A stretch of 64,000 bases of DNA, from contig CP070761.1 of assembly GCA_020348985.1 (NCBI GenBank), forward strand, positions 1,866,246 through 1,930,245, written 5' to 3'. A model generated the notes under the pieces. It was not told the origin of the DNA. It made no database searches and saw nothing but the letters and a program-made list of their open reading frames with translations. The translations under genes and the position numbers were made by a program. The DNA is from Candidatus Thorarchaeota archaeon. Its GTDB lineage: Archaea > Asgardarchaeota > Thorarchaeia > Thorarchaeales > Thorarchaeaceae. Shown piece after piece: positions 1 to 64,000 of this stretch. Each line of letters starts with the position of its first letter. The stretch's first letter is position 1.

Positions 1-918
1 GGCTATTACTGCAATGCCATGTTCTGGAAGCGCGCCTGCCGCGCCCAAGATTAGTGCAGAGATTGTGACTGGGTCCGCAATAGCACTCACAACATCATGC
101 TGGGTTTCGAGCAAGATGTTCACGGACTCGGTAAGCATCTCACCTGCAAAGAAGATGCCAATAAAACCCGCTGTCCAAAGAACGGCTGCACTTCGCTTGG
201 AGTGGCTAGCTTTGGCAATATCCTTCTTCTTGGAATCAGTGTCTCTTGCAAGGTCCCCCGCATAGATGAGGTAGGACAGAAATAACATCAGGGCCGCCCA
301 TGATGGGAATTTGAGCTCACGCCCAGGCACTGTTCCTGACGGTATCTCTGCAACCGCCAATGCTATTATGCCCAGAGCGAACATACTCAATAGAGCAACG
401 ATCGTCCAACGAATGAGAACCGTGTCTTTCCTGACTACTTCTTTGGGAACTAGCATCTCAGCCTTTTTCCTAGTGGATATCACGATTGTAAGTCCTAGTA
501 AGAGCATATTGAACCCCGCTGCCACAAGCACAGAAAGAATCGCGATGTCTAGTAACTCGGCATTTGCCGTTGTGAATCCCTCGAATGCCATGAAGAAGCT
601 GATAACCGCCTCTGGCAAGTTGCTTGCCAGACTTGTTAGCATTCCCGCTATGTAGGCTGAGAAGCGTAAGTGACCGGAAATGCTCTCAATTCCATCAACT
701 GCCCATTCTGAAGGTCTGAATGCCAACCAAGTTCCCATTAGCATTCCGAGTACCATTACGAGTGACACTAACTGTCCTGTGAGCCTGAAATAGAAGTAGA
801 TTCCAATAAGCAACACAGCGATGAAAAGCTCCGTTCTGCTAGCACCGATCGAGTCTCTCACTGAATGAAACTGACGATTCACTATGTCTGAGTCTTCCAG
901 AGATGATTCTTCAGCCAC
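1..918 (-). CDS. Ca2+/cation (Na+/Ca2+ or Ca2+/H+) antiporter, CaCA family, truncated at the window edge
   Basis: Absent from the ORF track because it has no stop in the window. Manual minus-strand translation gives a multi-TM protein with two alpha-repeats (GMLTSLASNLPE and GAAGALPEH). GTG start at about 918 after GGTGG. Confidence 0.8.
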   Translation of the reverse strand, partial: MAEESSLEDSDIVNRQFHSVRDSIGASRTELFIAVLLIGIYFYFRLTGQLVSLVMVLGMLMGTWLAFRPSEWAVDGIESISGHLRFSAYIAGMLTSLASNLPEAVISFFMAFEGFTTANAELLDIAILSVLVAAGFNMLLLGLTIVISTRKKAEMLVPKEVVRKDTVLIRWTIVALLSMFALGIIALAVAEIPSGTVPGRELKFPSWAALMLFLSYLIYAGDLARDTDSKKKDIAKASHSKRSAAVLWTAGFIGIFFAGEMLTESVNILLETQHDVVSAIADPVTISALILGAAGALPEHGIAVIA

Positions 919-1004
919 GGACAATCCACCAACTTTCTTTGACGCGATTCAGAAAAAGGCTCCTTAAATCATGTTGCCAATTCTGGCTGACTCGCCCTAG
1001 AGCT

Positions 1005-2180
1005 CTAGTCAATCTCGTTTCTACCAGGAATTCCGCCGTATCTGCTGGACGACCCTGTGTTCAGGAGAACTACGTCCTCGTCATAGTCTATAACGCCAGT
1101 ATCCACAAGATTCCGAAGGCCCGCTAGCCCAATTGCCGCTTCTGGACAGAAATCCAATCCCTCAAGTCTAGCGGCCATCCACTGACACGACTCAATCTCT
1201 GAATCAGTGGCTGCTACCGCTCCTCCCCCTGATCGTTGGATGACTTTCATCATTAACCTATCAGCGAAAGGCTTCGGGACTCTCAACCCATATGCTCTGG
1301 TTTCGCCTCTAGGCCATGCTTCAATCTCTTCTGTACCTCTTTCGAATGCTCTAACGACAGGTGCACAGCCTCCGCTCTGAACAGCATACATTCTAGGACG
1401 TCTGTCGTCAATTAGCCCAAGGGTCTCCAACTCCTCGAAGCCTTTCCATATGCCAATCAAAGACGTTCCTCCTCCTGTTGGACATATGACCACATCCGGA
1501 ACCGTCCATCCCATCTGTTCAGCAATCTCAAATGCCATTGTCTTTTTGCCCTCAACGCGATATGGCTCCTTAGTAGTACTCAAGTCTGTCCAACCACCAT
1601 CCCGCACTTGCATCTCTGCAGCTGCATCCACAATGGTTCCCTCAACCAAGATCACCTCAGCTCCAAACGCCCGACAACTATCTATGAACTGCTGAGGCGT
1701 ATCTTCAGGCATGAAGGCATGGGCTGAAGTTCCACTTGCGGCACAATACGCACTCATCGATACTGCGGCATTCCCAGCAGATGGAAGCGCGAAAGAGTCG
1801 ACTCCCATTTCTAGATGTTTCGAGATTGCTGCGCAGAGACCTCGGTCCTTGAAGCTTAAAGTTGGATTCTTTGCTTCATCCTTTATTCTTAGCATTCTAA
1901 GTCCCAAATGTGTGCCCAATCGTCGTGTCAGAAGAAGCGGTGTCCAGCCCTCGCCAAGACTTACAACGAATGATGGCGACTTGACGGGAAGTAGCTCGGA
2001 GTATCTCCACATTGAATTCGCTGACGATGGGAACTCTCCAGATTCGATCGCCTCAACCACACCTCTCATGTCGTATCTTGCGAACAAAGGCGTCCCGCAA
2101 AGGCAGTATGTCGCAGGCATTTCTGCGGAATGCTTTCTTCCACATTGCGGACACTCTAGATGGGAGATGTGTGATATCAC
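1005..2180 (-). CDS. thrC: Threonine synthase (PLP fold II) with N-terminal Zn ribbon
   Basis: SLGEGWTPL, NPTLSFKDRG (PLP lysine), SAGNA, PYRVEGKKTM, PTGGG. Confidence 0.9.
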   Translation of the reverse strand: MISHISHLECPQCGRKHSAEMPATYCLCGTPLFARYDMRGVVEAIESGEFPSSANSMWRYSELLPVKSPSFVVSLGEGWTPLLLTRRLGTHLGLRMLRIKDEAKNPTLSFKDRGLCAAISKHLEMGVDSFALPSAGNAAVSMSAYCAASGTSAHAFMPEDTPQQFIDSCRAFGAEVILVEGTIVDAAAEMQVRDGGWTDLSTTKEPYRVEGKKTMAFEIAEQMGWTVPDVVICPTGGGTSLIGIWKGFEELETLGLIDDRRPRMYAVQSGGCAPVVRAFERGTEEIEAWPRGETRAYGLRVPKPFADRLMMKVIQRSGGGAVAATDSEIESCQWMAARLEGLDFCPEAAIGLAGLRNLVDTGVIDYDEDVVLLNTGSSSRYGGIPGRNEID

Positions 2181-2326
2181 ATGACTTACCTACTATAGGA
2201 GCTATACTGTCCCTTATTTATCCTCCAGCAGTTGTATCTTTTTATTCGTGTGTAGCGCGTGAAAGCGTACTCTTATCAAGGTCAACCATAAGGAAGAACA
2301 TCACAATAGCAAGGTTCGGATTCAGC

Positions 2327-3520
2327 GTGACTGAGCTAAAGAGACCGGTTCTACCATTTTCTGCAGTTGTTGCCCTAGGTCGGCTCAAGCTAGCACTGAT
2401 ACTCAACGGGGTGAATCCGAGGATTGGTGGTGTTCTGGTTTCTGGACCGAAGGGTACTGGCAAGACTACTGCAGTAAGAGCCCTGGCAGATTTACTACCC
2501 GAAGTTGAGGTCGTGGAGAAATGCAGGTTTGGGTGCAGTCCAAGTGATGAGATATTCCTATGCGCAGAGTGTATCGCGAGGGTCAATGGTGGGGAGGAAC
2601 TCGCCTCCTTCAAACGCAAGATGCGAGTTGTCAACTTACCCCTGAGTACTACCGAAGACAGGCTCATTGGTTCACTTGACATTGAGAGAGTCTTGCAGGA
2701 TGGAATTCAGGCATTGAAACCCGGGATTCTTGCCGAAGCCCATCAAAACGTTCTGTATGTTGACGAGGTCAACCTACTCCCAGATCATCTTGTCGATGAC
2801 TTGCTTGACGCGGCCGCAACCAAGATCAACGTAATCGAGCGAGAGGGGATCTCGATCTCGCATCCATCAGATTTTGTATTAATCGGTACAATGAATCCAG
2901 AAGAAGGTGAGCTAAGACCACAGCTACTCGACAGGTTTCCGCTTCATGTTAGTGTTGGGACCGGGCTTTCAATCGAAGAGCGAATGGAGCTAGTGAAACG
3001 GAATCTTTCCTTCGAAGAAGACCCTGATGACTTCCGTGAGAAATGGCTTGAGGCTCAAGACGCGCTTCGAGAGAGAATTGTCAACGCGCGTAGTCTGCTG
3101 AGAGAAGTCAATCTTTCGGAATCCAAGCTGAGAGCTGTAGCAATGGCCTGCGATGCCCTTGAGGTTGATGGTGTACGGCCTGATATCATCATTAGCAAGA
3201 CTGCTATTACGAATGCCGCTCTTGAGGGTCGAACCGAAGTCAATCTTGAGGACTTGAAGATAGCGTCTCAGCTAGCCTTGAGTCACCGGACGAGGAGAGG
3301 TGGGCTTCTCGAACCTCCCTCATCTGAGGACATTGAAGCGGCCATAACGAAAGCAGAGACCATAACGAGAAAAGATGATCGAAGAAAGTCTCCCACGGAA
3401 GTCCCTGACGACGAAAAAGAGAAGAATGGCCAGCGGTTCAGCGGGGGTCGCTTTGGGCGACAAGATGAATACGCCCAATGGGGAACTGAGGAAGGCAAAA
3501 AAAAACTCCGGAGAAAGTAA
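2327..3520 (+). CDS. Mg/Co-chelatase ChlI/BchI-like AAA+ ATPase (also the 5' part of a frameshifted chlD-like gene)
   Basis: PFSAVV, GPKGTGKT Walker A, TEDRLIGSLD, LYVDEVNLL Walker B, GTMNPEEGELRPQLLDRF. GTG at 2327 is the likely start. Confidence 0.88.
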   Translation: MTELKRPVLPFSAVVALGRLKLALILNGVNPRIGGVLVSGPKGTGKTTAVRALADLLPEVEVVEKCRFGCSPSDEIFLCAECIARVNGGEELASFKRKMRVVNLPLSTTEDRLIGSLDIERVLQDGIQALKPGILAEAHQNVLYVDEVNLLPDHLVDDLLDAAATKINVIEREGISISHPSDFVLIGTMNPEEGELRPQLLDRFPLHVSVGTGLSIEERMELVKRNLSFEEDPDDFREKWLEAQDALRERIVNARSLLREVNLSESKLRAVAMACDALEVDGVRPDIIISKTAITNAALEGRTEVNLEDLKIASQLALSHRTRRGGLLEPPSSEDIEAAITKAETITRKDDRRKSPTEVPDDEKEKNGQRFSGGRFGRQDEYAQWGTEEGKKKLRRK

Positions 3521-3543
3521 GGACCGCCAGAGGTAGTCCTTTC
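3497..3543 (+). other. Putative programmed -1 frameshift or slippage signal (A9 run plus downstream hairpin)
   Basis: A9 at 3497-3505. The -1 frame is open from the run into ORF 3565..4998. Hairpin AAGGAC/GTCCTT at 3519-3541. Confidence 0.7.
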
Positions 3544-3564
3544 AAAATCACCGCGTGTACGATA

Positions 3565-4998
3565 ATGCTGATCACAGCACTGTCTTTCTTCGCATGGCTC
3601 TACTTCAGCCCAATCAATCTTCTCCTCGGTCTTCCTATTGGAGTCTTTCCGCCACTGCCAGTTTTCATCATCAATATCATTCTCTACGCACCGCTAATCT
3701 TCTATATTATCCGCTATTGGATGAGACTCCTGGCGAAGCGTCAGTCAGGTTCCGCCGCAGGGATCGACACAGTCGAACCTACCAGAGGAGTTCCAGAGCC
3801 CGGAGATGAATGGGGAAGAGCTACAAGACCCTATAGTCCGGAGGATCCTGCGAGGATTCCAGGTTCGAAATCCGAGATACGCGAAAGTCCGTATGCTCTT
3901 GACTCGGGCTTCTTTGTCAAGACACCAGATCTCGAAACGGGTGAGGAGCTCTTTGATGCTGACGAGCTCAGAGCTGGCGCAATGATGCGGTCTAGGGTCT
4001 CTTCAGGAGGATGGGTGGACAAGAGAGTAGCCTCACGGGCAGTGGGTTCCCTAAAGGCATCGGACACTCCCAAACATGGACGACCATTCAGGTCCAGAAT
4101 GCCATCTGGCGAGGTTGGCAGCATAGACATCCCCTCCACTGTGATGGCGGCGATAGTCAGGTCTGGTCGCATTCCTAGGGGTGAGAGAATCAGGATTCAA
4201 CCACAAGATATCCGGGAGAAAGTCTTCAGCGGCAGAACTCCACTCACAGTCATCTTGGTCATAGATGTTAGCCTTTCAATGAAAGACAGCATGCCAGAAG
4301 TAAGGAAGGTCATCAAACGCATTGAGCGTGAAACCCGAGGGTCAAAGGATCGAATCGGCCTCATTGCATTCAAGGACAGTGGTGCAATTGAGGTTCAAGC
4401 TCCAACCTCGAATTGGAACAAGCTATACCGTGGTCTTTCGAGGCTGCGAATTTCAGGACTCACTCCTCTTGCAGAAGGTATCATGAAAGCGCTTGAGACA
4501 ATCAGAAGGGAAAGGATGAGAAGTCTAGATGTGGAGCCCTTGGTCGTTGTCATTTCGGATTTTGCCCCCAACATACCACTAGCACAATCTGTTGGACCAG
4601 GCAATGCACAGTACACACCGGTCAGAGACCTGGTCAAGGCGGCGAGGGTTCTGCGCAAAAAGGACACACGCCTCGTTACGATAAATGTAGACAAAGAACA
4701 GGTCAAGTGGACTCGGTTCTTGAACCGGCCTTATCATGATGCTCTCGAACTTGGTACCATGCTGAGAATGATGAAAGAAGGCTACAAGAGCGTAATCGAG
4801 ACCATTCTGGCAGTCCCGGAGTTTCGGAAATCCTTCGGATCATATTTGGTTGCCACTGCTGGTGGAGGTAGAACATTCCTTTCCAGTGAGGTTTTGGGTT
4901 TTGACTCTGTCCTAGGTGAGTTTCTTGCTGCTAGCAGAAAGCGAGTAAAGATTGATGCAGAAACTCTGGACAAGGCAGAGGCCTACATTTTGAAGTAA
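3565..4998 (+). CDS. ChlD-like vWA-domain protein with N-terminal transmembrane segments (3' part of frameshifted gene)
   Basis: MIDAS DVSLS, GLTPLAEG, VVVISD. ChlD-type linker IDIPSTVMAA...DIREKV. Hydrophobic N-terminal ~55 aa. Confidence 0.82.
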   Translation: MLITALSFFAWLYFSPINLLLGLPIGVFPPLPVFIINIILYAPLIFYIIRYWMRLLAKRQSGSAAGIDTVEPTRGVPEPGDEWGRATRPYSPEDPARIPGSKSEIRESPYALDSGFFVKTPDLETGEELFDADELRAGAMMRSRVSSGGWVDKRVASRAVGSLKASDTPKHGRPFRSRMPSGEVGSIDIPSTVMAAIVRSGRIPRGERIRIQPQDIREKVFSGRTPLTVILVIDVSLSMKDSMPEVRKVIKRIERETRGSKDRIGLIAFKDSGAIEVQAPTSNWNKLYRGLSRLRISGLTPLAEGIMKALETIRRERMRSLDVEPLVVVISDFAPNIPLAQSVGPGNAQYTPVRDLVKAARVLRKKDTRLVTINVDKEQVKWTRFLNRPYHDALELGTMLRMMKEGYKSVIETILAVPEFRKSFGSYLVATAGGGRTFLSSEVLGFDSVLGEFLAASRKRVKIDAETLDKAEAYILK

Positions 4999-5185
4999 GT
5001 ACTGTGCCTTGGGTGCTCATTCAATTGGCAAGAAATGGGTTATATGGCTCCACGTAGATGTCTGGCATGCGCAAATAGCCCGTTAACAACTGATGTCATA
5101 GTGAGCGAGGAGTACCCCGAACGGGGTTTCAATGAATTGTCTTTTCATGCAACAGTCACAGGGCTATTGCGCACCAAAATGAGAC

Positions 5186-6211
5186 ATGAGGCCTGTAGCC
5201 ATGCTTCCCGGGAAGGTTCCACCAGCGATACTTGAAAGGCTCGTCTTCACGCGACTAGGACAAGTAGATGACTCCGTGATTCTAGGACCTGAGTTGGGTG
5301 AGGATGCCTCTCTGATTCGGATAGGAGGTCGTGTGCTGGTGGCGTCAACGGACCCCATCACAGGATCGATTGAAGACATTGGGTGGCTCGCTGTGCACAT
5401 CAATGCAAACGATGTTGCAACATTTGGCGTTGTACCACGATGGTTCCTGGTGTCAATCATGCTTCCGATATACTCCACCTCCGAACACATTGAACGCATC
5501 ATGAATCAGATTCACGGAGCGGCATTTCAACTAGGCGTTGCTGTTGCCGGGGGACACACTGAAGTCACTGAGGGCATCGATCGGCCAATAGTGGCAGGCT
5601 TCATGTTGGGCGAAACTGAAGAAGGGAGATATGTGACTTCCCGTGGCGCCAAGGCGGGGGATTCGATTATAGTTACCAAGTCAATAGCTCTGGAGGGGAC
5701 TTCTATACTTGCTTCAGAATGTCACTCGAGACTAGTGAGTTCACTTGGAGAAGATGTGTTGAAGGAAGCACGATCTATGCGTGATCTCATTAGCGTGGTG
5801 AAGGAAGGAGTGTCTGCCTTCGAGACCGGACATTTGACAGCTATGCATGATCCTACAGAGGGAGGTATAGCAGGAGGTTTGCACGAACTGTGCGATGCGA
5901 GCGGGGTCGGGTTTGAGGTAGAAATGGATCGGATTCCATTAGTCGAACCTACACGACTAATCTGTGATGAGCTGAGGATTAATCCCCTAGAACTCATCAG
6001 CAGTGGATGCATGGTTATCACGTGCAATTCTGAGTTTGACAATGAAGTAGTAGGAGCCATTAATTCAAAAGGCATCAAGGCAACCATAATTGGAACGGTT
6101 TTGGCGGACAGTGAAGATCGCAGACTGGTTTCCAAGTCAGGTTCAGAGCCTCTAGCAAGACCAGAAACTGATGCCCTCTGGAATGCACTCAAACAGACTA
6201 AAGATTCATGA
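5186..6211 (+). CDS. AIR synthase-related (HypE/ThiL-like PurM superfamily) protein
   Basis: GEDA, STDPIT, NANDVA, AGGHTE, MHDPTEGG. Confidence 0.85.
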   Translation: MRPVAMLPGKVPPAILERLVFTRLGQVDDSVILGPELGEDASLIRIGGRVLVASTDPITGSIEDIGWLAVHINANDVATFGVVPRWFLVSIMLPIYSTSEHIERIMNQIHGAAFQLGVAVAGGHTEVTEGIDRPIVAGFMLGETEEGRYVTSRGAKAGDSIIVTKSIALEGTSILASECHSRLVSSLGEDVLKEARSMRDLISVVKEGVSAFETGHLTAMHDPTEGGIAGGLHELCDASGVGFEVEMDRIPLVEPTRLICDELRINPLELISSGCMVITCNSEFDNEVVGAINSKGIKATIIGTVLADSEDRRLVSKSGSEPLARPETDALWNALKQTKDS

Positions 6212-6977
6212 AGTCAATTACAGCCTGTAATTCCTTTGGTCCAACCGCCTCGATCAGCATGGGCGAGATCGAGATGTTTCCATTCGCTAACACCTCGTTC
6301 GCGTCTGTTCCCCTAGGAGAATCATTCTCTTCACCACGTATCCAGAAGTAGGGACTTCCATTTGGATCAATCCGTTCTTCAAGGCTGTTGGTCATCCTCA
6401 GTCTTGTGGGACTCGTCACAACCATTCTGCTATTCTCAAGCGTCCTTGACGGGAAATTCAGATTCAGCGCGTCAACTCCTGAAGGCAGACCCCTTTCCAA
6501 GATCATGTTGGCTATGTCAACTACCACCCTGACCTCTGCCGAATAGCCAACCTCGGACGTAGAATTATTGAACCATTCATCAGGACTTGCAACCTTTGAA
6601 ACTGCAATACCAGGATGTCCGTTCATTGCCGCCTCCAATACTGCTCCAACAGTGCCACTAGTGTACATGCTCTGGTAGCCGATATTCGCCCCGCTATTGA
6701 TCCCGGATATGAAGAGGTCGATCTTCTCCAAGTGGGCCCGAGCGATGATGATTGAATCTGCAGGAGTTCCATCGTGAGTTATCAACCTGTATCCATCTTT
6801 GGCCCTGTGATGATGGATTCTTAAGGGCCTGTTGAAGGTAAGTGCTTTTCCGGTCGCACTACGCTGCCCATCAGGTACAACAACTGCCAATTCAGAGATT
6901 GCGGAAAGACCTGCCGCCAACTCGCAAAGGCCTTTGCTGGATGGACCATCATCGTTTGTTAGGACTATATTACTCAA
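6198..6977 (-). CDS. surE: 5'/3'-nucleotidase SurE
   Basis: LTNDDG, DGTPAD, SGINSGAN, SGTVGA, NLNFP. TTG start at 6977. Confidence 0.93.
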   Translation of the reverse strand: MSNIVLTNDDGPSSKGLCELAAGLSAISELAVVVPDGQRSATGKALTFNRPLRIHHHRAKDGYRLITHDGTPADSIIIARAHLEKIDLFISGINSGANIGYQSMYTSGTVGAVLEAAMNGHPGIAVSKVASPDEWFNNSTSEVGYSAEVRVVVDIANMILERGLPSGVDALNLNFPSRTLENSRMVVTSPTRLRMTNSLEERIDPNGSPYFWIRGEENDSPRGTDANEVLANGNISISPMLIEAVGPKELQAVIDFMNL

Positions 6978-7044
6978 TTGACAACTACCCCACCAATGTT
7001 GGAGGACTCTGGCGACGCGCAAACTGAATTAAGCATGACGGATT

Positions 7045-7085
7045 GGCAAAAAGGGGAGGGAGGAAGCAACACCGGCGCTGCTTCC
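7045..7085 (-). terminator. Stem-loop plus pyrimidine/T tract downstream of the small histone gene
   Basis: Minus strand GGAAGCAGCG-CCGG-TGTTGCTTCC followed by TCCCTCCCCTTTTT. Confidence 0.55.
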
Positions 7086-7110
7086 ATAATTAGCATAGCC
7101 ACACAATCTG

Positions 7111-7281
7111 CTAGAGGTCGCAAGCTTTCAAGGTCTTCCTTTTGTTGTCAGTGCTCCGCTTTGCGGCTTCCTCGAGAAGCAAGTTAATCTTCTTGTCAAG
7201 TGCGTTGTAGAATTCAGCGCTCACCTTGAGATCTTTTTTCCTGGCAAATTGCTGGACTGCTTTCTTGACTATGAAGGACAA
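7111..7281 (-). CDS. Short histone-fold protein with truncated alpha3 (face-to-face / bacterial-dimer-like histone)
   Basis: MSFIVKKAVQQFARKKDLKVSAEFYNALDKKINLLLEEAAKRSTDNKRKTLKACDL, with an RKT..D motif at the very C-terminus. TTG start after GGAG (alternative ATG 7314). Confidence 0.8.
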   Translation of the reverse strand: MSFIVKKAVQQFARKKDLKVSAEFYNALDKKINLLLEEAAKRSTDNKRKTLKACDL

Positions 7282-7363
7282 TGTATTCCGCTCCCGTACC
7301 GTTGCCACATCCATCCGCTGGAGTGCCGAAGCAAACTCCTTTGTGCGTCTTATAAGAGTTCTC

Positions 7364-8500
7364 TCAAAACGGTGTCCTGTATCTATCTGGCTGCGCGTTC
7401 GGCTGTTCAGGAGAACAACTGAATTCTCTTGTGAGAACATCTACAATCTTCACCGACGCATCTCCCTCACCGTAAGGACAACTACGGCGAACATCAAGCC
7501 CTTCTTCACACAGTCTGTTTACTAGAGCCGGGAATTTCTTTGGGTCGGTTCCAACAACAGTGGCATGACCAGATTCCACAGCCTCCGGTCTTTCAGTTGA
7601 CCGTCGAAGTACAAAGACTCTCTTGTTGAGTGATGGTGCTGTGACCTCTTCTTGTATACCCCCAGAATCGGTCAGCACAAATTCACAATCAATCAGAAGT
7701 CGAAGGAAGCTCATGTAGCCCATCGGATTGACTATATGGATGTGTCCAAGAGAACACAAATCGTCCATCAGATTGAACTCCTCCAAACGTCGTAGCGTTC
7801 TTGGATGAGCTGGAAAGACGATGTCCTTTCGGACCACTTGAAGCCCTTTCACTAGACCCTTGAGGATTTCCGGGTTGTCGACGTTCTCTGCTCGATGGAG
7901 TGTGAGTAAGGCAAACCCGTCCAGATTCTTCTCGGAGACGGGCGATTCAATTTTCCTAGCTTTGGGTATGATGGATTCAAGTGCATCGATGACAGTGTTA
8001 CCGGTGATGTACACGTTGCCCCACACATTCTCGTTCTTGAGGATTCTAGCCGTGTAGTCTGTAGGAGCAAACAAGTACTTCGAAATATGGTCAGTCAATC
8101 TGCGGTTGTGCTCTTCTGGCATTCTCATGTCGTAGCTTCTGAGTCCCGCTTCAATATGTCCAACAGGGATATCCAATTTAACTGCCGCAAGAGCTGCTGA
8201 GAGCACTGCATTGGTATCTCCCAGCACAACTACAACGTCAGGCTTGTGTTCCAGAAGTTTCTCCTCTATGCCAAGAAGTGCTCTTGCAGTCTGCTGTGAA
8301 TGTGTTCCTGAACCTATCTCAAGATTAGAGTCAGGGTCTCGCAGTTTCATATCGATGAAGAATGATTTGCTTAATCCATGGGAGTAGTGTTGACCGGTAT
8401 GGAGGAAGAAGTATCTGATGGACCTTTTGCTAAACTCGTGAAGCACTGGTGCCATCTTGATGATTTCTGGGCGTGTTCCTATGACAACAAATGGTTTCAC
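7364..8500 (-). CDS. wecB: UDP-N-acetylglucosamine 2-epimerase (non-hydrolysing)
   Basis: GTRPEIIK, HTGQHY, GDTN, HIEAGLRS, MPEEHNR, TDSGGIQEE. Confidence 0.95.
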   Translation of the reverse strand: MKPFVVIGTRPEIIKMAPVLHEFSKRSIRYFFLHTGQHYSHGLSKSFFIDMKLRDPDSNLEIGSGTHSQQTARALLGIEEKLLEHKPDVVVVLGDTNAVLSAALAAVKLDIPVGHIEAGLRSYDMRMPEEHNRRLTDHISKYLFAPTDYTARILKNENVWGNVYITGNTVIDALESIIPKARKIESPVSEKNLDGFALLTLHRAENVDNPEILKGLVKGLQVVRKDIVFPAHPRTLRRLEEFNLMDDLCSLGHIHIVNPMGYMSFLRLLIDCEFVLTDSGGIQEEVTAPSLNKRVFVLRRSTERPEAVESGHATVVGTDPKKFPALVNRLCEEGLDVRRSCPYGEGDASVKIVDVLTREFSCSPEQPNAQPDRYRTPF

Positions 8501-8641
8501 TTTTGTCCCTAGGGGATTTGGGACGTGTCGCTTCACATAAGGCTGACGGGAGGCTACCTCAAAAGCTTGAATCCCTTACCGTAGGAGGCCCCGCAAAGAC
8601 CTTTAAGAACATGGGCAGACATCATTACAATTTACCGCGAT

Positions 8642-9445
8642 TTGGTGAGGATTGAATTGAGGTATGCCCTTGGAGTGCTAGTAGGAGCACTAATTCCTGG
8701 AATCGTTTTGATAGGCGTCGCTTTCATCAACATTCTGGGTGTTGGAGTGACAGACCCGGCTGTGCTGCAGTCACTTTGGAGTGTTTTCCTCACTTGGGTT
8801 GTCATTTCATTCATCATCTTCTTGGCCCCGCTTGTGGTAGCTCGATACTCAAGTCGGCTGAATTTCCGGGAGATAGCTCTCTTTGAGATTGGTGGCATTG
8901 CGTTCTTTGGACCAATTTGGTTTGCCGTTGTCGCAGAAATCACAGGCAATTCAATAATGGATATCCTGTTGAATGGAGTCGAAAATGCACTTCCAGCACC
9001 AGACGAATTTGGTCGGATTGTCGGCGTAAGTATTGGTCCATTCATGCTTATCCCAATCCTCGGATTGATGCTACTTGTGGGCTTAATACTCCTAAGGCCC
9101 TCGTTCATTGAAAGAAGCTTGGAGCCACCTACGCCTTCAGAGCTTGCCGCACTGACTGAGACTGCTCCTTCACCAGCCCGAGACACCGTAGAAGCTGAGA
9201 TGCCGGATGTAGCCCGCCCGATTGCTGACGAGTCCACAAAGAGGCAGCTTGAGACTCTTCTGACAGAGCTTGGAACTCCCCCTGAAACTATTTCTGCGAT
9301 TGTTGGAGCTGGATTCGCAACTGTCACCGACTTCGTAGCCACAAGCCCTGATCAGATTGCCATTGCTACTGGTATGGATAAGAAGACGGCCGAGGATCTT
9401 CATGTAGCAGTCCAGAAGAAAGTATGGTTCGGCGGAATCGAATAG
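8642..9445 (+). CDS. Membrane protein (about 4 TM) with C-terminal helix-hairpin-helix-like domain
   Basis: Hydrophobic N-terminal half. C-terminal GFATVTDFVATSPDQIAIATGMDKKTAEDL resembles the HhH of the RadA N-terminus/NusA. Confidence 0.6.
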   Translation: MVRIELRYALGVLVGALIPGIVLIGVAFINILGVGVTDPAVLQSLWSVFLTWVVISFIIFLAPLVVARYSSRLNFREIALFEIGGIAFFGPIWFAVVAEITGNSIMDILLNGVENALPAPDEFGRIVGVSIGPFMLIPILGLMLLVGLILLRPSFIERSLEPPTPSELAALTETAPSPARDTVEAEMPDVARPIADESTKRQLETLLTELGTPPETISAIVGAGFATVTDFVATSPDQIAIATGMDKKTAEDLHVAVQKKVWFGGIE

Positions 9446-9471
9446 GTATCGACACAGATTCTGTTTGCAAG

Positions 9472-10212
9472 CTAACTCAGTGATACTAGGGCGTCCAATG
9501 CAACCTTGATTAGATTGTCTAGAGGAGGCTTTCCTACTATCTTTACTTCCTTCTCTATAGGTTCCCCGACAATGATACATACCGTTCCTACTCTAACCTC
9601 CCTCATTTGACCGATAACAAATAGGGCAGCTGACTCCATCTCCGTCGCGAGCACTTTGGCACTACGAAATTGATCCCATCTTTTTCGCGTCCCTTTCGGG
9701 TCTGCAACAAAATCCGGGTGCTCGCTATAGAAAGCATCCTTACTGTGCCCAATTCCCATGTGATGGCTGATTCCTCTCTTCATTGCGGCCTCAACGAGTG
9801 CATGAACAACTACTGGATCTGCAACAGCAGGATACTCGATTGGAACGTATTGCCTCGATGTCCCATCCTCTCTTACAGCCCCTATCATTATGACAAGATC
9901 TCCGGCTCGTAGACTGGAATCAATCGCACCAGACGTGCCAACGCGGATGAATGTTTTGCAACCAACTCTGATCAGCTCTTCTATAGCAATTGCTGCTGAG
10001 GGACATCCAATTCCTGTAGAACAGACTGCTACAGGTGTTCCCTCATATTTGCCCTTGAAGCTCCAAAATTCACGTTTCCGAGCAATTTCTTCTGGCTCGT
10101 CAAAGAAATCACTCGCAATTATTCTCGACCTATCTGGGTCCCCCGGCAACAAGACTAAGGGAGGAATCTCCCCCTTCGCGATCCCAATGTGATATTCCTT
10201 CTCGTTATTCAT
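9472..10212 (-). CDS. udp: Uridine/nucleoside phosphorylase (NP-I family)
   Basis: LLPGDPDR, STGIGCPS, IRVGTSG, EMESAAL. Confidence 0.88.
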   Translation of the reverse strand: MNNEKEYHIGIAKGEIPPLVLLPGDPDRSRIIASDFFDEPEEIARKREFWSFKGKYEGTPVAVCSTGIGCPSAAIAIEELIRVGCKTFIRVGTSGAIDSSLRAGDLVIMIGAVREDGTSRQYVPIEYPAVADPVVVHALVEAAMKRGISHHMGIGHSKDAFYSEHPDFVADPKGTRKRWDQFRSAKVLATEMESAALFVIGQMREVRVGTVCIIVGEPIEKEVKIVGKPPLDNLIKVALDALVSLS

Positions 10213-10342
10213 TCGTGACTAACCAGCGACTGTCCAAGACATCCTGATATTAAACCATTCGAAGGATAAAAGGCGGACTTGCTGCTCAAAGTCTGAGGGG
10301 ATAACGGCAGGCTTAAAAGAAATCCGAAGAGGGCCACACAAA

Positions 10343-10579
10343 GTGACGACAATGAGTGAGGATATTTCAGACCTCGACCGTCAAATCTTGGTTGTCATTG
10401 CAAAAGACAGCCACAGGCCCTCAGCAATCACCCGTATTCTGAAGACCCGGAGAGTTGAATGCACCCATAATGAGGTTGTCGCCGCATTGAATGCTCTTGA
10501 ACGAGATGGACTTGTAGAACGGTTCACTTCAAAGGCTTGGATTGCTACCCCAAGGGCGGAATCCTATATCGAGGAGTGA
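10343..10579 (+). CDS. Small winged-helix protein
   Basis: LDRQILVVI...VVAALNALERDGLVE...W pattern. Confidence 0.65.
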   Translation: MTTMSEDISDLDRQILVVIAKDSHRPSAITRILKTRRVECTHNEVVAALNALERDGLVERFTSKAWIATPRAESYIEE

Positions 10580-10621
10580 ATCTGAAGACCGCCGTGCCCT
10601 CACACATCATCTATGAGATTG

Positions 10622-12217
10622 CTACACACTTTCAGCGTATTCGGTCCATTTTCCCTCCAGTCTTTCCTTCACACCTTCTCCCAATAGCTGTCTAGACATC
10701 AGATCATTGAGGCCGGCCCTGAACTGATCAGCTGCATCGCCACTACGAAGCAGATTCTGGTCCGAGCTCGCATGCTCGAAGGCGTTCCTGAAAGAGACAC
10801 TGCTCTTCTTGAGACCATCAACTGCAGTCAAGATGTACTCGTCGAAATTTGAGGCAACTGGTCTGTGTCTGACAGGCAGCGTGAATCTATCCTCGGGAAT
10901 GATTCCTGATGTGAATATCTTTGTGTCCCCATCACCGTACATCACTGCAAAAGTCTCAATGTCCAACATGGTCAAGGGTGCCAAGTTGTTGATTGAGTTG
11001 TTATCCAAGGTAAAGTAGAGTATCTGGTTCAGCTCTTCTTGGAGTGTACGACTTCGTTTCTCTATCTCTGACATCACCTTTGTCACTGAGTTCTCGACCT
11101 TCTCCCTCAAAGATTCTAGCTCGAGTTCTGCTTGGTCCTTTTCCATTCTGAACTCTACTAGTCTATGTCGACGTTCCCGTATCTGAGAATCGATTGACCT
11201 CGAGAGTTCTTTGCTCTTATCAGACATCTCATTGTCAATTTCGAGAACTCTCTTCATTGTCGAATCAGCTTTGGCAGTTATGGATTCAACACTCCTCTCA
11301 TACTCTGGCAGTTGCTCACGAAGCTTTCCGACCAACTCCTGGAATTTCCGAATTGCCGCTTCTACGTCATCCCCTTTCTGTGCAATATCCGTTCTGCTGT
11401 CTTGAATCATTGCTATCAGTTGAGCAAAGAAAGCCTCAAGGTCTCCAACTGATCTGGCAAACTCTGCAGTCAATGCACGTAGCTCGAGTTTGTACTTCCC
11501 GTGAAGATCGTACTGAGCGTCTCTCTTCTTCTCAGCTAGCTCGCGTGTCTCAAGCTCTTCAATATCCTCTTGCATTCTAAGTCGTCTGATCCATCGATCG
11601 CTTTCGGATGATGTGACTGTGCCTAGAGCTCCCAACTTGCCCTTGAGCTGCTCCTTGACAATCTCAAGGAGTTCATCCATTTTGGAGATTCTCGTTCTTG
11701 CACCTGCTACCAGACTCTGGAATTCTTCACTAATGGCCAAAGTTTCTTGCGAGTCAATAGATAGCTCCAGTCTGTTTGGAAACGTTGCGGGCTCCAGTTC
11801 GACTACGTGTTTCCCCATACTCACAATGACAGCGGGATCAATCAGATTCTTGACATAAGATACGGTCTTCTCTACGTTTCCAATCATTGGGAGTGCTTTC
11901 TCTACGGCGTGAGGAATGTCGCGTGCTTCCGGAGTCTCTGTGCTGAGGATTTTCGTTGCAGTAGATAGAGCTGTATTCTCTGTTGCCTCGAGAGATCTTG
12001 TTGAATCTCCACTGGCAAATAGAAGAATGGATTCTGATTCCGAGACCTGGACAACCCAATATGGAATCGAAACGAAACTAACGCTCTTTATGCTTCTACC
12101 CGTGCCTGCTGACTCTGCAGCAGCAAATCCCATCGCGAGACTTGTGTGATAGGGCTCAGGTTCAAGTCCAGAGCTCGTCTTGTTGTACAGAAACTTCAAT
12201 GCAAGTTGGCGAACCAT
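10622..12217 (-). CDS. Hypothetical long coiled-coil protein, probable paralogue of the N-terminal part of 48074..50386
   Basis: Beta-rich N-terminus (SIPYWVV), about 300-aa heptad region, C-terminal domain with NLL. ATG at 12217 after AGGTGG. Confidence 0.7.
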   Translation of the reverse strand: MVRQLALKFLYNKTSSGLEPEPYHTSLAMGFAAAESAGTGRSIKSVSFVSIPYWVVQVSESESILLFASGDSTRSLEATENTALSTATKILSTETPEARDIPHAVEKALPMIGNVEKTVSYVKNLIDPAVIVSMGKHVVELEPATFPNRLELSIDSQETLAISEEFQSLVAGARTRISKMDELLEIVKEQLKGKLGALGTVTSSESDRWIRRLRMQEDIEELETRELAEKKRDAQYDLHGKYKLELRALTAEFARSVGDLEAFFAQLIAMIQDSRTDIAQKGDDVEAAIRKFQELVGKLREQLPEYERSVESITAKADSTMKRVLEIDNEMSDKSKELSRSIDSQIRERRHRLVEFRMEKDQAELELESLREKVENSVTKVMSEIEKRSRTLQEELNQILYFTLDNNSINNLAPLTMLDIETFAVMYGDGDTKIFTSGIIPEDRFTLPVRHRPVASNFDEYILTAVDGLKKSSVSFRNAFEHASSDQNLLRSGDAADQFRAGLNDLMSRQLLGEGVKERLEGKWTEYAESV

Positions 12218-12293
12218 GTGAACCACCTGTAGTTTGACTCGCTGCAGGTACATTCGACAGTTCTGCGTATTAAGTGGATTGCAGGACTTGATT

Positions 12294-13292
12294 CTACACG
12301 CTATTCTCGAGAGCCTTGACAAGTGAGTCGACAATGTCACACGTAAGTTCGGGATTCTCAACACAGAATACACTCGAGAAGACAGTATTTGTGGTCACAA
12401 TCATTCCTTCGCTTCTCTCAATCAAATACTCCAGCAACTCTTCGCCTCTATCAATAAGAGATAACACATGCACAACCGCCATGCCAACATTGGCTGCTCC
12501 CTGTTGAAACAGACGCTCACCGGCTTTGAGCAATGTTTCTCCACTTTTTGTAAGGTCATCGATGATTATGACATCTTTATCCTTGACCTCTAAGTCACCC
12601 GATAGTTCTACTGCGTACGAACTAAGTCGCGTCTTCCCGAATCCCCGACATGCAAACCTCTCCTGACCCCCCTCGTCTGGGGTCACAACGACATAGTCGG
12701 TAAAGCCAAACTTCTTGGCTCCAAACTCAATGAGGTCACCAGTTACATCAATCGAGTCAAGCTTTCCGCTCTCTACCAACTGCTTGATCCAGTCGAGGCT
12801 TGCGGGAGCATGCGGGTTTACGATCCAAATCCTGTCAGATACTTCTGCAATCGCTTCTAGCGCCCATCTTGCTGAGACCGCCTCACCCGTAAGGAACGCT
12901 TTGTCCTGGAGGGCGAATGGCTGGAATGTGAGAATGACATCTATTCGTGAGGGGGGTTCAATCTCTGCGCATTCGTACTCCTTGTGACTCACCTCCCTCA
13001 CAATCACTGGACGTCTCAGCATATCCAATAGGAGCAATAGCTCGACCACTCGATCCGAAGTTGTGTAAAACTCCTTCTCTGTCGGGCCAGACCCGGTGCA
13101 GCTCTGAATCACAACAACCCTTCGACCAGAGAGCTCATCTACGTCCGAGACACGAACGTACATGTCTGCATTTGGGAACATGCGTTTTCCGTCGTAGTTC
13201 ATCTCTGAAACATAGACCCGATATCCCAACTCTTCGAAGCGTTCTTCCAGCTGCTCTGACCCGCTGGCTAGAATGACGTCATATTCCTTCAT
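12294..13292 (-). CDS. Divergent ribose-phosphate pyrophosphokinase-like phosphoribosyltransferase
   Basis: FPNADMYVRV, VVVIQS, QDKAFLTGEAVS, VVTPDEG, PRPP-binding VIIIDDLTKSGETL. Confidence 0.75.
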   Translation of the reverse strand: MKEYDVILASGSEQLEERFEELGYRVYVSEMNYDGKRMFPNADMYVRVSDVDELSGRRVVVIQSCTGSGPTEKEFYTTSDRVVELLLLLDMLRRPVIVREVSHKEYECAEIEPPSRIDVILTFQPFALQDKAFLTGEAVSARWALEAIAEVSDRIWIVNPHAPASLDWIKQLVESGKLDSIDVTGDLIEFGAKKFGFTDYVVVTPDEGGQERFACRGFGKTRLSSYAVELSGDLEVKDKDVIIIDDLTKSGETLLKAGERLFQQGAANVGMAVVHVLSLIDRGEELLEYLIERSEGMIVTTNTVFSSVFCVENPELTCDIVDSLVKALENSV

Positions 13293-13390
13293 AAGGACCC
13301 CCACGCAACTTCAATGCGTACCTGGTGCGTCACAGGGTCGCAGGGAAATTTCGCTTGCTTAAATACAATGCGACCCGGACATTGATGTTT

Positions 13391-13948
13391 TCACCTTATA
13401 TCGGGTTCCTGTTGGCCCACATAACGGCTCGATTCTCTCTTATCATAGCTGACTCGAGCAGGACCAGTAAGAGGCATGAACATAATCTGGACAATCTGCA
13501 TTCCCGGATAGAGAAAGACAGGATTAACATTCATGCAATAGACTTCTAGAGTCAGTTTGCCGGGTTTCACTGTTCCTGTTCCTGGATTGACCAATCCTGC
13601 TGCATGAACGATGATTCCTAGTCTGGCTACGCTCGACTTCCCCTCAAGAATCCCTGCAAGGTCAGAGGAAACTGAGAGATTCTCAATTGTCTGACCCAGT
13701 ATGAACTGACCCGGACGAATCTCAAATGGCGCTCCTCCGGTATCCACAATCCTAGTGCTCTGGTCCAAAGCGCCTTTGGATCGAAAGTCGACTGTGGGCC
13801 CGGAATCATAAACACGAAAAACTGAGTCGAGCCGAAGATCCACACTACAAGGTCCGACAAGATCAGAGTCGTAGGGATCGATGAATATCCTTCCTTCATC
13901 AATTGCCTTCAGAATCTCATTATCCGACAGAATCATTGAGTTTGTCAA
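13391..13948 (-). CDS. dcd: dCTP deaminase
   Basis: ILSDNEI, PCSVDLRL, EGKSSVARLG, LTLE, YPGMQIVQ. Confidence 0.9.
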   Translation of the reverse strand: MTNSMILSDNEILKAIDEGRIFIDPYDSDLVGPCSVDLRLDSVFRVYDSGPTVDFRSKGALDQSTRIVDTGGAPFEIRPGQFILGQTIENLSVSSDLAGILEGKSSVARLGIIVHAAGLVNPGTGTVKPGKLTLEVYCMNVNPVFLYPGMQIVQIMFMPLTGPARVSYDKRESSRYVGQQEPDIR

Positions 13949-14026
13949 CCATCTGCTTTTTGGGTCTTTATCTTAGACGACAGACTCAAATGACCTTTGC
14001 CCTTCTATTAGTTGCCACCATAGGAT

Positions 14027-14746
14027 TTGATGGTTCCTTTGAGTCTAACCGCTCGTGACTTGCTACAGAAGATTGCCAAAGACACAGGTGTATCCTACCA
14101 AGCCATTGCCCAGGATGTCAACGAGGGAATGAAGCAAGGGATTCCACTCGAGCGGTGCGTGCAGAGAGTTGTGGAAGAGAACGGCCTTGATTCTGATGAG
14201 TACAGGTTGAGTCCAACGAAGATTGCGGCAGAAGCAAGACGGATTCTGCGAGAGGACTACACACAGACTCTGATGATTTCGGCGGTTCTTGGTCAGTTGG
14301 TGGAGGCGGACGGAACTGAGAGATTTCCAGTCCCCGCATTCTTTGCTTTTCTTGAGCTTCTGTCAGGTCTAGAGGATGCACCACGAGATATAAAGTCCGA
14401 AGCGTCTACCGAGATCGAGGAACTCACCACAAGAATGATCGAACTCACAACAACTCTGGTTTCTCTAATCTGCAGATGGTCCGAGGGGGGCATTGACGGA
14501 GTGGCCGAAAGCTGCCCAACTTCACTTAGAGAGATTGCCAAGACCGTCTACAGGAAAACAAAGATGCTGCAATCCGGGCTTTGGACATGTATCTCATGCG
14601 GCAAGGTTGTAGAAGCAAAGGACACACATGCTTTGATGTGCTCGGAATGCGATGATGGTATTTCCGAGGGTCGGCCTCTTCGTACAAGGCGACCGATAGG
14701 CACTCGGGACAGAAGTGGCTATGGGCAGACTTCAGAAAGCGAATAA
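14027..14746 (+). CDS. Hypothetical helical protein with C-terminal Zn ribbon
   Basis: CISCG...CSEC in a 239-aa ORF. Confidence 0.6.
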   Translation: MMVPLSLTARDLLQKIAKDTGVSYQAIAQDVNEGMKQGIPLERCVQRVVEENGLDSDEYRLSPTKIAAEARRILREDYTQTLMISAVLGQLVEADGTERFPVPAFFAFLELLSGLEDAPRDIKSEASTEIEELTTRMIELTTTLVSLICRWSEGGIDGVAESCPTSLREIAKTVYRKTKMLQSGLWTCISCGKVVEAKDTHALMCSECDDGISEGRPLRTRRPIGTRDRSGYGQTSESE

Positions 14747-14769
14747 CTGTGCAGTCCGACAAAGAGACA

Positions 14770-15411
14770 CTAGCCCTTGAGCCTCAGATCAAGCCCCTTG
14801 TTCAGAAGAATTCGAGACCGTTCAACCTCGTCAAAACTGATTGCGATGTCTCCAATTTGATACAGAATCTCTCTGTCCAAGGCTGCTTCAAGGAACAGGA
14901 CTACCGGGTCAAGATCTGCAGGTGGTCCAAGACTAAGCAACGGGGCTGTTAGTCCATCATAATAGTCGGACTGACCAAGAGGAATATCCATTCTCTCTAG
15001 AAGCCTACCACCCTTCTTTGAGAGGACTTGGCCACATGTTCTGCCATCATAGGTCATCATCGCAATGACAAACCTTGACGGGACGTTCCCTCTAATGTAG
15101 AAAAGCATGTCAGTTACCCATTCGTAGTCTTTGATGAGCACGTCGCCAAAGATTAGCATAAGTTCATCATTGATCATTCCGTGAACGGGAACAACAGGTG
15201 GCTTCACAGTGACCGGATACCGATTCCAAGTTGAAAATGATGGTGAGTTGAAAATCAGGACTGTCTCGAAGTGAACCTCTTCGTAGAGCTGTCTACACAA
15301 GGCTTGGCCAAGAGGATTCAACCCTAGGATGATTGATAAGGGGTCTTCCAACTTCCGCTTGGAAAAGACCTCCAAGATAGGGCTGAGCCATTCCTGCTCG
15401 AATGTAGGCAT
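14770..15411 (-). CDS. Hypothetical protein, possibly PAC2/proteasome-assembly-chaperone-like fold
   Basis: 213-aa ORF. IILGLNPLG and DGLTAPLL weakly resemble the PAC2 family. Confidence 0.45.
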   Translation of the reverse strand: MPTFEQEWLSPILEVFSKRKLEDPLSIILGLNPLGQALCRQLYEEVHFETVLIFNSPSFSTWNRYPVTVKPPVVPVHGMINDELMLIFGDVLIKDYEWVTDMLFYIRGNVPSRFVIAMMTYDGRTCGQVLSKKGGRLLERMDIPLGQSDYYDGLTAPLLSLGPPADLDPVVLFLEAALDREILYQIGDIAISFDEVERSRILLNKGLDLRLKG

Positions 15412-15598
15412 CCTACTTCAACTCCTCAAAATCCTCACGTTACTGTCTAATGGATTTTAGGTTCAATCCAATCGCTGAAAGGGTTTGTGTGTCTCAAGTA
15501 CTCGTAGCGTCGAGAACCAATATTCTTGTCAGGCATCTGGAATGTATTCAGAATCCGCTCTCTCTTCTAGATCGGTATCTTGGATTGGAGACAAAGAC

Positions 15599-16534
15599 CT
15601 ACTCCCAGTATGGCTTCCGGATGTATTTGTAGGCATTGTGCGCTGCGAGGGCTCCTTGGGCGGCGGCTACCGTGGCCAATTGATAAACTGAGACGATGTC
15701 GCCTGCCGCATAAACTCCTTCGACATCCGTCCGCATCTGGTCGTCTGCCTTTATGAACTTCCCATTCATTGTAACACCTAAGTCTGCAAAGACTTCCGTA
15801 TTTGGAACAAGACCTACCGCGATGACAACCCTATCAACATCAAGAATCCATTCGTCTCCGGTTTCGCTGTTTCGAAGCTTGACCTGAGTGACTTCCGTCT
15901 CGCCTGTAATCTCAAGCAGCTCAGTATTGTACAGGATTTCTGCCATGTTCTCATTGACAACTTTGGCCACAGTGCTTTCAGCTGCTCTGAACTCGCTTCT
16001 TCTGTGAGCTAGCCACAGTTGGCCTGTGACTTTGTGGGCATCCACAACCGCGTCCAACGCCGTGTCTCCTCCACCCACGACGAGGACTCGCTTGTCACGA
16101 AAGAGTGCTGGCTCGGTTATGTACGGAAACACTCCTCTGTCTTTCCGGGAGAATTTGTCTTCTCCGGGAATCCCCAACAGAGTGGGTTTCATACCAGTAG
16201 CGATTATGACAACCCCAGCTTGGTATGTCGCCTCGGTTGTCTCGACAAACTTCTGCCTAGTAATCTTGATGACTCTTTCAGGTATCAAATAGGCTCCCTG
16301 ATCGGCAGCTTGGTGAACCCATTCAGCTACCAGATGTGATGCTAGGATCTTTGGCACGCCTGGATAATTGTACACCTGCTTGAAGGGGTAGATCGTCGAC
16401 AAAAGACCACCCCAACTTCCGCCTTCAAAGATGGCCGTTCTCAGCCCTTTGTAGGCAGATATGATTCCGGCTGACAGACCAGCGGGACCCCCGCCAACTA
16501 TAGCTACATCGAATTGATCTTTAATTCTTGTCAG
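15599..16534 (-). CDS. Thioredoxin-reductase-type ferredoxin-NADP+ reductase (YumC-like)
   Basis: FAD motif IVGGGPAG lies upstream of the ORF-track start. Also GGLLSTIYP, VVGGGDTA, HRR and GVYAAGD. No CxxC. The frame opens at CTG 16534 after an in-frame TAG. Confidence 0.8.
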   Translation of the reverse strand: MTRIKDQFDVAIVGGGPAGLSAGIISAYKGLRTAIFEGGSWGGLLSTIYPFKQVYNYPGVPKILASHLVAEWVHQAADQGAYLIPERVIKITRQKFVETTEATYQAGVVIIATGMKPTLLGIPGEDKFSRKDRGVFPYITEPALFRDKRVLVVGGGDTALDAVVDAHKVTGQLWLAHRRSEFRAAESTVAKVVNENMAEILYNTELLEITGETEVTQVKLRNSETGDEWILDVDRVVIAVGLVPNTEVFADLGVTMNGKFIKADDQMRTDVEGVYAAGDIVSVYQLATVAAAQGALAAHNAYKYIRKPYWE

Positions 16535-16715
16535 ATTCTACACCGAATGATGATATCCCTAAACAAGAATATGTGTATTGAGTTATGGCGGCAACCAACC
16601 TTGTGACATAACTCTCGGAATCCCACCTAAAATGGAAGATGCCGCTTCTCCGATTGATTTATGTGGAGGCTCCTTCGCGGACGCGAACATCTGACTAAAT
16701 GGTGTGTGAGTACAG

Positions 16716-18062
16716 TTGGACAGTTACAGTGAAAGTGTTTACAACAAGGTGGTAGAGAAAGACCCCGGTCAGAAAGTCTTTCATCAGGCTGTCTTGGAGG
16801 TTTTGGAGACTCTGGAGCCGGCAATCCAGAAATTCCCCAAATACAAAGAGAATGCTATCCTTGAGAGAATCGTTGAACCAGAACGAATCATTCAGTTTCG
16901 GGTTCCTTGGCTTGGCAAAGATGGGAAAATCCAGGTGAACCGAGGCTATAGGGTGCAGTTCAATTCTGCAATTGGGCCTTACAAGGGCGGCCTCCGTTTC
17001 CATCCTACGGTCACGCAAGGTATGCTGAAGTTCCTTGGCTTCGAACAGATCTTCAAGAACAGCTTGACAGGTCTTCCGATGGGTGGAGGAAAAGGTGGTT
17101 CGGACTTCGATCCAAAGGGCAAGACTGACGCTGAGGTTGAGAGTTTCTGTCACAACTTCATGCTAGAGCTATACAGACACATAGGCCAGTTTATCGACAT
17201 TCCTGCTGGAGACATCGGCGTTGGAGGACGTGAGATCGGTTATCTTTACGGCGCCTTCAGGAAGCTGACGAATGATCATGGGACATGCGTCCTGACTGGT
17301 AAGGGTCCTCTTTACGGTGGATCACTAGTTCGCCCTGAAGCAACTGGTTATGGAACTGTCTACTTTGTCGAGGAAATGCTCAAGACCCAGAAGCAGGACA
17401 TGAAAGGGAAGACCGTCTGTGTATCTGGATCTGGAAACGTCGCGCAATTCGCGACGGAGAAATGTATAGACCTTGGTGCCAACGTCATCGCTCTGAGTGA
17501 CTCGAGCGGATGGATCCATGATCCTGACGGAATCGACAGGGAGAAACTCGCCTGGATAAAGGAACTTAAGAATGTACGAAGGGGCAGAATCAAGGAGTAT
17601 GCTGAGCACTTCAATGTCTCCTATTCTTCAGATGGTAGCCCATGGAGCTTGAAGTGTGATGTTGCATTGCCGTGCGCCACACAGAACGAAGTCGATGGTG
17701 CAGAAGCAAAGGCCCTCGTTGACAACGATGTTCTAGCTGTTGGTGAAGGTGCCAACATGCCCTGTGTGCCAGAGGCAATAGAGATCTTCCTAGAAAGCAA
17801 GATTCTTTACGGTCCTGGAAAGGCTGCCAATGCTGGTGGCGTCTCAGTCTCTGGTCTTGAGATGGCTCAGAATAGCATGCGCTACTTCTGGACTCGTGAA
17901 GAAGTCGACAACAGGCTGCATGAGATTATGCGCAACATTCACGCTAGCGCCTACAAGACATCCGAGATGTTTGGTGACAAAGGCAACTATGTCCTCGGAG
18001 CGAACATTGCCGGCTTCCTCAAAGTCGCCGATGCAATGATTGAGCAGGGATACACAGCGTAG
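16716..18062 (+). CDS. gdhA: NADP-specific glutamate dehydrogenase
   Basis: GPYKGGLRFHP, MGGGKGG, PAGDIGVG, RPEATGYG, GSGNV, EGANMP, KAANAGGV. Confidence 0.97.
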   Translation: MDSYSESVYNKVVEKDPGQKVFHQAVLEVLETLEPAIQKFPKYKENAILERIVEPERIIQFRVPWLGKDGKIQVNRGYRVQFNSAIGPYKGGLRFHPTVTQGMLKFLGFEQIFKNSLTGLPMGGGKGGSDFDPKGKTDAEVESFCHNFMLELYRHIGQFIDIPAGDIGVGGREIGYLYGAFRKLTNDHGTCVLTGKGPLYGGSLVRPEATGYGTVYFVEEMLKTQKQDMKGKTVCVSGSGNVAQFATEKCIDLGANVIALSDSSGWIHDPDGIDREKLAWIKELKNVRRGRIKEYAEHFNVSYSSDGSPWSLKCDVALPCATQNEVDGAEAKALVDNDVLAVGEGANMPCVPEAIEIFLESKILYGPGKAANAGGVSVSGLEMAQNSMRYFWTREEVDNRLHEIMRNIHASAYKTSEMFGDKGNYVLGANIAGFLKVADAMIEQGYTA

Positions 18063-18071
18063 CCGACTGCT

Positions 18072-18096
18072 GCAGAGTCCTCATTGAGGGCTCTGC
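18072..18096 (+). terminator. Hairpin downstream of gdhA
   Basis: GCAGAGTCCTC-ATT-GAGGGCTCTGC between convergent genes. Confidence 0.55.
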
Positions 18097-18163
18097 CTTC
18101 AATCTTTCACGTTATGAATGTCTAGCAGATTGATTGCCGACTTACTCAGGCAGTTCGCCAAAA

Positions 18164-18766
18164 TCAGCCTCTGATGATTTCCAATAGCTCACCAAGACGC
18201 CTCTTTATGTCGGTCTCGAGTGTTCGAAGCTCTGCCAGCTGGCCTATCTGAACTACTCTATCTCTTCTATAGTCATCATCAGATATGGCTTCCTGCCTTC
18301 GCTCTAGCTCGAGCCTGTCCATCTCATCGTTGATCTCTCGACGCCTGTCAGTGACCATGTCAAACCCTTGCTTGAGAGACATCCACTCTATCATGGCATT
18401 GCTCTTCTCTTGCTCTATTCTCTCTCTGCGCAGCCGCTCTTCTTCCATCTCTTTTAGGCGCTTGTTGGCTGCTCGAATCTGTCGCTGAATCTCGTAAAGT
18501 CTTGCTTCCACCTCGCGTTTGACCTGAACTATCTCAGTGGATGTTCTCCACCTCTCCCTATAGAGTTCGATGTGCTCAGCTTCTGTGATCTTGTTCTCCT
18601 CGAGCTGCTTGTCCAAATCTGTGAGTTCTTGTTGAACTTCTCTTAGCTTGATCTTGACCTCATCATAGGATTTTCTGAGTGCAACCCATTCGACGCTGAA
18701 TTGCGCAAGGATATCCCTTGGGTCCATATCATAGGGGTCGCCTAGGTGCCCACTGCCGTGACTCAT
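18164..18766 (-). CDS. Coiled-coil protein with internal duplication, CdvA-like coiled-coil character
   Basis: Two ~95-aa repeats, starting VEWVALRKSY and IEWMSLKQGF. Confidence 0.65.
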   Translation of the reverse strand: MSHGSGHLGDPYDMDPRDILAQFSVEWVALRKSYDEVKIKLREVQQELTDLDKQLEENKITEAEHIELYRERWRTSTEIVQVKREVEARLYEIQRQIRAANKRLKEMEEERLRRERIEQEKSNAMIEWMSLKQGFDMVTDRRREINDEMDRLELERRQEAISDDDYRRDRVVQIGQLAELRTLETDIKRRLGELLEIIRG

Positions 18767-18903
18767 CAGCGCATCCTCCCTTCTGCTAGCATGAAAGTGG
18801 CTTAAGGGATTTTCTAAGACACCCAGATAGGTTCCAGGCTTGTGATAAGGTGCCTATGCGTTGCGCCCATTCTCTCCTAGCGTAGGGGCAATCTGCCCTT
18901 GTC

Positions 18904-19317
18904 TCAGGAATCGTGTGTGCCTCTCTCCGCGTCTGACTCTGGCGGTGCTTCGCGGTCAAGTGAATCCCAAGCAGGTGGTGGTTCTAGAGTATCGTCGGGA
19001 GACCACGGTTCTTCTGATTCTACAGACGGTTCCTCTTCTTCTGACACGGACTCCTCCTCTTCCGAAGACTCCTCCTCAGATTCATCTTCCTCCTCGAGGT
19101 CGTCTACAATCCCTTCCAGTTCCTTGACGGTAGAGGTAATTGCCTTGAGCTTCCCGGTCTCAAGCTTCTCTAGAAGAGTGTAGAACATTCGCTCAACAAC
19201 GGTGGCTTTGCCTTTGGCCTCAAACTCTAGTTCGCCGAGCTCAAACTCGAGCTCTGTATAGTCGTCTCGCTTCTTGCGTTTCTTGCCTTTTTCCTCATCA
19301 TCGCCCATAGGCATCAA
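18904..19317 (-). CDS. Small hypothetical protein with acidic tail
   Basis: ORF with a short beta-hairpin/helix N-terminus and an E/D/S-rich C-terminus. Confidence 0.6.
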   Translation of the reverse strand: MMPMGDDEEKGKKRKKRDDYTELEFELGELEFEAKGKATVVERMFYTLLEKLETGKLKAITSTVKELEGIVDDLEEEDESEEESSEEEESVSEEEEPSVESEEPWSPDDTLEPPPAWDSLDREAPPESDAERGTHDS

Positions 19318-19420
19318 CTACTCGTCAGTTTCGATGAATCCTAATAAATGATTCACAGAACCCACTCGAACCTATGGCTTTATGAGGAGCTTGCTTCAAT
19401 GCGATGTCTAGGGTGCTAGG

Positions 19421-20488
19421 ATGAAACTCAAAGTGGAACTAGTCCCCCCTGAAAGCCGGAAAGAAAGGCCCGAGGACCCATTGAGTCTCGAGTTCGGCTC
19501 TGTGTTCACTGATCACATGTTCGCAATGTTCTATGCTGACAACGAATGGAAGAATCCCCGAATCGGACCTTATTCGAATCTATCACTGGATCCTGCGGCA
19601 TTATGTCTTCACTATGGCCAAGGAATCTTTGAGGGTCTGAAGAGCTATAGGCGCGGTGAAAGAGTATTCCTATTCAGGCCTAGAAAGAACTTGGAGCGTC
19701 TCAATGCGTCAGCTATTCGCATGGTTATGCCACAAATCGACATTGATTTTGCCTTGGAAGCCCTCATAGAGCTCCTCAGAGTGGAGCGTGATTGGATACC
19801 TGAGTTGAAGGGAAGTTCACTGTACGTTCGGCCGACAATGATTGCGACAGAGCCCAAGTTAGGTGTACGCGCATCACACACTTACCTCTATTATGTCATC
19901 CTTAGTCCGGTCGGCCCGTACTTCAAAGAAGGATTCAGTCCCGTCAAGATTATGGTCTCAGAAAAGTATGTGCGTGCGGCAGACGGTGGAGTCGGCCAAG
20001 CCAAAACCATTGGGAACTACGCGGCGAGCCTTCTGGGTGGGAAGGAAGCTATGGAGAGAGGGTACTCGCAGGTCATGTGGCTAGACTCACATGAGAGGAA
20101 ATACATTGAAGAAGCAGGGACTATGAACATCTTCGTTCTGTTTGACGACGAACTCGCAACTCCTCCTCTCTCCGGAACCATTCTTCCAGGTATAACTCGT
20201 GAGTCAGCCATGCAGATTGCCCAAGATTGGGGTTATAGTCTGAATGAACGACCCATTGCAATTGACGAGGTGATTGACGGGATCAAATCCGGAAAGGTCA
20301 AGGAGATCTTTGGGACTGGGACCGCCGCCATCATCGCGCCTATCGGTGAACTATACTTCAGAGAGAAGCCGCATATAGTGGGAGACGGCACGATAGGTGC
20401 TCTCTCTCAAAGGATGTTCGACGAATTGACGGGCATTCAGTCAGGTGAAAGAGAGGACACACGCGGGTGGGTCTTTGAAATCGAATGA
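19421..20488 (+). CDS. ilvE: Branched-chain amino acid aminotransferase
   Basis: FGSVFTDHM, LHYGQGIFEGLK, LYVRP, KTIGNYA, EEAGTMN, ILPGITR. Confidence 0.96.
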   Translation: MKLKVELVPPESRKERPEDPLSLEFGSVFTDHMFAMFYADNEWKNPRIGPYSNLSLDPAALCLHYGQGIFEGLKSYRRGERVFLFRPRKNLERLNASAIRMVMPQIDIDFALEALIELLRVERDWIPELKGSSLYVRPTMIATEPKLGVRASHTYLYYVILSPVGPYFKEGFSPVKIMVSEKYVRAADGGVGQAKTIGNYAASLLGGKEAMERGYSQVMWLDSHERKYIEEAGTMNIFVLFDDELATPPLSGTILPGITRESAMQIAQDWGYSLNERPIAIDEVIDGIKSGKVKEIFGTGTAAIIAPIGELYFREKPHIVGDGTIGALSQRMFDELTGIQSGEREDTRGWVFEIE

Positions 20489-20565
20489 GCCCATAGGATC
20501 TTCAAGCGGAATCATAACCTTTTTTCGTTGCGCGGCATGAATTGGCATACTCAAAGGTGGACACA

Positions 20566-21072
20566 ATGTCGTCACAATTGCTTGTTGATTACACCAAGTG
20601 TACTGGGTGCCGAGTCTGTGAGCTAGCTTGTTCTGCTAAACATGAAGCGCGATTCCAGCCCAGCCTAGCTCGACTCAAGATTGTGAAGTACGACGATTTA
20701 GGACTAGACGTCCCGAATGTCTGCGGCCCCTGTGAAGAAGCACCCTGTGTGGAGGTCTGTCCTGTTTACGCAATGCGTCGCGATGCTGTAAGCAAGATGG
20801 TCTATCTTGACCATGACAAGTGCATCCTTTGCAAGTCTTGTGCCGGCGCCTGTGTTAATGGTGTAATTCTTCTTGACACGTACTCAATGCGAATCATAAA
20901 GTGTGACCACTGCGGTGGTGAACCAGAATGCGCTCGGATGTGTCCCACCGGAGCAATCACATACGGACCCACATCTACGTCGAAGACCGTTGATAGACAT
21001 AGCAAGATCCTAGGCTACCTCAGAGAGATTGAACGGTCCGCAGAAGCTCAAGAATCTGGCGGAGTTGAATAG
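20566..21072 (+). CDS. 4Fe-4S dicluster electron-transfer subunit (DmsB/CooF-like) of AOR
   Basis: Four CxxCxxC/CP clusters, directly upstream of AOR. Confidence 0.9.
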   Translation: MSSQLLVDYTKCTGCRVCELACSAKHEARFQPSLARLKIVKYDDLGLDVPNVCGPCEEAPCVEVCPVYAMRRDAVSKMVYLDHDKCILCKSCAGACVNGVILLDTYSMRIIKCDHCGGEPECARMCPTGAITYGPTSTSKTVDRHSKILGYLREIERSAEAQESGGVE

Positions 21073-21075
21073 AGC

Positions 21076-22965
21076 GTGACCGGTGGCTACACTGGCAAGA
21101 TCCTTCGTGCGAACCTGACGGATGAAACATTCAAGATAGATCCACTTCCAAAGGACTGGATTCGAGAATACATAGGCGGTGACGGTTTTGCAGCGAAGCT
21201 GCTCTACGAGGAAGTTGCCGCGAGGATTGACCCGTTGAGTGAAAGGAACAAGCTAATAATCGCGACAGGACCGATAACGGGCACGTTATGGCCTATGAGC
21301 GGAAGAACGGTTTTCGTTTCCAAGGCGGCTCAGACCGGAATCTGGGGTGAAAGCCATGTTGGAGGATTCCTAGGTCCTGAACTCAAGTATGCAGGATACG
21401 ACATGCTTGTAGTTGAAGGCAAGGCGGAAGACCCCGTCTATCTTCTCATACAAGACGGCCATCTGCAGATTCATAGTGCCAAGGATTTCTGGGGCATGAC
21501 GACCGACAAGGTGACCACTGCCATTCAGAAAAAGCACAATGACCCAGATATCCAGATTGCCGCTATTGGGCCAGCAGGAGAGAATCTCATCCGATTCTCT
21601 GCAGTGATCATAAACCATGCCCGTGCTGCCGGAAGAACTGGCATGGGTGCAGTTCTTGGATCAAAGAACATGAAGGCAATCGCCATCCGAGGCACTGGTT
21701 CTGTTGAGGTTGCAGACCATGAAGGCTTTCTTGAACTGGCCAAAGAAGCTCATGATCGCCTGAGGAACAATCCACAGGCCAAGGAAATGGGCAAGTGGGG
21801 CACATGGATTCTAACTGCAGTGAAACAACAGATTGGGGAGCTACCTACCTATAATCACAGGACGGGGGTATTCCCAGGATGGGAGAAGCTGAGCGCTGAC
21901 TACATTCGGCCTCGGTACACAGTTTCTGACCGTGCCTGTTTCGGCTGTAGTCTCGGATGCAAGAAGCTGAACTACGTGAGCCACGGACCTTATGCGGGCA
22001 CATTGGAAGAAGGGCCCGAGTACGAGGGTTTAATGGCTTTCGGCAGTGCACTAGGTATCGCGGACTATCCTACGACATTGAAAGCGAATCAAATCTGCAA
22101 CAAATACGGCATGGACATAATTTCTGCAGGGTCCACAATTGGCTTCGCCATTGAGTCGTTCGAAGGCGGCGCAATTGATGAGGAGACTACTGGTGGATTG
22201 AAACTCGAGTGGGGCAACAGTGACTTGGCAATCAAACTCCTAGAGTTGATCGGAAAGAGAGAAGGATTCGGTGACATCCTTGCCGAGGGCACACGTAGGG
22301 CTGCCGAAATACTAGGTCCAGAAACCGAGCCGTTCGCCTTGCATGTGAAGGGACTGGAATTCTCAGGTCAAGATGGACGAACACACAGAAGCATTGGTCT
22401 AGGTCATGCCACCGGTGCGAGAGGCGCAGATCACTTGCGCAGCCTTGTAACTGTAGATCAGCTTGGCTATCAAGATGTGGCGGCTGAACGATGGGGTGCG
22501 GACAAACTTCCAGAGATTGTTGATCCCTATACGGAGACCCATAAGGCTGTGGCGGTCTTCGAAACTGAGAACACCTACGCGATACGCGACACTATGATTG
22601 TATGTTGGTATTCCGTTTCTTGGCCTCCTGTTTTCTGGATGAGGGACTTCGCCAATATCTTGCCTCTCGCAACTGGTGAGAAGTCTCTGGGTGACGTGGA
22701 GAACCTAACTAAGATTGCTGAGCGTCAAGTTACCCTGAAGAGACTATTCAACACAAGAGAAGGCATCTCCCGTGCGGATGACAGACTACCCCCCCGGTTC
22801 ACTGACGAGCCAATGCCAGAGGGACCTGGTAAAGGGCAAACTGTGAATCTCGAGCCAATGCTTGATGACTACTACAACCTGAGAGGCTGGGACTTGGAAA
22901 CTGGTCTGCCGACTTCCAAGACCATTAGCAGGCTTTCTCTAGATTGGGCCGTCACAAACAAGTGA
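21076..22965 (+). CDS. aor: Tungsten-dependent aldehyde:ferredoxin oxidoreductase family protein
   Basis: AAGRTGMGAVLGSKN, CFGCSLGC, GPEYE, GMDIIS, HVKGLE, DRLPPRF. Confidence 0.92.
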   Translation: MTGGYTGKILRANLTDETFKIDPLPKDWIREYIGGDGFAAKLLYEEVAARIDPLSERNKLIIATGPITGTLWPMSGRTVFVSKAAQTGIWGESHVGGFLGPELKYAGYDMLVVEGKAEDPVYLLIQDGHLQIHSAKDFWGMTTDKVTTAIQKKHNDPDIQIAAIGPAGENLIRFSAVIINHARAAGRTGMGAVLGSKNMKAIAIRGTGSVEVADHEGFLELAKEAHDRLRNNPQAKEMGKWGTWILTAVKQQIGELPTYNHRTGVFPGWEKLSADYIRPRYTVSDRACFGCSLGCKKLNYVSHGPYAGTLEEGPEYEGLMAFGSALGIADYPTTLKANQICNKYGMDIISAGSTIGFAIESFEGGAIDEETTGGLKLEWGNSDLAIKLLELIGKREGFGDILAEGTRRAAEILGPETEPFALHVKGLEFSGQDGRTHRSIGLGHATGARGADHLRSLVTVDQLGYQDVAAERWGADKLPEIVDPYTETHKAVAVFETENTYAIRDTMIVCWYSVSWPPVFWMRDFANILPLATGEKSLGDVENLTKIAERQVTLKRLFNTREGISRADDRLPPRFTDEPMPEGPGKGQTVNLEPMLDDYYNLRGWDLETGLPTSKTISRLSLDWAVTNK

Positions 22966-22966
22966 T

Positions 22967-23920
22967 CTACATTCTTACATAGTCAACATTGTGAGTCTGA
23001 CCGCAGTTTGGACATGAATACTGGTCAGGGCCGACCCACTCTATTCCTTCCCAAGATATAGATGCTCCACAACGAGTGCATGATGACTTGATCTGAGGCT
23101 TGACAAAGACGGTTCCGGCTGCTGGAGCGGCCGTTGCATCTAGCGGAGTTTCGGCTTGCTCCTGTGCCCTGGCCATCGGTGCCACTCTTTCAGTGTCCAC
23201 ACGTTGTTGTAGTGGATGATGCGCAGCAACTGCAGAATATTCCATAGCCAACCAGTCTATGTGTTCTTTCGGTATCGTATCCCACTCCCGGTTCTTCCAG
23301 ACTCGCAAGAGATGATCCTGACGAGGAATGTGTCCCCTAATCTCGAATCTTCCTGTGGAGGCATCTATCTTGAGCCTGTCTTTCTTTGATTCGAAAGTGT
23401 GTATCATGTGCAATGGGAATATGTACAGCTTTCTCTTCTTGGAATCGAACTGATAGAGTCTATAGTCCGTAAGAATGAAATTATCTGGATAATAAGTGAA
23501 GACCTCTTCTCCTTTTATCCAAGCAAACCTCAGATAGAAATCTCGAGACAGCTTACGATGATATCCTATTGTGCTCCATCTGTTGTAAGGATCTTCCGGA
23601 TGAACGTATGGTATACCGGCTATCTCACAGATTTTCCTTTGTCCACCTACTCTCAATTCATCATATTCACGAAGCCCGATTGCTGCACGGACCTCTTCGC
23701 GTCTCGGCATTTGCCCAACAATGTTCACAATGCCGTTGACGACCTTGAACATCCCTGATCTTTGCATCAGCTTGTACTCTTTGACGGTGTGCCACGGAAT
23801 GCTGACACTCTGTCTAGAACCATGATCGTGCTGTATCAGTCTGTAATTTGTGACAGTATACTCCGCACCCTGAGCTAGGATTCTCTCACCTTCAATAGGA
23901 ATGTAAACGACCGAAGACAA
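22967..23920 (-). CDS. Protein with two PH-like domains and a C-terminal Zn ribbon
   Basis: Repeated YTVTNYRLI and FILTDYRLY motifs typical of bPH/GRAM domains. CTRC...CPNC. Confidence 0.6.
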   Translation of the reverse strand: MSSVVYIPIEGERILAQGAEYTVTNYRLIQHDHGSRQSVSIPWHTVKEYKLMQRSGMFKVVNGIVNIVGQMPRREEVRAAIGLREYDELRVGGQRKICEIAGIPYVHPEDPYNRWSTIGYHRKLSRDFYLRFAWIKGEEVFTYYPDNFILTDYRLYQFDSKKRKLYIFPLHMIHTFESKKDRLKIDASTGRFEIRGHIPRQDHLLRVWKNREWDTIPKEHIDWLAMEYSAVAAHHPLQQRVDTERVAPMARAQEQAETPLDATAAPAAGTVFVKPQIKSSCTRCGASISWEGIEWVGPDQYSCPNCGQTHNVDYVRM

Positions 23921-24018
23921 ATCTACTACACCAGCCTATGTACTGTACTCCAATTCATGGGGACGGCATATGCGCATTAAAAGCTTGACCGTACGTTGGC
24001 TCCCTTTCCCAATTCACC

Positions 24019-24243
24019 TTAGACCTGCCCCTGTTGTCTTGGGACCGAAAGGTAGAGAATATCTTCGTAACCGAGAATGCCATATCCGGATGGATTCTCG
24101 AGCTTCACGTGATCATCGAATACCTCGAACACTCGCACGTTCGGTACTTTTGCCAGAGTGTCCTTTTGCATGTAGCGGAGATACACGGTGAACACTTGTC
24201 CAGTGGATTTCATCTCTTGGAAAATTGACCTCCAGTCTGTCAT
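24019..24243 (-). CDS. Small protein, possibly Sm/LSm-like beta-barrel
   Basis: 74 aa: N-terminal helix then five beta strands, ending YEDILYLS. Confidence 0.5.
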   Translation of the reverse strand: MTDWRSIFQEMKSTGQVFTVYLRYMQKDTLAKVPNVRVFEVFDDHVKLENPSGYGILGYEDILYLSVPRQQGQV

Positions 24244-24332
24244 GCCGATTTTCCTCCAATTGTTGCTTCAGCTAGGCTGCAGCCATTTTAACGTTTGCTT
24301 CAGGGTGATTGACAGGAATCAGCTAGGCCAGG

Positions 24333-24779
24333 TCAGACAATCCAATTCTTGGGCTGGAGTCCTATGCTTCGAAAGGCATTCAACAGGACTTCTTCAATTT
24401 GAAGAGAACCTTCATACAAGAATAGATGCGACCCACAACTGCTATGGCAATCTGACGATCCAAACCCCTTTGGTCCGAGTGCAAAGTGACCGGAATTAAA
24501 AATTGCCGATGCCAGTACACATTCCTGTCTGTTTTGTGTCTCGGAGTACAAAGCACGAACTACGGATGCTTTCTCCAGCAGGTAGTCAATGTGCCAATGA
24601 ATTGCCTTTTCGGCAGTCAAATGTCGTCTAATTCGATTCTCCAGACTAGTGGATCCATTTCCCATTGCAGAACCAACATAGACCCAGGTGCCGTCTTGAA
24701 TCGCCATAGATCCCAGTGAGCCCGCCTTGATCGATGTTATCTTGTCCAGTGAGATTATGAGAGCATAAACACCCTTCAT
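24333..24779 (-). CDS. DUF123 GIY-YIG (Uri superfamily) nuclease
   Basis: KGVYAL, YVGSA, RIRRH, HWHIDYLL, GFGSSDC..C.SHL. Confidence 0.9.
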   Translation of the reverse strand: MKGVYALIISLDKITSIKAGSLGSMAIQDGTWVYVGSAMGNGSTSLENRIRRHLTAEKAIHWHIDYLLEKASVVRALYSETQNRQECVLASAIFNSGHFALGPKGFGSSDCHSSCGSHLFLYEGSLQIEEVLLNAFRSIGLQPKNWIV

Positions 24780-24902
24780 CGTATCAGTTCCTGAGGTTTG
24801 CAGGAGTGTGACTCCAAGCCATGAAGACCTTCTTCCCTTGGCACAGTACTGATTCATTCGATACCGTCATAAGGTCTCCGTGGTATCCATTGCCTATCTA
24901 CC

Positions 24903-25850
24903 ATGACGTTGACAGAAATCACGAAGAACGTATACTCTGTGAATGGGGGGTTCATAGACGACTTTGGTTTCATAACCTCCCACATTGTGGTAGATGATGA
25001 GGAAGCACTAGTAATTGATCCTGGTACTGCTGGTGCTCCAGGAAAACTCATTTCGCAGGCATTGAGTAGTTTGGGTATTGACGAAATGGGCGGCCTCATT
25101 GGCATCCTATGTACTCATGGACATCCAGATCACATCGGAGGAGTGTCACGCTTCGCTTCGAAGACAAAGGCCCCAGTCTTCATCCACCGTGAAGACGCCG
25201 AGCTGTTAAGTGCGCCCCAAGTATTTGTAGAAAAACGCCTGAAGCTTGATCGGGCTGGTAGAATCTCAATGAAGTTTGAGAAGGGCCCGCTTAAGGTCAA
25301 CTACAATGCTATCGAAGTGGACCGGATGATAGGCGACGGAGATCAGATAAGAGTAGGCAGCCTGAAGCTTGAGGTTATTCATACCGCTGGTCATTCAGCG
25401 GGTCACTGCGCCTTCTTTGAACCAAAAGGCAAAGTCCTATTCTCAGGTGATGAATTGAACAATTTCCCGAATGACCCGCGCAAGTTCTATGTAGACCTGA
25501 GTGGCAGCATTCCTGCCAAGTTTGCCGCTATTGACCGACTAGAGGGGCTCGACGCTGAGTACCTTCTTCCAGCCCATGACACAATGCATCTCTTTGAGAA
25601 TGTCAGAATACAGATTGCTGAAGTCAGAGATGGAGTAAAGCAATTTCAAGACCAGGTCATAGATCTGATTTCTGCCCGAGGCGAAGTCGACCTGGCACAG
25701 CTAATTCACGATCTATCTCGAGTCACCAGCATCTCTCTACCAACCACTATGGACGCTTTGCTGCCGACCACGCTTCAAGTGGCATTGGAATCGCTTCAGT
25801 CTGCGGGTCTGGTCAGATATAGTGATGCAGGAATATGGAGCATCGCCTAG
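24903..25850 (+). CDS. MBL-fold metallo-hydrolase with C-terminal winged helix
   Basis: THGHPDHIGG, HTAGHSAGH, FSGD, PAH. Confidence 0.9.
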   Translation: MTLTEITKNVYSVNGGFIDDFGFITSHIVVDDEEALVIDPGTAGAPGKLISQALSSLGIDEMGGLIGILCTHGHPDHIGGVSRFASKTKAPVFIHREDAELLSAPQVFVEKRLKLDRAGRISMKFEKGPLKVNYNAIEVDRMIGDGDQIRVGSLKLEVIHTAGHSAGHCAFFEPKGKVLFSGDELNNFPNDPRKFYVDLSGSIPAKFAAIDRLEGLDAEYLLPAHDTMHLFENVRIQIAEVRDGVKQFQDQVIDLISARGEVDLAQLIHDLSRVTSISLPTTMDALLPTTLQVALESLQSAGLVRYSDAGIWSIA

Positions 25851-25966
25851 TATCCGCAATCTATACCCGAGCTAAATTCAAAAGATAGGCATCTGAGTCA
25901 CATCATCTATTGGCATCTGGGTCCTAAGGACTAGGAGTCATTCATGTGATACAGGTCTGATTTATC

Positions 25967-28570
25967 ATGAGTGGGACCAAAGAGGGAAGAGCGCAGACCC
26001 CAAGCACAGTTGAAGCAATAAGAATGGCCTCAGCGTCCATACTTGCTACCTCAACCGGAAGAGGCTTTCCATTGGGGAGTGCTATTGGCTCTGGAAGAGT
26101 CATGGAAGAGAACTCCGAGCTTGTAGCAATGAACGTTGCCTCATTGATTTTCGCCATTCGAGATCCCTTAATGAACAATGAAGGGTTGGATCTTCTAGCC
26201 CTTGAATGGAACTTGGATCATCCTCCTGGATCAAGAGTATTGCCGGAACAGCTCATTGTTGCCGGAGGTTTCGCGCAGGGAGTAGGGTCTCATGTCTGCG
26301 TTCTCAGCTGGGAGCGGGGGGTCATTGATCCCTTCAAGATCGACGACCACATGAAGACTCTCTCAAAAAAGATCTCAGACATCGAAGCGGCAGTGATTCA
26401 CAACAATCTTCCCTATGAAAAGGAAGGTCTAATGGTCCTAAGACGATTCAACGACCGACTGAACAGTGTTATCTTTGTTGAGATGATGGACAGAAGATTC
26501 CAAGGTTCATGGGATTCCCTTCAAATCAAACCCGACCATGTTGACAACCAGCTGCAAATCAAGATGAACATCAAAGAGGACTTCACGTCAAGACCTCCAG
26601 GGACAAAGGTTGTTTCGCGAAAGGAGATAGATTTCCTCAAGCCAGCAGCAGACGAATCAGCTTTGATCGAACACTTCAAACATAGGTTACTGACTCCTGC
26701 TGCTGTAGAGGCGTTGACCGTTACTATTCCAGAAACTGGACGGGCAATACTGAGTGAGATAAACACTCATGCATATTCCTCTGAGGAGATTGCCTCAGCT
26801 GGCATCGCTGTCAAGTACTTGCGTGAATACGCGGGAACTGATTCCGTCGCGCTCACCGAGATTGATGAAATCGTCACCAAGAGTGAAGAGTATTCCAAAC
26901 TCTTGGAGGACGCAGTTGCCGTCTTCGAGGAGATTGTTGAACACCATATCTCATCTGGAAAAACTCTGACCATGGCGAATCACAAGAACGAACTATTCAA
27001 CCTAATCTCATCAAGGAGTTCAGATCTGACCAGCATCAAGGAGAAGATTGTCACATCATTAGTTGAAGAGATGACTCTCTCGGTATCAAGAGAGCTGCCC
27101 GGAGGCGGCGAAGTCCGGGCGTGGCAACTCAAAAGTATGATGCGCTACTTTGTCGCTTACGCTAAACGTGTGGTCCAGTACTTCTCCCCGGAGCTTGGAG
27201 AGTACCTGGTTGTGGCTGGAGCAAGGAAGGTTCTTGTGGCTGCATTCAACGAATTCAAGCAAGAGCTGACCGGCGAGAGCGTAGATGCCATAGACCGGCT
27301 CCTAACAAATAAGTTCGGCGCCGAACTAATAGCACAACTCAACGCGATCTTCGACAGAAAGGCTTTCGAAGGGTCGAAGGAAACCCGCGTGGACAAACTG
27401 ACGTCAGAAGCGGCGACGGAAATGGTCAATGCTTTCAAAGAGATAGATGTCTGGAGCCTTGTCAAGTTTGCAGACTTGGCCGAGACTGCACGAAGTGACA
27501 TCGCACAGGAGCCAAGTGAACCAACTCCAGTTAGTGATGCGATTTCAGAAGATTCTCAAAGTGGCATCGCGGACCTCCTGTTAAGTTATGAATTACTAGC
27601 AACAGAAACCATTCCTGATGTTGCTCAAACAGTTCTTTCAAAGTCGATTCTTGAACGCACAATCGAGAATGCGACTAGTGGCAGTAGTCTTTCTGACGGG
27701 CTTCTGGCGGCGGTCAACGAGATTCCGGACAAGGCGCCAGAGTGGACATCCCTAGCTCATGAATGGATTGCAGAGTTCTGGAACCAATTGGATCTGAATC
27801 TGCCCCTCTCATCCCAGCTCACAGCATTCGCAAAGCATGTTCATGAAAAGGCGACTAAGGCTTCAGGTCCCCGAATTGTAGTAGATCGAGTGGTGGAAGA
27901 AGCCAGACATCTTGAGGAGAAGTTTGAAGAGAAGGTCAATGAATGGCGAGAAGAATGCAATAGGATAGAGCAAGAGAATGCAGAGATTGAAGCACATAAC
28001 AAAAGGCGACATTCTGCTATTGAAGAAACAACTGCACAATTCGAGACTGAACAGGAAGTGTACTCTCGTGAACTTCGAGCATATGAAGAAAGCAAAGAGG
28101 ATCCCGAGTCGACATTAGTTCAGCCCAGCCCCCCGGAACCAATTGAACCCCGGCTTGAGAGGGTAAAACACGATTATCCCTTGAAGGAGCTTCTGAGTCC
28201 TCCATCAAAGCCAGAGCCTTCGGATGAACTCCTTCGCTATCGGGATTTCAAGAATCTCCTTGTTGAGAAGCTCCAAGCTATGAGCGAAAGACAGGAGGCG
28301 CTTGAAAGCGCGTTTTCAGAGCGTCTTACACGACTTGCATCTGAAGGTGCAGACACATCTGGAGATGTTCGTATCGACATTACTGATTCATTCTTGGATC
28401 ACATAATGGACTCAGTTATACGTGGGATGGGCAGATTGCTCCCTCGCTCTACGCGCGCTTATCTAAGAAATCCGGAAGATCCGGGGTTGGTCTATCTTGT
28501 GACCTATGAACAACAAGGTGACGAGTTGATTGTAACCGTCGGTGACACTTTTCTAAGAGGTGATGCCTAA
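25967..28570 (+). CDS. Large hypothetical protein (possible Roadblock/longin-like N-terminus, helical body, coiled coil)
   Basis: 867-aa ORF, TAATG-coupled to the next gene. Confidence 0.7.
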   Translation: MSGTKEGRAQTPSTVEAIRMASASILATSTGRGFPLGSAIGSGRVMEENSELVAMNVASLIFAIRDPLMNNEGLDLLALEWNLDHPPGSRVLPEQLIVAGGFAQGVGSHVCVLSWERGVIDPFKIDDHMKTLSKKISDIEAAVIHNNLPYEKEGLMVLRRFNDRLNSVIFVEMMDRRFQGSWDSLQIKPDHVDNQLQIKMNIKEDFTSRPPGTKVVSRKEIDFLKPAADESALIEHFKHRLLTPAAVEALTVTIPETGRAILSEINTHAYSSEEIASAGIAVKYLREYAGTDSVALTEIDEIVTKSEEYSKLLEDAVAVFEEIVEHHISSGKTLTMANHKNELFNLISSRSSDLTSIKEKIVTSLVEEMTLSVSRELPGGGEVRAWQLKSMMRYFVAYAKRVVQYFSPELGEYLVVAGARKVLVAAFNEFKQELTGESVDAIDRLLTNKFGAELIAQLNAIFDRKAFEGSKETRVDKLTSEAATEMVNAFKEIDVWSLVKFADLAETARSDIAQEPSEPTPVSDAISEDSQSGIADLLLSYELLATETIPDVAQTVLSKSILERTIENATSGSSLSDGLLAAVNEIPDKAPEWTSLAHEWIAEFWNQLDLNLPLSSQLTAFAKHVHEKATKASGPRIVVDRVVEEARHLEEKFEEKVNEWREECNRIEQENAEIEAHNKRRHSAIEETTAQFETEQEVYSRELRAYEESKEDPESTLVQPSPPEPIEPRLERVKHDYPLKELLSPPSKPEPSDELLRYRDFKNLLVEKLQAMSERQEALESAFSERLTRLASEGADTSGDVRIDITDSFLDHIMDSVIRGMGRLLPRSTRAYLRNPEDPGLVYLVTYEQQGDELIVTVGDTFLRGDA

Positions 28571-31014
28571 TGTCCAGTTCATGGATTCTCAAAACTCGTC
28601 AGATGAGCGAGGCTGGCAAGGAAATACTTCTCAGAGAAGGACTGGCTACTCACATGAGAAGCACCAGGGATCGTCAGCAGGTGACCGATATTCTGAAGGA
28701 GAAGAGGCCACTTGAGGATATCCTTTCTTGGTTCTCTGCCTTCTGGCTCTATCACTATCAAGGGGTTCGCGTGCTCAGTTTCGAAGACGCCCAAGACCTA
28801 ACCGTTGAGAGAAAAGATGAGATGGAGCGCGAAGAGCGCAGGCACCTTGAGCTTGAGATTAGAAAGCTTTTGGGTGACAAACACAGAGAAGAGATAGACA
28901 TTGCACGGTTGGCTAGCGAACTGATTGTTCAGGTCTGCAATGAGTTGGGGGGTTCCAATATTGCTGAACCATCTACTCTCGAGAAATGTTCCGATATTGT
29001 CAAGAAGTTTCTTGGTGAGATTCCAAAGGACTACAGTCCTAATCACGACATCGATTTCATAGCCACAATCACAGGCTGGGCGTCAAAGTGGAGGGATGAA
29101 CTTTATACAAAGGCCTCTGGTCTAAAGGAGACTGCGCTCTCTCTTAGAGATGAGGTCCTTCGTGAACATCCTGCGGAAGTCATCGAAACATCTGTTTTGA
29201 GGCAGGCTACCAAGCAAATCCTCAATACTGACAACTACTTGGCTGGCCGATTGATTGCTGGTGGCATTTCGGAGAAGACGCTTGGCGATATATCAGAAGC
29301 TGTGCTCCACAGGGTGATTGGCGGAAGAGTGCCTGTGGAAACAGTTCGAAAAGCTCATGAGATTAGGCTAGAGACAATTGACTTCCTACTTGGCTCCTAT
29401 GAATCCCCAACAACGATTGAGGAATACGAGAAAACCCTTGGTGATGAATTGGCAAGGGGAGTTGCAGCGGGAATCAGGGACAATCCAGCAGAGGCATTTG
29501 GACTGCTTTCGGTACTTTTTGATCTGGATGCTGAAGATATCAAGGCGGCCCTTAGGTCAAAAGGACTCACTGATGCAGAGGATATCGCGGCCGGATTGAT
29601 TGAACAGGCCAAAGAGCCTACTCCTGAGGATGAAGGACCCCAAATCAGCGCTGAAGAGATGCAGGACCTAGAAAGGTCGCTAAAGCAGCTTGAGAAGTTG
29701 GAGAAGACTTTGGAGGGTCCAGTCAAGGGTATGCTGCGAGCCCAAGGACTGCGTCCATCAGAGCTCGATAAGATTACAGTCGAGTTCCTTCTCAAGGACA
29801 GAGACAGCCTACTGGGTATGGAACCAAAGGTGCTTGAGACACTGAAGCAGAATGCCCGAATCCCTTCGCCAAAAGAGATGGAGCGACTATTCCAAGTGCG
29901 GCAACAGGTTGAGAGCGGAGCTCTGAGTACAATGGGTGTGACTTCATCGTCTGAGATGATGCAACAGAGACGACAAGAGGAATCGTCCGGGGCGCTCAAG
30001 CTAGACTTGGTTTGGCATTTCACAATTGGTATACTCTCGAATCTCACAAGAGTGGTGGAGAGTTATATCAGGTCGAAGCAGGACCTGTTGAGAATGAAGG
30101 CTCTTCTGAAGAGCATTCACGAAGATACTGAGCCTGAACTTCAATATGCAAGAGAAGAGATTCTGGTCGATCTCGCATCAATGAGGATTTGCGAATTTAA
30201 ATGTGTGAATCCAGAGCTTGATGCATCAGCGGTATGCTCCTGGATGCACGCTCGTCTGTCAAGCAAAGACATGAATGCCGCCAAGGTTGAGCTTGAAAAG
30301 ACACCAAGCCCTGTCTATGATGGAATTTCCGACCTTCCTCTTGATCTTTCGAATCTGGAGTTTGACAACTACGGAATTGCCTACGACCTCATGCACAGGT
30401 TTCTGCAGCAAGAGCGTCTTGAGAAGATGGCAAAGGAAGAACACGCGATAGAGGTTGAGGCGGAGAAGCAGAGAGCACTCGAGGAAAGGCGCGGACGTAT
30501 TGACGCTATTTCTTGGATCGACACGAAGAGCAAGACTGTCTTCAGAGCCATAGGCAGAGTTGGGACAAAGGGGCTTGAATGGTCCGGAAATGATGAGACA
30601 AAGTGTTCCAATCTTCTGGCATTCTACATTCGACAGCACAGGGGACGTCCTGTGTGTATAGCCTGCGGAGATACTCCAGAAGATGGCAAGTGCCCGAGGC
30701 ATGGAACAGCGAACATTTCCGCAAGCGATGATATGGACACTTTGACTGTGTTCATCATGGAAGCTATCACCACAATGAAAACGAGCCTCATCGGGCCGAA
30801 AGCACAGCCAATGACATGGGATGAGGCTCGGAAGATTGTTCAGAAGACAATAGATGATGTCAAGCGAGACGGGAAGCTAACTTCGAAGACGAATCTGAAA
30901 GAACTGATGCAAGGTGACATCAACCACGTAGTAGGTCCCGCTATTGCCAAGGTCATTGGAAAATACTTTGACGAATCACTGCAATATGCAGCCAGACGTT
31001 CGGGCCTTTCATAG
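28570..31014 (+). CDS. Large hypothetical helical protein with CxxC...CxxH Zn finger
   Basis: 814-aa ORF containing CIACGDTPEDGKCPRH. Confidence 0.7.
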   Translation: MSSSWILKTRQMSEAGKEILLREGLATHMRSTRDRQQVTDILKEKRPLEDILSWFSAFWLYHYQGVRVLSFEDAQDLTVERKDEMEREERRHLELEIRKLLGDKHREEIDIARLASELIVQVCNELGGSNIAEPSTLEKCSDIVKKFLGEIPKDYSPNHDIDFIATITGWASKWRDELYTKASGLKETALSLRDEVLREHPAEVIETSVLRQATKQILNTDNYLAGRLIAGGISEKTLGDISEAVLHRVIGGRVPVETVRKAHEIRLETIDFLLGSYESPTTIEEYEKTLGDELARGVAAGIRDNPAEAFGLLSVLFDLDAEDIKAALRSKGLTDAEDIAAGLIEQAKEPTPEDEGPQISAEEMQDLERSLKQLEKLEKTLEGPVKGMLRAQGLRPSELDKITVEFLLKDRDSLLGMEPKVLETLKQNARIPSPKEMERLFQVRQQVESGALSTMGVTSSSEMMQQRRQEESSGALKLDLVWHFTIGILSNLTRVVESYIRSKQDLLRMKALLKSIHEDTEPELQYAREEILVDLASMRICEFKCVNPELDASAVCSWMHARLSSKDMNAAKVELEKTPSPVYDGISDLPLDLSNLEFDNYGIAYDLMHRFLQQERLEKMAKEEHAIEVEAEKQRALEERRGRIDAISWIDTKSKTVFRAIGRVGTKGLEWSGNDETKCSNLLAFYIRQHRGRPVCIACGDTPEDGKCPRHGTANISASDDMDTLTVFIMEAITTMKTSLIGPKAQPMTWDEARKIVQKTIDDVKRDGKLTSKTNLKELMQGDINHVVGPAIAKVIGKYFDESLQYAARRSGLS

Positions 31015-31028
31015 GACCAAACAGTGAT

Positions 31029-31346
31029 CTAATTCGCAGTGCTTGTGCTGATCCATTCTAGATAGGCCTTTGAACCACCTTGAATCGGAATCACAACAAA
31101 CTCAGGAACCTCATATGGGTGGTTGTCCCTAATCGCATCCCACAGTCTGTCCTGGAGTCGTTTCTCTGTTTTGATTAGGAGAATGCTCTCTGTATCCGTT
31201 TCCACTTTGTCCTTCCAGTGATAGATGCTTCTGACTCCACTAACGATGTTGACACATGCACAGAATCGGCCGTCCACTAGGATTCTCGCCAAATCTTCAG
31301 CCTTATCTGGCGGACATGTTGTTAATGCGAGAATATAGTTTTCCAT
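31029..31346 (-). CDS. cutA: Divalent-cation tolerance protein CutA
   Basis: ACVNI, SIYHWKDKV, HPYEVPE. Confidence 0.95.
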   Translation of the reverse strand: MENYILALTTCPPDKAEDLARILVDGRFCACVNIVSGVRSIYHWKDKVETDTESILLIKTEKRLQDRLWDAIRDNHPYEVPEFVVIPIQGGSKAYLEWISTSTAN

Positions 31347-31459
31347 AACTTGGGTATGACTCTGCCGCTATTAATCTATAACCTGAAAATGATGAAGTCG
31401 TTGGAGGATAGACAGCTTTATACATCAGACGCAAACCAACCACGACTCGGCCGATTGTT

Positions 31460-32860
31460 ATGACTAAGCGTTTTGTCCCCCAAGGGGTGCTTCCAGCTCT
31501 TGTTACTCCGTTTACTAAAGATGGAGACCTCATAGAGGAGGGCTTCAAGCAAATCATCGATTACACAATTGAGAACGGAGCAACCGGTCTCGTGCCTGCA
31601 GGGACGACAGGTGAGTTCCTATATATGCGAACAGAAGAGCGGAAGAAGCTTCTGAAACTAACGGTCGAATTGGCAGAAGACCGAGTTCCAGTTATAGCAG
31701 GAACAGGTCAGAATTCGACAAGAGCCACGGTAGCTTTGACGAAGTATGCTGCGGACATTGGTTGTGCTGCAGCCCTTGTGGTTTCGCCCTACTTCCTTAG
31801 ACCCGAAGACAAGGGGTACTTCGAGCACTATGCTGAGGTGGCCCGGAGGGGTGATCTCCCTGTGATTCTGTATAACATCCCTCAATGTACGCTCGGCATT
31901 CTCCAGTCTAATGTTGTTGAGGACCTTGCCGAACTTGACAACATCGTGGCAATAAAAGACAGCAGCGGAAGCATTCCACATGTCTTGGAGCTCATTGAGA
32001 AGCTGAGAGGAAAGATGCCTGTCCTCATAGGACACGATGAGTGTTTCTTGTCGGCTGTGGCTGCAGGCGCAACAGCTGCAATCATGGCTTCAGGGAATAT
32101 AATGCCTCACATCTGGCTAGAGATAATGAAGAACATACGTAACGGTAACATCGAGAAAGCAGCAGAGCTCCAGCTCTCCGTGCAAACTCTTTCTAGGATA
32201 ATTACAAGGCATGGAGGTGCCCCTCCCGTAAAGGCAGCACTGAGAATGATGGGAATGAATGCTGGAAGAGCAAGAATGCCACTTAATTCCGGAGGCACAT
32301 TGACTTGGGAGCTTCGTGAGGAAATACGTTTGGAGCTTGAGAAACTGGGCCTCATCGATGAGTTGAGTCATGCACCAGTCATGGATGATGTGGATGTCAT
32401 CGGTTTGATTGACAGGTCTGGGGTTGACAGTTCGCGATTTGAGAATGTCAAGCGTAGCATTGGTGCATTTGAGTCTGTTTCCACAGACATCATTCTAGGC
32501 AAGAAAGATGGTCCTGTCGGCGAAGCCTTTGTGAAACTGATGATGAATCCGCAAGTAGGACATGAAGCCTTGAGCGTCATTCTTGAACCCAATCTGGCTG
32601 TGAGACCTAGCGCCATAATGATGCCCGCTCGGAAGATCAAATCGATGCGTCAGGCATCTCTCTTCTACGGTCCAGTTCAATCAGGAGCCGCAAAGGCAGT
32701 AGCTCGCCTCGTAGCTTCTGGAAGAATACCGTCTTCTGATTTTGATGATTCACTAATGATAATGGCCGTTGACATTGATCTCAATCTACGTGACAGAAGG
32801 ACGGCAACTAGTCACACCGAGAGAGCTGTCACTAAAGCTCTTGAGCAGCTGTGGAGGTGA
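31460..32860 (+). CDS. DapA/NAL-family class I aldolase fused to a degenerate Fae domain
   Basis: GTTGE, YNIP, IKDSSG. C-terminal DIILGKKDGPVGEAF...GHEALSVILEPNLAVRP...YGPVQSGAAKAVA matches Fae. Confidence 0.85.
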   Translation: MTKRFVPQGVLPALVTPFTKDGDLIEEGFKQIIDYTIENGATGLVPAGTTGEFLYMRTEERKKLLKLTVELAEDRVPVIAGTGQNSTRATVALTKYAADIGCAAALVVSPYFLRPEDKGYFEHYAEVARRGDLPVILYNIPQCTLGILQSNVVEDLAELDNIVAIKDSSGSIPHVLELIEKLRGKMPVLIGHDECFLSAVAAGATAAIMASGNIMPHIWLEIMKNIRNGNIEKAAELQLSVQTLSRIITRHGGAPPVKAALRMMGMNAGRARMPLNSGGTLTWELREEIRLELEKLGLIDELSHAPVMDDVDVIGLIDRSGVDSSRFENVKRSIGAFESVSTDIILGKKDGPVGEAFVKLMMNPQVGHEALSVILEPNLAVRPSAIMMPARKIKSMRQASLFYGPVQSGAAKAVARLVASGRIPSSDFDDSLMIMAVDIDLNLRDRRTATSHTERAVTKALEQLWR

Positions 32861-32865
32861 AACAG

Positions 32866-34341
32866 ATGTCGGAGGATTTCAGATTCAGAGGTGTGTTTCC
32901 TGCTCTTGTGACTCCATTTGGTGAGGACGGCGTTGATGAGGAGAAGTATAGGGGTCTGATTGACTACGTCATAAGAAGTGGTGCCACCGGGCTTGTCCCT
33001 TGTGGGACTACTGGTGAATTCACAAGCATGAGATTCGAGGAGAGAGTAGATGCAATTCGAATTGCCTGTGACGCAGCAGAAGGTAGAGTCCCCGTTATGG
33101 CCGGCACCGGAGCTCCAAACACTCGTGATGCAATCAAGCTGACGAAGAGAGCAGCTGAGTTTGGAGCAGAGGCCGCTCTGGTTGTTTCCCCGTATTTCCT
33201 CAAGCCTACTACAAAAGAGATCTATGAGCACTATGAGAAGATTGCTAGTTCAAGTGACATCCCTATTTTCCTTTATAACATTCCACAGGTGACCGGTGTG
33301 CCTCTCGACTGGTGGCTGGTCGATGGTCTCAGAGAGATTGACGGCGTTGCGGGAATGAAAGATTCGAGTGGCAATCTGATTAACTTGACAACAGTTCTAG
33401 TCAGACGACCTGAGGAATTCCAAGTTGTGGTTGGCCATGATGAGGTAGCACTCCCCGCGTTGGCTTCAGGTTGCGATGGGGCGATCTTGATGAGCGCCAA
33501 TGTGTTTCCTGACCGCTACATAAAGATGCAAACCGCTCTTGCCAGGGGAGATCTGAAAGAGGCATTTCTTGTTCAGCGGAGCATCCAGAAGACAATCCGG
33601 CTTCTGGTCAACCGAGGGGGAGGAATGGCAATAAAGGCGGCCCTCAACATGATGGGTGTCCCAGTCGGAAAAGCAAGGGGACCGCTCATCGAAGGTGACA
33701 TACTCCGCTACGAAGACATTGATGAATTGAGAACATGTCTTGAGGATCTGCAACTGATCCCGCGCGGTACTGTCACTTTCAAGGCTGGAGAGAAAGCCAT
33801 AGTTTCAGAAGGCTACCCAAAGGCAGTTGGACTAGTTCCCGATTCGGTCCCCGACTTGACTCTCCTCCACGGCGAGGCACTTGCTGGAGAGGGCCAAGAG
33901 GTAGCACATGTCGATCTTGTCATGGGTCTCAAGGACGGACCTCTTGCTGTCGCCATTGACAGTGCAGACAAGATTGAGGAAGGATTCCACCCTTCCAATG
34001 TCATAAAGGACCTAGAACCACTAACGGTCTTCGCTCCAACAGTAACAATTGTTGACGAGAGCCACAAGACGATGGTGTATGACACTGCCCAGAGGGCCGT
34101 GGCGGACGCAGTCAGACGCACAGTCACTGATATGATTATACCCGAAGAGCTGATACCGGACATCGCAATAGCGGTGAATACGTTCGTGCATCCAAACGCA
34201 AACAATCCAAGGAGAGTACACATCAACAACTTCAGAGCAACGAGGCATGCCATACGCAGAGCAATCGAACGCAGACAAGACATAGAAGAAATTGCTGCAC
34301 GGATAGATTCGGCACGACACCCATTCGCCTACAATCCTTAG
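32866..34341 (+). CDS. DapA/NAL-family class I aldolase fused to a formaldehyde-activating enzyme (Fae) domain
   Basis: GTTGE, YNIP, MKDSSG. C-terminal GEALAGEGQEVAHVDLVMG...AQRAVADAV...FVHP...NFRATRHAIRRA...ARHPF is the Fae signature. Confidence 0.9.
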   Translation: MSEDFRFRGVFPALVTPFGEDGVDEEKYRGLIDYVIRSGATGLVPCGTTGEFTSMRFEERVDAIRIACDAAEGRVPVMAGTGAPNTRDAIKLTKRAAEFGAEAALVVSPYFLKPTTKEIYEHYEKIASSSDIPIFLYNIPQVTGVPLDWWLVDGLREIDGVAGMKDSSGNLINLTTVLVRRPEEFQVVVGHDEVALPALASGCDGAILMSANVFPDRYIKMQTALARGDLKEAFLVQRSIQKTIRLLVNRGGGMAIKAALNMMGVPVGKARGPLIEGDILRYEDIDELRTCLEDLQLIPRGTVTFKAGEKAIVSEGYPKAVGLVPDSVPDLTLLHGEALAGEGQEVAHVDLVMGLKDGPLAVAIDSADKIEEGFHPSNVIKDLEPLTVFAPTVTIVDESHKTMVYDTAQRAVADAVRRTVTDMIIPEELIPDIAIAVNTFVHPNANNPRRVHINNFRATRHAIRRAIERRQDIEEIAARIDSARHPFAYNP

Positions 34342-34603
34342 TCATTCTCCAACAAACGTGTAAAACGGTCTGGCCAAATGTTAAGGACACTAGAACTGCG
34401 GAGGAAGGCGCAATCGACATGCAATTAGCACCCGTGTAGCGAGAATAGCAGTACTCCGGAAACATCAACGAAATGCATCTAGGGCCGTTTTCGTCAAGGC
34501 TTCAGGCAGCTCTCTGGTTATATAGTCTATAGGATATGATAGAGAATGATTTCGTTCCATCGGATTGCCCAGCGCGTAATTGCATCCGTTGGAGGTCGGA
34601 AAA

Positions 34604-34822
34604 ATGGCTGAGACCTGCTTAATCCGCATCCGTGACTTACCCTCTCGGGCGCTTCGTAAGAGGGTTCGTGGATTTCTTGCAGGGGACAATGTATCGATTG
34701 AGGATGACACTGGGAAAGTCTTCGCCGTCGCGGTCAGCAAGAATAGAATTGTCTTGAGGTGTGACGACGAGTTTTCAGCTCCTGGGTATTATGGCAAAGG
34801 GGAACCCGCGAGCATGTTTTAA
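34604..34822 (+). CDS. Small hypothetical protein
   Basis: 72-aa ORF after GGAGG. Confidence 0.5.
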   Translation: MAETCLIRIRDLPSRALRKRVRGFLAGDNVSIEDDTGKVFAVAVSKNRIVLRCDDEFSAPGYYGKGEPASMF

Positions 34823-34947
34823 GGTCAAATCCTCTACCGATGAGTGGGTCTCAGCCTAACTCTCATTCTTACGTGAATTTCTGCCCACTCACACGTACAC
34901 GACCAAAGTCTTCCTTACTCAGAATCCTGGGGTGGTGGGGGCTTCTC

Positions 34948-37900
34948 CTAGTAGCCTTGGAGATACTCCATGTGCTCAAACCATCTCTCATCAGGCGAGA
35001 ACTCCTTAACTCCTAGTTCTCTCAAACGGGTCTGAATGCTCTTGATAGCCGTAGCGTCTTTGGTTTCTCGATAGAGGACTAGAAGATTGCTGAGAATCTT
35101 GACAAATGCAGTTTGGTGAAACCTCGGCTCCTTCAGTGCAAAAGGTTCCAATGTATCGAGAGCTTCTTTGCACATCTTTTCTGATTTCTTAGAATGGCCT
35201 GTTCTTCTATAGTATATTCCGAGGTTGTTTAAAATCGACGCAACTCTAGGCAGAAAGAAGCTCTCTGAATCATCTACATAACTCCTGTGGATCTCAAGCG
35301 CTTTCAAGAATCTTGATTCTGCCTCTGGTATGCGGTTGTTTTCGCATAGAAGAATACCGGTGTTGCTTTCTATTGCAGCAACAGAGTAGAGAAACATCTC
35401 AGGAGCAAAACCAATACGCGCGTCGATCACACCTCTTGCCTCTTCCAGCAGCCTCTCAGCATCAGTCCATAGTTCGTTTCTCTTATAGAATACTCCTAGA
35501 TTGTTGGCAACATTCCCATAGACCTCAGCCAATGACGCCGCTTCCGGATGCTTCAGAGACACATCCTTTGCCATCTCATATGCCTCTAGAAGCGTTTCTT
35601 GCACGCCCTTCACTTTGCCCATCCGACAATGCAACACACCTAGATTATTCAGGGCCGCAGCCAGTCGATGCGTGTATCTCTCTGGGTAGTTCTCTACAAG
35701 TGCTCTTAGCAGTCTGATTGACTCTAGACAGGCGTTTTCAGCTTCATGTAATCTGTCTGAAGAAACCAAGAGATTCGAATAATCCTGCAGAGTCTTGGCA
35801 AGTGGTTGAGAATATGGTTTCTCCTCCTCAAGCATCACCCTAAGTTCTCGAATCACTTCTCTGAAGACTTCCTCTGCTTCCTGATATTGACCTGTCTGAA
35901 AGAGTGGAAGTGCCAAGCTGCTTTCTGCCATTGTCACTTGAGCTTGCATACCCGATTGTTCCAGAGCAAGCTTCTTGTAAGCATCTACTACTGCCTTCCT
36001 CACTTCAAGTTGTTCGATATGTCTGTGCTGAAGACGTAGAGTAATTCCAAGACGACCAAGTGTCATGTTTCTTATGACTAATTCATCGCTTGATTCTAGG
36101 ACATCTCTGAGGATTGTTTCAGCTTCTGAAGTCTTTCCGGAAATGTACAGCACCTGAGCCAAAAGGATTCGTGCGAATTGGAGCATTGGATAGGTTCCTT
36201 CTTCTGGGCTATAATGAGGTCTCCTATCTTCATTCTCCAAGATGACTAAGGCTTTTCTAACGCATCTCTCCGCTTCTTCCAGACGATACATCAGTGATAG
36301 ATGTTGTCCTAGATAGTGATAGGTCGAAGCCAAATAACCCTCTTTCATGTGTATATGCCTATCATCTTGTGGGTCAAACGTATTCAACATCTCTAGTGTT
36401 CTTCGAAAAGCTTCTTCAGCTTCGTACATCTTGGCTGATTCTTGATAAAACCGAGCTTGAAACCAGAGTGCCTTTGAAAGGAATATTGCATTGTCATCAG
36501 AGAGTCTCTCAGAGATCTCAATGACTTTCTTGAGTGTGTCCTCGGCCTCTGCAATTCTATCAACTAGGCGGAAGAGGTAACTTCTCCAGCCTTCTCTCGC
36601 TATCAAGCCAATGTCTGACTTGATGAAGAACGAATCCAGCACTACAAGTGCGTCATCCCATTCATTTGCAAAGCCCAAAGCATCCAATACTTGTTCTAAT
36701 CTCATAAGAGTTCCAATTTCATCATCCAAAGCTAGCACGGATAATGCTAGGCCAAGGAGTCTGTAGTCTGCTTGATCTTGTGAAGCCCTTTCCAGTCGCT
36801 GACCGACCTCGTTCGCCAGATCTTTTAGATTTCCTCCAAGTTCAGCTCTCACAATTTCCTCTGCCAGATCATGGAGAACCCAAGTCCCGTCCTCTCTTCT
36901 ACTAAGGAAACTTAGGCGTCTTAGTCGATCCCAACTGTCTGGGGTCATTTCTGGAGCAATGATGCTCATTATTCGATAATCGAAATAGGGAACTAATCCT
37001 GCACGATTTATGAGATTGTGCAACCCTTCGGCATGACTAAACAGACGTCTCCATACTTTTAGGCGAACCTCAGCAAGAGTATCAGCACGGAGTCCTTCAA
37101 TGTCTTCTATAGACACGTTGCTGGTATTGATCATATCACATATGGCATCAATCAGGAAGGGATTTCCGCCACTGACACTCACAATTCTTTCTTGAAGCTC
37201 CTCATCAACAACGCCTTGAAGTGTGAGCATCTCGAGGCAACTATCCCTGTCCAGTTCTGTAAGCTCATTCTCTTCAACATCCAGTATCTTACCTTTCGCC
37301 GCTGAGCGTCTGCTTGCCATTACTCCTACGCAAGATGACAGATTGGACAAGAACAAAGCCCAGAGTTCTGTCTCAGTAATCCTCTCTCCACTGTATCTCC
37401 ACTGAGTCTTTTCATTGTCTACATACTCAAAATGGTCTAAAAGAAAGAGAAGCGCAATATTCGGATGATTTCTTGTATTGATATCCTCTAGAAATGCTGA
37501 AAGGTACAAAAACTCAGCACGTCTAGGATCCTTCCAGAGAATCTCAAGAAGCTGTTCGATGTGATTCTTGCCAAGTGTTTCCTGAAGCCATGTCCCAATC
37601 GTGCCGTATTTTCCTTTCAGCTTGGGAGTGACCTTTGCACCGACAGCGCTGATTGCACTTCCAATACTGGCAAGTGATCCAATGAACGGTATCGCCATTA
37701 CGACATCCTTCGCCCACTCACGTCCCTCTTCTCTTACCGGTTCTACACCTTCAACGAATCGTTGACGTATCTGCCAGAGTACGTCGAATCTTGGCAGCTT
37801 GACTCCGTGGAGCACAGCTCCTTTGGCAAGCATGTTTAGTCGTTGATAGAACTCAGAATAGTGCTCGCAATCAAGTCGTATTGCTTTCTCATGTGTGTTG

Positions 37901-38061
37901 ACCCAATGGTTGAGTAGGGACGATTTTCCGATACCCCCGATACCTTTCAGGTGAAGGACCACGCTTTCATCCTTGCATCTTTCGAGAGCATCATTCATCC
38001 ACTCGATATACTCCTCTCTATCCACGAACACATCATCGGAAGTTTCGTAGTGCTTGTACAA
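34948..38061 (-). CDS. STAND-type P-loop NTPase with C-terminal TPR array
   Basis: FVDREE, GIGGIGKS, LLDHFE, GGNPF, LHDL, and LNNLG-type TPRs. TTG start at 38061 chosen by alignment to the paralogue. Confidence 0.88.
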   Translation of the reverse strand: MYKHYETSDDVFVDREEYIEWMNDALERCKDESVVLHLKGIGGIGKSSLLNHWVNTHEKAIRLDCEHYSEFYQRLNMLAKGAVLHGVKLPRFDVLWQIRQRFVEGVEPVREEGREWAKDVVMAIPFIGSLASIGSAISAVGAKVTPKLKGKYGTIGTWLQETLGKNHIEQLLEILWKDPRRAEFLYLSAFLEDINTRNHPNIALLFLLDHFEYVDNEKTQWRYSGERITETELWALFLSNLSSCVGVMASRRSAAKGKILDVEENELTELDRDSCLEMLTLQGVVDEELQERIVSVSGGNPFLIDAICDMINTSNVSIEDIEGLRADTLAEVRLKVWRRLFSHAEGLHNLINRAGLVPYFDYRIMSIIAPEMTPDSWDRLRRLSFLSRREDGTWVLHDLAEEIVRAELGGNLKDLANEVGQRLERASQDQADYRLLGLALSVLALDDEIGTLMRLEQVLDALGFANEWDDALVVLDSFFIKSDIGLIAREGWRSYLFRLVDRIAEAEDTLKKVIEISERLSDDNAIFLSKALWFQARFYQESAKMYEAEEAFRRTLEMLNTFDPQDDRHIHMKEGYLASTYHYLGQHLSLMYRLEEAERCVRKALVILENEDRRPHYSPEEGTYPMLQFARILLAQVLYISGKTSEAETILRDVLESSDELVIRNMTLGRLGITLRLQHRHIEQLEVRKAVVDAYKKLALEQSGMQAQVTMAESSLALPLFQTGQYQEAEEVFREVIRELRVMLEEEKPYSQPLAKTLQDYSNLLVSSDRLHEAENACLESIRLLRALVENYPERYTHRLAAALNNLGVLHCRMGKVKGVQETLLEAYEMAKDVSLKHPEAASLAEVYGNVANNLGVFYKRNELWTDAERLLEEARGVIDARIGFAPEMFLYSVAAIESNTGILLCENNRIPEAESRFLKALEIHRSYVDDSESFFLPRVASILNNLGIYYRRTGHSKKSEKMCKEALDTLEPFALKEPRFHQTAFVKILSNLLVLYRETKDATAIKSIQTRLRELGVKEFSPDERWFEHMEYLQGY

Positions 38062-38364
38062 ACTCGGGACCTCACACGCAATGCACAAGAGATGTTTGTG
38101 TTTTACATAGGCTGGTCGGTTCTTATCATTTCTCCTTTGAATCTCATGGTCCTCTTCAGAAGAACAGATCTCAGCCCAAATCTCATTCTGTGAAAACGAA
38201 GTGGCGGTTTCCGCTGCTTACCGTCTAATCATCGCACTGTGCTCATACAGGGGTAACTGCTTCATTAACCGCCATGAGTACAGTGAAGTCAGAGCATATG
38301 AAACTAACTCGGCATCTTCAGGAATCTTATTATCAGACTTCGATTGCCGATGCTCGGTGCTCGA

Positions 38365-39501
38365 ATGACCAACAAGAAGCGCATGACTTCATTGCTGAGG
38401 GACTTGATTGCAGCCAGCTCTGAAAGCCCCCCGGGCGGTGAAAGAGAGGTTGCTGACATTCTTCGGAATCACTTGGAAGCACAAGGCATTTCGTGTGTTT
38501 CCGTTGGGCCCTCTGACCGACCCAATCTCATCTTCTCAAGCCACGACGGAGAAATTGGCCCCTTAGTCATGCACGGCCATATGGACACTGTGCCAGCTGG
38601 CCCAAAGGATAAGTGGACGCATGATCCCTTTGCCGGAGAGATTGTTGATGGCAAAATGTATGGTCGGGGTGCCTGCGATATGAAAGGGCCTGTCGCAGCT
38701 TTGACAGAAACGCTGATTCTCTACTCTGAGGAGAAGCATGAAATGCCTTTGCTTGTCCTAACAACCTCTGATGAAGAGACTGGATGCACTGGAGCAGAGA
38801 AGATCGCTCAAAGCGGAAAACTGAATGGAGTCAGTTATGGAGTCTGCGCAGAACCAACGAACCTCGGAGTTTTCGTTGGCGAGAAGGGAATACTCTGGTC
38901 GAAGGTGATCGCGAAGGGAGAGGCTGCACATGGATCAAGACCAGAAGAAGGTGTCAATGCGATAGAGCTTTGCATCGATGCCGTTCGCGTTCTTACAGAT
39001 GCGAAGTATGAATTTGAAGAGGACCCATTGTTGGGTGATTACACACTGAGTCTCGGGACGATCAAAGGGGGAGTCAAGGTCAATGTTGTCCCGTCTCAGT
39101 GTGAGGCCCAACTTGACATGCGATTGGTCCGGGGCCAGATTCCTGAGTCTATTCTTGAGCAGATGAGGATCAAGATAGCCGAGGCTGGGTTCTCAGAAAG
39201 AGTCCAAGTTGAGTACGTTCATGGTAAGAAGGCTGTTCGTACTGATGAAAACGAGGAGATTGTCAAGGTCAGTCTGGATGCAGTGGAAAAGGTGAGAGGG
39301 ACTCGCCCCATGTTGTCCACTGCCACCTATGGAACCGATTGTTCCGTTCTACAGCCAGAAGTTGGGATTCTGCACGCGATTTGCGGTCCTGGCTCGATAG
39401 AACAAGCTCATCAACCAGATGAATTCATTCCTCTGGACCAGTTCTTTGACTCAGTGGAAATCTACTTGCACATTGCAAGACATTTCTCGAGCAAATCCTA
39501 A
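38365..39501 (+). CDS. M20 metallohydrolase (ArgE/DapE family)
   Basis: GHMDTVP, GRGACDMKG, DEETG, AEPT, AHGS, AHQPDE. Confidence 0.92.
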   Translation: MTNKKRMTSLLRDLIAASSESPPGGEREVADILRNHLEAQGISCVSVGPSDRPNLIFSSHDGEIGPLVMHGHMDTVPAGPKDKWTHDPFAGEIVDGKMYGRGACDMKGPVAALTETLILYSEEKHEMPLLVLTTSDEETGCTGAEKIAQSGKLNGVSYGVCAEPTNLGVFVGEKGILWSKVIAKGEAAHGSRPEEGVNAIELCIDAVRVLTDAKYEFEEDPLLGDYTLSLGTIKGGVKVNVVPSQCEAQLDMRLVRGQIPESILEQMRIKIAEAGFSERVQVEYVHGKKAVRTDENEEIVKVSLDAVEKVRGTRPMLSTATYGTDCSVLQPEVGILHAICGPGSIEQAHQPDEFIPLDQFFDSVEIYLHIARHFSSKS

Positions 39502-39518
39502 ACATGAGTCCGAAGCAC

Positions 39519-40310
39519 TCATTCTCTCTTCGCGGAAGCCTTCTTGGCTATTAAAGACGCAAATGCACCTGCTCCCAATCCGTTACCTATGTTTACTACT
39601 GCAAGTCCGGGTGCGCAGGATTGCAGCATCGCGGCCAAAGCTGTCTCTCCTTTTCCACCGTGACCGTACCCAGTTGGCACTGGCACACCTATGACGGGCA
39701 CATCTATGAGCGATGCAATGACAGTCGGAAGGGCTCCTTCCATTCCCGCAAACACCACAACAGCATCGACCCCTTCGTCAATAATCTTCTTCACTGGCTC
39801 GACAAGTCTGTGAATTCCTGCGACACCGACATCAAAGAAAGACAACACATCGACACCCATCACGTTCGCTATTGCCTCGGCTTCTCGGGCATAGGGTATG
39901 TCTGAAGTTCCTGCTGTCATGATTGCGATCTTGCCGCCGCTGTTGACAGGCTTCCAGTCCGTACTATGAACGAGCACAGTAAAATGCTCATCCCTTCCTG
40001 CCACGTGTAACTCTACGTTTTCAAGCCCCTTCTCAATCGCCTCAACTTTCTGCTTGTCAGATCTGGTGATGAGTGCAACGCCTCTGCTATCGACCATTTC
40101 TGACACAATCTTCACAAGTTCATCTTTGCCCTTCGCTTCTGCAAACACAACTTCAGGAATTCCTGCTCTCTCTTCTCTCCCCAGATCTATTGCAGCAACT
40201 CCCCCAATCTCTGAGACTGCCATCTTCTGTAGTTCTCTTTCTGCCTCTTCAATAGACAGCTTTCCATTCGCCAATGCCTTCAGAATATCCTTCGTCGTGG
40301 TCAATTTCAT
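39519..40310 (-). CDS. larB: Nickel-pincer cofactor biosynthesis protein LarB (PurE-like)
   Basis: GIPEVVF, AGTSD, DVGVAGIHRL, AGMEGALP, PTGYG, SCAPG..VVNI.NG.GA. Confidence 0.9.
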   Translation of the reverse strand: MKLTTTKDILKALANGKLSIEEAERELQKMAVSEIGGVAAIDLGREERAGIPEVVFAEAKGKDELVKIVSEMVDSRGVALITRSDKQKVEAIEKGLENVELHVAGRDEHFTVLVHSTDWKPVNSGGKIAIMTAGTSDIPYAREAEAIANVMGVDVLSFFDVGVAGIHRLVEPVKKIIDEGVDAVVVFAGMEGALPTVIASLIDVPVIGVPVPTGYGHGGKGETALAAMLQSCAPGLAVVNIGNGLGAGAFASLIAKKASAKRE

Positions 40311-40400
40311 GTCCCCTTTGAACTGACACGAAGAACGGAGAAACCTTAAAGTTGACGCTTGCTGAAGAAGCGCGCAAGCCTTGGTCATCGGGATGATAAT

Positions 40401-40913
40401 ATGCAGTTGCCAATTCGAATTGACTACCTTCTTGTGATAGCTCTACTGGTTGCGGTCTTTGCTGTAGCAGTGCTACTAGGACGTCCCGTTGGTCCTCGGA
40501 AGACCCCGATCATGAAACAAGTTCAGAAAGTGAAATCTGCAGTCGATAAGGGGCGTACTCCTCCAGAAGTCACGGTAAGATCAAGGCTGACCATAGTCAC
40601 TCGTCTATTTGAAGAGAAAATGGAAAAAGTTGGACTTGAGCCATCATCAGATTCAGGTTACATTCCCGTGTCTCAGACACCTTTCGCTTCCTTTCTAGCT
40701 GAGCACGGTGTCAATGAGGACACAATCGGGGCAATCCTGGCTGAACTCAAGCAAATCGAGTCCGAATCGGGGGTTGCGGAGATAATTGATGCGGTTGCGG
40801 AGACTCCGGGGGTTGTCTTGGAAGGTGCAGACACAGAAACCGCCGTACAGCTTGCGATAGAGGAGTGGCAGCTAGGCCAAAAGAAGCCACAACGGAATGA
40901 GAAACACACATGA
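40401..40913 (+). CDS. Single-TM-anchored hypothetical protein
   Basis: N-terminal hydrophobic helix, ATGA-coupled to alaX. Confidence 0.65.
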   Translation: MQLPIRIDYLLVIALLVAVFAVAVLLGRPVGPRKTPIMKQVQKVKSAVDKGRTPPEVTVRSRLTIVTRLFEEKMEKVGLEPSSDSGYIPVSQTPFASFLAEHGVNEDTIGAILAELKQIESESGVAEIIDAVAETPGVVLEGADTETAVQLAIEEWQLGQKKPQRNEKHT

Positions 40914-41647
40914 CCGAGCTTCTTCATATGCGTGACAATTACCTGAAGGAGTTTGACGCGACAGTCTCCTCGGTGGGAGAAGGCTACGTAGTCCTTGATA
41001 GAACAGCATTCTATCCTGAAGGCGGAGGGCAATCTGGCGACAAGGGTGAGCTATGGAGCGCCGGCTCGAAAGTATTGGTGAAGAATGTTGCAAAACAAGA
41101 AGGGACTATTAGACATCTCCTCATGGATGACCACGATTTCAAAACAGGCGACCCCATACGAGGGGTAATCGACTGGGATTGGCGATATGAATGCATGAGA
41201 TTTCATACTGCTCAACATGTTCTTTCTCGCTATCTTCAGTTAGAGTACGGCCTTGAAACGGTAGGAAATCACATCAAACCTGGGGGAAGCCGAGCCGACT
41301 ATGCACCGCTTGACGAACTAAATGATCAGATGAAAACTAACATTGAGAATGGAGTCAACGATGTGCTTTCAAGAAGCCTAGATGTAGAAATCCGTTTTAT
41401 GCCCAGGGCTGATGCAATCGAATTCCTTCAGGCGGCTGGATATCAAACAAGGTACCTAGAAATGGTCCCTAAGTCAATCAAAGAGTTCAGAGTGATGGTC
41501 ATAGGAGACTACGATGCCTCTTCATGCGCTGGAACCCATGTATCGAATACGAGCGAAATCGGAAGCATAGTCCTTGGCAGGACAAAGAATGTTGGCGCTG
41601 GAAAACGGCGCATCTACTTCAAATTGAGCAACAAAGGTTCTAGATGA
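40910..41647 (+). CDS. alaX: Alanyl-tRNA editing protein AlaX-M
   Basis: TAFYPEGGGQ, HTAQH, CAGTHV. Confidence 0.92.
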   Translation: MTELLHMRDNYLKEFDATVSSVGEGYVVLDRTAFYPEGGGQSGDKGELWSAGSKVLVKNVAKQEGTIRHLLMDDHDFKTGDPIRGVIDWDWRYECMRFHTAQHVLSRYLQLEYGLETVGNHIKPGGSRADYAPLDELNDQMKTNIENGVNDVLSRSLDVEIRFMPRADAIEFLQAAGYQTRYLEMVPKSIKEFRVMVIGDYDASSCAGTHVSNTSEIGSIVLGRTKNVGAGKRRIYFKLSNKGSR

Positions 41648-41700
41648 TTCGGCCAACAGTTTTATCAACTGAACCCGAGTCTTCGATACGAGTGACATCA

Positions 41701-42975
41701 ATGAAGGCACTGGTATTGACCGCTGGTGTTGGTCAAAGGTCTCTACCTTTGACAGCAACCCGCTCCAAGGCTATGCTCATGATTGCCGGACGACCAGTTA
41801 TGCAGTACATACTGGAAAGTTTGTCTGCGAACGGAATCAAGGATATAGTTATTGTCGTAGGTCACGGCCGCGAGGAAATCATCGGTCACTTCAAGCATGG
41901 TGATGGCCACGATACGAGAATAAGCTACGTAATCCAGCACGAAGCCAAAGGTGTGGAACACGCCATTCTGACCGCCAGGGATGAGTTGGAGGGTGAAGAG
42001 GAGTTCCTACTGGTCAATGGTGATGTCCTTGTGGAACCAGATATGGTGTCTAGGACTCTTGCCAACCATCAGAACATGAATGCAGATGTCACGATGCTCG
42101 TCACACTTGTATCGAATCCCGAGCAATTTGGAACCGTGAAGATTGGGCACAATGGTGTTGTAGAACGCCTCGTTGAGAAGGGTGGTCCTGATAGATACGT
42201 GAGCAACTACGCAGTGGCAGGAGTCACTGTGTTCAGTACGGAGACATTGCCTCTACTTGAGAAACATGGCACAATGGAAGCCACAATTGAGAGTATGATA
42301 AAGTCGGATAAGAGAGTCTCTACAACTGTCTGGGAGAAAGAATGGGCAGAATTCACTTGGCCTTGGGATATACTCAATGCAAATAGGATTGTTTTGGATC
42401 GCGAGCTGAGGGGACACGGTAGTTTCATTGCGGAATCCGCGGAACTTCACGACAATGTCATTCTTGAAGGGCCGGTCTACGTTGATGAAGGTGCGATAGT
42501 CCGACCTGGGACTACATTGAGAGGACCTCTCTACATTGGCAAGAAGGTCTATGTTGGTAACAACTCACTAGTTCGAGACTACACGTGTCTCTGTGACGAC
42601 GTGCATCTAGGTTACGGCGTAGAGGTGCGGAACAGCGTGATATTCCAAGGAGTTAACATTGGCAGAATGACTTACATTGCTGACTCGATAGTTGGGGAGA
42701 AGACATGCATTGAGGCCGGCGCTCAGATGTGGAATTGGCGGCCTGGAGATGAACCTCTTTTCCTGAAGTATGAGGATGAAAAAGTGCAGATTCCATTTCC
42801 CAAGTTCGGGGCGATTATTGGTGACAATGTTATCATTGGCGTCAATAGCTCAATCTATCCTGCAACAAGAATTGGTCACAATAGCATGATCGCACCTGGA
42901 TGTATCATCAACAGTGACATTCCGCCTAACAGCGATGTGAGTGTTAAGCAGCAACTCAAGATAACCAAGCGCTGA
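41701..42975 (+). CDS. Bifunctional sugar-1-phosphate nucleotidylyltransferase/acetyltransferase (archaeal GlmU-like)
   Basis: LTAGVGQR.LPLT.TRSK, NGD, VEK, PWD, hexapeptide repeats, KFGAIIGD. Confidence 0.88.
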   Translation: MKALVLTAGVGQRSLPLTATRSKAMLMIAGRPVMQYILESLSANGIKDIVIVVGHGREEIIGHFKHGDGHDTRISYVIQHEAKGVEHAILTARDELEGEEEFLLVNGDVLVEPDMVSRTLANHQNMNADVTMLVTLVSNPEQFGTVKIGHNGVVERLVEKGGPDRYVSNYAVAGVTVFSTETLPLLEKHGTMEATIESMIKSDKRVSTTVWEKEWAEFTWPWDILNANRIVLDRELRGHGSFIAESAELHDNVILEGPVYVDEGAIVRPGTTLRGPLYIGKKVYVGNNSLVRDYTCLCDDVHLGYGVEVRNSVIFQGVNIGRMTYIADSIVGEKTCIEAGAQMWNWRPGDEPLFLKYEDEKVQIPFPKFGAIIGDNVIIGVNSSIYPATRIGHNSMIAPGCIINSDIPPNSDVSVKQQLKITKR

Positions 42976-42997
42976 TCGTTACAGCGTATTCCCTTGG

Positions 42998-43675
42998 CTA
43001 GTCTGGCAATTCCGATTCGGCAGCAACGACGTCGTTAACATAAAGAAATGCAGTCCCGTCGCGAATCACGAGTTTGAATTCACCTTCAATGTCTGCTTCA
43101 TCAAGAGTGAAAGTGATTCCTTCTAGCTGTACATATGTGTCTCCCGAACTACTAGCAACAGAGATGTCATGACTCATCGGTTCCTGTGGATTGGTTCTCA
43201 GACTCGGAATGAGCTGCTGCCCTTTGAGGAGCCGGTCAAGTTGGGACAATTCATGTCTCTCGAGAAGGGACCTTATGCTACGATATCCCAAGTATCGATC
43301 TCTCTTCCTGTTTAGCCAATGATCTTCATGCTTACCTGCTGAGATTCTTTCTATTGCGAGATATGTCCCCAGTCCGCGATCTATTACATCTAGATCAATG
43401 TCCTCCTCTTTGTTCAAATAGCCTGCTGTGGCTGGATGACTCAACTCGTGAGCCAGCAATCCGAGTTTTTGCGATTCATGCCAGTCTCTAACGCTTTTGT
43501 CACACTCTATTCTCATTGTCCTGTCAGTAATGGACCAGCTAATCTGGGCAAACGCGGAGATAGACTTCCACCTAACAAAGAAATCATGTCTTCTGAGTTC
43601 AGGGTATGCGAATTCGATGAGTCTATCAACGAGCTTTCGGAGCTCTGGGGCTGCTCGTACGTGTTTGCTAGACAT
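42998..43675 (-). CDS. Hypothetical protein with HExxH zincin motif
   Basis: GLLAHELSH. Confidence 0.55.
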   Translation of the reverse strand: MSSKHVRAAPELRKLVDRLIEFAYPELRRHDFFVRWKSISAFAQISWSITDRTMRIECDKSVRDWHESQKLGLLAHELSHPATAGYLNKEEDIDLDVIDRGLGTYLAIERISAGKHEDHWLNRKRDRYLGYRSIRSLLERHELSQLDRLLKGQQLIPSLRTNPQEPMSHDISVASSSGDTYVQLEGITFTLDEADIEGEFKLVIRDGTAFLYVNDVVAAESELPD

Positions 43676-43721
43676 TCTGGCGCTTCCTATACTTCTTTCT
43701 CTCTGAACATTAATCAAACGT

Positions 43722-44642
43722 ATGGTCATCTTTAAAAGCCAAGCTCAGGACTTTCGCGATGAATCCCCTTTAGAACAAACTAGGAGAGTCATTACGATTA
43801 GTCGAAAGAGGTGGGGAAAGTCAGCCGCCAAGACTGAGAAGATAATAAGAGATGCGGTTCCGAAGCCAGAGACGCTATCTGAGATAGACGAGTTTCTGAG
43901 CAAGGCAAGATCGGTCACCGCATACGAGCTAGCGAGGCGGTTTGGCGTTAGAATGAGTGTTGCTCGCCAGATTCTCAAGAAGAAAGAGAGTGAGGGAATC
44001 ATAGTACCCTATGTACGAGACGGAGGTCTAGCAGTCTTTACCACCCCTGGCGAGATGGAATCTCGAGATGAACCACGGCAAATCATTCTGGGAGATGCCA
44101 TCGAAGAGGTGGCCTCAACCACATCGGAGGAGGCCGTCCTAACAGCTGACTTCGAAATCGCTTTTGCTGAGTCATCAGCTATTGGAGTTGAAAAGCCGGG
44201 CAGAGCAGCGCGTCGCCGGAGAGAAGTAGGTGAGAAGAAGGAAAGGAAGGACCTGCGACCTGAAGTTGTCGTTGAGCCTCTTGCTGTAGAGGTACCTCCT
44301 CAAACTGCTGCAGAGGAGGTTCCCAAGGAGGCACCAAAGAAGAAGCCCAAGAAGAAAGCTCCTGCCAAGAAGAAAGCTGAAGAAGAGAAGCCCAAGAAGA
44401 AGGCACCAGCCAAGAAGAAAGCTGAAAAAGAGAAGCCCAAGAAGAAAGCTCCAGCCAAGAAGAAAGCTGAAAAAGAGAAGCCCAAGAAGAAAGCACCAGC
44501 CAAGAAGAAAGCTGAAGAAGAGAAGCCCAAGAAGAAGGCACCAGCCAAGAAGAAAGCTGAAGAAGAGAAGCCCAAGAAGAAGGCACCAGCCAAGAAGAAA
44601 GCTGAAGAAGAGAAGCCCAAGAAGAAGACCACAAAGAAGTAG
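43722..44642 (+). CDS. Ribosomal protein eS25-like domain fused to an acidic linker and a Lys-rich repeat tail
   Basis: RKRWGK...VTAYELARRFGVRMSVARQILK...EGII...VFT matches the S25e winged helix. Start position uncertain. Confidence 0.75.
   Translation: MVIFKSQAQDFRDESPLEQTRRVITISRKRWGKSAAKTEKIIRDAVPKPETLSEIDEFLSKARSVTAYELARRFGVRMSVARQILKKKESEGIIVPYVRDGGLAVFTTPGEMESRDEPRQIILGDAIEEVASTTSEEAVLTADFEIAFAESSAIGVEKPGRAARRRREVGEKKERKDLRPEVVVEPLAVEVPPQTAAEEVPKEAPKKKPKKKAPAKKKAEEEKPKKKAPAKKKAEKEKPKKKAPAKKKAEKEKPKKKAPAKKKAEEEKPKKKAPAKKKAEEEKPKKKAPAKKKAEEEKPKKKTTKK
44343..44627 (+). repeat. 45-bp coding tandem repeat (6 copies plus a partial), KPKKKAPAKKKAE[E/K]E
   Basis: Visible directly in both DNA and protein. 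Confidence 0.95.
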
Positions 44643-44764
44643 TCTTGGTGATTGTGACTGGAGGCCTTGGCGCTATCACACTACTGGCAGTCTTGGTGAT
44701 TTGGAAACGATGTCAACCTGGATAGATAGAAACCAGGTCGGAATACATCTATCTAACAAAGCCA

Positions 44765-44804
44765 TGCAAAAACCAAGTTGAGCTGCACTTGCAATGCAGC
44801 TCAA
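44765..44804 (-). terminator. Hairpin plus T tract downstream of 44819..45388
   Basis: Plus-strand TTGAGCTGCA-CTTGCAA-TGCAGCTCAA, followed by GTTTTT on the minus strand. Confidence 0.55.
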
Positions 44805-44818
44805 TTACAGTAGGTGCA

Positions 44819-45388
44819 TCACTTCAGTGCTGCAATCTGTTTGTCCATATCCTCGAGCTGGGAGTCCAATTCGGCTTCTTTCGTCTTGTACTCCTCTTCG
44901 GGAATGTAACCTCGCATGTAGTCGAACCTGAGATCTGTCAATGCAGCCTTTAAGCGGTCCTTTTGCTGAAGCAAGAAGTCCATCTGGTCACTGCCCTCTG
45001 CCGGAGCTGCAGCAGTTTCAGCTGCTGGTTCAGCTGCAGGCGCAGGTGCAGTCACAGGCTCAGCGGCCGGTTCGGGAGCAGGTTCAGTGGCTGTTTCGGG
45101 TGCTGGTGCAAGCTCAGCAGCTGGCTCAGTTGCCGGTGGAGGCACTGCTACCGGTGGTGGAGCTGCCGCTGGTTTCACGGTCTCCATCTGCTCCATGTTC
45201 TTGCGAAGTATGTCAATCTGATTGGCAATCTCAGTAAAGCTATCATTGATTGTCTGGTTTACAGACATCTTCATCTTTGCTAAGTTCTCGGCCAGAGTAT
45301 CTGCAAGCCTCTTGGTCTCTGCAACTTTGTCTGCGAATGCTTCGATTGCTTTTAGTTTCTCCATCACTTCTGAAAGGTCAAAAGACAC
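44819..45388 (-). CDS. Coiled coil + Pro/Ala linker + SHOCT-like C-terminal helix pair
   Basis: LRFDYMRGYIPEEEYKTKEAEL and PAAEP-type linker repeats. Confidence 0.7.
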   Translation of the reverse strand: MSFDLSEVMEKLKAIEAFADKVAETKRLADTLAENLAKMKMSVNQTINDSFTEIANQIDILRKNMEQMETVKPAAAPPPVAVPPPATEPAAELAPAPETATEPAPEPAAEPVTAPAPAAEPAAETAAAPAEGSDQMDFLLQQKDRLKAALTDLRFDYMRGYIPEEEYKTKEAELDSQLEDMDKQIAALK

Positions 45389-45534
45389 AGAATGTCACCT
45401 TCGGTATTGTCTATCGTTCTGTAATTGACTGGCTGACGTTTATCAAGGTTGTCGTGACGGACAATCAACTCAGTTGTATTGCTGACATAGTATCAAGGAA
45501 ACATCCAACCTGAGAGTTGATTTCAACACACACT

Positions 45535-46386
45535 CTAAGCGGCTGCGGCCTCTGCCTTTCCTTCCAAGATGGCTCTTCTAATGATCTGAATCAGTCTATC
45601 CCTATATGAAATGTCTATGGCAACCAATTCGTACGTGGGTATCGCCAGAATCTGACCGACTCTCTCAGGTGTCAATGCGGTAGGAAGGTCCTGCTTGTTC
45701 GCAATCCCAATTACCTTCGCATCTGGCACTTCGTCTTTAACTAATTGAACGAGCTTCTTACTCCTTAGAACATTCTCAAGAGTGCTGTCTGTAACGATGA
45801 TGACAACCTGTGCATTTGCCACCATCTTTGCCCACAGAATGCTAAATCGAGACTGTCCTGCCAAGTCCCAGAGCACGATGTTCGCGGTGCTTATCTCCTC
45901 AGGTAGCTTCTTGATGGAAACGCCTATTGTTGGATCATGTACAAGAGGCAGAGTCTCTCCTCTTAGAAGATGAAGTGTTGTTGTCTTACCGACCCCGGCA
46001 TAGCCCAATATTGCGACTTTGACCATTGTTACAGCAATCTCATCGACTTTCGCGTCAAACCCATCCATCTGAGTTGCTGGATCTGGAAGCTCTGAGAAGT
46101 CTTTGATGAAGATGTCAACAAGCTGCTCCATCTTTTCCTCCATTTGCGAAGAATCGTCGGCCTTGTCAGCAACGAAGACGAACGTGAAATGCCCCTTGAC
46201 GGCATAGAAGAATCGCTGAGCTGCAAGGTTCATGAATTCGGTCTTCTCTTCAAGATCGACCGTCCTCAAGAATTGTGTCAGGTTCACAAGGAATTCTACT
46301 ATGCTCTCAGCGGATTCGCTTTTGGCGTAGTCCTTTGAGTAGACAATGTTGCCTTGCTCACCGAGGATGTAGACACTTCGAATCAT
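45535..46386 (-). CDS. Longin-domain / Arf-like small GTPase fusion
   Basis: N-terminus MIRSVYILGEQGNIVYSKDY resembles AP sigma/mu longin. G1 GYAGVGKT, G2 PTIG, G3 WDLAGQ, G4 NKQD. Confidence 0.88.
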   Translation of the reverse strand: MIRSVYILGEQGNIVYSKDYAKSESAESIVEFLVNLTQFLRTVDLEEKTEFMNLAAQRFFYAVKGHFTFVFVADKADDSSQMEEKMEQLVDIFIKDFSELPDPATQMDGFDAKVDEIAVTMVKVAILGYAGVGKTTTLHLLRGETLPLVHDPTIGVSIKKLPEEISTANIVLWDLAGQSRFSILWAKMVANAQVVIIVTDSTLENVLRSKKLVQLVKDEVPDAKVIGIANKQDLPTALTPERVGQILAIPTYELVAIDISYRDRLIQIIRRAILEGKAEAAAA

Positions 46387-47495
46387 GCAGGCTCACTCCA
46401 CGTCCGACCTAGGTGGTCTAAATATCTACTCGCTATTTCCTGTGAAATCTGCTTTTCACTTATCTTGGTAGATACCAAGGGCAGAACATACTCAGGGAAG
46501 AACGCTTCTATTGTAGGGTTAGTGACTAGCGCCCAAAGCTCTTGCTCCTTGAACTGTGTGGCAATCCTCTCCGATTCAAATGTCCACAGCACACTACCCA
46601 ACACTTCATTTGGAAGACCTGTCTTCTCTTCCAATTCCGCCAGAGTCATGGGACGAGATCTTAACGCCTTCAAGATTTTGTAGTACAGACTCTTCACGAG
46701 TATCCCGGACAGCTTTCTTCTATCTTCCATAATGGGTGAGTTTGGGTCATCAACTGGTAGAGTAGGGTTGTATCCTTTGCTCGGAGGCGGCGGAGTGAAG
46801 AATGCGCCTACTCTCTGCTTGTAATCCTCTACTATTCCTGGAAAGGATTGGAGAGCAAATGAGAGCGAATCAACCGGCGGGGCCCTGTAGCTGAAGACAT
46901 CTTTTAGAAGGAAGACAACCTCTGCTGTCTTTCCAATCATTTCGACCTTCACGATTCCCGCGTCCATTAAGGGGGCCATGGCTTCACGCAGTTCTATAGT
47001 CTCGCTTTGGATTTGGTCTTTTAGCCAGATTCCTAGTTTCGCCGCTCGTTCAACTCCCTCTTCCTGCATCTTCTCAAGCAGTAGTGCAGTTGATGGCGTC
47101 AGGAAGATACTAGCAAAGAGCTGTTCTTCGGACAGAACTTCCAAGCCACTTCCCCTCTGTAGAATCTCTCCCAGATCCACACGGTCCGGGGCCTCCTTCA
47201 TAAGTTCGAGAATAAATCGAGCACTACTTGTCAGATCCTCACGAATCATCTCCACATCATCATCAGGTCTCAAGACATAGCACACGAACCAACCAGGATG
47301 ACGTTCGTCCCAGTATGATGCAATCTGCATGTCCTCTATTTCACTGACTTTCAGGCTCTCCTCAATATCTTGTTGATGCTCGTAGAAGATGAGATTCAGT
47401 TTCTTTTCCGAGAGAATCAACGTAGTTGGATGTCGTTTCTGAACAACGAAACCCTGAAGATCGTCAAGCTGAACGACGAAAACTGCGTCTGGCAT
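46383..47495 (-). CDS. uDENN/longin-like N-terminal domain with winged-helix repeats (NPRL2/3- or DENN-like)
   Basis: AVFVVQLDDLQGFVVQKRHP resembles the FD..GP.i...YP uDENN start. C-terminal MTLAELEEKTGL wHTH. ATGA overlap with the GTPase gene. Confidence 0.55.
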   Translation of the reverse strand: MPDAVFVVQLDDLQGFVVQKRHPTTLILSEKKLNLIFYEHQQDIEESLKVSEIEDMQIASYWDERHPGWFVCYVLRPDDDVEMIREDLTSSARFILELMKEAPDRVDLGEILQRGSGLEVLSEEQLFASIFLTPSTALLLEKMQEEGVERAAKLGIWLKDQIQSETIELREAMAPLMDAGIVKVEMIGKTAEVVFLLKDVFSYRAPPVDSLSFALQSFPGIVEDYKQRVGAFFTPPPPSKGYNPTLPVDDPNSPIMEDRRKLSGILVKSLYYKILKALRSRPMTLAELEEKTGLPNEVLGSVLWTFESERIATQFKEQELWALVTNPTIEAFFPEYVLPLVSTKISEKQISQEIASRYLDHLGRTWSEPA

Positions 47496-47588
47496 TGCGT
47501 GTCTCTATTGTCGGTCTTCTGAGCAATCATAAATCTTTCCGAGTTAGACTCAATGCTGCACAACAACGACTTCAGTGAGGAACCGTGA

Positions 47589-47960
47589 TTAGAAATGGTC
47601 GATACATGAAAGATTACCGCTCTCATCCACGATCCAGCAATTCTCGCAGACGAAAACCCCGCAGTTTCCACACTTCCCAATGTGGTGATTCAAACCTCTG
47701 AATTCACTGTCTGCAGAATGTTCGCCATGATTCGCACAAAAGGCACGGTGGCACCTTCTGCAGGAGACTTGTGGCGCCAATTCACAAAGGGAGCACAATT
47801 GAGATGACATTAGCTCTCTGAGAGGACCCGCGTCAGAACCGTTCGATTCACCGCCCCATTCATTGCACTCTGCGTTGAGACACTCGCCCACTCCTTTGTA
47901 CTGTCCACAGTAAGCGCAGAATGGCTCGAGAACAGGATTCTGACGACGCAATATGTACAA
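47589..47960 (-). CDS. Multi-zinc-finger protein (B-box/AN1-like)
   Basis: CAYC..C..C; CSLC...CRRC...FCANH; CGNC..VCENC...CIDH. Confidence 0.75.
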   Translation of the reverse strand: MYILRRQNPVLEPFCAYCGQYKGVGECLNAECNEWGGESNGSDAGPLRELMSSQLCSLCELAPQVSCRRCHRAFCANHGEHSADSEFRGLNHHIGKCGNCGVFVCENCWIVDESGNLSCIDHF

Positions 47961-48073
47961 CTCCCGTCCCTGTCTTTCGTTTTATCAGCTAGTAGGCGCG
48001 TAGCTGGCCTTTGATGATGTATTCCTAGAAAGGATGAAAAGGCTTTCCTACATGGTCGATGAGGGCGTCAAGA

Positions 48074-57545: not shown

Positions 57546-59114
57546 ATCAGTTCCCCACCCTCCGCCTCCGGGAGTCTCGATTCTTATCACTGCTCCTCGT
57601 GGAACCTGACGAGTAAACTTGGCCGGAAGCTTTGATTCTATTCCTTCCACCACAAGGGTGTTCTGTCCGGGAGCACCTTCAAGGCCTCCCTGCAACCCCC
57701 AGGGTCCGCGGCTTCTCCGTTCAGATTGAATTGACACTGTGCAATCCTCGGCGAGGATTTCGATTTCGCGGACAACACCTTGTCCTCCATTCCACTTCCC
57801 TCTACCGCCGCTTCCCTCTCGTATACCGTATCTTACAACCCTCATCGGATACTCCGATTCCAATGATTCAATCGGTGTGTTCAGCGTATTTGTCATGTGA
57901 GAGTGTATTGAGCTCGTTCCCTCCATTCCCCTGAAAGCGCCAGTCCCGCCACCGATTGTTTCATAGAAGGAGAAGAGAGAGTCTCTTTCTGGATCTCGAC
58001 CACCTACTGTGAGATTATTCATTGTTCCCTGACTCGCCGCCACGGTGTCGTCTGGCATCACTTGTGCTAGTGCACCAAGAATCACATCCACAATCCTTTG
58101 GGATGTCTCAACATTGCCGGCAGATACAGCTGCAGGGAATCTCGGATTCAACATTGACCCTTCAGGAACATCAACTTCGATGCAGGTCCAGCAGCCTTCG
58201 TTAATTGGTATCCCTGAACCAAACTGAGACAGAAAGACAAAGTAGACAGACGAAAGCGTTGACGCCATTGGACAATTCACATTCCCTGCAACTTGATCAG
58301 CGGTTCCTTCAAAGCTGACCTGTACACCACTATTCTTGAATACGAGTTGGGTCTTGATTGGAATGTCCTCTGTACCTGCTCCGTCGCTATCCATATAATC
58401 AGTGAATTCGGCAGACCTTCCTTCATGTTGTTTTAAGACTCGTTTCATTCTCTCCATAGAATAGGCGCGGAGGTCAACCATTGTCCTCAGAATGTTGGAT
58501 AGTCCAAGCTTAGAAGCCGCTTCGTGAACTCTCCTGATACCCACGTTGTTTGCTGCGATTTGTGCTGACAGATCACCTAATCTCTCATCTGGTGTCCTGG
58601 TCTTCGTCAGGAGGTCCTCTACTGTCTCCGGAATCAACGTTCCTGTCTTCACAATGATACGTGGAGATATCAGAACTCCTTCCTCAAAGATAGTTGTCGA
58701 CATTCCGGGCATAGAGCCAGGGCTCACACCTCCAACGTCCGCGTGATGTGCCCGGTTGGCAACAAACGCTACTCTCTCATCCTTGATGCAGACTGGAGCA
58801 ACAAGCGTAAGATCTGGAAGATGAGACCCTCCTGTGAAAGGATCGTTATGCAAGGCCATCGACCCTTCCTCAAGATCCTTTCCTAGATTGGAGATGCACG
58901 ACTTGACTGAAAGCGGCATCGCCCCCAAATGTACGGGAATATCCTCAGACTGTGCAACTAGTTGTCCTGTGGCATCGAAGACGGCGCAGCTATGGTCTCT
59001 CCTCTCTTTGATGTTCGGACTGAAGGCGCTTCTCATGAGAGAGTGACTCATCTCTCTCGAGATTGAAATGAGCATGTTCTTGATGACCTCGAATGCTATC
59101 GGATCCTCAATCAC
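57534..59114 (-). CDS. Hydantoinase B / 5-oxoprolinase subunit
   Basis: SPNIKERRDHSC, IPVHLG, NDPFTGGSHLPD, HHADVGG, YETIGGG, TPGGGGWG. Confidence 0.93.
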   Translation of the reverse strand: MIEDPIAFEVIKNMLISISREMSHSLMRSAFSPNIKERRDHSCAVFDATGQLVAQSEDIPVHLGAMPLSVKSCISNLGKDLEEGSMALHNDPFTGGSHLPDLTLVAPVCIKDERVAFVANRAHHADVGGVSPGSMPGMSTTIFEEGVLISPRIIVKTGTLIPETVEDLLTKTRTPDERLGDLSAQIAANNVGIRRVHEAASKLGLSNILRTMVDLRAYSMERMKRVLKQHEGRSAEFTDYMDSDGAGTEDIPIKTQLVFKNSGVQVSFEGTADQVAGNVNCPMASTLSSVYFVFLSQFGSGIPINEGCWTCIEVDVPEGSMLNPRFPAAVSAGNVETSQRIVDVILGALAQVMPDDTVAASQGTMNNLTVGGRDPERDSLFSFYETIGGGTGAFRGMEGTSSIHSHMTNTLNTPIESLESEYPMRVVRYGIREGSGGRGKWNGGQGVVREIEILAEDCTVSIQSERRSRGPWGLQGGLEGAPGQNTLVVEGIESKLPAKFTRQVPRGAVIRIETPGGGGWGTDSEA

Positions 59115-61140
59115 TGTCCTTCCTCCTCACTAGGATTGAACCATCACTCCGCTGAATGGCGCTCCAGTTGGGGGCGATATAGGTCGTTGTGTCCATCTGC
59201 TCAATTATAGCGGGACCAATCACATGTTGGTCTACAAGTAGTTTCTCTCTTCTTAGGACATTGGCAACAACAGATCTTCCACCTTCAACCAAGACTTCAC
59301 GTTCAGTCCTGTGTTGCTCATCCTTATTGTAAGCTGGTTCTGTGTTGGTTACTTTGCTTTGGGATGCCGACGCAGTGACCCTTGCTGTCACCCATTCAAC
59401 AGCTCTGCCAGTTAGCACATAGCCATAAGCTTGCATGTGCGCATGTTCGAAAGACTCTACACTAATATCTGCGATGCGCTTGGATTTCACTGGCAGTTGC
59501 ACTTCAAGTTCGTGAGACTGCCCAGCATATCGCATGTCGATCTTCCATTCGAATACGATGTTGTCCCTCTCAACACCTTGAGCCTCAAGCTGCTTTGTTG
59601 CATCTAGACTTAGCTCAGCCATTGTTTCTTGTATGACTTCTTCGTATTCTTGTTTGTGTGGGAGTAGCACAGATCGCATAACATCAACACGAAGATCTGC
59701 ACAGATTAGGCCGTACGCTGATGTTATCCCAGGATAGGGAGGAATCAGGATCTCATTGATTCCTAAAGCCTCAGCGATATCAGCCGCCTGGGTTGGCCCT
59801 GCACCGCCAAATGGGACGAGATGGAATTGTCTGGGATCCCGCCCTCTTTCAACCGTGACTTCTCTTATGGCCTGCACCATGTTCCAAGTTGATATTCTGA
59901 CGATCCCCAATGCTGCTTCTTCTGTGCTCGTGTCCAGAGTCTCTGCCAGTCGTGACATCGCCCGGGTAGCTTTCCCTACATCCAGCTTAACTCGACCCCC
60001 TAGGAAGTACTCAGGATTGAGTCTTCCAATTAGCAGATTTGCATCAGTTACTGTCGCATCATCTCCTCCCTTGTTGTAGGAAGCGGGGCCAGGATCCGCT
60101 CCTGCACTCTGTGGTCCAACATGAAGTATGCCCACCTCGTCTAACCACGCAATGCTTCCTCCTCCAGCGCCGATTGTCTTTACGTCGACGGACGGGGTCC
60201 TTATTGGAAGACCTCCAACATCATTATCCGATCTTACAACAATTCTGCCGCTGATGGCACTGATATCACAGCTCGTTCCGCCCATGTCGAGCGTAATGGC
60301 ATTCTGGATGCCAGCTCTGTTCGCTACTTCCCACCCTCCCACAGCGCCACCAGCAAGTCCAGATATTGCTAGCCCTACTGCTCTTCCATGAGCTTGCGAA
60401 CACAGAAGCGTGCCTCCATTGGACTGCATAACGGTCAGGTTGGCATTTGGGCAGGTCTCTCTCAAGGACGCGTCGAGTCTTCCGAGGTATCCATTCACTA
60501 AGGGGCCTAAATACGCCTCCAGAACCGTCGTTGATGTTCTCTCATACTCCCTGAACTCTGGAAGGACATTCGACGACGCGACAGCGTAACATCCTATCTT
60601 GTCTTCAACTGCTCTCAGGATTCTCTGCTCATGTTCAGGGTTCTGAAAAGAGAATAGAAATGAAATTGCCACTGAGTCTGGATTGATCTCTCTCAGTCTA
60701 CGTACGCCTCTCTCTATCTCCTCCTCTTCCAAAGGCTGCAGCGTTTCACCAGTCGCACTCATCCTTTCTTTGATTCCGATTCTCTTGTCTCTATCAACAA
60801 GAGGTGAGGGTCTCGTTGGTCTTAGGCTGTATATGTTGTCCCGATTCTGCCGCCCAATCTCAAGCACATCTTCCAGGCCGCTAGTGGTCAACAGACATAC
60901 TTTTGCACCCTTTCGTTCAAGCATTGCATTTGTGGCGACTGTTGTTCCGTGGACAATGAGGCCAACATCGGAGGCAGTCACATTGATCGTGCTCAGAAGT
61001 TCCGATATCCCCTTAGTCACTGCAATATCCTGAGATTCTGGTGTTGATGGGACCTTGTGCACATACTGCTCTCCAGTCTCAGAGTCAATCATGATTATGT
61101 CTGTGAATGTGCCACCCACGTCAACGCCTATGACCTTCAT
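59107..61140 (-). CDS. Hydantoinase A / 5-oxoprolinase ATPase subunit
   Basis: DVGGTFTD, HGTTVATN, REYERTST, DMGGTSCD, IGAGGGS, SAGADPGP, FGGAG. Confidence 0.94.
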   Translation of the reverse strand: MKVIGVDVGGTFTDIIMIDSETGEQYVHKVPSTPESQDIAVTKGISELLSTINVTASDVGLIVHGTTVATNAMLERKGAKVCLLTTSGLEDVLEIGRQNRDNIYSLRPTRPSPLVDRDKRIGIKERMSATGETLQPLEEEEIERGVRRLREINPDSVAISFLFSFQNPEHEQRILRAVEDKIGCYAVASSNVLPEFREYERTSTTVLEAYLGPLVNGYLGRLDASLRETCPNANLTVMQSNGGTLLCSQAHGRAVGLAISGLAGGAVGGWEVANRAGIQNAITLDMGGTSCDISAISGRIVVRSDNDVGGLPIRTPSVDVKTIGAGGGSIAWLDEVGILHVGPQSAGADPGPASYNKGGDDATVTDANLLIGRLNPEYFLGGRVKLDVGKATRAMSRLAETLDTSTEEAALGIVRISTWNMVQAIREVTVERGRDPRQFHLVPFGGAGPTQAADIAEALGINEILIPPYPGITSAYGLICADLRVDVMRSVLLPHKQEYEEVIQETMAELSLDATKQLEAQGVERDNIVFEWKIDMRYAGQSHELEVQLPVKSKRIADISVESFEHAHMQAYGYVLTGRAVEWVTARVTASASQSKVTNTEPAYNKDEQHRTEREVLVEGGRSVVANVLRREKLLVDQHVIGPAIIEQMDTTTYIAPNWSAIQRSDGSILVRRKDSD

Positions 61141-61264
61141 CTTAGGTCCGTCTCCGCAATCTCAGCCGAGTTAAGAAGGCTTGGGATGTTTTCTCATGCC
61201 GTGAAGGCTGTTTCGGAACCGTTAATTGCGAAGCCCCATGGTCGATAATGACCGAGGTCTCAAT

Positions 61265-62461
61265 ATGTCACGTGAATACTCCGCAGTCCTCGTTCGTTTC
61301 GGGGAAATCGGCATTAAGTCCGACCAGACTCGTAAACGAATGATTCGGCTACTGATCCAGCATATTCAGGCCGCTCTCACTGAGAGTGGAGTGAACTTCA
61401 GCAAGGTCAGGTCGGAGTATGGACGAATCTTCATTGAGACAAATGATGCAAGCGCGGCAGCACAGGAAGCCTCTCGTGTTTTTGGTGTCGTGTCGACATC
61501 TCCTGTTGTGACCACTTCTGCGTCTCTCGATTCGATCATTGACGAAGGAACCTCACTTGCCAAACTGAAGTTTGAGAAGAAGAAGTCGTTTGCCGTAGGC
61601 TCAAGAAGAGTAGGCACACATGATTTCTCTAGCCAGGAAATCCGCGAGAAACTCGGGGCTCATATCCTCAAGAATCTGAAAGAACTGGATCTTGAGGTCG
61701 ACTTGAGTTCACCAGATCAGTCCATCTATGTTGAAGTAAGAGACGAAAATGCGTACATCTTCACCGAGACAGTCAAGGGTGTGGGAGGCATGCCCACGGG
61801 ATCTCAAGGCAAAGTTGTGTGCATGATTTCGAGTGGTCTCGATTCACCTGTGGCAGCATATAAAGTCATGAAGCGTGGATGCATCCCTGTGTTTGTACAT
61901 TTTGACAACTCGCCATACTCTGATGAGACCAACGTAGAGCTGGCGACAAAGCAGGCGCAGCATCTTGCTCAGTTCATCTACAATCATGAGGTCAAGCTAT
62001 ACATTGTTCCACACGGGGACGACCTGACCGACGTCCTAACCCACGCGCCTAGGAAGATGACATGCGTCTTTTGCAGACGCAACATGTACAGACTCGCTCG
62101 TGAGATTGCTCTGATTGAGGATGCAGATGCGATTGTGACGGGTGAAATCATCGGAGAGCAGGCCTCGCAAACAACCCGAAATCTGCTCGCGGAATCCAGT
62201 GCTGTCTGTGACTTTCCGATTCTGAGACCTTGCATTGGCGATGACAAGGTGGAAGTCGAGCATCTGGGAATGGAGATTGGAACTTACAAATTCGCACACG
62301 AGGCTGTGTCCTGTTGCTCTTTACCTCCAAAGCATCCCACTGTACATTCACAGCTTGAGGCAATCCCCGAGGCCGAATCGAAGATGGATTTCGATGTTCT
62401 GAAGGAAGAGATTGCAGAGGCCGAGGTTATCATCCTGAGGGGAGGCAAACGAGATACCTAG
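61265..62461 (+). CDS. thiI: tRNA 4-thiouridine synthase ThiI (THUMP + PP-loop, no rhodanese domain)
   Basis: RFGEIGIKS, GVGGMP.GSQG, SSGLDSPVA, CVFC, GEIIGEQASQT. Confidence 0.93.
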   Translation: MSREYSAVLVRFGEIGIKSDQTRKRMIRLLIQHIQAALTESGVNFSKVRSEYGRIFIETNDASAAAQEASRVFGVVSTSPVVTTSASLDSIIDEGTSLAKLKFEKKKSFAVGSRRVGTHDFSSQEIREKLGAHILKNLKELDLEVDLSSPDQSIYVEVRDENAYIFTETVKGVGGMPTGSQGKVVCMISSGLDSPVAAYKVMKRGCIPVFVHFDNSPYSDETNVELATKQAQHLAQFIYNHEVKLYIVPHGDDLTDVLTHAPRKMTCVFCRRNMYRLAREIALIEDADAIVTGEIIGEQASQTTRNLLAESSAVCDFPILRPCIGDDKVEVEHLGMEIGTYKFAHEAVSCCSLPPKHPTVHSQLEAIPEAESKMDFDVLKEEIAEAEVIILRGGKRDT

Positions 62462-62738
62462 ATCATTCTTCCTAAAGCTATGTAACGACGGATCTGCCTA
62501 CGAAGTCAAGTCGACAAAGAAGATCACACTGGACCTGCCTTCATTGGGAGAGAAAGCTGCCAAAGTCTTGGACATGAGCATTCGAGTCTGTCTGCCTGCA
62601 TTGCTTCTTCTTGAGAGTGATGATGGTCGAGTCGTGAACATCTATCCAAGTGGCCGCATACTGCTGCAGAAGTTTCCAGATGTAGGGTCTGCAGAAAAGA
62701 CCGCGGAGATTCTTGCAAAGTCGCTTCTTCACAGTTAG
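62454..62738 (+). CDS. Small hypothetical alpha/beta protein, probable ATA start
   Basis: Frame open from 62439. GGAGG at 62441 precedes ATA 62454. Contains VNIYPSGRILL. The ORF track starts at TTG 62544. Confidence 0.5.
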   Translation: MPRSFFLKLCNDGSAYEVKSTKKITLDLPSLGEKAAKVLDMSIRVCLPALLLLESDDGRVVNIYPSGRILLQKFPDVGSAEKTAEILAKSLLHS

Positions 62739-62814
62739 AGTCTTTCGACTTAGGGGCCCCTGTTCTTGCGCACATTTCGCGCCTTTGGACGTCAGAATGC
62801 GCAAAAGCATGGCA

Positions 62815-62836
62815 GAAGTATAAGTCTTTAAATAGC
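62815..62836 (+). promoter_or_regulatory. Putative BRE/TATA promoter of the histone gene
   Basis: AGAAGTATAAGTCTTTAAATAG about 60 nt upstream of GTG 62896, with GGAGG SD at 62882. Confidence 0.5.
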
Positions 62837-62895
62837 GAGAGAATCGAAATGACGCCTGATAGGGCTGTTTTAACCCTGTACGGAGGCCTAGAATC

Positions 62896-63132
62896 GTGCC
62901 ACGAGCGAGAAAAGATAGAATCATTCCCGTAGCGCCTATTGACAGACTGATTCGGAAATCCGGGGCGAATAGAGTCAGCGATAGAGGGGCGGAGAAATTG
63001 GCTCAGATACTTGAGGAGGTTGGCGAGTATCTCGCGAAGAGGGCACACGAGATTACTGAACACACTGGTAGGAAGACTATAACCGACAAGGACATCGAGC
63101 TGGCCTACAAACAATGGAACAAATCCTTCTAG
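62896..63132 (+). CDS. Archaeal (HMfB-type nucleosomal) histone
   Basis: IPVAPIDRLIRKSGANRVS...HTGRKTITDKDIELA. Confidence 0.95.
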   Translation: MPRARKDRIIPVAPIDRLIRKSGANRVSDRGAEKLAQILEEVGEYLAKRAHEITEHTGRKTITDKDIELAYKQWNKSF

Positions 63133-63201
63133 AGCAAATCGGACGAGTTCCAAGGGGCGATGTGCGCTGCCTCTTGCCAGATCATATTGTGGTGAAGCGA
63201 C

Positions 63202-63888
63202 GTGACCAAGCCAAGGCAGATTGAGGACTATGTCGCTCTGCTCTCTTTGCATGATGTCAGTCCGGTATATGAGGATGATGTGCTTGAGACATATGATCGG
63301 CTTGGTGATCTAGGAATCTCCAGCTTCACTCTACTTGTCACTCCGTTATTCGGTCAGAAGAGGTCAAACAACATAGCCGGCCATGATTTGCTTTGCGAGT
63401 ACCTCCAGTCATTGAACCTCGAGCTCTCACTTCATGGTTACACACATGTTTCCAAGTCGAGCAAATTCGGCGAGTTCGAGAGGATTCCACAAGAGAAGGC
63501 CGTCCAGAAGCTTCGTTCATCGATTGCTCTCTTCAGGAAAGGGATGGGAAAGATGCCGTTTGGATTTGTACCCCCTCTTTGGCGTGCTCCAAGACGAGTT
63601 GCAGAGGCTGTCGAGGGATTGAACCTAAGGTACTGCGTCATCGGGAACCGACTATATTCATTGAAGACACAGGACGTCTTCGAGTCAGTTATTCTTGTCG
63701 TCAATCAAGAAGGCTCTCGGTCAAGTCAGGAAGGAGCGACTGTTGAAATCGAGCTTGGGGGCTCTATCCAAATTGCGCTTCATCCAAAAGACCACGAATC
63801 TGACGAGATTTACCGAACAATCGCTGACATGAAGGATCGTCTTGGTTACCGATTTCTTGGCTACAACGATTACCTGCTTTCACAATAG
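63202..63888 (+). CDS. DUF2334 / polysaccharide-deacetylase-like protein
   Basis: SLHDVSP, LHGYTH, FVPPLW, ALHP. Confidence 0.8.
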   Translation: MTKPRQIEDYVALLSLHDVSPVYEDDVLETYDRLGDLGISSFTLLVTPLFGQKRSNNIAGHDLLCEYLQSLNLELSLHGYTHVSKSSKFGEFERIPQEKAVQKLRSSIALFRKGMGKMPFGFVPPLWRAPRRVAEAVEGLNLRYCVIGNRLYSLKTQDVFESVILVVNQEGSRSSQEGATVEIELGGSIQIALHPKDHESDEIYRTIADMKDRLGYRFLGYNDYLLSQ

Positions 63889-64000
63889 CAGAATCAATTT
63901 CGAAAGATGGAATCAGATACAAACGAATCAATGATTTAAGTCGATAGCAACTTCCCCTCGTCGTTTCACCATACAGACCGCACCACAGTAGAAGATAGTG

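What the first reader, a model, noticed from the sequence alone, without database searches (positions are those of the whole stretch)
31460..34341. Tandem DapA-family aldolase::Fae fusions, a candidate formaldehyde-channelling aldolase system
Seen: two adjacent paralogous genes 5 nt apart. Each has an intact class I aldolase TIM barrel (GTTGE, catalytic Tyr in YNIP, Schiff-base Lys in KDSSG) followed by a Fae domain. Both have YNIPQ(C/V)T rather than the YNVP.RT of true DHDPS, so they lack the Arg that binds aspartate semialdehyde and are probably not lysine-pathway DapA. Established: Fae condenses formaldehyde with H4MPT; the well-known fusion is Fae-Hps of methanogens; Asgard archaea encode H4MPT-type Wood-Ljungdahl enzymes. 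I do not know of a characterised DapA-Fae fusion. Inference: a pyruvate aldolase that releases or fixes formaldehyde (e.g. 4-hydroxy-2-oxobutanoate <-> pyruvate + HCHO) and passes it to H4MPT, linking amino-acid catabolism to C1 metabolism, or acting as a C1-assimilation entry point.
Basis: partly seen in the sequence, partly recalled or inferred. Interest (0 to 1): 0.9.

Follow-up and report, generated by a model that had tools for sequence, protein, structure and literature searches.

The report
Paired aldolase-Fae fusion enzyme genes
Two neighbouring genes of this Thorarchaeota genome, labelled in databases as the lysine enzyme DapA, each fuse a different pyruvate-type aldolase to half of a formaldehyde-activating (Fae) site; together they probably form one unstudied enzyme that moves a one-carbon unit between the archaeal carrier H4MPT and pyruvate, in the homoserine area of metabolism.

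Summary
Gene A (31460-32860, 466 aa) and gene B (32866-34341, 491 aa), 5 nt apart and about 34% identical, each carry a DHDPS-family barrel and a Fae domain.

They are not DapA. The aspartate-semialdehyde-binding Arg138 is Cys (A) or Val (B). The single-contig genome lacks DapB, Asd and homoserine dehydrogenase, and its third DHDPS-family gene is not DapA either.

Mch, Mtd and Ftr are present. These two domains are the genome's only Fae domains, and no Hps was found.

The two Fae domains keep complementary subsets of the canonical invariant Fae motifs. This fits one composite site at an A:B interface.

The pair occurs in about 76 of 86 Thor-family genomes, and as a pair in distant archaeal lineages. 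Two other Asgard families carry a single fusion with a complete Fae domain.

That single gene always follows an unknown, highly conserved barrel-protein gene. In Asgard families without H4MPT genes, the same barrel gene sits next to aminotransferase and homoserine dehydrogenase genes.

Best reading: a heteromeric aldolase/Fae enzyme interconverting 4-hydroxy-2-oxobutanoate with pyruvate plus methylene-H4MPT. Substrate and direction are inferred, not shown. This scan reached the same reading earlier on other genomes. I found no paper on this fusion.

The parts
31460..32860 (+). Gene A: 466-aa aldolase-Fae fusion, the subunit with the truncated Fae domain
   Evidence: ORF and translation; Pfam DHDPS + Fae; about 560 database relatives of its Fae part, nearly all with the same two domains and mostly labelled Thorarchaeota
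31481..32290 (+). A, class I aldolase barrel (residues 8-277). Thr49/Thr50, Tyr138 and Schiff-base Lys166 are kept; Cys143 replaces DHDPS Arg138; Phe112 replaces Tyr107
   Evidence: Pfam PF00701 254 bits; column analysis against E. coli DapA
32477..32845 (+). A, partial Fae domain (residues 340-462). Keeps GHEALxVILEPNL and YGPVQSGAAKA. Lacks GEALxG; His->Thr here (Ser in most A); VFIHP->VDIDL; the C-terminal HPF segment is absent
   Evidence: Pfam PF08714 108 bits covering profile 13-135; alignment to 1Y5Y; column analysis
32866..34341 (+). Gene B: 491-aa aldolase-Fae fusion, the subunit with the His/Asp half of the Fae site
   Evidence: ORF and translation; Pfam DHDPS + Fae; C-terminal half 65-78% identical across 16 genera of the family
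32884..33693 (+). B, class I aldolase barrel (residues 7-276). Thr48/Thr49, Tyr137 and Lys165 are kept; Val142 replaces Arg138; Phe111 replaces Tyr107; Trp149/Trp150 are specific to B
   Evidence: Pfam 245 bits; column analysis; model superposes on DHDPS structures, TM 0.95
33763..33819 (+). B, beta-hairpin in the inter-domain linker (residues 300-318)
   Evidence: AlphaFold2 model, strands 300-307 and 310-318, pLDDT above 90
33871..34326 (+). B, Fae domain (residues 336-487). Keeps GEALAG, AH348-V-D350-L, NTFVHP, NNFxA and SARHPF. Lost the VIRPN segment (5-residue deletion) and FGP (->YDT here, YEV in most Thor B). The Lys of AVAKA is Asp
   Evidence: Pfam 104 bits, profile 2-158; alignment to 1Y5Y; column analysis

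Best explanation
Genes A and B encode the two subunits of one heteromeric bifunctional enzyme. Each subunit has a catalytically intact Schiff-base (class I) pyruvate-type aldolase barrel of the DHDPS/NAL superfamily that is not DapA, fused to a Fae domain. The two Fae domains have each lost a different half of the canonical invariant residues, so only an A:B contact can rebuild one complete site for H4MPT and formaldehyde. The enzyme couples an aldol reaction at pyruvate with formaldehyde held as methylene-H4MPT: 4-hydroxy-2-oxobutanoate <-> pyruvate + methylene-H4MPT. This parallels the way Fae-Hps couples hexulose-6-phosphate cleavage to H4MPT. In this organism, which lacks aspartate-semialdehyde and homoserine dehydrogenases but has threonine synthase, the likelier direction is synthesis of the homoserine keto-acid. 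Shown: domain content, residue patterns, distribution, and gene and pathway context. Inferred: heteromer formation, substrate and direction. My confidence is about 0.6 that this is a non-DapA aldolase working with H4MPT-bound C1, and about 0.35 for the specific substrate and the homoserine role.
For: Both domains are present in both proteins. The aldolase catalytic residues Thr44, Thr45, Tyr133 and Lys161 (E. coli numbering) are kept in 96-100% of Thor A and B sequences, while Arg138 is Cys or Val. Fae motif retention is complementary. B keeps GEALxG, AHxDL, VFVHP, NNFxA and ARHPF. A keeps GHEALxVILEPNL and YGPVQ..AAKA. Canonical Asgard Fae-Hps and the single-gene Loki fusion keep all of them. 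Gene order A then B is conserved in Thor, a Korarchaeota/Thermoproteota MAG and two other lineages. The A/B split is older than these lineages. The genome has Mch, Mtd and Ftr. Its only Fae domains are these two, and no Hps was found over cut-off. No Thor-family genome has a canonical-scoring Fae. Every family found with the fusion (f1, f13, f22) has Mch, and the families without Mch that were checked have no Fae domain at all. DapB, Asd, Hom and ThrB were not found, whereas threonine synthase scores 478 bits against a cut-off of 303. Hom occurs in 3/85 Thor-family genomes against 76-78/85 for the pair. An unknown barrel gene lies directly upstream of the single fusion in families f22 and f13, with 77 both / 5 / 4 / 49 neither in f22. 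In the H4MPT-less families f8 and f11 the same gene lies next to an aminotransferase and homoserine dehydrogenase.
Against: There is no biochemical evidence of any kind. In Loki family f22, 35 of 82 fusion-bearing genomes also have homoserine dehydrogenase, so the fusion is not a simple replacement for it. No homoserine kinase was found to complete a route to threonine. In one lineage (GCA_003560875, L079) both subunits have lost the Schiff-base Lys and the TT motif but keep the Fae half-sites, so the aldolase chemistry is dispensable there. The barrel carries a GxDE motif (GHDE) that, from memory, resembles the sugar-binding motif of N-acetylneuraminate lyase; this would fit a larger aldehyde. 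That the Fae site lies between adjacent subunits of a pentamer is recalled from the 1Y5Y/1Y60 work and could not be re-read here. An A:B alternation cannot close a five-membered ring. In this genome the pair has no informative neighbours.
Confidence: 0.55

Rival explanations
1. The pair is simply the Fae of Thorarchaeota, serving formaldehyde detoxification or activation onto H4MPT. The aldolase barrels would act as a dimerisation scaffold or do unrelated chemistry.
For: Thor-family genomes have no canonical Fae; these are their only Fae domains. In the L079 lineage both barrels have lost Lys161, the TT motif and (in B) Tyr133, while the Fae half-site motifs persist. The Fae half of B is the most conserved part, at 65-78% identity.
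Against: The aldolase catalytic residues are kept in 96-100% of both A and B across Thor, Loki and Kor. In families f22 and f13 the fusion coexists with a canonical Fae-Hps, so it is not merely a Fae substitute. With no Hps, no other enzymatic source of or sink for formaldehyde was identified.
Confidence: 0.15
2. The aldolase acts on a larger 4-hydroxy-2-oxo acid, such as a 2-keto-3-deoxy sugar acid or 4-hydroxy-2-oxoglutarate. The Fae-like domains would then bind a pterin or another aldehyde for chemistry unrelated to formaldehyde.
For: A GHDE motif follows Gly186 in both subunits, as in the NAL-type GxDE (the comparison with NAL is from memory). Both Fae domains score below the NCBIfam Fae equivalog cut-off: 91.5 and 117.5 against 118.05.
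Against: The residues missing from one Fae domain are present in the other, and the single-gene form keeps all canonical Fae motifs. This argues for unchanged Fae chemistry. The fusion was found only in families with the H4MPT marker Mch. Val/Cys at position 138 plus Trp149/Trp150 in B suggest a small, apolar aldehyde pocket (inference).
Confidence: 0.15
3. Same enzyme, working catabolically: 4-hydroxy-2-oxobutanoate (from homoserine or a related compound) is split into pyruvate and a C1 unit that enters the H4MPT Wood-Ljungdahl branch.
For: This is the direction of Fae-Hps in methanogens (established knowledge). In H4MPT-less families the linked barrel gene sits with aminotransferase, homoserine dehydrogenase and an aldehyde:ferredoxin oxidoreductase. 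That set could oxidise homoserine to aspartate, a parallel disposal route.
Against: No source of 4-hydroxy-2-oxobutanoate was identified. The genome has threonine synthase but no known route to homoserine, which an anabolic direction would explain.
Confidence: 0.2
4. They are true 4-hydroxy-tetrahydrodipicolinate synthases (DapA) of lysine biosynthesis that happen to carry a Fae domain, as the databases label them.
For: Both exceed the NCBIfam dapA equivalog cut-off: 226 and 228 bits against 206. Their closest solved structures are DHDPS.
Against: Arg138 is Cys/Val in 93-95% of family members and Tyr107 is Phe in all B. DapB was not found in this single-contig genome, nor Asd in any of the three genomes of the genus; both searches hit 11-14 of the 14 control genomes. 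In the tree the fusions form their own clade apart from DHDPS (100/98).
Confidence: 0.03

Closest known systems
Archaeal bifunctional Fae-Hps (5,6,7,8-tetrahydromethanopterin hydro-lyase / 3-hexulose-6-phosphate synthase, NCBIfam NF009833)
   Same: A Fae domain is fused to a C-C lyase that releases or consumes formaldehyde. It occurs in H4MPT-containing archaea. The Fae motifs are shared: all of them in the single-gene Loki form, and split between A and B here.
   Different: Here the Fae domain is C-terminal and the partner is a Schiff-base DHDPS-family barrel rather than an OMP-decarboxylase-type Hps. This implies a 2-oxo acid rather than a sugar phosphate. The site is divided between two paralogous subunits. 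Score to NF009833 is only 76-87 bits against a cut-off of 274.
Formaldehyde-activating enzyme Fae of Methylorubrum extorquens (PDB 1Y5Y/1Y60; Pfam PF08714)
   Same: Clear sequence homology: B aligns over chain residues 8-168 (E 2.6e-18) with the His and Asp of AHIDL conserved; A aligns over 19-127 (E 1.6e-13).
   Different: Neither domain alone keeps all invariant positions. A lacks the N-terminal motif, the His and the C-terminal ~25 residues. B lacks the VIRPN segment. Both are fused to an aldolase. A homopentamer, as in Fae, is unlikely for a two-subunit form (inference).
4-hydroxy-tetrahydrodipicolinate synthase DapA/DHDPS (EC 4.3.3.7; TIGR00674)
   Same: Same fold (TM 0.95, 31-35% identity) and the same Schiff-base Lys, Tyr133 and Thr44/Thr45. 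Scores above the TIGR00674 cut-off, which explains the database label.
   Different: No Arg138, and no Tyr107 in B. The residues at the positions I recall as the allosteric lysine site also differ. Neither the substrate-forming enzyme (Asd) nor the next enzyme (DapB) is present in the genome.
Pyruvate + formaldehyde aldolases used in the synthetic 'homoserine cycle' (promiscuous 4-hydroxy-2-oxobutanoate aldolases; known to me from the literature, and the compound is discussed in PMC7918591)
   Same: The proposed reaction, pyruvate + formaldehyde <-> 4-hydroxy-2-oxobutanoate, followed by amination to homoserine.
   Different: Those are promiscuous side activities that use free formaldehyde. Here a dedicated natural enzyme would take the C1 unit from, or give it to, H4MPT. 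This was not tested here.

Membership tests
DapA / DHDPS (EC 4.3.3.7) | Schiff-base Lys161 with Tyr133 and Thr44/Thr45 | tested here: met
   Kept in both A (K166, Y138, T49/T50) and B (K165, Y137, T48/T49); 96-100% across the Thor family
DapA / DHDPS (EC 4.3.3.7) | Arg138, which binds the carboxylate of aspartate semialdehyde | tested here: not met
   Cys in A (95% of A sequences), Val in B (93%); 63% Arg in the 60 stand-alone DHDPS-like controls
DapA / DHDPS (EC 4.3.3.7) | Tyr107 of the catalytic triad, supplied across the tight dimer | tested here: not met
   Phe in 100% of B and in this genome's A (F112); Tyr in 80% of other A sequences
DapA / DHDPS (EC 4.3.3.7) | Pathway context: Asd makes the substrate, DapB uses the product | tested here: not met
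   DapB_C: no match in this genome. Semialdhyde_dhC: 0 of 3 genomes of the genus. Controls were positive in 11 and 14 of 14 genomes
DapA / DHDPS (EC 4.3.3.7) | Score above the curated equivalog cut-off (TIGR00674, 206 bits) | tested here: met
   226.1 and 227.7 bits. This is the source of the database label; the residue and context tests outweigh it
DHDPS/NAL class I aldolase superfamily (Pfam PF00701) | Profile match over the whole barrel, and the fold | tested here: met
   254 and 245 bits against a cut-off of 22; Foldseek TM 0.95 to DHDPS structures
Fae (Pfam PF08714 / TIGR03126) | Profile match above cut-off | tested here: inconclusive
   Pfam cut-off of 27 bits is met (108 and 104 bits). 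The NCBIfam equivalog cut-off of 118.05 is missed (91.5 for A, 117.5 for B)
Fae (Pfam PF08714 / TIGR03126) | Complete set of the positions invariant in canonical Fae (GEALxG, AHxDL, GH..VIRPN, FGPAQ..AVAKA, VFIHP, YNYxAT, HP near the C-terminus) | tested here: not met
   Neither domain alone has the full set, but A plus B together do. The single-gene Loki form has all of them
Fae (Pfam PF08714 / TIGR03126) | The organism makes and uses H4MPT | tested here: met
   Mch 427 bits, Mtd 366 bits, Ftr 176 bits in this genome. Mch is found in 78/85, 12/12 and 130/135 genomes of the three fusion-bearing families
Fae (Pfam PF08714 / TIGR03126) | Homopentamer with the active site between adjacent subunits | not testable with these tools
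   Only single chains can be folded here, and the structure paper could not be read
Fae-Hps bifunctional enzyme | Hps (3-hexulose-6-phosphate synthase) domain fused to Fae | tested here: not met
   No Hps domain in A or B. No Hps over cut-off in the genus: best 29.7 bits against 200
4-hydroxy-2-oxobutanoate (pyruvate + formaldehyde) aldolase activity | Catalysis of pyruvate + formaldehyde <-> 4-hydroxy-2-oxobutanoate | not testable with these tools
   Needs an enzyme assay. Only context evidence is available

The most novel reading that the evidence does not exclude
Thorarchaeota, and part of the Loki-type Asgard archaea, possess a natural C1-assimilating branch. Methylene-H4MPT from the Wood-Ljungdahl pathway would be added to pyruvate by a split-site aldolase/Fae heteromer, giving 4-hydroxy-2-oxobutanoate. 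This would then be aminated to homoserine and feed threonine and methionine synthesis, replacing the universal aspartate-semialdehyde route. The unknown conserved barrel protein (P0307 family) would be a further enzyme of the same pathway.
Probability: 0.3. Interest if true: 0.9.

Novelty: new variant of a known kind. Interest (0 to 1): 0.72.

Why it matters
If the reading is right, this would be a natural, dedicated pyruvate-formaldehyde aldolase wired to a C1 carrier. So far that reaction is known to me only as a promiscuous activity exploited in engineered 'homoserine cycle' methylotrophy.

It would also explain how very abundant sediment Asgard archaea can have threonine synthase without the aspartate-semialdehyde/homoserine dehydrogenase route. 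It would connect their Wood-Ljungdahl pathway directly to amino-acid carbon.

The pair would be a clear case of one inter-subunit active site divided between two paralogues after duplication.

In practice, several hundred database entries labelled '4-hydroxy-tetrahydrodipicolinate synthase' are probably mislabelled. That distorts reconstructions of lysine biosynthesis in Asgard archaea.

The linked, highly conserved barrel protein without any Pfam family gains a first functional context.

Tried and rejected
- **Ketopantoate synthesis** (an H4MPT-dependent analogue of PanB): rejected, because a normal PanB is present at 383 bits.
- **The third DHDPS-family gene as the real DapA:** rejected. G000:C1:1962630-1963544 lacks GTTGE and YNxP and looks KdgD-like.
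- **Neighbourhood of the pair:** CutA1, two large orphan proteins, a small ORF, a STAND-TPR gene, an M20 peptidase and an AIRC-domain gene. The synteny is shared only with close relatives and is uninformative. Distant lineages share nothing but the pair itself.
- **The Loki 427-aa upstream ORF as a degenerate A subunit:** rejected. It is an unrelated conserved protein.
- **Fold of that barrel protein:** only weak, scattered TIM-barrel matches (best E 4e-4, TM about 0.3), so no assignment.
- **The barrel protein as the missing homoserine kinase:** untestable this way. Canonical ThrB is rare in Asgard families both with it (5/22) and without it (0/6).
- **Neighbours of the ThrC paralogues and of the best aminotransferase homologue in this genome:** nothing informative.
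- **Expression:** no RNA holder listed among public runs.
- **Literature:** no paper combining Fae with DHDPS/DapA, or 4-hydroxy-2-oxobutanoate with archaeal enzymes. The Fae structure paper is not held.
- **Strict either/or of fusion and homoserine dehydrogenase:** does not hold in family f22, where 35 of 82 fusion-bearing genomes have both.
- **Family-f13 fusions in the tree:** my filter failed to pick them up, so they are absent.
Full report
**What is there**

The window holds two same-strand ORFs: 31460-32860 (gene A, 466 aa, P0001) and 32866-34341 (gene B, 491 aa from the ATG, P0002). A GTG at 32851 is possible, but orthologues start at the position of the ATG. The genes are therefore 5 nt apart.

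Pfam finds DHDPS (PF00701) followed by Fae (PF08714) in both proteins:

| Protein | DHDPS | Fae | Fae profile covered (of 159) |
|---|---|---|---|
| A | 1.3e-75 | 4.9e-31 | 13-135 |
| B | 8.7e-73 | 1.3e-29 | 2-158 |

A and B are about 34% identical. An AlphaFold2 model of B built on a 95-sequence alignment is confident (pLDDT 92.4, pTM 0.90). It shows a barrel (residues 1-295), a beta-hairpin linker (300-318) and the Fae fold. Foldseek superposes the barrel on solved DHDPS structures (TM 0.95, rmsd 1.4-1.9 A). No PDB chain covers both domains.

**The organism**

The window lies in a single 3.16-Mb contig. Relatives of both proteins are labelled Thorarchaeota.

**Not DapA**

Both proteins pass NCBI's dapA equivalog cut-off (226 and 228 bits against 206). 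This explains why several hundred relatives are named '4-hydroxy-tetrahydrodipicolinate synthase'.

I aligned 61 A-type, 31 B-type and nine distant family members, plus 60 stand-alone DHDPS-like proteins, to E. coli DapA taken from NC_000913.3.
- The general class I machinery (Thr44, Thr45, Tyr133, Lys161, Gly186) is kept in 96-100% of A and B.
- Arg138, which in DHDPS binds aspartate semialdehyde (established knowledge), is Cys in A (95%) and Val in B (93%).
- Tyr107 is Phe in all B and in this genome's A.

The genome has no DapB. The three genomes of the genus have no aspartate-semialdehyde dehydrogenase and no homoserine dehydrogenase. Each of these searches hit 11-14 of the 14 control genomes.

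The only other DHDPS-family gene in the genome lacks GTTGE and YNxP and is not a DapA. In a maximum-likelihood tree all fusions form one clade apart from DHDPS (100/98).

**The H4MPT side**

Mch, Mtd and Ftr are present. The two Fae domains of A and B are the only ones in the genome, and there is no Hps.

I scanned 400 Asgard genomes for Fae.
- In the Thor family (f1), 78 of 85 have Fae hits, almost always two, all at the modest scores typical of the fusion (best E no better than about 1e-35).
- Other families have canonical Fae-Hps at E about 1e-65 to 1e-72.

So Thorarchaeota have replaced, or never had, a canonical Fae.

**Complementary half-sites**

I aligned the Fae parts of A (61 sequences), B (31), distant pairs, and 30 canonical Asgard Fae-Hps.

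| Canonical motif (nearly invariant) | B | A |
|---|---|---|
| GEALxG | kept | lost |
| AHxDL (B: His348, Asp350) | kept | His->Ser/Thr |
| GH..(V/I)(I/L)(R/E)PN | five-residue deletion | kept (GHEALxVILEPNL) |
| FGPAQ | -> YEV | kept (YGPVQ) |
| AVAKA | Lys -> Asp (100%) | kept (SGAAKA) |
| VFIHP | kept (VFVHP) | -> LDIDL |
| YNYxAT | kept (NNFxA) | lost |
| RA | kept | lost |
| C-terminal HP | kept (ARHPF) | last ~25 residues absent |

The single-gene fusion of Loki-type genomes keeps every motif.

From memory of the 1Y5Y/1Y60 work, H4MPT binds between adjacent Fae subunits. I could not re-read that paper. If so, the pattern is what one expects when a duplicated gene pair divides one inter-subunit site, leaving an obligate A:B heteromer.

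The Fae half of B is much more conserved (65-78% identity across 16 genera) than that of A (about 50%).

**Distribution and age**
- The B-type gene is found in 76 of 86 Thor-family genomes.
- The order A then B recurs in a Korarchaeota/Thermoproteota MAG, in an ENA contig of an unnamed lineage, and in GCA_003560875.
- In the tree, B-types and the Loki single genes form one clade (98/98). The A-types of all lineages lie outside it. The duplication therefore predates these lineages, or the pair moved as a unit.
- A single complete fusion occurs in 82 of 135 genomes of Loki family f22, alongside canonical Fae-Hps. It also occurs in family f13.
- In GCA_003560875 both barrels have lost Lys161 and the TT motif, and B has also lost Tyr133, yet the Fae half-sites remain. 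There the aldolase chemistry is evidently dispensable. This keeps a 'Fae only' reading alive.

**Context pointing to homoserine**

The window itself encodes a convincing threonine synthase at 1008-2180 on the minus strand (478 bits against a cut-off of 303). Yet Hom, Asd and both known kinds of homoserine kinase were not found. Hom is present in only 3 of 85 Thor-family genomes.

A second line of evidence comes from a neighbour gene. In Loki the fusion is preceded, 35 nt upstream, by a 427-aa protein with no Pfam family (P0306). This holds in all 14 loci examined.
- Its Thor homologue (P0307, 65% identical) lies elsewhere in this genome, next to an ECF S-component gene.
- The family is very large and highly conserved.
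- It folds as a helical domain plus a TIM-like barrel, with no clear solved relative.

Across 400 Asgard genomes:

| Family | Barrel gene | Aldolase-Fae fusion | Hom | Mch | Arrangement |
|---|---|---|---|---|---|
| f1 (Thor) | 78/85 | pair, 76-78/85 | 3/85 | 78/85 | unlinked in this genome |
| f13 | 11/12 | single; 5 of 5 checked | 0/12 | 12/12 | barrel gene directly upstream of fusion |
| f22 (Loki) | 81/135 | single, 82/135 | 71/135 | 130/135 | barrel gene directly upstream; 77 both / 5 / 4 / 49 neither |
| f8 | 23/31 | no Fae domain (0/31) | 23/31 | 0/31 | barrel - aminotransferase - Hom - AOR - second aminotransferase; barrel vs Hom 22 both / 1 / 1 / 7 |
| f11 | 20/22 | no Fae domain (0/22) | 18/22 | 0/22 | same cluster; barrel vs Hom 17 both / 3 / 1 / 1 |

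AOR is aldehyde:ferredoxin oxidoreductase.

One conserved unknown enzyme thus partners with the aldolase-Fae fusion where H4MPT exists, and with aminotransferase plus homoserine dehydrogenase where it does not. The simplest common denominator is homoserine or its keto acid, 4-hydroxy-2-oxobutanoate. That keto acid is also the only product a pyruvate aldolase can make from formaldehyde.

These genomes are related, so the counts are descriptive and not statistical.

**Limits**
- In f22, 35 of 82 fusion-bearing genomes also have Hom. The fusion is therefore not a strict substitute.
- A kinase to reach O-phosphohomoserine is missing. Canonical ThrB is rare in Asgard families whether or not the barrel gene is present.
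- Direction (synthesis or breakdown), substrate and quaternary structure are all inferred.
- No RNA data were available, and no paper on the fusion was found.
- Earlier notes of this scan, on this stretch and on other genomes, reached the same reading. I repeated their main claims independently here: the half-sites, the Hom distribution and the barrel neighbour. I add the alternative aminotransferase-Hom neighbourhood of the barrel gene and its relation to Mch.

**Verdict**

This is a real, widespread and uncharacterised two-subunit aldolase/Fae enzyme that databases mislabel as DapA. It most likely exchanges a C1 unit between H4MPT and pyruvate. The homoserine role is a well-motivated hypothesis that enzyme assays could settle quickly.

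Noticed in passing
G000:C1:2675111-2676388 (-) (outside the window; L107:8112-9389; protein P0307); Loki copy L076:8683-9963 (P0306): A 426-aa protein family with no Pfam domain. It has more than 8000 database relatives, all named 'hypothetical', and is 74-88% identical within Thorarchaeota and 65% between Thor and Loki. The model shows a helical N-domain plus a TIM-like barrel with no clear PDB relative. Its gene neighbours either the aldolase-Fae fusion (families f22, f13) or an aminotransferase-homoserine dehydrogenase-AOR cluster (families f8, f11).
   Followed up: partly
L108:1181-7741, L109-L112 (Asgard families f8 and f11, which lack Mch and Fae): A conserved cluster: unknown barrel protein, class I/II aminotransferase, homoserine dehydrogenase, aldehyde:ferredoxin oxidoreductase, second aminotransferase. 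It might interconvert aspartate and homoserine through an AOR instead of aspartate kinase and Asd.
   Followed up: partly
window 1008-2180 (-): A convincing threonine synthase (NF006050, 478 bits against a cut-off of 303). The genome has two more ThrC paralogues, yet homoserine dehydrogenase, aspartate-semialdehyde dehydrogenase and both known homoserine kinase types were not found.
   Followed up: partly
L079:8544-11449 (GCA_003560875.1, contig PWJQ01000035.1): An A/B fusion pair in which both aldolase barrels have lost the Schiff-base Lys (to Ala and Leu) and the TT motif, while the complementary Fae motifs are kept. This looks like a natural 'aldolase-dead' version.
   Followed up: partly
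window 34948-38088 (-): A STAND NTPase-TPR gene lies between the fusion pair and the M20 peptidase gene (38344-39501). In other Thor genomes (L040, L042) the peptidase gene follows the pair after one or two small ORFs, so the STAND gene looks like an insertion in this genome.
   Followed up: no
window 25967-31014 (+) and 31029-31346 (-): Two large proteins without Pfam hits (867 and 814 aa, abutting genes) and a CutA1 gene precede the pair. The same arrangement is seen in two other Thor-type genomes (L040, L042).
   Followed up: no
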